Below are positions 1 to 35,456 of a DNA stretch of 35,456 nucleotides, one piece after another. The notes below the pieces were generated by a model, which searched no databases, was not told the origin of the DNA, and worked only from the letters and a program-made list of their open reading frames with translations. Within the stretch, counting starts at the first letter, position 1. Each line of letters opens with the position of its first letter. The position numbers and the translations under genes were made by a program. The DNA comes from Octopus bimaculoides (lineage: Eukaryota), in contig NC_069009.1 in assembly GCF_001194135.2 (NCBI RefSeq), positions 568,873-604,328 of the forward strand. The letters run 5' to 3'.

Positions 1-284
1 AACGTGCAAATGGCTGAGCACTCCACAGACACGTGTACCCTTAACGTAGTTCTCGGGGATATTCAGTGTGACAAGGCCGACCCTTTGAAATACAGGCACA
101 ACAGAAACAGGAAGTAAGAGTGAGAGAAAGTTGTGGTGGAAGAGTACAGCAGGGTTCACCACCATCCCCTGCCGGAGCCTCGTCAAGCTTTAGGTGTTTT
201 CGCTCAATAAACACTCACAACGCCCGGTCTGGGAATCGAAACCACGAGTCCGCTGCCCTAACTACTGGGCCATTGCGCCTCCAC
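1..284 (-). mobile_element. tRNA-derived SINE, family A (3' end runs off the window)
   Basis: Reverse complement starts GTGGAGGCGCAATGGCCCAGTAGTTAGGG (Pol III A box) followed by a GTTTCGATTCC B box. Closely similar copies at 11805, 15382/16773, 24788 and 28731. Confidence 0.85.
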
Positions 285-325
285 TGTGAGTAAAATACCC
301 TAACCACTAAGCCATGCCACTTCAC
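285..325 (-). mobile_element. Head remnant of an older SINE (family B) belonging to the duplicated gene unit
   Basis: ATACCCTAACCACTAAGCCATGCCACTTCAC matches the heads at about 8862-8890 and 22642-22672 and sits at the same position relative to the acceptor. Confidence 0.65.
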
Positions 326-476
326 AGGTGATACAAGTGGAAGGAGAGAAGAGAAAGAAAAGATAATTAAAAAGATGAATAATTACAGAAATGCGGAAAT
401 AATTCATCTTTATACAGAATGTTGTAAAAGTTTCAATGCCTCAATGGATTCTGACCCATGCAAACTTAGACATTAC

Positions 477-700
477 CCCTTTAACATTTAATCCGGCCTC
501 ATCCAGCCATATCCAGACCAAATATGCTACCTGTCTGATGTTGAAACTGAGCAGACCTAACATCTCAAACCTACCCTACAATGTCATTCTCAAAATGTAC
601 GAACACACAAGTGAAATCTTGAAGCTACAAGAAAATGCTTGATTAATTTAAAACAATAGATAAGTATTACATTCGACAAAGAAATCTGAACGCTAAAGGG
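477..700. mobile_element. piggyBac-type MITE (TTAA target, CCC...GGG termini)
   Basis: Left end TTAC|CCCTTTAACATT, right end AACGCTAAAGGG|TTAA (imperfect terminal inverted repeats). Paralogous units show the empty site GACATTAAATG at about 12411 and 22779. Confidence 0.8.
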
Positions 701-751
701 TTAAATGGATGACAACTAAAATAAAATTTGCAATGTTGAACTTCTATGTTG

Positions 752-794
752 TTTAACTATCCTCTTTATCTTACTGCTTCGTTTCCCATTTCAG
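752..794 (+). promoter_or_regulatory. Branch point, polypyrimidine tract and 3' splice acceptor of ZNF-1
   Basis: TTTAAC...TCTTTATCTTACTGCTTCGTTTCCCATTTCAG|AATATC; the same 43-nt element recurs before eight of the nine genes. Confidence 0.8.
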
Positions 795-1179
795 AATATC
801 ACACCATGTTGACAGAAAAGAAATTTCTTCATTCAGATGTGCCTCTAATATTCATTGAGTAAAGGAAGACCATGGTACATTCTTCCATACATCAAACTCT
901 TTATATAAATAAAATCTGCAACAAACGATGGGAAAATGCTTCTTGTAGACAAGGAAATTAACAGCAACATCTTCTTGTCTTCACTGTCTGGAATGTAGAG
1001 ATGATCAATTTAGAGGTTAATTAAGGCCACGTAACTTTACAGAGGATTTGAAAGTTTTCACCTGAAGATTTACATATGAAATAAGATGACAGATGAAAGA
1101 AACATAGCATTGAATTATTCTCTCAAAATAGTGTTGTGAACCGTAGAAATAAGGAAAACACTATCATTGTTCTCTGATA

Positions 1180-2394
<1,215 letters not shown>

Positions 2395-2631
2395 CTGTAT
2401 AAAAACTTATTAAAATAGGACAAGGAATTATGAATATTTTGTCTGCTAAAAGACAGGGTTTATTATTCTTCAGGCTTCACATTATCAACTTCAGTTTGTT
2501 CAATGTTAATATGAAATTCATGAATATCAGCTTCAATGTCATGTATATATCTAAAGATATCAACACGGAGATGACTTTGATTTCTGAAGATGATTGTGCT
2601 GGATTTTTGAGGAATTTGTTAGAAAATAATG

Positions 2632-2637
2632 AATAAA
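2632..2637 (+). terminator. Candidate polyadenylation signal of ZNF-1
   Basis: AATAAA in the conserved 3' UTR block. Equivalent hexamers at 5542, 10869, 14887, 24702 and 28560 after other genes. Confidence 0.5.
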
Positions 2638-3162
2638 AGTTTTAAGTGATATTGATTTTGTCTATGTTATGTTTTCATCATCATCATCTTTATATTTTAT
2701 GGTAGTGAAATGAAGTTAGCACCAAAATAAAGCAAGAAATACCTATAACATAGGGATTTAGTTTACAGGTGATGTACACAACTAAGTACGCTAGGTAAGT
2801 GCTGTAATGGATTACTAGGGCCCCAAAGTTATATCCAAGACGCTAGTATCGATAGGAAGATCCTCAGCCGAGACCAAAAAAAGGTGGGGGTGGAAATTAA
2901 CCAGCCTTGAAGGTGGTAGCAAGTGTGTGGAAAACGAATGTTCTCTCAGGAGTGGGGAAGTGTGACAGGTGCTGCTCCACGTTCCTGTCAGATTTGGTTT
3001 GGTTTCTTTGGCCGTAAGCCCTTAAGATACATAGTATATATTTTATAAATATGCCTGGTCAAGTATCATAATAGCATGAAACTAATAGCACTTTCAGTTG
3101 TGTATTTAATTTCATATATGTATGTGTGTGTGAACACGTCAATATGATAATTAAAATAAGTA

Positions 3163-3378
3163 CTCTTATTTCTTTCAGTCATTTGACTGTGGCCATGCTG
3201 GAGCACCGCCTTTAGTCGAGCAAATCGACCCCAGGACTTATTCTTATCCTTTTTGCCGAACCGCTAAGTTACAGGGATGTAAACACACCAGCATCGGTGG
3301 TCAAGCGATGTTGGGGGAACAAACACACACACACACACATATATATACATATATACGACAGGCTTCTTTCAGTTTCCA
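3163..3378. mobile_element. Interspersed repeat fragment (SINE-like) with internal (CA)n/(TA)n
   Basis: CAGTCATTTGACTGTGGCCATGCTGGAGCACCGCC...TTTTGCCGAACCGCTAAG...GTCAAGCGATG; diverged second copy at about 11125-11230. Confidence 0.6.
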
Positions 3379-3624
3379 AGATCACATAGATAAAAGTTGA
3401 TTTCAGTGATACAGAATTTTCACTCGAATAGGCTATTTATTATGCAAATCTTACATGTAAATATATCCTCTCAGGGGAATATGACATTTCACCTTGATTG
3501 GAAACAATTCAGAGTTCAAAATCTGCCTCAATAAACTGTGAACCATGCAAGCATTGATAAATCTGCATTGAAATGATGAGAATGTTGTTCTTGTAGAACT
3601 TGCTATGTTGAATTAATGTTTTGT

Positions 3625-3657
3625 TCAATATCTTAAGGTTTTCTTGTATTATTTCAG
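3625..3657 (+). promoter_or_regulatory. 3' splice acceptor of ZNF-2 (diverged copy)
   Basis: TTTTCTTGTATTATTTCAG|AATATCACACC followed by the family leader sequence. Confidence 0.65.
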
Positions 3658-4028
3658 AATATCACACCCTGTTGGCATAAAAGAAATTTCTTACATCGGA
3701 TGTGCATTTGATAGTTTTATCAACTTACATTGACTAAAGGAAAACAATATATTTATAAGAAGCATTCATCAAACAAAATCTATGACACGATGGAAAAATA
3801 TTTCTTCTAGACAATGGAATTAACAGCAGCATTTTCTTGTCTTTGCTGTCTGGAATGTAGAGAAGATGATCGCTTTACAGGTTAATTAAACTTGGATATC
3901 TTTGCAAAGGAGTTGACAATTTACATCTGCTGTTTTAGATAAGCAAGGTCACAGATTCAAGAAACATCACATTGAATTATTCCCTGAAAATAGTGACTTA
4001 CCTGAATACAAACTTCATTGTGACATGT

Positions 4029-5351
4029 ATGACAAATTATTCTCTCATAATGAATGATTTAACTAAACAAGAAAAACCTCATACAGGAGAGAAGCCACAT
4101 CACTGTATTATCTGTGGTAAATCATTCTCTCAAAGTGGTGACTTGACTAAACACAAACGTACACATACAGGAGAGAGGCCGTATCATTGCAATATGTGTG
4201 GTAAATCGTTTTCTGACACAAGTCACTTGAAAACACATGAACGTATTCATACTGGTGAGAAGCCATATTGCTGTGATATCTGTGGCAAATCATTCTTCCA
4301 AAGTGGTAACTTAACTAGACACAAACATACACATACTGGAGAGAAGCCATACCATTGCGATATCTGTGGTAAATCTTTCTCACAAAGTTGTGAACTGAGC
4401 AGACACAAACGTGTTCATATGGGTGAGAAGCCATATCAATGTAATATTTGTGGTAAATCATATTTTCAAAGTGGTGACTTGACTAAACACAAATATACAC
4501 ATACAGGTGAGAAGCCATATCATTGTGATATCTGTGGTAAATCATTTTCTGTTAGATTTAACTTAAATATACACAAACATACACATACAGGAGAGAAGCC
4601 ATATCGCTGTGATATCTGTGGTAAATCATTCTCTCGAACTAGTAATTTGACTGCTCACAAATTCATTCATACAGGGCAAAAACCATATCATTGTGATATC
4701 TGTGGTAAATCCTTCTCTGTTAGATTTAGCTTAACTATACACAAGCATACACATACAGGAGAGAGGCCATACCATTGTGATATCTGTGGTAAATCATTCT
4801 ATCAAAGTGATGACTTGACTAAACACAAACATACACATACAGGAGAGAAGCCATATCCTTGCGATATCTGTGGTAAATCATTTTCTCAAAATGGTAGTTT
4901 GACTACTCACAAATTCATTCATACGGGACAAAAACCATATCATTGTGATGTCTGTGGTAATTCATTCTCTCGTAGTAGTCACTTAACTAAACACCAACGT
5001 ACACACACAGGAGAGAAGCCACATCAGTGTGATATCTGTGGTAAAAAATTTTCTTCCACCAGTCACTTGAAAATGCACAAACGTATTCATACTGGGGAAA
5101 AACCATATCATTGTGATATCTGTGGTAAATCATTCTCTCAAAATAATCACTTGACTAAACACAAATGTACACATACAGGTGAGAAGCCATATCATTGCAA
5201 TATTTGTGGTAAATCATTCTCTCAAACTAGTCGATTGAATATTCACAAGCATATTCATACAGGTGAGAAGCTATATCACTGTGACATCTGTGGTAAATCA
5301 TTCTCTCATAGACCTAACTTGAATGTACATAAATGTATTCCTACTGGATAG
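4029..5351 (+). CDS. ZNF-2: C2H2 zinc-finger protein, 14 intact fingers plus one lacking its last His
   Basis: First in-frame ATG at 4029; family-conserved ATG at 4050 (the track start 3972 is TTG). Stop is TAG in place of the GAG of a TGEKP linker, followed by a decayed finger. Confidence 0.9.
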
Positions 5352-6315
5352 AAGCCATCTCAATGTGACATTTGTGGAAAATCATCTTCTCCAGAAGTCC
5401 ACATGCACACACATGTGGGTGTAACTGTATGAATGTCAAAATTTATTACATAACAACAATTATGACTATTTCGTCTGCTAAAAGACAGGGTTTTTTCCCT
5501 TCATCAATACTGTGAATGTGAACCTCAAATTTTTGATAATCAATAAAAAAAAATGTTGACTCTGAGATAACTTAATTACTGAAAATGCCTGTGATTGGAT
5601 TTTGAGGAATTTGTTAAAAAAAAAAAATAATGACTAAAAAATTTATAGTGTAACCATTTTGTGTTTGTTTTGTTTTTTCTTTATCTATTCATTGTTTCCT
5701 CTGGTGCATTCTGTAAATTGGTTGGCATTATGAAGGGATTCTCTTCATATGACAAGCGAACGGCAAAGGGAACTGCAGCCCTTGATCATGGGTGATGCAA
5801 AAGAGGGTGTTGCTCCTTAGTCTGGCTGACACTGAAGAGGAAGGGATAGGATATGCTTTCTATGGTCAGTAATGAACCCTAAGCAAAGAACTGACCTTTC
5901 CTTGACCAGCACAGGTCCTTAGGGGTCAAGTGTTTCCTCTGTTTTGATAAGCAACAAGTGGGTAGATTTGGTTTCAAATCTCAGGCAGAGCCAAGCAAGG
6001 TCCCTACAGCGGGGACACATTATTAATTATCCTATGTGTGCTATCAATCGATTTTCGTATTGTATGACAAAACAGTTGCTGTGAACAATATGTTTGAAAG
6101 CTGTAGGCTTCATGTAATAGGAGCTGCACTCTGTTGTTTACAGTCTTACCAAAGTTCAGTATGAAGGACAGGGAGTCTAATGTTAGGGTGCCTAGTGGAG
6201 TAATCCTTAGTTACCCTGATACTTGGGTGAATGGAATTAGCTGTGCTAGATGCTCACCATAATGTTCCTCTCGGTTTCGACACTACATTTATTAGAGTTT
6301 GTCTTAAATAGAATC

Positions 6316-6519
6316 TTCTTTTCTACACTAGGCACAAGGCCCGAAATTCTTGGGAAGGAGGCTAGTCGATTAGATTGATTCCAGTACGAAACTGGTACTT
6401 AATTTATCGACCCCAAAAGGATGAATGGAAAAGTCGACCTCGGCGGAATTTGAACTCAGAACGTAAAGACGTACGAAATACCGCTAAGCATTTCGCCCGA
6501 CGTGCTAACGTTTCTGCCA
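6316..6519 (-). mobile_element. tRNA-derived SINE, family C
   Basis: Reverse complement TGGCAGAAACGTTAGCACG...GTTCAAATTCCGCCGAGGTCGAC gives A and B boxes. Related to 25077-25219 and the decayed copies at 16260-16640. Confidence 0.8.
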
Positions 6520-6611
6520 ATATTTATGGCATCTACACACCTCACGAAAATGAGAGGGAAAAACTCTATAAATTACACTAATTACCATTTGCACCATTCC
6601 TGTTTTAGGAA

Positions 6612-6930
6612 AAACACTGAAAAACACTGGAACGAATCCCACCAGCCAGTAGAGCCATCTTTTGGATGAATTGATAAAATACAATCATATCAAGGGAAAT
6701 GACTTCCACAACACTTCCGCCAAGGTCCAATTAAATTTATTAATTAGTGTAATTACCGATCAGGTACTCGTTCTGTATATCCGAATACGGTAAGTTGACA
6801 ACGATTGCTTTAAGGGCTGTAATGGTGATAATAATAATACTAATAATGTGAATAATGGAGTTATATGAACCTCTCGATGTTACAATAATTATTTCGAATC
6901 GAAAACATAACATTGGGAGAATATATTTTG
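6612..6930 (+). promoter_or_regulatory. Conserved upstream block of unit 3 with candidate splice donor at 6790
   Basis: GGGAAATGACTTC (6694-6706) and GAATACG|GTAAGT; homologous blocks upstream of ZNF-4, 5, 7, 8 and 9. Confidence 0.55.
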
Positions 6931-7153
6931 ATTGATTATGATTTTTTTTCAGTCCTACCACGCCAGTCCCGACCGATTTTTCTTTTTTTCATTACTACAC
7001 ACATGGGAGAAACCTTTTCGGTTAAAAAAAAAAAAAATCTTTTCAGAGGAGACGAAAGTGCGTGATATAAGGAAGATTTGGCTGTTGTTTCTAGCACATC
7101 GCAAGAGCACCTTCCTTATTTTTTTCTCTCTCAGATGTGGGTCCTGATGACCG

Positions 7154-7187
7154 TAACCCTGACCCTGACCCTAAACCTAACCCTAAC
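7154..7187. repeat. Short degenerate (CCCTAA/CCCTGA)n tract
   Basis: TAACCCTGACCCTGACCCTAAACCTAACCCTAAC followed by ACTAGTTTTGTGAGATTTGGCTGTTAT; the same cassette is at 18123-18200. Confidence 0.7.
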
Positions 7188-7214
7188 ACTAGTTTTGTGA
7201 GATTTGGCTGTTAT

Positions 7215-7766
7215 NNNNNNNNNNNNNNNNNNNNNNNNNNNNNNNNNNNNNNNNNNNNNNNNNNNNNNNNNNNNNNNNNNNNNNNNNNNNNNNNNNNNNN
7301 NNNNNNNNNNNNNNNNNNNNNNNNNNNNNNNNNNNNNNNNNNNNNNNNNNNNNNNNNNNNNNNNNNNNNNNNNNNNNNNNNNNNNNNNNNNNNNNNNNNN
7401 NNNNNNNNNNNNNNNNNNNNNNNNNNNNNNNNNNNNNNNNNNNNNNNNNNNNNNNNNNNNNNNNNNNNNNNNNNNNNNNNNNNNNNNNNNNNNNNNNNNN
7501 NNNNNNNNNNNNNNNNNNNNNNNNNNNNNNNNNNNNNNNNNNNNNNNNNNNNNNNNNNNNNNNNNNNNNNNNNNNNNNNNNNNNNNNNNNNNNNNNNNNN
7601 NNNNNNNNNNNNNNNNNNNNNNNNNNNNNNNNNNNNNNNNNNNNNNNNNNNNNNNNNNNNNNNNNNNNNNNNNNNNNNNNNNNNNNNNNNNNNNNNNNNN
7701 NNNNNNNNNNNNNNNNNNNNNNNNNNNNNNNNNNNNNNNNNNNNNNNNNNNNNNNNNNNNNNNNNN
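7215..7766. other. Assembly gap
   Basis: Run of N. Confidence 1.
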
Positions 7767-7878
7767 CATAGTTGCTGGTTGGGTGTGTCTTCTACCATAA
7801 CCTTGGGCCAACTATAAGCGTTGTGAGAGGATATGGTAGACAGGAACTGAAAGAAACCTATCGTCTATCAAAAGTTCT

Positions 7879-7966
7879 ATCTCTCTCTATATATATGTGT
7901 GTGTGTTTATATATGCACACACGTGTATATATATCCATGCATATATACATATATATATATATATAT
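7879..7966. repeat. Compound (CT)n/(AT)n/(GT)n microsatellite
   Basis: Dinucleotide runs visible directly; a similar tract lies at about 8333-8362. Confidence 0.85.
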
Positions 7967-8438
7967 TCGTAAACATTTACAAACGAAATCATGGTACGTA
8001 AGTAATAGTTTTCATTTCGTATATTTTCAGTTGTCTTGCTCATTTTTACATTCTGGCGTTTGCTGAAATTTTCTTGAGAACACACTCTTCGTGGTAAGGC
8101 GATTTGACGTCTATTTTCATCATATTACGAATCCAATTTGGTGGTCTTTCCTCTTAATTTGTATGTAATATAATTTTTAATCTTCGGATTTTTTAAAAAT
8201 ATGGTAAGCCACTGGTTTTAATGGATTAATATCAATTTCTACCCTCATTATTTAATTTTTATATATATAATACGTCAGTGTCATTTTCATTTTTGCGTAA
8301 TTTAGATGACAGTTTATTCACTGCACCCTGCATATATATATATATGTGTGTGTGTATATATATCGTTCAGGTGTACAGAAAACAAGACAAGGACGTGACA
8401 GAAAGACAAGCAGGTGTATTTTAATATTCATGAAAAAT

Positions 8439-8528
8439 GAACACAATGCGTAGCCCGGTCCAGGAATCAAAACCACAATCTTACGATCATGGTATCGACA
8501 CCCTAACCACTAATCCACGCGCTTCCAC
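8439..8528 (-). mobile_element. tRNA-derived SINE head (decayed)
   Basis: Reverse complement GTGGAAGCGCGTGGATTAGTGGTTAGGG...GGTTTTGATTCCTGGACCGGG has A- and B-box-like motifs. Confidence 0.6.
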
Positions 8529-8692
8529 GATAGAATATGCACCAAACTTAAATATAAATACTGGGATTGATTTGTTTGATGAAGTCCTTGAAACATGTAC
8601 TCCAGCATGGCCTCAGTCCACTTGGTGAAACAGTAACTGGCCCTTTGTGTTTTAGTTTGTCCAGTCAATGGAACAATGCTCATGGAATTAAA

Positions 8693-8890
8693 TTGCAAAT
8701 GGCTGAGTACTTCACAGACATATGAGAAAACTAGCCCTCTGAATTATAGATTAGGGTCAGTTTTGCTAGCTGAGTGAACTGGAGCAATGTGAAATAAAGT
8801 GGCTTGGAGACTAGATGCCCCACTGGGTATTGAACTCATGACCTTGCCACCAGATGCAGATACCCTAACCACTAAGCCATACCACTTCAC
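8693..8890 (-). mobile_element. Old SINE, family B, with MIR/CORE-like segment; part of the ancestral gene unit
   Basis: GAGTGAACTGGAGCAATGTGAAATAAAGTGGCTTG and a tRNA-like head. Positionally equivalent copy at 18802-19035, remnants at 285 and 22642. Confidence 0.65.
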
Positions 8891-9056
8891 AGGTGAAAGC
8901 AGAGAGAAGAAAGAAAAAAGCTAAGACATATATAATTTGAGAAATATAGGAAAATCTATATACAGAATGTTGTAGAAGTTTCAATGCCTCAATGGACTCC
9001 AGCCCATGCAAATGGATGACGGTTGATGTAAAATTCGCAATATTGAATTATTGTCA

Positions 9057-9099
9057 TTTAACTATTGTTCTTATCTTACTGTTTCTTTTCCTATTTCAG
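9057..9099 (+). promoter_or_regulatory. Branch point and 3' splice acceptor of ZNF-3
   Basis: TTTAAC...TTTCTTTTCCTATTTCAG|AATATC, 43 nt. Confidence 0.8.
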
Positions 9100-9526
9100 A
9101 ATATCACATCATGTTGACAGAAAAGAAATTTCTTCATTCGGACATGCCTCTGATATTTTTATCAATTTTCATCCACTAAAAGAAGACGATATATTTATAA
9201 GGAGCATTCATCAATACATCAACCTCTTTATATTAAAAAAACTAAAATAAAATCTGAGACAAACAACGAACTATTTCTTTTGGATGATGGATTTAACAAC
9301 GCCACTTTCTAGTCTTCTCTGATTGATATGTAGAGATGATTGCTTTACAGGTTAATTAAGCTTGGATAACTTTACAAAGGAGTGGACAGTTTACATCTGC
9401 TGGTTTAGATAATAAACAAGATCACAAATGAAAGAAAAATAGTAACTCAACTAAACAAACATATTCATAAAAATAATTAAAAAAAAGAGTAATTTTTTTA
9501 TATGTGTAACAAATTATTCTATTATA

Positions 9527-10501
9527 ATGAATCATTTAACCAAACAAAAAAACCCTGATGCAAGAGAGAAACCATATCGCTGTAATATCTGTGGAAAAGC
9601 ATTCTCTCAGAGTGGTCACTTGACTGTACACAAACGTACACATACAGGAGAGAAGCCATATCGTTGTAACATCTGTGGTACATCATTCTCTAGAAATAAT
9701 CACTTGACTAGTCACAAACGTATTCATACTGGAGAAAGACCATGTCATTGTGATATCTGTGGTAAATCATTCTCTCTGAGGAGTAACTTGACTAAACATA
9801 AACATACTCATACAAGAGAGAAGCTATATCATTGTGATATCTGTGGTAAATCATTCACTGAAAATGGTTACTTGACGAGACACAGACGCATTCATACAGG
9901 AGAGAAACCTTATCGCTGTGATATATGTGGTAAATCATTCACTGAAGGGTTTGGCGTAACTAGACACAAGCGCGTTCATACAGGAGAGAAGCCATATCAT
10001 TGTGATGTCTGTGGTGAAGCATTTTCTGAATTTAGTAATATGAAAAGGCACAAACGTATTCATACAGGAGAGAAACCATATCGTTGTGATATCTGTGGTA
10101 AATCATTCTCTTGTCGTAATCATTGGACTAGGCACAAAAATATTCATACAGGAGAGAAGCCGTATCACTGTGAAATATGTGGTAAATCATTCTCTCAAGT
10201 TGAGCAATTGAAAACACACAAACGTATTCATACAGGTGAGAAGCCATATCAATGTGATATCTGTGCTAAATCATTTTCTAAATGTGGCGGTCTATCTCGT
10301 CACAGACGTATTCATACAGGAGAGAGACCATATCGTTGTAATATCTGTGGTAAATCATTCTCCCGAAGTGGTCCTTTGACTGGTCACAAACGCATTCATA
10401 CAGGTGAGAAGCCCTATCATTGTGATATCTGTGGTAAATCATTCTCTCAAAGTAATCACTTGACTAGACACAAACTGACACACACAAGAGAGAAACCATA
10501 A
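9527..10501 (+). CDS. ZNF-3: C2H2 zinc-finger protein, 324 aa, 11 fingers
   Basis: Eleven canonical fingers; stop is TAA at the linker Tyr codon (CCA TAA CAT TGC). Confidence 0.92.
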
Positions 10502-10745
10502 CATTGCTGTACCTGTTGTAATTTATTTTTTGGAAATAGGGTTGTAACTATACATGAACATGTTCATACAAGAGAGAAACTATTTCATGGTGATGTCGGT
10601 GATTAATCCTTCTGTCATAGACGTAGCTTAACTGTACATGAACGCATTCCTACAGAATTGAAATCATGTCAGTGTGACATCTTTGGTAAACCATGCTCTC
10701 AAAAACGCAACTTCTATATGTGGGTATTCACAAAGAAATGTAACT
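10502..10745 (+). pseudogene. Decayed fingers downstream of the ZNF-3 stop
   Basis: Recognisable CATACAAGAGAGAAA and CAGTGTGACATCTTTGGTAAA repeats with lost Cys/His codons and stops. Confidence 0.7.
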
Positions 10746-11374
10746 GCATCAGTGTCCAAATTTATTACATGACAACAATAAAGACTATTTTGTCTGCTAA
10801 AAGACAGGGTTTTTTTCCCCTTCATCAACTTCAATACTGTGAATGTGAACCTCAAATTTTTGATAATCAATAAAAAAAATGTTGACTCTGAGATAATTTA
10901 ATTACTGAAAATGTTTGTGATTGGATTTTGAAGTATTTATTAAAAAAAAAATAAATGAATAAAAAATTTATGTGTTTGTTTTGTTATTCTTTATCTATTC
11001 TTTGTCTCCTTTATACTTGAAATATCTCAATTGGCACAATGGCACACCCATTCAATACTATTTCCCCCATTCCTAGTTTTAGGGGGTTTTGTCATGCCAT
11101 GCACTTGGTGACCCTGTCGGGTCTGATGCTTATTCTCTCAGTTCTTTTTGCCGAACTGCTAGGGGTCGGGGACACAAACACACCCGCATCAGTTGTCAAG
11201 CGATGGCAGGACACACAGACATATGTGACGAAGGGGAGGAGAAAGGTGGCTCTATGGTACCATGGAGATCTCAGAGAGAGTATTTGCCCTCAACAGAATG
11301 GACGATTACGAAACGGAGTATAGATGCAGCGTTCTTTAGATCAGTGTCAATTGTGAAGGAAAGAGAATCATCAG

Positions 11375-11528
11375 AAAGGAGAGGAAATGACGTCAGGAAG
11401 GGACCGCAAGTAAGACGGCTTGACGTCAAACCAGGAAGCCTGAGGTTGAAGACGTCTTCTTTATTACGGTGTCTGCGATGGGAGTCAAGTCGTGAGCTGG
11501 AAATGGCCTCTGAGTAGAATATGTGAGT
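11375..11528 (+). promoter_or_regulatory. Candidate promoter and non-coding first exon of ZNF-4
   Basis: Two perfect CRE palindromes TGACGTCA (11388-11395, 11421-11428), a GC/CpG-richer patch and donor GAATAT|GTGAGT at 11523. Homologous to 24832-24981. Confidence 0.6.
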
Positions 11529-11589
11529 GCACTTTCTTAAAATAATCTGGTGAGAATTTCAAATAACTTGAAGATGAAGTTGTTAACAG

Positions 11590-11804
11590 AATGGGACAAA
11601 CAAAAGCACTGGAACCTAATCAATGGCTCAGTAGAGACATCGATTAGGGAATTAAAGAAATACAATCGTGTAACGGGAAATAACTTCTACAACACCTAAC
11701 CAAGTTCCAAGTAAATTAATTAAGTTGATTAATTACTGAACTCGTTTTAATGTGAATACGGTAAATTGACAAAGGTTTATTTTAAGGCTGTAATGGTGAT
11801 AATA
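11590..11804 (+). promoter_or_regulatory. Conserved upstream block of unit 4
   Basis: GGGAAATAACTTC (11675-11687) and GAATACG|GTAAAT (11761). Confidence 0.5.
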
Positions 11805-12079
11805 GTGGAGGCGCAATGGCCCAGTGGTTAGGGCAGCAGGATCGCAGTTTCGATTCCCAGACCGGGCGTTGTGAGTGTTTATTGAGCGAAAACACCTAAA
11901 AGCACCATGAGGCTCCAGTAGGGGGTGGTGGCGAACCCTGTTGTACTCTTCCACCACAACTTTCTCTCACTCTTCCTGTTTCTGTTGTGCCTGTAATTCA
12001 AAGGGTCAGCCTTGTCACACTGTGTCACGCTGAATCTCCCCGAGAACTATGTTAAGGGTACACGTGTCTGTGGAGTGCC
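11805..12079 (+). mobile_element. tRNA-derived SINE, family A
   Basis: GTGGAGGCGCAATGGCCCAGTGGTTAGGG (A box TGGCCCAGTGG), GTTTCGATTCC B box; body matches 1-284. Confidence 0.88.
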
Positions 12080-12454
12080 CAAACGGTGAGGTGGGTGCAT
12101 CCCCGGAAATCCTCTGGCCCCAATTTTGCAAGAAAATTTTTTTGTGAACGTTTTTTTTTTATGTTATCATCTTAGTTGACCTAATATACCACAAATGCAT
12201 TTTTTCTGTGGAAAACGGAGGAGGTGGGGTAGGATGCACTCACAAGCGTTTTCTAGAAAATTTTTTTATCTTAGCTGACCTTGTAATACACCGTAAATGA
12301 ATTTTTGCCATACATTAATCAATAAAACAAAATTTTGCAGGACATTTTGGGTATGGGAAAGTAATTTACAAGTTTCAATGCCTCACTGGTTTCTGACCCA
12401 TGTACACATAGACATTAAATGATGACAATTGATGTTGAAATATTTGCAATGTTG

Positions 12455-12497
12455 TTTTACTATCCTCTTTATCTTTCTGCTTCTTTTCCTATTTCAG
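12455..12497 (+). promoter_or_regulatory. Branch point and 3' splice acceptor of ZNF-4
   Basis: TTTTAC...TTCTTTTCCTATTTCAG|AATAAC, 43 nt. Confidence 0.8.
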
Positions 12498-12649
12498 AAT
12501 AACATATCATGTTGATGTAAAAGAAATTTCTTCATCCAGATGTACCTCTGGTATTTTTATTGACTTCCATCGATTAAAGGAAGACCATATATTTATAAGC
12601 CACATTCATCAATACATCAAGCTCTTTATAAATATAAAATCTTCAACAA

Positions 12650-12730
12650 ATGATGAACAATTGGAAATCTATGATGAACAATTGGAAATCTATGATGAAC
12701 AATTGGAAATCTATGATGAACAATTGGAAA
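12650..12730 (+). repeat. 21-bp tandem repeat (ATGATGAACAATTGGAAATCT, about 3.9 copies) in the ZNF-4 leader
   Basis: Three full identical units and one partial; single-copy in the ZNF-7 leader (about 26779). Confidence 0.95.
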
Positions 12731-12988
12731 ATATTTCTTCTGGACAATGAAATTAACAGCAACATTTACTTGTCTTCACTGTCTGGAATGTAAAGGAGAT
12801 GATCAATTTACAGGTTAATTGAGCTTGGATAACTTACTGGTTAATTAAGTTTAACATCTTCTGTTTTGGATATTAAGCAAGATCACAAATGAAAGAAACA
12901 TAGCATTAAATTATTCTCTGAAAATTGTGACACAACTGGACACAAACATATTCATAGAAATGAAAAATTTATTATCATTGTGATATGT

Positions 12989-14065
12989 ATGAAAAAATAT
13001 TCTCTCATAATGAATAATTTAACTGAACCAAAAAGCCCTGATACAAGAGAGAAGCCATATATCTGTGGTAATTCATTCTCTAGAAGTAGTAACTTGACTA
13101 GTCGCAGACGAATTCATACTGGAGAGAAGCCATATCTCTGTGATATCTGTGGTAAATCTTATTCTGAAAAGAGCACTTTAACTAGTCATAAACACATTCA
13201 TACAGGAGAGAAGCCATATAATTGTAATATCTGTGGTAAATCATTTTCTGAAAAAAGAGTCTTAACTAGTCATAAACGCATTCATACAGGAGAGAAACCA
13301 CATCACTGTGCTGTCTGTGGTAGATCATTCTCTCAAAGTGCTCACTTGACCAGTCACGTACGTACACATACAGGAGAGAAAGCATATCATTGCAATACCT
13401 GTGGTAAATCATTTTCTCAAAATGGTCACTTGACTAGTCACAATCGTATTCATGCGGGGGAAAAACCATATCATTGTAATATCTGTGGTAAATCATTCTC
13501 TACAAATAGCCATTTGATTAGTCACAAGCGTATTCATACTAAGGAAAAACCATATCATTGTGATATTTGTGGGAAACTTCTTTCTTGTGATAACACTTTG
13601 AATAAGCACAAACGTGTTCACACAGGAGAGAAGCCATATTCCTGTGACATCTGTGGTAAATCGTTTTCTCAAAGCAGTAATCTAACTAATCATAAACGTA
13701 TTCATACTGGGGAAAAACCATATCACTGTGATACCTGTGGTAAATCATTTTCTGAAAATAGCACTTTAACTCGTCACAAACATATTCATATTGGGGAAAA
13801 ACCATATCATTGTGATATCTGTGGTAAATCTTTCTCTCAACGTGGTGACTTGACTAAACACAAATGTACACATACAGGAGAGAAGCCATATCGTTGTAAT
13901 ATCTGTGGTAAATCATTCTCTGGAAGTGGTCACTTGCCTAGGCACAAACGTACACATACAGGAGAGAAATCATTTCATTGTAATATCTGTGGCAAATGTT
14001 TCACTCAAAGTGGAGAGTTGATTAAACACAAACTTACGCATACAGGAGAGAAAGCATTTCATTGA
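12989..14065 (+). CDS. ZNF-4: C2H2 zinc-finger protein, 11 intact fingers plus one degenerate N-terminal finger, stopped by TGA at a Cys codon
   Basis: ATG at 12989, family-conserved ATG at 13010 (the track start 12980 is GTG). Ends TTT CAT TGA GAT ACA TGT. Confidence 0.85.
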   Translation: MKKYSLIMNNLTEPKSPDTREKPYICGNSFSRSSNLTSRRRIHTGEKPYLCDICGKSYSEKSTLTSHKHIHTGEKPYNCNICGKSFSEKRVLTSHKRIHTGEKPHHCAVCGRSFSQSAHLTSHVRTHTGEKAYHCNTCGKSFSQNGHLTSHNRIHAGEKPYHCNICGKSFSTNSHLISHKRIHTKEKPYHCDICGKLLSCDNTLNKHKRVHTGEKPYSCDICGKSFSQSSNLTNHKRIHTGEKPYHCDTCGKSFSENSTLTRHKHIHIGEKPYHCDICGKSFSQRGDLTKHKCTHTGEKPYRCNICGKSFSGSGHLPRHKRTHTGEKSFHCNICGKCFTQSGELIKHKLTHTGEKAFH

Positions 14066-14627
<562 letters not shown>

Positions 14628-15381
14628 CAGGATCAGTATCAAAATTTATTACAACAGGACAACAATTATGAATATTTTCTCTGCTAAAAGACAGGGTTTA
14701 TTATTCTTCAAGCTGGATGTTATCAACTTCAATTTCATCAATGTCAATATAAAATTCATGAATATTAACTTCAATATTATGCATAGATGGAAATATATCA
14801 ACACAGCAGTGGCTTTGATTTCTGAAGATGATTGCGCTGGATTTTCGAGGAATTTGTTCTGAGAGAATAAAAGAATGGGAATAATGAATAAAAGTTTTAA
14901 AGGACATTGATTTTGTCTTTGTTGTGTTTTCATCATCATCATACTTTAACGTCCATTTTCTATGCAGGCCTGGGTCGGAAAGTGTGACAGGTGCTGGTAA
15001 GCCAGAGTGCTGCTCCACATTCCAGTCAGATTTGGTTTGGTTTCTTTGGCCGTATGCCCTTAAGATACATAGTATATATTTTATAAATATGCCTGGTCAA
15101 GTCTCATAATAGCATGAAACTAGTAGTAGCACTTTCAGTTGTGTATTGATATATCAGGCTGAGTAACAAGTAAGCAATGTTTTGTACCTTTGTCAAAAAG
15201 AATGAGGATTCCCTTTTCAATGTACTGATGGGGCATACGACAGGGCTGAGTTATGTTAAAAAATTAATTGAAGAATGTGTGCTTGAAATGGAACAGATAC
15301 TCTTCAATAGAAATAATAATTTTAAAAATTGTGGATTTAACGATCAAGCATAGCGACTGGTTGAATAGAATATATGAGTTG

Positions 15382-15660
15382 TGTTGGCACTCCATCGCTT
15401 ACGATGTTGAGGTTTCCAGTTGATCCGATTAACGGAACAGCCTGCTCGTGAAATTAACGTGCAAGTGGCTGAGCACTCCACAGACACGTGTACCCCTAAC
15501 GTAGTTCTCGGGGATATTCAGCGTAAAAAGGTGTGACAAGGCTGACCCTTTTGAATTACAGGCACAACAGAAACAGGAAGTAAGAGTGAGAGAAAATTGT
15601 GGTGGAAGAGTACAGCAGGATTCGCCACCATCCCCTGCCGGAGCCTCGTGGTGCTGTAGG
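15382..15660 (-). mobile_element. tRNA-derived SINE, family A, 3' part (runs into a gap)
   Basis: Matches 1-190 and extends through the family tail TGTTGGCACTCC...GAAATTAACGTGCAAGTGGCTGAGCACTCC. Confidence 0.85.
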
Positions 15661-16098
15661 NNNNNNNNNNNNNNNNNNNNNNNNNNNNNNNNNNNNNNNN
15701 NNNNNNNNNNNNNNNNNNNNNNNNNNNNNNNNNNNNNNNNNNNNNNNNNNNNNNNNNNNNNNNNNNNNNNNNNNNNNNNNNNNNNNNNNNNNNNNNNNNN
15801 NNNNNNNNNNNNNNNNNNNNNNNNNNNNNNNNNNNNNNNNNNNNNNNNNNNNNNNNNNNNNNNNNNNNNNNNNNNNNNNNNNNNNNNNNNNNNNNNNNNN
15901 NNNNNNNNNNNNNNNNNNNNNNNNNNNNNNNNNNNNNNNNNNNNNNNNNNNNNNNNNNNNNNNNNNNNNNNNNNNNNNNNNNNNNNNNNNNNNNNNNNNN
16001 NNNNNNNNNNNNNNNNNNNNNNNNNNNNNNNNNNNNNNNNNNNNNNNNNNNNNNNNNNNNNNNNNNNNNNNNNNNNNNNNNNNNNNNNNNNNNNNNNN
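15661..16098. other. Assembly gap
   Basis: Run of N. Confidence 1.
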
Positions 16099-16366
16099 TA
16101 GTAAAATGGAAGGAGACCGATTGAAGAATACCACATTAATTAATGCTGTCCTGTTGTTTATGAGGCATTGATAAGACAGTAAGTTGACAAAGATTAATTT
16201 AAAGCTATATGATGATGGTGGTTTCAAATTTTGGCCCAGAGCCATCAATTTTTGAGACGAACGAGAAGTCGATTACACGGAACATAGTATTTTCCGAAAG
16301 GGATGAAAGCCAAAATTGACCTCAGTCTTATTTGAAGTCACGACTTTCAGCCGATGTCATCTTTGA
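16099..16366 (+). repeat. 268-nt exact duplicate of 17247-17514 (probable mis-ordered contig)
   Basis: No difference seen between the two copies; each copy abuts a gap. Confidence 0.85.
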
Positions 16367-16399
16367 CTTATATTATTTCGTGGGTCAATAAAATAATAA

Positions 16400-16640
16400 T
16401 GATGATAATAATAATAATAATAATAATAATCTTTTGTACGTTGAGCGCAAGGCGTGAAATCTGACGGAAGGGTGCATGTCGATTCCATGGACTCCGGTGA
16501 TCTACTGATTTTTTATCTTATCAATTCCGAAAGGATAAAAGGCAAAGATGACCACGATGGAATTTTCACTTGGAGAGTAATGATGAAGAAAATGCTCTGT
16601 TGAGCATTTTGTCCGGCATGCTAACGATTCAGCCAGTGTA
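16400..16640 (-). mobile_element. Decayed family-C SINE with (TAA)n tail
   Basis: (ATA)n tract then CCGAAAGGATAAAAGGCAAAG...GAGCATTTTGTCCGGCATGCTAACGATTC, similar to 6316-6519. Confidence 0.55.
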
Positions 16641-16772
16641 TAATAGAATTGTGTGAACGTTTCGAAGTAATCATATAGAAGTGAAAACACATAACGACTT
16701 TAGGAGAATATGCGGTGGAGATGGAGTATATGTAATCTGGGTATACCCCCACTTTTAAATTTNNNNNNNNNN

Positions 16773-16820
16773 CGAAACCGCGAATCCGCTGCCCTAACCA
16801 CTGGGCCATTGCGCCTCCAC
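16773..16820 (-). mobile_element. 5' head of family-A SINE (probably the same element as 15382-15660)
   Basis: CGAAACCGCGAATCCGCTGCCCTAACCACTGGGCCATTGCGCCTCCAC after a 10-N gap (16763-16772). Confidence 0.8.
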
Positions 16821-16829
16821 TGGACGAGG

Positions 16830-17190
16830 AGAAACACTGGTACAAATCAACCTGTCAGAGCCATCTATTGGAGAATTGAAGAATACAATCAAATCAAGGG
16901 AAATAACTTCTAACACTTCAATCACGATCCAAGTAAATTATCAATTAAGGTAATTGAGTACCGGTCACCGACTCGTTTTTATCTGAATACGGTAAGTTGA
17001 CAAAGATTTGCTTTAAGGCTGTTATGGTGTTGATAATAATGTAAATAATAGAATTATGTCAATGTCGATGTTACAGTAATTATTTCGAAGCGGAAACTTA
17101 ACATCAGGAAAATATATTTCCTCGTCTTAAATAACAACTTCCAAACTGAAATGTTGATCTGTTGTTTATGAAAACCTATGATCGACTCTT
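16830..17190 (+). promoter_or_regulatory. Conserved upstream block of unit 5 with candidate donor at 16992
   Basis: GGGAAATAACTTC (16898-16910) and GAATACG|GTAAGT. Confidence 0.55.
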
Positions 17191-17514
17191 CCATTAAATA
17201 TAAAGGAAATTGATTGATAAAATGAAAGTAATGTGGCATTATTAATTAGTAAAATGGAAGGAGACCGATTGAAGAATACCACATTAATTAATGCTGTCCT
17301 GTTGTTTATGAGGCATTGATAAGACAGTAAGTTGACAAAGATTAATTTAAAGCTATATGATGATGGTGGTTTCAAATTTTGGCCCAGAGCCATCAATTTT
17401 TGAGACGAACGAGAAGTCGATTACACGGAACATAGTATTTTCCGAAAGGGATGAAAGCCAAAATTGACCTCAGTCTTATTTGAAGTCACGACTTTCAGCC
17501 GATGTCATCTTTGA

Positions 17515-18122
17515 NNNNNNNNNNNNNNNNNNNNNNNNNNNNNNNNNNNNNNNNNNNNNNNNNNNNNNNNNNNNNNNNNNNNNNNNNNNNNNNNNNNNNN
17601 NNNNNNNNNNNNNNNNNNNNNNNNNNNNNNNNNNNNNNNNNNNNNNNNNNNNNNNNNNNNNNNNNNNNNNNNNNNNNNNNNNNNNNNNNNNNNNNNNNNN
17701 NNNNNNNNNNNNNNNNNNNNNNNNNNNNNNNNNNNNNNNNNNNNNNNNNNNNNNNNNNNNNNNNNNNNNNNNNNNNNNNNNNNNNNNNNNNNNNNNNNNN
17801 NNNNNNNNNNNNNNNNNNNNNNNNNNNNNNNNNNNNNNNNNNNNNNNNNNNNNNNNNNNNNNNNNNNNNNNNNNNNNNNNNNNNNNNNNNNNNNNNNNNN
17901 NNNNNNNNNNNNNNNNNNNNNNNNNNNNNNNNNNNNNNNNNNNNNNNNNNNNNNNNNNNNNNNNNNNNNNNNNNNNNNNNNNNNNNNNNNNNNNNNNNNN
18001 NNNNNNNNNNNNNNNNNNNNNNNNNNNNNNNNNNNNNNNNNNNNNNNNNNNNNNNNNNNNNNNNNNNNNNNNNNNNNNNNNNNNNNNNNNNNNNNNNNNN
18101 NNNNNNNNNNNNNNNNNNNNNN
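17515..18122. other. Assembly gap
   Basis: Run of N. Confidence 1.
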
Positions 18123-18175
18123 CTAACCCTGACCCTAACCCTAACCCTGACCCTAACCCTCAACCTAACCCTAAC
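18123..18175. repeat. Degenerate (CCCTAA/CCCTGA)n tract
   Basis: About nine hexamers next to the gap; same downstream flank as 7154-7214. Confidence 0.75.
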
Positions 18176-18801
18176 ACTAGTTTTGTCAGATTTGGCTGTT
18201 ATTTCTAGCATGTAAATAGCCTGCTTGGTGTGTGTGGGGGGGAATTGAAATCTTTCAAAAATTTTTTTTTCAGAATCGGAATCTCCATAGCCTAAAACGT
18301 GGGATTCCGTAAAAAAAAATAATAAATAAGGGGAGGAAAGGTTCAGATTACATATAGTCCATCTCTACCGAATATGCTTTTGTTATTTCTAGAGACACTC
18401 CAGGGTTTAGTGTTACATGTGATATAAAGTAAATATATTAAAGATTTGGTGGATTAACAGTAATTGAAAGTTGTTAGATGTTCTTTAAATTTAATTACTG
18501 CGTAATGAGAAAAAGCTGCCTACTTAATTTTGATAAAAGTACAAATCAGATAGGGTATGTCTACATAAACGTGCCCCACCGATTTTCCTTCCCTGTGACT
18601 TGCTGTAAAATTGGTATTTTCTCATGAAATTTTCTATGATTATATTTCAGATGATGTAGGTTATGACTGTAATACTTTTCAGATGATGTGGATTAGAATT
18701 GTATAGGAATGTGTTGTGAAAAACGCCTTCAGAGACGGTGGAATATAGAAGAATTTCGGATGATTCACATGCCTCAATTTTGTTTCCTCATAATTTACAG
18801 A

Positions 18802-19035
18802 AAATGCAAATGGCTGAGCACTCCACAGACCCTTAGCATAGTCCTCAAGGAGATTCAGCATGAGACAGAGTGTAGCTAGCATAGCCCTTTGAATTACAGG
18901 TTAAACTCATTTTTGCCACCAGAGTGAACTAAAGCATTGTGAAATAAATTGGCTTGGGGACAGAATGTGTCACTGGGTATTGAAATCACAGCCTCACACT
19001 TGTGAGGCAAATATCATAACTTCTAAGCCACGCTA
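18802..19035 (-). mobile_element. Old family-B SINE, unit 5 copy
   Basis: Colinear with 8693-8890 (GCAAATGGCTGAG...GAGTGAACT...GTGAAATAAA...CACTGGGTATTGAA). Confidence 0.6.
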
Positions 19036-19237
19036 TGTGTGAAAAAGTGAAAGCAGATAAAAAACAGGAAAAAGAGGCAAATAGATAAATATTTAGAGAA
19101 ATGTTGAGATGCTTTATCGAAATACAGAATGTTGTAAAAGTTCCAATACTCAATGGATTCTGACCCATGCAAACATAGATATTAAATGGATGATAGTGTT
19201 GATGTTGTAAAATTTGTGATGTTGAATTATTATGTCA

Positions 19238-19280
19238 TTTAACTATCCTGTTTAGCTTACTGTCTTTTTTCCTATTTCAG
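19238..19280 (+). promoter_or_regulatory. Branch point and 3' splice acceptor of ZNF-5
   Basis: TTTAAC...TTTTTTCCTATTTCAG|AATATC, 43 nt. Confidence 0.8.
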
Positions 19281-19566
19281 AATATCACATCATGTTGATG
19301 TAAAAGAAATTTCATCATTCAGATGTGTCTCTGGTATTTTTATTGACTTCCATCAACTAAAGGAAGACCATATATTTATAAGGAGAATTCATTAATAATA
19401 CACCAACCTCTCTATATAAATAAAATCTATAAAAAACAAGAAAATAATTCTTCTGGGTGATGCAATTAACAGCAAGATCAGTTTACAGGTTAATTAAGCT
19501 TGGATAACTGTACAAAGGAGTTGTCAGTTTTCACCTGATTTAGATGTTAAATAAGATCACAGATGA

Positions 19567-19949
<383 letters not shown>

Positions 19950-20051
19950 NNNNNNNNNNNNNNNNNNNNNNNNNNNNNNNNNNNNNNNNNNNNNNNNNNN
20001 NNNNNNNNNNNNNNNNNNNNNNNNNNNNNNNNNNNNNNNNNNNNNNNNNNN
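19950..20051. other. Assembly gap (102 N)
   Basis: Run of N between two sequences that share an identical 163-nt segment. Confidence 1.
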
Positions 20052-20648
20052 ACTCAACCGAACAGAATCATGTTCTTAGAAATGAAAAAAACACTATCAT
20101 TGTGATTTGTATGACAAATTATTCTCTCATAATGAATCGTTTAACAAAACCCAAAAACCCTGACACAGGAGAGAAACCATATCATTGTGATATTTGTGGT
20201 AAATCATTCTCTCATAGGAGTAACTTAACTGAACACAAGCGTAAGCATACAGGAGAGAAGCGATATCGTTGTAATATCTGTGGTAGATCATTTTCTCTAA
20301 ACAGTGTTTTAACTAGTCATAAACGTATTCATACAGGAGAGAAGCCATATCGTTGTGATATTTGTGGTAAATCTTTTTCTGAAAATAACACTTTAACTAC
20401 TCACAAACGTATTCATACAGGAGAGAAACCATATCATTGTGATATCTGTGGTAAATCATTCTCCCAAAGTGGTGTCCTGACTAGACACAAACGTACACAT
20501 ACAGGAGAGAAGCCATATCATTGCAATATCTGTGGTAAATCATTCTTCCAAAGTGGGGACTTGACTAAACACAAACTTACACATACAGGAGAGAAAGAAT
20601 ATCATTGTAATATCTGTGGTAAATCATTTTCCAGAAATAGCCACTTGA

Positions 20649-22137
<1,489 letters not shown>

Positions 22138-22641
22138 TATGTGATAAATCTTTCTCTGAGAACAGTTGTTTGATAAATCACAAACGCATTCATACTGGGG
22201 AAAAACCACATGAGTGTGATATCTGTCATAGATTTTTCTCTGGACATTGTGAGTTAACTACACACAAGCGAGTTCATACAAGAGAAAAACCATATCAGTG
22301 CAACATCTGTGGTGAATCTTTCTCTCACAGAGCTAGCATAACTATACATAAGCGTATTCATACTGGAGAGAAACCATACCAGTGTGATATCTGTGGTAAA
22401 TCATTTTCTCAAAGTAGTGACTTAACTAGACACCAGCGCATTCATACAGGAGGGGAACCATATCATTGCAATATATGCGGTAAATCATTCTCTCAAAAAC
22501 GCTACTTAAGTACACATGTGAATATTCACACACAAGTGTAACTGTATTGATATCAAAATTTATTACATCACAACAACGACAGCTATTTTATCTGCAAAAG
22601 ACAGGTTTTTTTTTCTCTCTTCAAATTTGATATATCAACTT

Positions 22642-22672
22642 ATACCCTAACCACTAAGCCATGCCACTTCAC
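22642..22672 (-). mobile_element. Family-B SINE head remnant at a deletion junction
   Basis: The ZNF-5 3' UTR sequence stops at ...TATCAACTT and is followed directly by ATACCCTAACCACTAAGCCATGCCACTTCAC. Confidence 0.7.
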
Positions 22673-22838
22673 AGGTGAAACAAGTGAAAGGAGAGAAAAG
22701 AAAGAAACAAATGAAAACGAGATAAATTATTAAAGAAATGTAGAAATGCCTCAATAAATTCTGACCCGTGCAAACATAGACATTAAATGGATGACAGTGT
22801 TGATGTTGGAATATTTGCAATGATGAACTTCTATGTCT

Positions 22839-22881
22839 TTTAACCATCCTCTTTATCTTACTGCTTCTTTTCCTATTTCAG
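22839..22881 (+). promoter_or_regulatory. Branch point and 3' splice acceptor of ZNF-6
   Basis: TTTAAC...TTCTTTTCCTATTTCAG|AAAATC, 43 nt. Confidence 0.8.
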
Positions 22882-23252
22882 AAAATCACATCATGTTGAC
22901 GTGAAAGAAATTTCTTCATTCAGATGTGCCTTTGATATTTTTATCAACTTTTATTGACTAAAGGAAGACAATATATTTATAAGGAGCATTCACCAATACA
23001 TCAACTTTTTTATATAAATATAATCTATGAAAAACAACGGGAATATATTTCTTCTGGATGATGGAATTGACAGCAATATCACTTTACAGGTTAATTAAGC
23101 TTGGATAACTTTCCAAAGGAATTGACTATTTATATCTTCTGTTTTAGATATGAAGTAAGATCACATAGCATTAATTATACTTTGAAAATAGTGGCTCAAT
23201 TAAACAGAAACATATTTATAGAAATGAGGAAAACAATATCATTGTGAGATGT

Positions 23253-24326
23253 ATGACAAATTATTCTCCCATAATGAATAATTTAACTGAAGAAAAAGAC
23301 TCTCACACAGCAGAAAAGTCATATCGTTGTATTATCTGTGGTAAATCATTCTCTAAATGTGGTGACTTGACTAAACACAAACGTGTACATACAGGAGAGA
23401 AGCCATATCATTGCAATATGTGTGATAAATCATTCTCTGAATCTAGTAACTTGAGAACACACAAACGTATTCATACAGGAGAGAAGCCATATCATTGTAA
23501 TATTTGTGGTAAATCATTCTCCCAAAGTGGGGGCTTGACTAAACACAAACGTACTCATACAGGAGAGAAGCCATATCATTGCAATATCTGTGGTAAAGCA
23601 TTCTCTGAATCCAATAGCTTGAAAACACACAAATGTATTCATACAGGAGAGAAGCCATACAGCTGTGAAATATGTGGTAAATCAGTTTCTGAAGTCTATC
23701 ACTTGAAAAAACACAAACTTATTCATACGGGTGAGAAGCCATATAAGTGTGATATCTGTGGTAAATCGTTCCCTGAAAACAGACGCTTGACTAAACACAA
23801 ACGTATTCATACTGGTGAAAAACCATATCACTGTGATATCTGTGGTAAATCATTTTTTGAAAATAGCGCTTTAACTAGCCACAAACGTATTCATACTGGA
23901 GAGAAGCCATATCATTGTGATATATGTGGTAAATCATTCTCTGAAAGCAGTAGTTTGACTAAACATAAATACATTCATACAGGAGAAAAACCATATGAGT
24001 GTGATATCTGTAGTAAATCTTTCATTAGATGTTTTGAGTTAACTACACATAAGCGTGTTCATACAAGAGAGAAACCATATCAGTGCAACATCTGTGGTGA
24101 ATCTTTCTCTCACAGAGCTAGCATAACTATACATAAGCGTATTCATACTGGAGAGAAACCATATCAGTGTGATGTTTGTGGTAAATCATTCTCTCAAAGT
24201 AGTGACTTAACTAGACACCAGCGCATTCATACAGGAGGGGAACCATATCATTGCAATATCTGCGGTAAATCATTCTCTCAAAAACGCTACTTAAGTACAC
24301 ATGTGAATATTCACACACAAGTGTAA
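23253..24326 (+). CDS. ZNF-6: C2H2 zinc-finger protein, 12 intact fingers, complete to the ancestral HTQV stop
   Basis: ATG at 23253, conserved ATG at 23274 (the track start 23244 is GTG). All twelve fingers keep both Cys and both His. Confidence 0.93.
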
Positions 24327-24430
24327 CCATATCAATATCAAAAATTTATTACGACAGGACAACAATTATGAATATTTTGTTTGCCAAAAGACAGGGCTTA
24401 TTCTTCTAGAAGCTTGATGTTATCAACTTC

Positions 24431-24609
24431 GCTGGACAAATGGCCAACCAACATTACTGGCGGCGTCTCGGCGGCCAAAGGGCGAAGTGCTGCCTATTAA
24501 CTCTTTAAATAAATATTGTTGTGTTGATGGATCTGCGTTTCGTTGTTTCTTCAGAATTTAATGTACGGAAGCGGGTATACACCTAATGGTGTATAACCAC
24601 TTTCCTACA
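24431..24609. mobile_element. Unclassified insertion in the ZNF-6 3' UTR, possibly an LTR 3' fragment
   Basis: Absent from paralogous 3' UTRs. GC-rich start, AATAAA at 24508, hairpin 24576-24595, ends TTCCTACA. Confidence 0.35.
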
Positions 24610-24787
24610 ATGTATATATATGGAAATATATCAACACAGCAATGACTTTGATTTGTTAAGATGATTGTGCTGGATTTTTGAGGAATTTATTATGAGAGAA
24701 TAATAAATAAATGGTTAAACTGATGTTGACTTTGTCTATCTTGTATTTTCATCATCATCATTCTTTAGAGATATTTACTATGCTGGC

Positions 24788-24811
24788 GTGGAGGCGCAAT
24801 GGCCCAGTGGT
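24788..24811 (+). mobile_element. 24-nt head of a family-A SINE
   Basis: GTGGAGGCGCAATGGCCCAGTGGT, truncated and joined to the unit-7 promoter block. Confidence 0.75.
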
Positions 24812-24831
24812 GGAGGAAGGACAATGATTGT

Positions 24832-24981
24832 AAAGGAGAGGAAATGACGTTAGGAATGGACCGGAAGTGCGACGGCATGACATCACGCCAGGAAACCACA
24901 TGTTGAAGACGATTTCTTTATCACGGTATCTTTGACGTGGTCAAATCGTTTGTTGGAAACGATCGTAGAGAATACGTGAGT
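24832..24981 (+). promoter_or_regulatory. Candidate promoter and non-coding first exon of ZNF-7
   Basis: TGACGTTA (24845), CCGGAAGTG ETS consensus (24861-24869), TGACATCA (24878), donor GAATAC|GTGAGT at 24976. Colinear with 11375-11528. Confidence 0.6.
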
Positions 24982-25076
24982 ACACTTTGTTATAATAATC
25001 TGGTGAAAGTTTGAAAATTGTTGACAGAATGGGACAAAGAAAAAAACTGGAACGAATTCAACTAGCCAGTAGAATC

Positions 25077-25219
25077 AAGGTCGATTTTGCCTATCGTCAT
25101 TTCGGGGTCGATAAATTAAGTACCAGTTACGTACTGGGGTCGATGTAATCGACTTAATACTTTTGTCTCTCCTTGTTTGTCCCCTCTATGTTTAGCCCTT
25201 TGTGGGCAATAAAGAAATA
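25077..25219 (+). mobile_element. 5'-truncated family-C SINE with target-site duplication
   Basis: Flanked by AGAATC (25071-25076 and 25220-25225); interrupts the conserved upstream block of unit 7. Confidence 0.8.
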
Positions 25220-25383
25220 AGAATCATCTATGGGAGCATAGAAGTGCAACCCTATCAAGGGAAATAACTTCTACAACGCTTCAACCGCGGTCTAATTAAA
25301 TTATTAATTATGAGGATTAATTACTGACTTTTTTTTATATATGAATACGTTAAGTTGACAAAGATTTCCTTTAACGCTGTAAT

Positions 25384-26307
25384 NNNNNNNNNNNNNNNNN
25401 NNNNNNNNNNNNNNNNNNNNNNNNNNNNNNNNNNNNNNNNNNNNNNNNNNNNNNNNNNNNNNNNNNNNNNNNNNNNNNNNNNNNNNNNNNNNNNNNNNNN
25501 NNNNNNNNNNNNNNNNNNNNNNNNNNNNNNNNNNNNNNNNNNNNNNNNNNNNNNNNNNNNNNNNNNNNNNNNNNNNNNNNNNNNNNNNNNNNNNNNNNNN
25601 NNNNNNNNNNNNNNNNNNNNNNNNNNNNNNNNNNNNNNNNNNNNNNNNNNNNNNNNNNNNNNNNNNNNNNNNNNNNNNNNNNNNNNNNNNNNNNNNNNNN
25701 NNNNNNNNNNNNNNNNNNNNNNNNNNNNNNNNNNNNNNNNNNNNNNNNNNNNNNNNNNNNNNNNNNNNNNNNNNNNNNNNNNNNNNNNNNNNNNNNNNNN
25801 NNNNNNNNNNNNNNNNNNNNNNNNNNNNNNNNNNNNNNNNNNNNNNNNNNNNNNNNNNNNNNNNNNNNNNNNNNNNNNNNNNNNNNNNNNNNNNNNNNNN
25901 NNNNNNNNNNNNNNNNNNNNNNNNNNNNNNNNNNNNNNNNNNNNNNNNNNNNNNNNNNNNNNNNNNNNNNNNNNNNNNNNNNNNNNNNNNNNNNNNNNNN
26001 NNNNNNNNNNNNNNNNNNNNNNNNNNNNNNNNNNNNNNNNNNNNNNNNNNNNNNNNNNNNNNNNNNNNNNNNNNNNNNNNNNNNNNNNNNNNNNNNNNNN
26101 NNNNNNNNNNNNNNNNNNNNNNNNNNNNNNNNNNNNNNNNNNNNNNNNNNNNNNNNNNNNNNNNNNNNNNNNNNNNNNNNNNNNNNNNNNNNNNNNNNNN
26201 NNNNNNNNNNNNNNNNNNNNNNNNNNNNNNNNNNNNNNNNNNNNNNNNNNNNNNNNNNNNNNNNNNNNNNNNNNNNNNNNNNNNNNNNNNNNNNNNNNNN
26301 NNNNNNN
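25384..26307. other. Assembly gap
   Basis: Run of N. Confidence 1.
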
Positions 26308-26593
26308 AAAAAAAAAAAAAAAAAAAAAAGGCGGAATTTGTTGTGAAAAGATAGGCCTCTCATTTGTAAACAAATTTATGAGTAACTAATCCTCTGCTGG
26401 TCGTTTAGTATGCTGGAAATAGCAGTCATTACATGGCTTTATCCTAAGAAATGAAACAAAAACATAGATAATCTGAGAAAGGTAGAGAAATCTCTATACA
26501 GAATGTTGTAAAAGTTTCAATTCCATTCAAACATAGACATTAGGTGGATGACAGTTGATGTTATATAATTTGCAATGTTGAATTACTGTGTCA

Positions 26594-26636
26594 TTTAATA
26601 ATTCTCTTTATCTTACTTATTCTTTTCCTATTTCAG
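26594..26636 (+). promoter_or_regulatory. Branch point and 3' splice acceptor of ZNF-7
   Basis: TTTAAT...TTCTTTTCCTATTTCAG|AATATC, 43 nt. Confidence 0.8.
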
Positions 26637-26964
26637 AATATCATACCATGTTGACGTGAAAGAAATTTCTTCATTCAGATGTGCCTATATTTTTATCAAC
26701 TTTCATCAACGAAACGAAGACGATATATTTATGAAGAGCATTCATCAATAAATCAACTACTTTTATATAAGTAAAATCTATGATGAACAGTTGGAAAATA
26801 TTTCTTCTGGACAATGCAATTAACAGCAAAATTTCCTTGTCTTCACTGTCTGGAATGTAGACGAGGTGATCGCTTTACAATTTCAGTAAACTTGGGTAAC
26901 TTTATAAAAGAGTTAACAGTTTAAATTTGCAGTTTTAGATGTTAAGACCACAGATGAAAGAAAC

Positions 26965-28377
26965 ATGACATTAAATTATTGTCTGAAGATAGTGACACAA
27001 CTGAAAACAAACATTCATAAAAGTAAAGCGAGCACAGCCATTGTCATATGTGTAACAAATTATTCTCTGATAATGAATGATTCAACTAAAATGAAAAATT
27101 CTGATACAGGAGAGAAACTGTATTACTGTGATATCTGTGATGAATTATTTTCTGAACATAGTGCTTTCATTAGTCACAAGAGTATTCATACAGGAGAGAA
27201 GCCATATCATTGTGATATTTGTTGTAAATCATTCACTGAAGAAAGACACTTCACTAAACACAAGTGCATTCGTACAGGAGAGAAACTACATCACTGTGAT
27301 GTCTGTGGCAAATCGTTTTCTCAAAGTGGTCACTTGACTAGTCATAAACGTGTTCATACAGGAGAGAAGCCATATCAGTGTGATATCTGTGGTAAATCAT
27401 TTTCTCGTAATAGTCACTTGACTAGTCACAAACGTATTCATACTGGGGAAAAACCATATCATTGTGACATCTGTGGTAAATCATTCTCTCAAAGTGGTGA
27501 CTTGAGTAAACACAAACGTATTTATACTGGTGAAAAACCATATCAGTGTGATATCTGTGGTGAATCATTTTCTGAGTATAGCACTTTAATTAGTCACAAA
27601 CGTACTCACACAGGAGAGAAGCCATATCATTGTAATATCTGTGGTAAATCATTCTCTCAAAGTGGTAACTTGACTAAACACAAACGTACTCACACAGGAG
27701 AGAAATCATATCATTGTAATATCTGTGGTAAATCATTCTCTCAGAGTGATGACTTGACTAAACACAAACCTACACATAGAAGAGAGAAAGCATATCATTG
27801 TAATATCTGTGGTAAATCATTCTGTAGAAATAGTGACTTGATCAGGCACAAACGTATTCATACTGGGGAAAAACCATATCAATGTGATATCTGTGGTGAA
27901 TCATTCTCTCGAAATAGCACTGTAACTAGTCACAAACGTGTTCACACAGGAGAGAGGCCATACCATTGTGACATCTGTGGTAAATCTTTTTCTGAAAATA
28001 GTAGTTTGACTAATCATAAACGTATCCATACTGGAGAAAAACCATATCATTGTAACATCTGTGGTAAATCATTTTCTGAAAATAGCTCTTTAACTAGTCA
28101 CAAACGTACTCATACAGGAGAGAAGCCATATCGTTGTGACATCTGTGGTAAATCATTCTCTCAAAGTAGTAACTTGACTGAACACAAACGTACACATACA
28201 GGAGAGAAAGCATATCGTTGTGATATCTGTGGTAAATCATTCTCTTATAATATTAAATTGATTCATCACAGACATATTCATACAGGAGAGAAGCCATATC
28301 ACTGTGATATCTGTGGTGAGTCATTCTTTCAAAAAGGCCATTTAAGTACACATATGAGTATTCATACACAAGTGTAA
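26965..28377 (+). CDS. ZNF-7: C2H2 zinc-finger protein, 15 repeats (13 intact), complete to the HTQV stop
   Basis: ATG at 26965, family-conserved ATG at 27073. Fingers 2 and 5 have the last His replaced (R, Y). Confidence 0.92.
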
Positions 28378-28730
28378 CAGTATCAATATCAAAATTTATT
28401 ACAACAGGACAGCAGTTATGGATATTCTGTTCAAGCTTGACATTACTAACTTAACTATCATGTATACATCAACACAGAAATGACTTTGATTTCTGAAGAT
28501 GTTTGTGCTGAATTTTTGAGGAATTTGTTCTGAGAGAATATAAAGGAATGGGAATAATGAATAAAAGTTTTAAGTGATATTGATTTTGTCTTTGTTGTGT
28601 TTTCATCATCATCATCCTTTAATGTCTATTTCCTATGCTGGCATGGATGAGAAAGTGTGACTATACCTGATCAAGCATCATAATAGCATGAAACTAGTAG
28701 TAGCTTTTTCAGTTGTGTACTTAATTTGGT

Positions 28731-28984
28731 GTGGAGGCGCAATGGCCCAGTGGTTAGGGCAGCGGACTCGCGGTCATAGGATCGCAGTTTCGATTCCCAG
28801 ACTGGGCGTTGTGAGTGTTTATTGAGCGAAAACACCTAAAGCTCCACAAGGCTCTGGCAGGGGATGGTAGCGAACCCTGCTGTACTCTTTCACCACAACT
28901 TTCTCTCTCTCTTACTCCCTGTTTCTGTTGCGTCTGTAATTCAAAGGACCAGCCTTGTCACACTGTGTCACGCTGACTATCCCC
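28731..28984 (+). mobile_element. tRNA-derived SINE, family A (3'-truncated)
   Basis: A box TGGCCCAGTGG, B box GTTTCGATTCC; body matches 11805-12079. Confidence 0.88.
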
Positions 28985-29629
28985 ATACACAGCCACTATA
29001 AAGTCAGTCAGTTGTGGTAGGATTATTGTACGAGTTTCTCAGTTGCTACTGTTTATGTTTGGTCGACTGCTAGTTGCCTAACTAGGGATTAGAGGAAGAT
29101 AGAATGAATGATAAGTGTAGGGAGTCGATAAAATGATACTTTCATGGTGCCTGATATTAAAACAGCAGTGGTGTTGCGATAAGACACTATATCATACTTG
29201 ACATTCTCACTGTAAGCTTTATCTCAGTTGAATTATCTAACTGGATTCAGCATGTGGTCACCTCTGCGTCATGTCTCATCTGCCAACTAACTTTTTCCTA
29301 CGCTATTTTAGTATTTATAATTATCCAAACTAGTTAGAAAGAGAGACATATTGTTGCGAACAGCGAATTTCGTTGGTGGTCTGTTATCTCCATTCTAGCG
29401 CTTTTGGCAGCCTAGAAGAGATTTGAAGGGTCAATTGGCAAACACGTTATTCTGCTTAACGAAGGCATCTGGCAAAATGTAACTGCTGTCAATCACAGGG
29501 AAACTATTGCTTTACTGTGAGAATAGTGCTGTTGAATTATTAAGTGAAATTTTACAAAGAGAAACTGTTTTATTTTTTTTCAAATTTATTTGCAATCTGG
29601 GATTTCAAGCATCTTAAGAGATCGGGGTA

Positions 29630-30050
29630 CTTGATTCCACGCAAAGAATCCGAGTTTGTTCGTTTCTCTGTGAAAGTACCAAAATTAACCCTAGTGAGTA
29701 GAGACATCTATAGGAGAAGTCTTGAAATATAATTATGTAAGGGGAAATAACTTCAGCAGCACTTAAACCTCGCCAATTTAATTATTAATTATATTCGTTA
29801 ATTACTGATCACTGACTCGTTGTTTATATCCGAATACGGTAAGTTGACAAAGATTTACTTTTAAGACTGTAATCATGATAATAATACTACTAATAATAAT
29901 GTAAATAATAGAATTATGTGAACCTTTCGATCGTAAAGTAATTATTTCGAAGCTGAAACATAACAACGCTAGGAAAATATATTTCCTCGTCTTAAATAAT
30001 AAATTCCAAACTGAAATGTTGATCTGTTGTTTATGGAAACCTGTTACATG
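29630..30050 (+). promoter_or_regulatory. Conserved upstream block of unit 8 with candidate donor at 29839
   Basis: GGGAAATAACTTC (29742-29754), GAATACG|GTAAGT; closest to 33010-33440. Confidence 0.55.
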
Positions 30051-30387
30051 TGAAATTAAGGTTAATGTTGACATTGGTACCCGGAAACGAAATCGAAAAA
30101 GACAAAAATAGGGCAACGTGTACAAAAGAAAAAGATGTGAAAAACGAATCTGAACTCAAAGATGTGCAGAAAGCAATAGGGGTGAGAGGCCTTCGGAAAA
30201 TTCACTAGATCCGAAGTTTTTCCCTCATAACTTTTAGGAACGGTATAGCTTACGATTATAAAGATATTTGTGGGGAAAATCTTTTCCTTTGGGGTAGGGA
30301 AAGGACTTCGAAAAATCCGATATTTTTCCCTCGTAGAATTGAGGAAAAATGGAGTTTGAGGAAAATCTAATCCTTTTGAAATCAGAA

Positions 30388-30430
30388 ATTAACTATCCTC
30401 TTTATCTTACTGTTTCTTTTCCTATTTCAG
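30388..30430 (+). promoter_or_regulatory. Branch point and 3' splice acceptor of ZNF-8
   Basis: ATTAAC...TTTCTTTTCCTATTTCAG|AATATC, 43 nt. Confidence 0.8.
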
Positions 30431-30832
30431 AATATCACATCATGTTGACACAGAAGAAATTTCTTCATTCAGATGTGCCTTTCATATTTTTATCTCGTTT
30501 CGTCAACTAAACCAAGATGACATATTCAACAGGAGCATTCATCGATACATCAAAATTTACATGAATACAAACTAAGAATACAATATTTTTCTTGTTTTCA
30601 CTGTTTGGAATTTTGAGTAAGTGATTGCCTTAGATGTTAATTAACGGGTGGATACCTTTACAAAGGAGTTGACAATATTCACCTGCTGATCTATATATTA
30701 AATAAGATCACAAATGAAAGAAACACAGCTACAAATTATTTTCAGGAAATAGTGGCTGAACTGAAAACAAAATTTGTTTATAGAGATGAAGGAAACATTA
30801 TTTTTGTGATATGTATAATAAATTATTCTATC

Positions 30833-32240
<1,408 letters not shown>

Positions 32241-33009
32241 TAATATTTTTTCTTTATTCGTTTCTGATTCATATGTTTTTGATATCGGAGATGATGATTT
32301 AGCAAAAATTTCTTATTTAATTTCTGTCCTCCTCAATTTATTTGCTTGTTTTACAGTTGACAAGACATGCTATCCTGCACAAAATAACAGCTTCCAAATC
32401 CTCTTTCTCCATTGACTGTTCCTAAAGTTTTGTGCAATGTTTGGAAGCATGCATTTTGAGATCATTCTAAGTTGTTACCATCTCAGTACAGGGGTAGCTT
32501 GTGTTGCTGCACATAGAAAATTTGAAATTAAAAAGTATTTTTTCTATTTTATTAATCTCTGTATGTTTCCATGTAGATTGAAAAGAAAATTTGGAATAAA
32601 GTTTTAATAAAATTTCAAAAAGGCTGGGGTTTTTTTGTTTTTTTTTTTCTAAAATGTCACAAAACACTTCTTTTTGTAGTTTGGAAAACGGGGTGGGTTG
32701 CATGTTGGAAGTCTCAGAAATTTCTGCCAACACACCACCCCAATATTTTTGGCTGTTTCTTCCTTTACCCAGAATTTTAGATAACATTTTGCAGAAAGAT
32801 GTTTTTGACAGAGTGTGGATTACATTAGATTGAAAATTGAAAGAAGTTTGAAATAAATAAGTGAAAATGCAGAGGTTATAGAAGTCACAGAGGTACCAAA
32901 GTCATTCAATGAAAAAAGAATGATTCCTGAATGGGGGGGGGGTTGCGGTTTCTCACCCATCTCATTTTTCCGAACTAAAATGAGGGAATTGCAGCATAAT
33001 AGGAGGTCA

Positions 33010-33440
33010 AGTTACTTGATTCCACGCCAAAAAATCCGATTTCTTTTTTCTCAATGAAAATCGTGAATGTGAAAGTACCAAAGTTTACCCCAGTGAGTAT
33101 CGCCATCTATAGGAGAAGTCATGTATTATAATCATGTAAGGGGAAATAACTTCAGCAGCACTTGAGCCTCACGCCAATTTAATTGTTAATTATATTCGTT
33201 AATTACTGATCACTGACTCGTTGTTTGTATCTCGATCGGGTAAGTTGAGAAAGATTTACTTTAAGCATGTAATCATGATAATGTAAATAATAGAATTATG
33301 TGAACATTTCGATATTAAAGTAATTATTTCGAAGCGAAAACGAAACAAAATCAGGAAAATACATTTCCTCGTCTTAAATAACAACTTCAAACGGAATTGT
33401 TTATCTGTTGTTTATGAAAACCTATGATCGACTGTTATAC
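33010..33440 (+). promoter_or_regulatory. Conserved upstream block of unit 9 with candidate donor at 33240
   Basis: GGGAAATAACTTC (33141-33153), GATCGG|GTAAGT. Confidence 0.5.
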
Positions 33441-33769
33441 GTCATGTTGTCCTGCTGTTTATGAGGCATTCATAAAACGTTAAGTTGACGAAGATTTACT
33501 TAAAGGTTAATTTTAATAATTATGATGATGTAAAATTATATGAATCCCTCGAACTTACAGTAATCACATAGAAACATTGAGAAAATATGATTCCTCGTTG
33601 TAGATATATCAAACATGGAATTTTTTTGATTGGCACAAGAAGACAAATTTAGGGTGTAGCGCCTGTCAATTATGCCAGTCTTTCAATGCCTCAGTAAACT
33701 CCGACCCCTGCCAACATTGAATGGATGACAGTGTTGATGTACCATTTGCAATATTGAATTACTGTATCG

Positions 33770-33812
33770 TTTAACTATCCTCTTTATCTCGATGTTTCTT
33801 TTCTTATTTCAG
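33770..33812 (+). promoter_or_regulatory. Branch point and 3' splice acceptor of ZNF-9
   Basis: TTTAAC...TTTCTTTTCTTATTTCAG|AATATC, 43 nt. Confidence 0.8.
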
Positions 33813-34184
33813 AATATCACATCATGTTGACACACAGGAAATTTCTTCATTCAGATGTGCCTTTCATATTTTTATTTCGTTTCATCAACCAAGGGAAGAA
33901 GACGTATTTAGCAGGAGCATTCATCGATGCATCGAAATTTATATGAATACATTCTATGACAACAGTAAAACATTGTTCTTGTCTTCACTGTTTGGAACAT
34001 GAAGGTGATTGCTTTACAGGTTAATTACGGTTGGATAACTTTACAAAGGAGCTGACAATTTTCACCTGCTGATTTTGATATTTAGTAAGATCACAGATGA
34101 AAGAAATACAGCTTTAAATTCTTTTCTAGAAATAGTGACTGAACTGAACTCAATCATGTTTATAGACATGAAGGAAACATTGTG

Positions 34185-34700
34185 ATGTGTAAAATAAAAT
34201 ATTATCTCATAATGAATAGTTTAACTAAACCAAAGAAGACTGATTTAAGGGAAAAACAATATTCATGTGATATCTGTGGTAAATCATTCTCTTTTAGGAA
34301 TACCTTGACTGAACACAAGTATACACATACAGGAGAAAAGCCATATCATTGTGATATCTGTAGTAAATCATTCTCGTGTAGGAGTAACTTGGCTCACCAC
34401 AAACATACACATACAGGAGAAAAGCCATATGATTGTAGTATCTGTGGTAAATCATTCTCTCGAAGGTGTACCTTGACTGTACACAAACGTACACATACAG
34501 GAGAAGAGCCATATCATTGTGATATCTGCGGTAAATCATTCTCGTGTAGGAGTAACTTGACTCAACATAAACGTACACATACAGGAGAAAAGCCATATGA
34601 TTGTGATATCTGTGGTAGGTCATTCTCTAAAAGGAGTAACTTGACTAAACATGAATATACACATGGAACAGTAAAGCCATATCATTGTGATACGTGGTAA
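34185..34700 (+). CDS. ZNF-9: short C2H2 zinc-finger protein, 5 fingers, frameshift-truncated (YHCDTW*)
   Basis: ATG at 34185, conserved ATG at 34212; five canonical fingers. Confidence 0.8.
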   Translation: MCKIKYYLIMNSLTKPKKTDLREKQYSCDICGKSFSFRNTLTEHKYTHTGEKPYHCDICSKSFSCRSNLAHHKHTHTGEKPYDCSICGKSFSRRCTLTVHKRTHTGEEPYHCDICGKSFSCRSNLTQHKRTHTGEKPYDCDICGRSFSKRSNLTKHEYTHGTVKPYHCDTW

Positions 34701-34905
34701 ATTATTCTCTTATAGGAGTAACTTGATTCAGCACATACATATATATCCAGGAGAAAAGCCATATCATTATCATATCTGTGTTAAATTATTCTCTTATAGG
34801 ACGTGACTCAACAGAAACATACATATACAGGAGAAAAGCCACATCATTGTGATATCTGGGGTAAATCATTTTCTAAAAGCTATCAATTAACTAAACACAA
34901 GTGCC
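34701..34905 (+). pseudogene. Decayed fingers after the ZNF-9 stop
   Basis: GGAGAAAAGCCATATCAT repeats at about 84-nt spacing with lost Cys/His codons and indels. Confidence 0.75.
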
Positions 34906-35456
34906 GTAAAAACCCATGTACTTTGTGCAACCGTGTAATTGACATAGATGATTTTCCGGATGAAATTTGTTAAAAAAAGTGTCCTACTTATGTAAAATTC
35001 GCACCTAAAAGTTTTGAGTATCGCCGTGACAGCCAGGGATGAACATTTTCAATTTAGTTGTACTTAGCATAATTTAACTTACTCCTGATTAGATTTAATT
35101 GAAGTTTTATTAAATAAAAATAATTGCTGCTGAACAGGTATCGCATTGAGAGCTATTAAATTACAAAGTGTTTGTGTTGTTTATAATAAACTTTATTTCA
35201 CATTTCTTGCCCACAAAAGATCATGTCCGATCTTTAGCATAATGCTGTATGTCTTATCAAATCATGATCCCAGGAAAAGTTGTTGATGACAATTACCAAC
35301 TAAAGTGAGGCTGATTAATACGCACAGGTGTTGCAAATCAAATTTAATCATCGATAAACATCAGCTTGGATGACACTTTACTCAACCGACAGAGGAAGGT
35401 GACCGATCAAGCTGATTATGTAAACGGAATTCTTTTCCACCTATTCTTGTCAGAAC

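What the first reader, a model, noticed from the sequence alone, without database searches (positions are those of the whole stretch)
12908..13060. The family's leader and start codon are made from a frameshifted fossil zinc finger
Seen in sequence: upstream of the ZNF-4 ATG, 12908-12955 translates as KLFSENCDTTGHKHIH (a finger helix) and 12973-13011 as YHCDMYEKIFSHN (consensus [13 protein letters not shown]). The conserved ATG at 13010 overlaps that last AAT codon. The N-terminus it starts (MNNLTEPKSPDTREKP) matches the second half of a finger ([15 protein letters not shown]). The fossil TATCATTGT lies 85 nt (84+1) before the first real finger in ZNF-4 (12973/13058), ZNF-5 (19647/19732) and ZNF-6 (23237/23322). 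The shared [13 protein letters not shown] extension is the off-frame reading of a finger (compare the off-frame ORF at 27128, [11 protein letters not shown]). Inference: the cluster ancestor lost the frame of its original N-terminus through a 1-nt insertion, recruited an ATG arising inside the broken finger, and then amplified. This could explain why these proteins have no effector domain.
Basis: partly seen in the sequence, partly recalled or inferred. Interest (0 to 1): 0.82.

Follow-up and report, generated by a model that had tools for sequence, protein, structure and literature searches.

The report
Start codon inside a decayed zinc finger
In a tandem cluster of octopus-type zinc-finger genes, the last ~100 bases before each start codon and the first 16 codons are the decayed remains of one and a half to two fingers, with the ATG sitting on a shared one-base insertion; this is real but is an ordinary kind of erosion at the edge of a finger array.

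Summary
A profile of 104 intact 84-nt fingers from the window hits the leaders at -103..-4 in 7 of 9 genes, scoring 6-30 bits. The 99th percentile of 1800 dinucleotide shuffles is 1.6 bits. Nothing else in the intergenic DNA is hit.

Aligned through the start codon, all nine copies and four Octopus vulgaris relatives carry a single inserted base at or next to the G of the ATG. A second, older fossil finger lies upstream, with indels that differ between paralogs.

The peptide [16 protein letters not shown] is the helix-plus-linker half of a finger that has lost both histidines.

- The insertion is family-wide, found on two O. vulgaris chromosomes, so it predates this cluster.
- It cannot be singled out as the causal lesion.
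- It does not explain the missing effector domain. Sister octopus ZNF families with short in-frame N-termini share the same exon-2 acceptor and long leader, and they also have no effector domain.

Fossil fingers also lie past several stop codons, and two other start relocations into fingers were seen. I rate this a well-documented new member of a known kind. No transcript or translation evidence was available.

The parts
11602..11760 (+). Putative non-coding exon 1 of ZNF-4, ending at the conserved splice donor ATACG|GTAAAT.
   Evidence: The block is conserved in Z3, Z4, Z5, Z7, Z8, Z9 and O. vulgaris. The donor motif is found upstream of six genes (9 motif matches, 0.65 expected by chance). 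The exon has stops in all frames and no conserved ATG. The exon status is an inference.
12481..12497 (+). Polypyrimidine tract and CAG splice acceptor of the finger exon; exon 2 starts at 12498.
   Evidence: TATTTCAG|AAWAWCA is present once upstream of each of the 9 genes, with 0.08 matches expected by chance. It lies within the most conserved stretch of the duplicated unit, 0.85-0.89 mean pairwise identity. It is also conserved in other O. vulgaris ZNF families.
12498..12882 (+). Non-finger part of the exon-2 leader. It contains a frame +1 open stretch (ITYHVDVKEISS...) and a Z4-specific 21-nt x3.9 tandem repeat at 12650-12730.
   Evidence: A profile of leader positions -403..-101 has no hit in real finger arrays at E<=10. 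Open frame. Repeat. The leader carries 18 upstream ATGs in Z4 and 8-11 in the paralogs.
12883..12907 (+). Possible remnant of a finger linker plus Y-H codons (TCACAAATGAAAGAAACATAGCATT). It includes the in-frame TGA at 12890-12892.
   Evidence: It aligns collinearly to finger-unit positions 65-91 with a local score of 10.5, reached by 220 of 5000 shuffles. The O. vulgaris copies extend the match to unit position 17. This is suggestive only.
12908..12970 (+). Fossil finger A: the K-L-F-S..H-K-H-I-H helix half plus the decayed linker RNEKF. It is in frame 0 with the ATG in Z4.
   Evidence: Translation. The HMM alignment starts at unit position 21-23 in all paralogs. Indels between fossils A and B differ among paralogs.
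12973..13011 (+). Fossil finger B, first half (YHCDMYEKIFSHN), read in the +1 frame relative to the ORF. In frame 0 it reads IIVICMKKYSLIM.
   Evidence: The frame-0 reading matches the off-frame reading of real fingers, I[IT]V[IT][SFC]V[VM]N[HY][SF]L, found at 26 places.
12989..12991 (+). Alternative in-frame ATG 21 nt upstream of the conserved ATG.
   Evidence: It is present in Z2, Z4, Z5 and Z6 and in O. vulgaris copies. O. vulgaris gene models use it in some copies.
13010..13012 (+). Conserved ATG that straddles the 1-nt insertion inside fossil finger B.
   Evidence: nhmmer places a single insert state at or next to the G of the ATG in all 9 window copies and in 4 O. vulgaris copies. Conservation peaks locally at -25..+19, 0.74-0.81 against 0.55-0.65 in the rest of the fossil.
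13013..13057 (+). Coding N-terminus NNLTEPKSPDTREKP. This is the second half (helix end plus TGEKP linker) of fossil finger B, with both zinc-binding His lost.
   Evidence: In a library-wide HMMER search, profile positions 14-42 align to internal finger repeats of generic poly-ZNF proteins.
13058..14065 (+). ZNF-4 finger array, from a first finger lacking its Cys pair to the premature TGA at 14063-14065.
   Evidence: Pfam finds only C2H2-type families in the paralogous ORFs.
14066..14618 (+). Further in-frame and then decayed fingers 3' of the ZNF-4 stop codon.

Best explanation
The window is a head-to-tail cluster of nine or ten paralogous Krueppel-type C2H2 zinc-finger genes of an octopod. 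Each gene appears to have a short non-coding exon 1, an intron of about 0.6-2.3 kb, and one large exon. That exon begins with a 385-512-nt leader and then encodes only fingers.

The last ~100-125 nt of the leader are the decayed 5' end of the finger array. They comprise an internally deleted finger (fossil A) and the first half of a second finger (fossil B). Translation most likely starts at the conserved ATG. This ATG lies in the middle of fossil B, on a one-base insertion. The insertion throws the Cys half of that finger out of frame and leaves the helix/linker half in frame with the array. The helix/linker half, having no partner Cys pair, has lost both His and now serves as a 16-residue non-finger N-terminal tail.

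The lesion arose once, before the family spread within and between chromosomes, and every copy inherited it.

Shown: the homology, the position and sharing of the insertion, and the extent of the fossil. Inferred: that the ATG is the functional start, that the leader is untranslated, the exon structure, and the order of the lesions.
For: - Finger-HMM hits in the leaders against shuffles, and their absence from all other intergenic DNA.
- BLASTN of a leader against real fingers.
- Alignments that run from the fossil into the real fingers place one insert at the ATG in 9 of 9 window copies and 4 of 4 O. vulgaris copies.
- Constant 85-nt spacing.
- Indels that are not multiples of 3 vary among paralogs upstream of about -45, as expected for non-coding DNA. 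As a result, frame 0 reads fossil A in different frames in Z2, Z7 and Z8 versus Z4, Z5, Z6 and Z9.
- An in-frame stop at about -120 in most copies.
- A local conservation peak at the ATG.
- O. vulgaris gene models start at this ATG or at the one 21 nt upstream, as single-exon CDS with no upstream CDS called.
- Acceptor and donor conservation.
- ORFs of 300-470 codons are kept in about 30% GC DNA across paralogs that are 20-30% diverged.
Against: - No transcript, ribosome-profiling or proteomic data could be consulted.
- If the leader runs from the inferred acceptor, it carries 8-18 upstream ATGs. That is awkward for scanning initiation. It may mean there is an unrecognised intron or a transcription start closer to the ATG.
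- Four of the nine window genes have an earlier in-frame ATG.
- Z4 itself looks partly degraded: its first finger lacks its Cys pair, and there is a premature stop at 14063.
- None of the window's ORFs is in the protein collection as an exact sequence.
Confidence: 0.72

Rival explanations
1. The family began as a 5'-truncated copy of the 3' part of a finger array that landed behind an existing exon-2 leader. The first fingers never had a start codon of their own and decayed, and the first usable ATG was adopted. The 1-nt insertion is then a consequence of relaxed constraint, or a lucky repair, rather than the cause of N-terminal loss.
For: Finger homology begins at the same unit position (21-23) in all paralogs, like a breakpoint. 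A live example of a 5'-truncated array copy lies at 22134-22541, 340 nt upstream of the Z6 acceptor. It is 93% identical to Z6's last 4.5 fingers.
Against: A collinear, marginally significant remnant of the preceding linker lies just upstream of fossil A. In O. vulgaris the match extends to unit position 17. Both suggest an internal deletion rather than an end. Sister families align across the same region with their first real finger opposite the family's first real finger.
Confidence: 0.18
2. The fossil segment is intronic or spliced around. The real protein starts in an upstream coding exon, possibly an effector domain, that joins the fingers in frame.
For: Frame +1 immediately after the conserved acceptor is open for 20-88 codons in all copies and gives a similar peptide, ISHHVDVKEISSFRC..IFI.FH.LKED.IF. 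The long leader rich in upstream ATGs is unusual.
Against: - That frame is closed by stops before the fingers in every copy, and closed early in Z1, Z2 and Z6.
- By reading the alignment (not computed), a TGA lies two codons before the conserved donor of the candidate exon 1 in most copies.
- The O. vulgaris annotation calls no upstream CDS.
- A database fragment (P0125) reads straight through the leader into the N-terminus.
- The ATG and its context are conserved in all copies.
Confidence: 0.07
3. The copies are non-functional relics, and the conserved ATG is conserved only by recent common descent.
For: Z4 has a premature stop and a broken first finger. Z1 has irregular first fingers. Finger fossils are common at both ends of the arrays.
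Against: Most copies keep 300-470-codon ORFs with canonical C2H2 spacing despite 20-30% nucleotide divergence in AT-rich DNA. The family persists on two chromosomes in a second genome.
Confidence: 0.03

Closest known systems
Degenerate or out-of-frame fingers and decoupled N-termini in vertebrate KRAB-ZNF genes, for example human ZNF252 in the 8q24.3 cluster (PMC2865497)
   Same: Both have tandem 84-nt fingers in one exon. Both have degenerate finger motifs lying outside the ORF. In ZNF252 these are eleven complete or degenerate fingers after the stop codon, and a frame shift separates the upstream part from the fingers. Here the fossils lie both 5' of the ATG and 3' of several stop codons.
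   Different: In ZNF252 the lost part is a recognisable KRAB box in an upstream exon, and intact orthologues exist. Here no effector domain is detectable anywhere, the break is inside a finger, and the new ATG sits on the break. The lesion is also fixed in a whole amplified family rather than in one gene.
Octopus and coleoid lineage-specific C2H2 ZNF expansions (PMC12513265; Albertin et al. 2015, cited from my own knowledge because the paper could not be retrieved)
   Same: Tandem clusters of finger-only genes in octopod genomes. The window's genes and the O. vulgaris loci L001-L004 are of this type.
   Different: The one paper I could search (PMC12513265) contains none of the terms 'exon', 'N-termin', 'effector', 'pseudogen', 'degenerate' or 'start codon'. 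It deals with phylogeny and expression. The origin of the N-terminus, and the acceptor and leader shared between families, are not described there.
KZNF and FiNZ-ZNF gene architecture (PMC10547256)
   Same: A separate upstream exon followed by one exon that carries the whole finger array.
   Different: In KZNF and FiNZ genes the upstream exon encodes a conserved N-terminal domain. Here the candidate upstream exon is non-coding, and the N-terminus is 16 residues of recycled finger.

Membership tests
Krueppel-type tandem C2H2 zinc-finger genes | Repeated C-X2-C-X12-H-X3-H units with a 28-aa / 84-nt period. | tested here: met
   The window holds 104 intact units, with consensus [28 protein letters not shown]. 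Pfam zf-C2H2 and zf-H2C2_2 give 12-14 stretches per ORF.
Krueppel-type tandem C2H2 zinc-finger genes | Conserved TGEKP H/C linker between fingers. | tested here: met
   The consensus unit ends HTGEKP.
Effector-domain ZNFs (KRAB, SCAN, BTB, FiNZ-like) | A recognisable N-terminal effector domain in the ORF or in an upstream coding exon. | tested here: not met
   Only C2H2-type Pfam families hit the ORFs. The open frame after the acceptor has no Pfam match and no database homologue. The candidate exon 1 has no conserved ATG. An undetected distant exon cannot be excluded.
Fossil (degenerate, untranslated) fingers at an array edge | Nucleotide homology to the finger unit, collinear and in phase with the adjacent array. 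| tested here: met
Fossil (degenerate, untranslated) fingers at an array edge | Loss of zinc ligands and/or of the reading frame. | tested here: met
   A +1 insertion at the ATG in all copies. Fossil A lacks its Cys pair. In the N-terminus His is replaced by Pro and by Asp. TGA at 12890.
Fossil (degenerate, untranslated) fingers at an array edge | The segment is not translated. | not testable with these tools
   This needs Ribo-seq or proteomics. Indirect support: paralog-specific frame-breaking indels and stops upstream of about -45.
Start-codon relocation after ORF disruption (ZNF252-like) | A relative that keeps the ancestral upstream reading frame across the same positions. | tested here: inconclusive
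   Sister O. vulgaris families share the acceptor and the non-finger leader (nhmmer E 3e-5 to 8.5e-4; alignments). They have short in-frame N-termini. However, alignment across the fossil A/B positions has low posterior probability, and one member (L003 8636) aligns differently.

The most novel reading that the evidence does not exclude
Start-codon creep may be a systematic mode of evolution in the octopus C2H2 expansion. Arrays would erode inward from both ends, and new ATGs would be repeatedly recruited inside decaying first fingers. Meanwhile a long upstream-ATG-rich exon-2 leader and its acceptor, shared between otherwise diverged ZNF families, would be retained as a functional (translational or splicing) control module.

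Three independent cases were seen in about 125 kb:
- the MNNLT family;
- L001:5001, where the ATG is in the helix of an in-frame finger after decay of a 7048-type N-terminus;
- L003:8636(-), where the family ATG is mutated to ATA and the next ATG is in the C-G-M-Y of finger 1.
Probability: 0.3. Interest if true: 0.5.

Novelty: new member of a known kind. Interest (0 to 1): 0.3.

Why it matters
It gives a precise, checkable account of where the N-terminus of one amplified octopus zinc-finger family came from. It shows that the boundaries of these ORFs move within the finger array.

For annotation, finger-HMM hits extend about 100 nt 5' of the true start and up to about 220 nt 3' of stop codons. 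Longest-ORF gene models will pick inconsistent starts, either the family ATG or the one 21 nt upstream.

For the biology of the cephalopod ZNF expansion, the result argues that the finger-only design is old and shared between families, not the by-product of this one frameshift. It also points to a conserved two-exon architecture with a long leader that nobody seems to have described.

It does not open a long-standing question or reveal a new mechanism.

Tried and rejected
- Full-length protein search and the profile search of 1.84 billion representatives. Both were swamped by generic poly-ZNF proteins and were of no use for finding relatives. The second did show that profile positions 14-42 align to internal fingers.
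- Exact look-ups of 12 alternative ORF forms from the window. None is on record, so no gene model for the window itself was obtained.
- Codon-position divergence, to test coding constraint on the -39..-1 stretch and on the N-terminus. It was uninformative, because even real fingers show similar divergence at all three positions among paralogs.
- Search for older fossils. A profile of leader positions -403..-101 against real arrays gave no hit at E<=10.
- The peptide in the open frame after the acceptor. It has no Pfam match at any meaningful level and no database homologue. The idea that it is a lost effector domain therefore gained no support.
- Rfam on the whole window gave 0 matches. The fold of the Z4 leader has z = -1.87, which is unremarkable and partly due to its tandem repeat.
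- Albertin et al. 2015 could not be retrieved.
- The alignment of L003:8636's degenerate first finger (YDCGMYKMSF) to fossil B looked at first like the sought intact ancestral frame. I rejected it as positional homology, because its close paralogue L003:784 aligns that finger to the family's first real finger.

Full report
WHAT THE WINDOW IS

The 35.5-kb window has seven N gaps. It carries nine head-to-tail paralogous C2H2 zinc-finger genes on the + strand, plus a tenth copy, Z5b, across an N gap. I call them Z1-Z9. Their conserved ATGs are at 1180, 4050, 9527, 13010, 19684 (with a duplicate at 20132), 23274, 27073, 30836 and 34212.

The window holds 104 intact 84-nt finger units, with consensus [28 protein letters not shown]. 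Pfam finds only C2H2-type families in the ORFs.

The closest sequences I could fetch are Octopus vulgaris loci. The leader is 70-85% identical to these, about the same as between the window's own paralogs. The source is therefore an octopod, but I could not name the species. None of the window's ORFs is in the protein collection as an exact sequence.

CHECKING THE OBSERVATION

All three quoted translations are exact, and the 85-nt spacings are right.

A profile HMM of three consecutive real fingers (73 triplets) was run against the 400 nt upstream of each ATG, with the ATG and coding sequence excluded.
- Scores were 30.3 (Z4), 25.4 (Z6), 21.1 (Z5), 13.7 (Z7), 11.2 (Z2), 6.5 (Z9), 6.0 (Z8), 3.6 (Z1) and -2.9 (Z3) bits.
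- In the copies with clear hits, the hit lies within leader positions -103..-4 and begins at finger-unit position 21-24; in the best five it runs on to position 34 of the next unit.
- 1800 dinucleotide-preserving shuffles of the same leaders gave a 99th percentile of 1.6 bits and a single maximum of 11.6.

As a control on real sequence, I ran the same model over the whole window on both strands. It hits only the arrays and their immediate 5' and 3' edges. None of the remaining intergenic DNA is hit at E<=0.01.

Plain BLASTN of the Z5 leader also finds real fingers, including fingers of unrelated O. vulgaris ZNF genes.

ANATOMY OF THE FOSSIL

I aligned leader plus N-terminus plus first finger to the model. 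In every one of the nine copies, one inserted base is placed at or next to the G of the ATG, with high posterior probability on both sides. Four O. vulgaris copies show the same insertion.

Fossil B therefore reads as follows:
- 13 codons in the +1 frame: Y-H-C-D-M-Y-E-K-I-F-S-H-N. Z3 and Z7 still have TGT at the second Cys, so the family ancestor probably had Y-H-C-D-M-C-N-K-L-F-S-H-N.
- One extra base.
- 15 codons in the ORF frame: [15 protein letters not shown], against [15 protein letters not shown] in a real finger.

That is 28 codons plus 1 nt. Both zinc-binding histidines are gone from the translated half. This is expected once its Cys partner half is out of frame.

The frame-0 reading of the untranslated half ([13 protein letters not shown]) is the standard off-frame reading of a finger. 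That reading occurs at 26 places in the window.

Four of the 104 real fingers carry an out-of-frame ATG at the same unit offset (codons AAT-GGT, N-G). The ATG may therefore have pre-existed and been brought into frame by the insertion, rather than created by it. The sequence cannot decide between these.

Upstream lies fossil A, from the K of G-K-S-F-S to the linker.
- In Z4, Z5, Z6 and Z9 it is in frame with the ATG, because about 2 extra bases lie between fossils A and B.
- In Z2, Z7 and Z8 other indels put it in another frame. Frame-breaking indels that differ between paralogs are what non-coding DNA should show.
- Immediately 5' of fossil A, TCACAAATGAAAGAAACATAGCATT aligns collinearly with ..H-T-G-E-K-P-Y-H.. 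On that alignment the in-frame TGA at 12890 is a mutated linker GGA. The score is only marginal, with 220 of 5000 shuffles reaching it.
- In O. vulgaris the match reaches unit position 17.
- Beyond about -125, a profile of the leader finds no finger homology at all.

GENE STRUCTURE (INFERRED)

Paralog alignment shows a textbook acceptor, TTCTTTTCCTATTTCAG|AATATCAC, 385-512 nt upstream of each ATG. It is present in 9 of 9 genes, with 0.08 matches expected by chance.

Further up there is a conserved block ending in a perfect donor, ATACG|GTAAGT, upstream of six genes. That block has no conserved ATG and has stops in all frames. I read it as a non-coding exon 1.

The acceptor and the first ~60 nt of exon 2 are the most conserved part of the whole duplicated unit. 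Mean pairwise identity there is 0.85-0.89, higher than in the fingers. There are secondary peaks at -220..-160 and around the ATG (0.74-0.81, against 0.55-0.65 for the rest of the fossil).

The frame that opens right after the acceptor stays open for 20-88 codons and gives a similar peptide in all copies (ISHHVDVKEISSFRC...). Several points count against it being coding:
- By my reading of the alignment (not a computed result), it is closed two codons before the donor in most copies.
- It is closed again before the fingers, and early in Z1, Z2 and Z6.
- It has no Pfam match and no database relative.

It may be a relic or chance.

One point is uncomfortable. If the leader runs from the acceptor, it carries 8-18 upstream ATGs.

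RELATIVES

The same non-finger leader, fossils, +1 insertion and MN[ND]L[TRS]K.. N-terminus occur in at least three copies on O. vulgaris OX597842.1 (L001) and three on OX597819.1 (L004). The O. vulgaris gene models start at the family ATG or at the in-frame ATG 21 nt upstream, with no upstream CDS called. The lesion is therefore older than this cluster.

The non-finger leader profile also hits the upstream regions of other O. vulgaris ZNF families, with E from 3e-5 to 8.5e-4. Alignments including the acceptor have posterior 8 or higher there.
- Those families have short in-frame N-termini: MSKELGKSS-YDCDIC and MEKSEKLQELITSEQMIKEKKNLS-YDCDIC.
- In the better-supported alignments their first real finger falls opposite this family's first real finger, and their short N-terminal peptide falls opposite MNNLTKPK... 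Confidence across that stretch is low.

The conclusion I draw is limited. The two-exon layout with a long leader and a finger-only ORF is shared by several families. The absence of an effector domain therefore cannot be attributed to this family's frameshift.

HOW ORDINARY IS IT

Erosion at array edges is general here.
- The finger HMM runs 60-220 nt past the stop codons of Z1, Z2, Z3, Z8 and Z9.
- Z4 has a premature TGA followed by five or more in-frame fingers.
- A 5'-truncated copy of Z6's last 4.5 fingers sits at 22134-22541.
- L001:5001 starts at an ATG in the helix of an in-frame finger, after decay of its N-terminal region.
- L003:8636(-) starts at the Met of a degenerate first finger, after its family ATG became ATA.

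In vertebrates, degenerate fingers outside the ORF and a frame shift that separates the upstream part from the fingers are documented, for example in human ZNF252 (PMC2865497).

The one cephalopod paper I could search (PMC12513265) does not discuss exon structure or N-termini.

VERDICT

- Observation: confirmed and extended.
- Interpretation: partly supported. The origin of the ATG and N-terminus is supported. The timing is earlier than proposed. Causality and the effector-domain inference are not supported.
- Kind: a clean new example of a known phenomenon.
- Main open point: direct evidence for the transcript structure and the initiation site.

Noticed in passing
window 787-801, 3650-3664, 9092-9106, 12490-12504, 19273-19287, 22874-22888, 26629-26643, 30423-30437, 33805-33819: A conserved splice acceptor lies 385-512 nt upstream of every ATG. 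Together with the first ~60 nt of exon 2 it is the most conserved part of the whole duplicated unit (0.85-0.89 identity, above the fingers). It is also conserved upstream of other O. vulgaris ZNF families.
   Followed up: partly
window 6785, 11756, 16987, 25345, 29834, 33235: A conserved donor ATACG|GTAAGT ends a conserved block of about 150 nt with no conserved ATG. This is a putative non-coding exon 1, 0.6-2.3 kb upstream of the finger exon.
   Followed up: partly
window 12499-12765 (and the equivalent positions after each acceptor): The frame +1 after the acceptor is open for 20-88 codons in all copies and gives a similar peptide (ISHHVDVKEISSFRC..IFI.FH.LKED.IF). It has no Pfam match and no database homologue. 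It may be a relic of an older coding spacer or may be chance.
   Followed up: partly
window 12650-12730: A perfect 21-nt x 3.9 tandem repeat (ATGATGAACAATTGGAAATCT) is present in the Z4 leader only. It adds eight of Z4's 18 upstream ATGs.
   Followed up: partly
window 13058-13132 and 14063-14618: Z4 looks partly degraded. Its first finger lacks the Cys pair (9-nt deletion). A premature TGA at 14063 is followed by five or more in-frame fingers and then by decayed ones.
   Followed up: partly
window 2171-2386, 5190-5414, 10502-10714, 31972-32221, 34680-34903: Finger-HMM hits continue 60-220 nt past the stop codons. Fossil fingers therefore also lie at the 3' edges of the arrays.
   Followed up: no
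window 22134-22541: A 5'-truncated copy of the last ~4.5 fingers and the stop of Z6 (93% identity overall, near-identical over the last 300 nt) lies 340 nt upstream of the Z6 acceptor, just after an N gap.
   Followed up: partly
window 19588-20216, around the N gap 19950-20051: Z5 and Z5b have identical leaders and N-termini on either side of a 102-N gap. This is probably an assembly duplication or a collapsed very recent duplicate.
   Followed up: no
L001 4941-5060 and L003 8636-8702 (- strand): Two further O. vulgaris ZNF genes of other families have their annotated start inside a finger. In one the ATG is in the helix of an in-frame finger, after decay of the N-terminal region. In the other it is the Met of a C-G-M-Y degenerate finger 1, after the family ATG became ATA.
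   Followed up: partly
L001 13459-19358: The O. vulgaris gene model (484 aa) appears to fuse two adjacent family members across an 'intron' that contains the second copy's leader at 17474-18104. This is a likely mis-annotation.
   Followed up: no
window -220..-160 relative to each ATG (Z4 about 12790-12835): A second conservation peak (0.73-0.76), TTTACAGGTTAATTAAGCTTGGATAAC, is both acceptor-like and donor-like. It is also partly conserved in other ZNF families. Its function is unknown.
   Followed up: no

Follow-up and report, generated by a model that had tools for sequence, protein, structure and literature searches.

ZNF-6 of Octopus bimaculoides: an intact zinc-finger gene without a first exon of its own, and a possible route to its expression through an upstream neighbor

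How could a zinc-finger gene that has lost its first exon, yet keeps an open reading frame (ORF), still be expressed? The C2H2 zinc-finger (ZNF) genes of coleoid cephalopods run to thousands of copies with preferential neural and embryonic expression, and the octopus ZNF expansion comprises about 1,800 genes. Nothing on ZNF exon structure or on the transcription of clustered copies was found in the cephalopod genome papers searched (PMC12513265, PMC9068888, PMC9795677, PMC13218726). The question is raised here by ZNF-6, for which the original prediction claimed that a separate promoter could not fit; it proposed, for this gene and for ZNF-2, splicing from the first exon of an upstream unit. 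The window, i.e., the whole stretch of 35,456 nt that was analyzed, lies on chromosome CM046629.1 (GCA_001194135.2) of Octopus bimaculoides, at approximately 568.9-604.3 kb, and has a G+C content of 34% (A+T 66%).

Nine C2H2 ZNF units are present, Z1 to Z9, all on the + strand and head-to-tail, with a finger period of 84 nt; as a tandem, same-strand cluster in this species, the array belongs to the lineage-specific C2H2 expansion. Z2, Z5, and Z6 are also called ZNF-2, ZNF-5, and ZNF-6, and P1 to P9 denote the blocks upstream of Z1 to Z9. The sample is about ten units, including the blocks before Z1 that sit outside the window (P1), and the array statistics given below rest on seven to nine units of an Illumina assembly in which seven gaps (runs of N) make up 9% of the window. 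The standard unit is predicted to comprise one or two short non-coding exons with a strong donor, an intron (0.6-2.3 kb in the family), and a single large exon. The latter begins at an invariant acceptor and comprises a 5'UTR of about 390 nt, the complete ORF for the fingers, and the 3'UTR together with a conserved poly(A) module; that it carries such a 5'UTR before its ORF follows from the closed frames between the Z6 acceptor and ATG. The poly(A) module, a conserved AATAAA followed by a GT-rich TGATTTTGTCTTTGTTGTGTTTT, is situated 240-380 nt past the stop codon:

2632, + strand: family poly(A) module of Z1
10950, + strand: family poly(A) module of Z3
14887, + strand: family poly(A) module of Z4
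24702-24745, + strand: poly(A) module of Z6 (ZNF-6), AATAAA plus GT-rich downstream element
28560, + strand: family poly(A) module of Z7

By their 3'UTRs, Z1, Z4, Z6, and Z7 group together against Z2 and Z3, and Z8 and Z9 are mutual closest relatives. A higher-order repeat of three units (P1/P4/P7) was rejected, since both the 3'UTR grouping and the Z8/Z9 kinship disagree with it. A second cluster (L003) represents a more distant family, with which the array shares no more than the donor motif and some short fragments of the acceptor and 5'UTR blocks. Rfam and tRNA scans found nothing, and the tRNA-like nature of the SINE heads was judged by inspection only.

The junction between ZNF-5 and ZNF-6 departs from the standard unit, and its parts are as follows:

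22539-22541, + strand: ZNF-5 stop codon TAA, closing the canonical family C-terminus (...IHTQV-stop)
22542-22641, + strand: retained first 100 nt of the ZNF-5 3'UTR, homologous to the proximal 3'UTR of other units
22642-22881, + strand: retained last 240 nt of the family intron

The ZNF-5 stop ends at 22541 and the AG of the ZNF-6 acceptor at 22881, bearing out the predicted separation of about 340 nt, versus stop-to-acceptor distances of 1.5-4.8 kb in other units. Similarity to the proximal 3'UTR of those units ends at ...ATCAACTT (22641), and the block from 22642 onward matches the intron upstream of Z1 (295-400, 87%) and Z3 (8860-8898, 97%). Its first part, 22642-22668, belongs to an old SINE-like head on the minus strand, ATACCCTAACCACTAAGCCATGCCAC, of which the Z3 intron has a more complete copy, and the retained intron carries a 37-nt internal deletion relative to other units. 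The family poly(A) module is absent after ZNF-5, and ZNF-6 lacks a preceding exon 1 and donor block as well as the upstream part of its intron; no exon-1 or donor block occurs anywhere in 19288-22868. The alignments bear out the proposal that a deletion at 22641/22642 fused the first 100 nt of the ZNF-5 3'UTR to the intronic block. As reconstructed from these alignments, the event joined 3'UTR base +100 of ZNF-5 to intron base -240 of ZNF-6, was non-homologous, measured at least about 1.4-2 kb, and removed the ZNF-5 poly(A) module together with every putative ZNF-6 first exon and donor. The losses of the poly(A) region and donor block were correctly foreseen, but a CRE/ETS promoter cannot be counted as a family norm, being found only in P4 and P7. 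A tandem duplication of the terminal exon in place of a deletion is disfavored: apart from one tract of 294 nt, the similarity of Z5 to Z6 does not exceed that of other pairs, and the proximal 3'UTR of Z6 is 89% identical to that of Z4 and about 75% to that of Z5. The minus strand and small ORFs of 22500-23260 held nothing of note.

Downstream of the junction, ZNF-6 retains the following:

22861-22881, + strand: pyrimidine tract and AG acceptor, CTTCTTTTCCTATTTCAG/AA (the slash marks the splice site)
22882-23273, + strand: non-coding 5' part of the exon, with stops in all three frames
23274-24326, + strand: ORF with an ATG conserved in nine units and 12 canonical C2H2 fingers at a strict 84-nt spacing

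An alignment of the 720 nt upstream of the conserved ATG in all nine units revealed an invariant ATTTCAG/AA behind a pyrimidine tract. The acceptor 22-mer, TTTTCCTATTTCAGAATATCAC, has nine matches at up to three mismatches, exactly one per unit (0 expected; none in 100 shuffles), and ZNF-6 differs from it by one mismatch. By a simple pyrimidine-tract score computed over 1,783 AG dinucleotides, the 22881 acceptor ranks in the top 0.4%, and the acceptors of eight of the nine units fall within the top 1.3%, with Z2 at the 93rd percentile. Mean pairwise identity across units reaches 84-85% over the acceptor and first 59 exon bases versus 59-78% in the flanks, a peak as expected of a splice site that is used. 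The flanks of the ZNF-6 acceptor match the family consensus as closely as those of any unit (85% and 92%), and those of Z2 diverge from it most (63% and 80%). The non-coding stretch of the exon also includes an invariant upstream ATG (22892-22894) and, over its last 50 nt or so, a decayed finger; an earlier in-frame ATG of the ORF lies at 23253. Since all frames are closed across 22882-23273, any shared upstream exon would be non-coding.

The ORF itself is open to the canonical ...IHTQV stop, and all 12 of its fingers have the canonical C..C-12-H...H form, with TGEKP-type linkers. Pfam recognized zf-C2H2 and zf-H2C2_2 in 12 stretches of the protein (E 1e-66 and 2e-105), and the fingers form a mosaic without a collinear sister. 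A protein search with full-length ZNF-6 was swamped by vertebrate KRAB-ZNFs (best identity 61%), and one with its N-terminal 106 aa gave no match above 68%. Exact look-up in the protein collection returned no protein encoded in the window, not even annotated Z1, Z2, Z3, and Z7; the absence of ZNF-6 there is therefore uninformative. The deposited annotation records a CDS for Z1, Z2, Z3, and Z7 and none for ZNF-6 under any of three start codons. This omission is weak evidence, since at least one nearby model looks ab initio: the annotated 162-aa model of Z8, which could be rebuilt as 30349-30443 plus 31674-32067, continues across the family acceptor and leaves out a frameshift. The Z8 model was rejected as evidence of splicing, being uninformative on how real transcripts are spliced.

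Where might a donor for this acceptor come from? Two upstream blocks are of particular relevance:

11353-11522, + strand: P4 promoter and exon-1 block, with donor TAT/GTGAGT after 11522; the P4 donor block is at 11589-11760
16857-16991, + strand: P5 first-exon/donor block, the nearest visible upstream of ZNF-6, with a perfect ACG/GTAAGT after 16991

The donor block ends in GAATACG/GTAAGTTGACAAAG, which the window matches seven times (chance expectation 0), never within 19288-22868 or 802-3644. It is present before Z1 (outside the window), Z3, Z4, Z5, Z7, Z8, and Z9, leaving only Z2 and Z6 without. The copies before Z9 and Z1 (upstream of the window) were found by a more sensitive BLAST, and Z9, initially a seeming third donor-less unit, has its block at 33068-33300. 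The exon-1 block, which ends in GAGTAGAAnAT/GTGAGT, was seen only in P1, P4, and P7 among about ten units, and the CRE/ETS part of it is confined to P4 and, as a degenerate version, P7. In P4, two perfect TGACGTCA sites (11388 and 11421) lie 33 nt apart with CAGGAAG beside each, and the segment is the only CpG-rich, non-TE stretch in the window; finding two such sites in the window is not in itself significant, since 8 of 100 shuffled sequences have at least as many. The ORF of exon 1, in which Pfam recognized no domain, ends 5 nt short of the donor. A 142-aa ORF at 11089-11517 was likewise set aside, having no Pfam hit and a 5' part within a repeat that is also found at 3160-3350. Same-strand donors upstream of ZNF-6 are available, as had been claimed: those after 16991 and 17326 (the second P5 copy) are strong, and those after 11522 and 11760 are weaker.

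The donors of the two block types complement each other. All three units that possess exon 1 with GTGAGT have a damaged donor in the donor block (P1 ACG/ATAAGT, P7 ACG/TTAAGT, P4 ACG/GTAAAT), and in the four that lack exon 1 this donor is a perfect GTAAGT; by our own calculation, exactly this three-versus-four partition would arise by chance 1 time in 35. The pattern suggests that each unit keeps one working donor, and the donors appear to be under selection. No other internal evidence speaks as strongly for use of the donors as this complementarity, which also supports the gene model of the original prediction.

ZNF-2 is the other unit without a first exon, and the state of all nine finger arrays is given with it:

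3644-5351, + strand: ZNF-2 acceptor and 14-finger ORF; the exon starts at 3658, behind a weak tract
Z2: 14 of 14 fingers canonical
Z6: 12 of 12 fingers canonical, ORF open
Z7: ORF open, 13 canonical fingers
Z1, Z3, Z4, Z5, and Z8: more fingers follow a frameshift or premature stop; Z5 is also split by an LTR-like insertion
Z9: ORF ends after five fingers

As predicted, the spacer after ZNF-1 (2182-3657) has neither exon-1 nor donor block; it keeps the Z1 poly(A) module (2632) and has an unrelated repeat at 3160-3350. The breakpoints here are not those found between Z5 and Z6, so that the two events are independent. Both ZNF-6 and ZNF-2 were said to keep strong acceptors and open frames; the frames are indeed open, but only the ZNF-6 acceptor is strong, that of ZNF-2 being weak (93rd percentile, three mismatches, and a 10-nt deletion). 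Six of the nine units in the array are broken, as are six of the seven with a donor block (by frameshifts, stops, or the LTR-like insertion). By our own calculation, the probability of finding both first-exon-less units within the clean group of three is 3/36.

Between the acceptors of ZNF-5 and ZNF-6 lie the following features:

20786-22137, + strand: LTR-like insertion with TG..CA ends, splitting the ZNF-5 finger exon
22753-22758, + strand: AATAAA, where the promoter-bearing units Z3 and Z5 read AATGGA and Z4 reads ACTGGT; a GT-rich stretch follows at 22790-22810

The insertion is flanked by TATG target duplications (20782-20785 and 22138-22141), and its excision restores CAT TGT GAT ATA TGT GAT AAA TCT, i.e., HCDICDKS. 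On its + strand it carries CCAAT at 20965 and 21022, TATAAATA at 21035, and AATAAA at 22065; its best donor (after 21016) is upstream of the TATA box, and only weaker donors follow downstream, after 22248 and 22674. Its middle 600 nt are a gap (21151-21750), and the element was seen in a single copy. The AATAAA at 22753 is a possible substitute poly(A) signal for ZNF-5. At another gap, 19950-20051, the 163 nt on either side are identical and the sequences then diverge, from which it follows that two different units have probably been run together there. This gap may hide a 3'UTR, first exon, and intron, so that the nearest donor for ZNF-6 could be unseen.

Given this anatomy, the ZNF-6 mRNA, if made, would most likely be produced by splicing an upstream non-coding donor to 22882, by read-through or by use of a shared exon. 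We hold this reading tentatively, at slightly short of an even chance, and consider splicing from an upstream non-coding exon to be the most economical route by which ZNF-6 might be expressed. In this scheme, ZNF-5 and ZNF-6 would have become one transcription unit by default after the deletion: a polymerase entering ZNF-5 would meet no family terminator before ZNF-6, whose acceptor is intact. Candidate donors would be those after 16991 and 17326 or one inside the gap at 19950-20051, and less likely those after 11522 and 11760. ZNF-6 would then serve as an alternative terminal exon, or as a read-through (conjoined-gene) product, of the upstream unit. Its origin would be a birth-and-death accident in a tandem array that happened to permit promoter sharing, as opposed to a dedicated system of the Drosophila lola kind. 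The anatomical preconditions for the proposed shared first exon are thus in place (donors, intact acceptor, lost poly(A) region, non-coding exon, and clean ORF), and it is the framing of the proposal that holds only in part.

Splicing into ZNF-6 from upstream is favored by the observation that the two units without a first exon nevertheless have the cleanest finger arrays (14/14 and 12/12), and by an acceptor that is invariant in nine units with flanks still near the family consensus. On the other hand, the ZNF-5 acceptor (19280) is nearly equal in strength and is transcribed 3.6 kb earlier, and for these reasons it should win most of the splicing. Sense AATAAA signals at 22065 (in the LTR-like insertion) and 22753 (with its GT-rich stretch) also intervene between the two acceptors, ZNF-6 lacks an annotated CDS where Z1, Z2, Z3, and Z7 have one, and its intact ORF may mean only that the deletion is recent.

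This last point leads to a different reading, namely that the deletion simply cut ZNF-6 off from transcription and left an unprocessed pseudogene in waiting, in which the ORF has had little time to decay or is refreshed by gene conversion from neighbors. Rearrangement in tandem arrays can be expected to yield promoter-less copies, and such silence would fit both the missing CDS and the location of ZNF-6 in a birth-and-death zone where six of nine units are already broken. Recent conversion is suggested by the last three fingers, in which Z5 and Z6 are 98% identical over 294 nt up to the stop codon, with flanks of only about 75%; this tract bears the signature of a recent gene conversion. However, the conversion partner, ZNF-5, is itself broken and hence cannot explain the integrity of 12 fingers, and the acceptor and 5'UTR of ZNF-6 exhibit no extra decay. 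Of the five nucleotide differences that separate the two copies over these fingers, four are synonymous, which is a weak sign of constraint given so few changes. Finally, both of the independent promoter-less units number among the three cleanest arrays. A silent young orphan is in our view the less likely reading, but a strong rival all the same.

Could transcription instead begin locally, between 20786 and 23250, either in the LTR-like insertion or at a cryptic start in the retained intron or 5'UTR, so that use of the acceptor would be optional? The claim that ZNF-6 has no room for its own promoter was overstated in this respect: the conserved ATG comes 732 nt after the ZNF-5 stop, and a single exon contains the entire ORF. 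The insertion, with its target-site duplications, offers CCAAT and TATAAATA on the + strand at 20965-21042, a donor-like CAG/GTGAAA after 22674 could pair with 22881, a cryptic start might lie downstream of the TATATAAAT at approximately 23010, and a TATA-like motif occurs in seven of nine units. Nevertheless, TATA-like strings are common at 66% A+T, and neither the spacer nor the 5'UTR contains any promoter motif of the family, both being rich in A+T and poor in CpG. The insertion places its own AATAAA (22065) ahead of ZNF-6, and its best donor is upstream of its TATA box. A local start is, in our view, distinctly unlikely.

The junction could also be an artefact, i.e., a chimeric contig join at a repeat, with a normal spacer in the real genome. 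The scaffold is gap-rich, a contig-overlap artefact is demonstrable at 19950-20051, and the right side of the join begins in a SINE-like repeat. But the spacer is contiguous, the join being 890 nt from the nearest of the flanking gaps (21151-21750 and 25384-26307); its left side is unique 3'UTR, no sequence of k-mer length was seen to be shared across it, and ZNF-2 displays a similar loss with other breakpoints, all of which makes an assembly error very improbable. Hardly credible at all is an operon-like arrangement in the nematode style, with cleavage at the 22753 AATAAA and a trans-spliced leader joined to the ZNF-6 acceptor: only the geometry speaks for it (AATAAA and GT-rich element about 105-130 nt upstream of a strong acceptor), the same acceptor occurs in units with cis donors of their own, and to our knowledge no spliced-leader trans-splicing has been reported in mollusks.

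The deletion is in itself an ordinary product of a tandem array; what makes it interesting is the question of whether finger exons that are intact but promoter-less are expressed from a neighbor's start. If they are expressed from a neighbor's first exon, gene counts that assume one promoter per ORF would miss regulation at the level of the cluster, and promoter sharing would couple the expression of different DNA-binding specificities. If ZNF-6 and ZNF-2 are silent, they would instead be snapshots of copy death in a birth-and-death array. A broader proposal is that one promoter (that of P1, P4, or P7) routinely serves several finger exons with complete ORFs in octopus ZNF arrays, with each transcript picking one finger array and the donor-block exons acting as optional relays. 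We give this only a slim chance; were it true, the octopus ZNF expansion would possess a cluster-level mechanism of choice, the mirror image of promoter choice in the vertebrate protocadherins.

Like the clustered protocadherins and UGT1A, the array would share exons among tandem paralogs at the level of the cluster. In those systems, variable first exons with their own promoters are joined to constant exons, and the octopus ZNF array would be the mirror image, with a shared 5' exon; unlike them, nothing in the octopus array points to regulated choice. Octopus protocadherins have been explicitly reported not to share exons by the variable-first-exon mechanism (PMC9068888).

The likeness to Drosophila lola and mod(mdg4), which the original prediction had called loose, holds as regards multiple finger exons. 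As in those genes, terminal exons with different finger sets, each with its own acceptor and poly(A) signal, lie downstream of exons that could be common to them; ZNF-6 has such an acceptor (22881) and poly(A) module (24702), with same-strand donors upstream. However, the common exons of lola and mod(mdg4) encode a BTB domain, whereas the octopus exon 1 is non-coding, its short ORF having no Pfam hit, and each terminal exon holds a complete ORF. In addition, most octopus units own a first exon, and two of nine do not. The variable 3' exons of mod(mdg4) have promoters of their own and are joined in trans (PMC12692577, PMC6237743, PMC4387717), and the analogy is accordingly a loose one.

ZNF-6 also resembles a promoter-less unprocessed pseudogene in being a tandem paralog that lost the family promoter and first exon by deletion. 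It differs in that its ORF, acceptor, 5'UTR, and poly(A) module have suffered no disabling change.

Finally, read-through transcripts are common in vertebrate KRAB-ZNF clusters. Such conjoined, or tandem chimeric, transcripts between adjacent same-strand genes have been documented by human RNA-seq (PMC5053695, PMC4136775, PMC4422297). Like human conjoined genes, ZNF-5 and ZNF-6 are adjacent, on the same strand, and without the upstream family terminator, only the non-family AATAAA signals at 22065 and 22753 remaining. The predicted intergenic splice is also of the same kind, in that it would join an upstream donor to the downstream gene's first acceptor, and with a non-coding upstream exon the ZNF-6 ORF would be translated intact. 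Unlike the downstream partners in conjoined genes, ZNF-6 has lost its own first exon altogether, and read-through would in this case be its sole route to expression rather than a minor by-product.

The introns of this C2H2 zinc-finger family (Z1 to Z9, nine head-to-tail, plus-strand units) are preceded by two kinds of non-coding block, the exon-1 block and the donor block, each of which ends in a splice donor:

P1 (the first-exon/donor region of Z1, upstream of the window), 6789, 11760, 16991, 25349, 29838 and 33239: donor blocks
P1, 11522 and 24975: exon-1 donors

Where the exon-1 GTGAGT donor is present, the donor of the donor block is broken or weakened (three units), whereas the four units without exon 1 all possess a perfect GTAAGT in the donor block. 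The probability of this 3 versus 4 split arising by chance is 1 in 35.

Both units that lack the family first exon and donor block, ZNF-6 and ZNF-2, possess an AATAAA roughly 128 nt 5' of the family acceptor, the conserved AG just before the large finger exon (at 22753 and ~3527, respectively). The site homologous to that at 22753 reads AGTAAA in Z9, AATGGA in Z3 and Z5, and ACTGGT in Z4. Beyond the acceptor, an upstream ATG (ATCATGTTGAC) lies 11 nt inside the exon (22892-22894 in ZNF-6) and is invariant at the corresponding position of each of the nine units, with the short ORF that it opens differing in length among them. The leader up to and over the ZNF-6 start codon (23226-23274) is a decayed finger with 71% identity to 22450-22498, and the ancestral ORF therefore probably started further 5'. 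Finally, the 5' UTR of Z4 is the only one with a perfect 21-nt tandem repeat (12650-12730; 3.9 copies).

The deposited 162-aa model of Z8 (30349-30443 joined to 31674-32067) has its start codon inside the intron, runs on across the family acceptor without using it, and bypasses a frameshift by means of a splice; it looks like an ab initio prediction.

Several repeats are dispersed through the array:

11805-12081 (+), 15-285 (-), 15470-15655 (-), 16773-16821 (-), 28731-28984 (+) and 24788-24811 (fragment): SINE-like repeat
3160-3350 and 11089-11215: separate repeat (TTTTGCCGAAC..GTCAAGCGATG)
20786-22137: LTR-like insertion with TG..CA ends and a TATG target duplication, interrupting a ZNF-5 finger

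The SINE-like repeat, which is ~280 nt long, occurs in both orientations among the spacers in copies that are 88-92% identical. The separate repeat forms the 5' part of a 142-aa ORF at 11089-11517. Telomere-like (CTAACC)n arrays are found in introns at 7148-7184 and 18123-18179, each adjoining an assembly gap. Excision of the LTR-like insertion, whose plus strand bears CCAAT, TATAAATA and AATAAA, regains the reading frame HCDICDKS; no second copy was found across the ~75 kb examined.

ZNF-5 also spans an assembly gap (19950-20051) flanked by an identical 163 nt (19604-19766 and 20052-20214), beyond which the flanks drop to ~80% identity. These 163 nt represent overlapping contig ends; the name "ZNF-5" probably covers two distinct units, and the gap may conceal a 3' UTR, first exon and intron. 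The 3' ends of ZNF-5 (22250-22543) and ZNF-6 (24035-24328) share a 294-nt tract of 98% identity that ends at the stop codon, against ~75% in the flanking sequence. Four of the five differences within it are synonymous, and the tract looks like the product of gene conversion.
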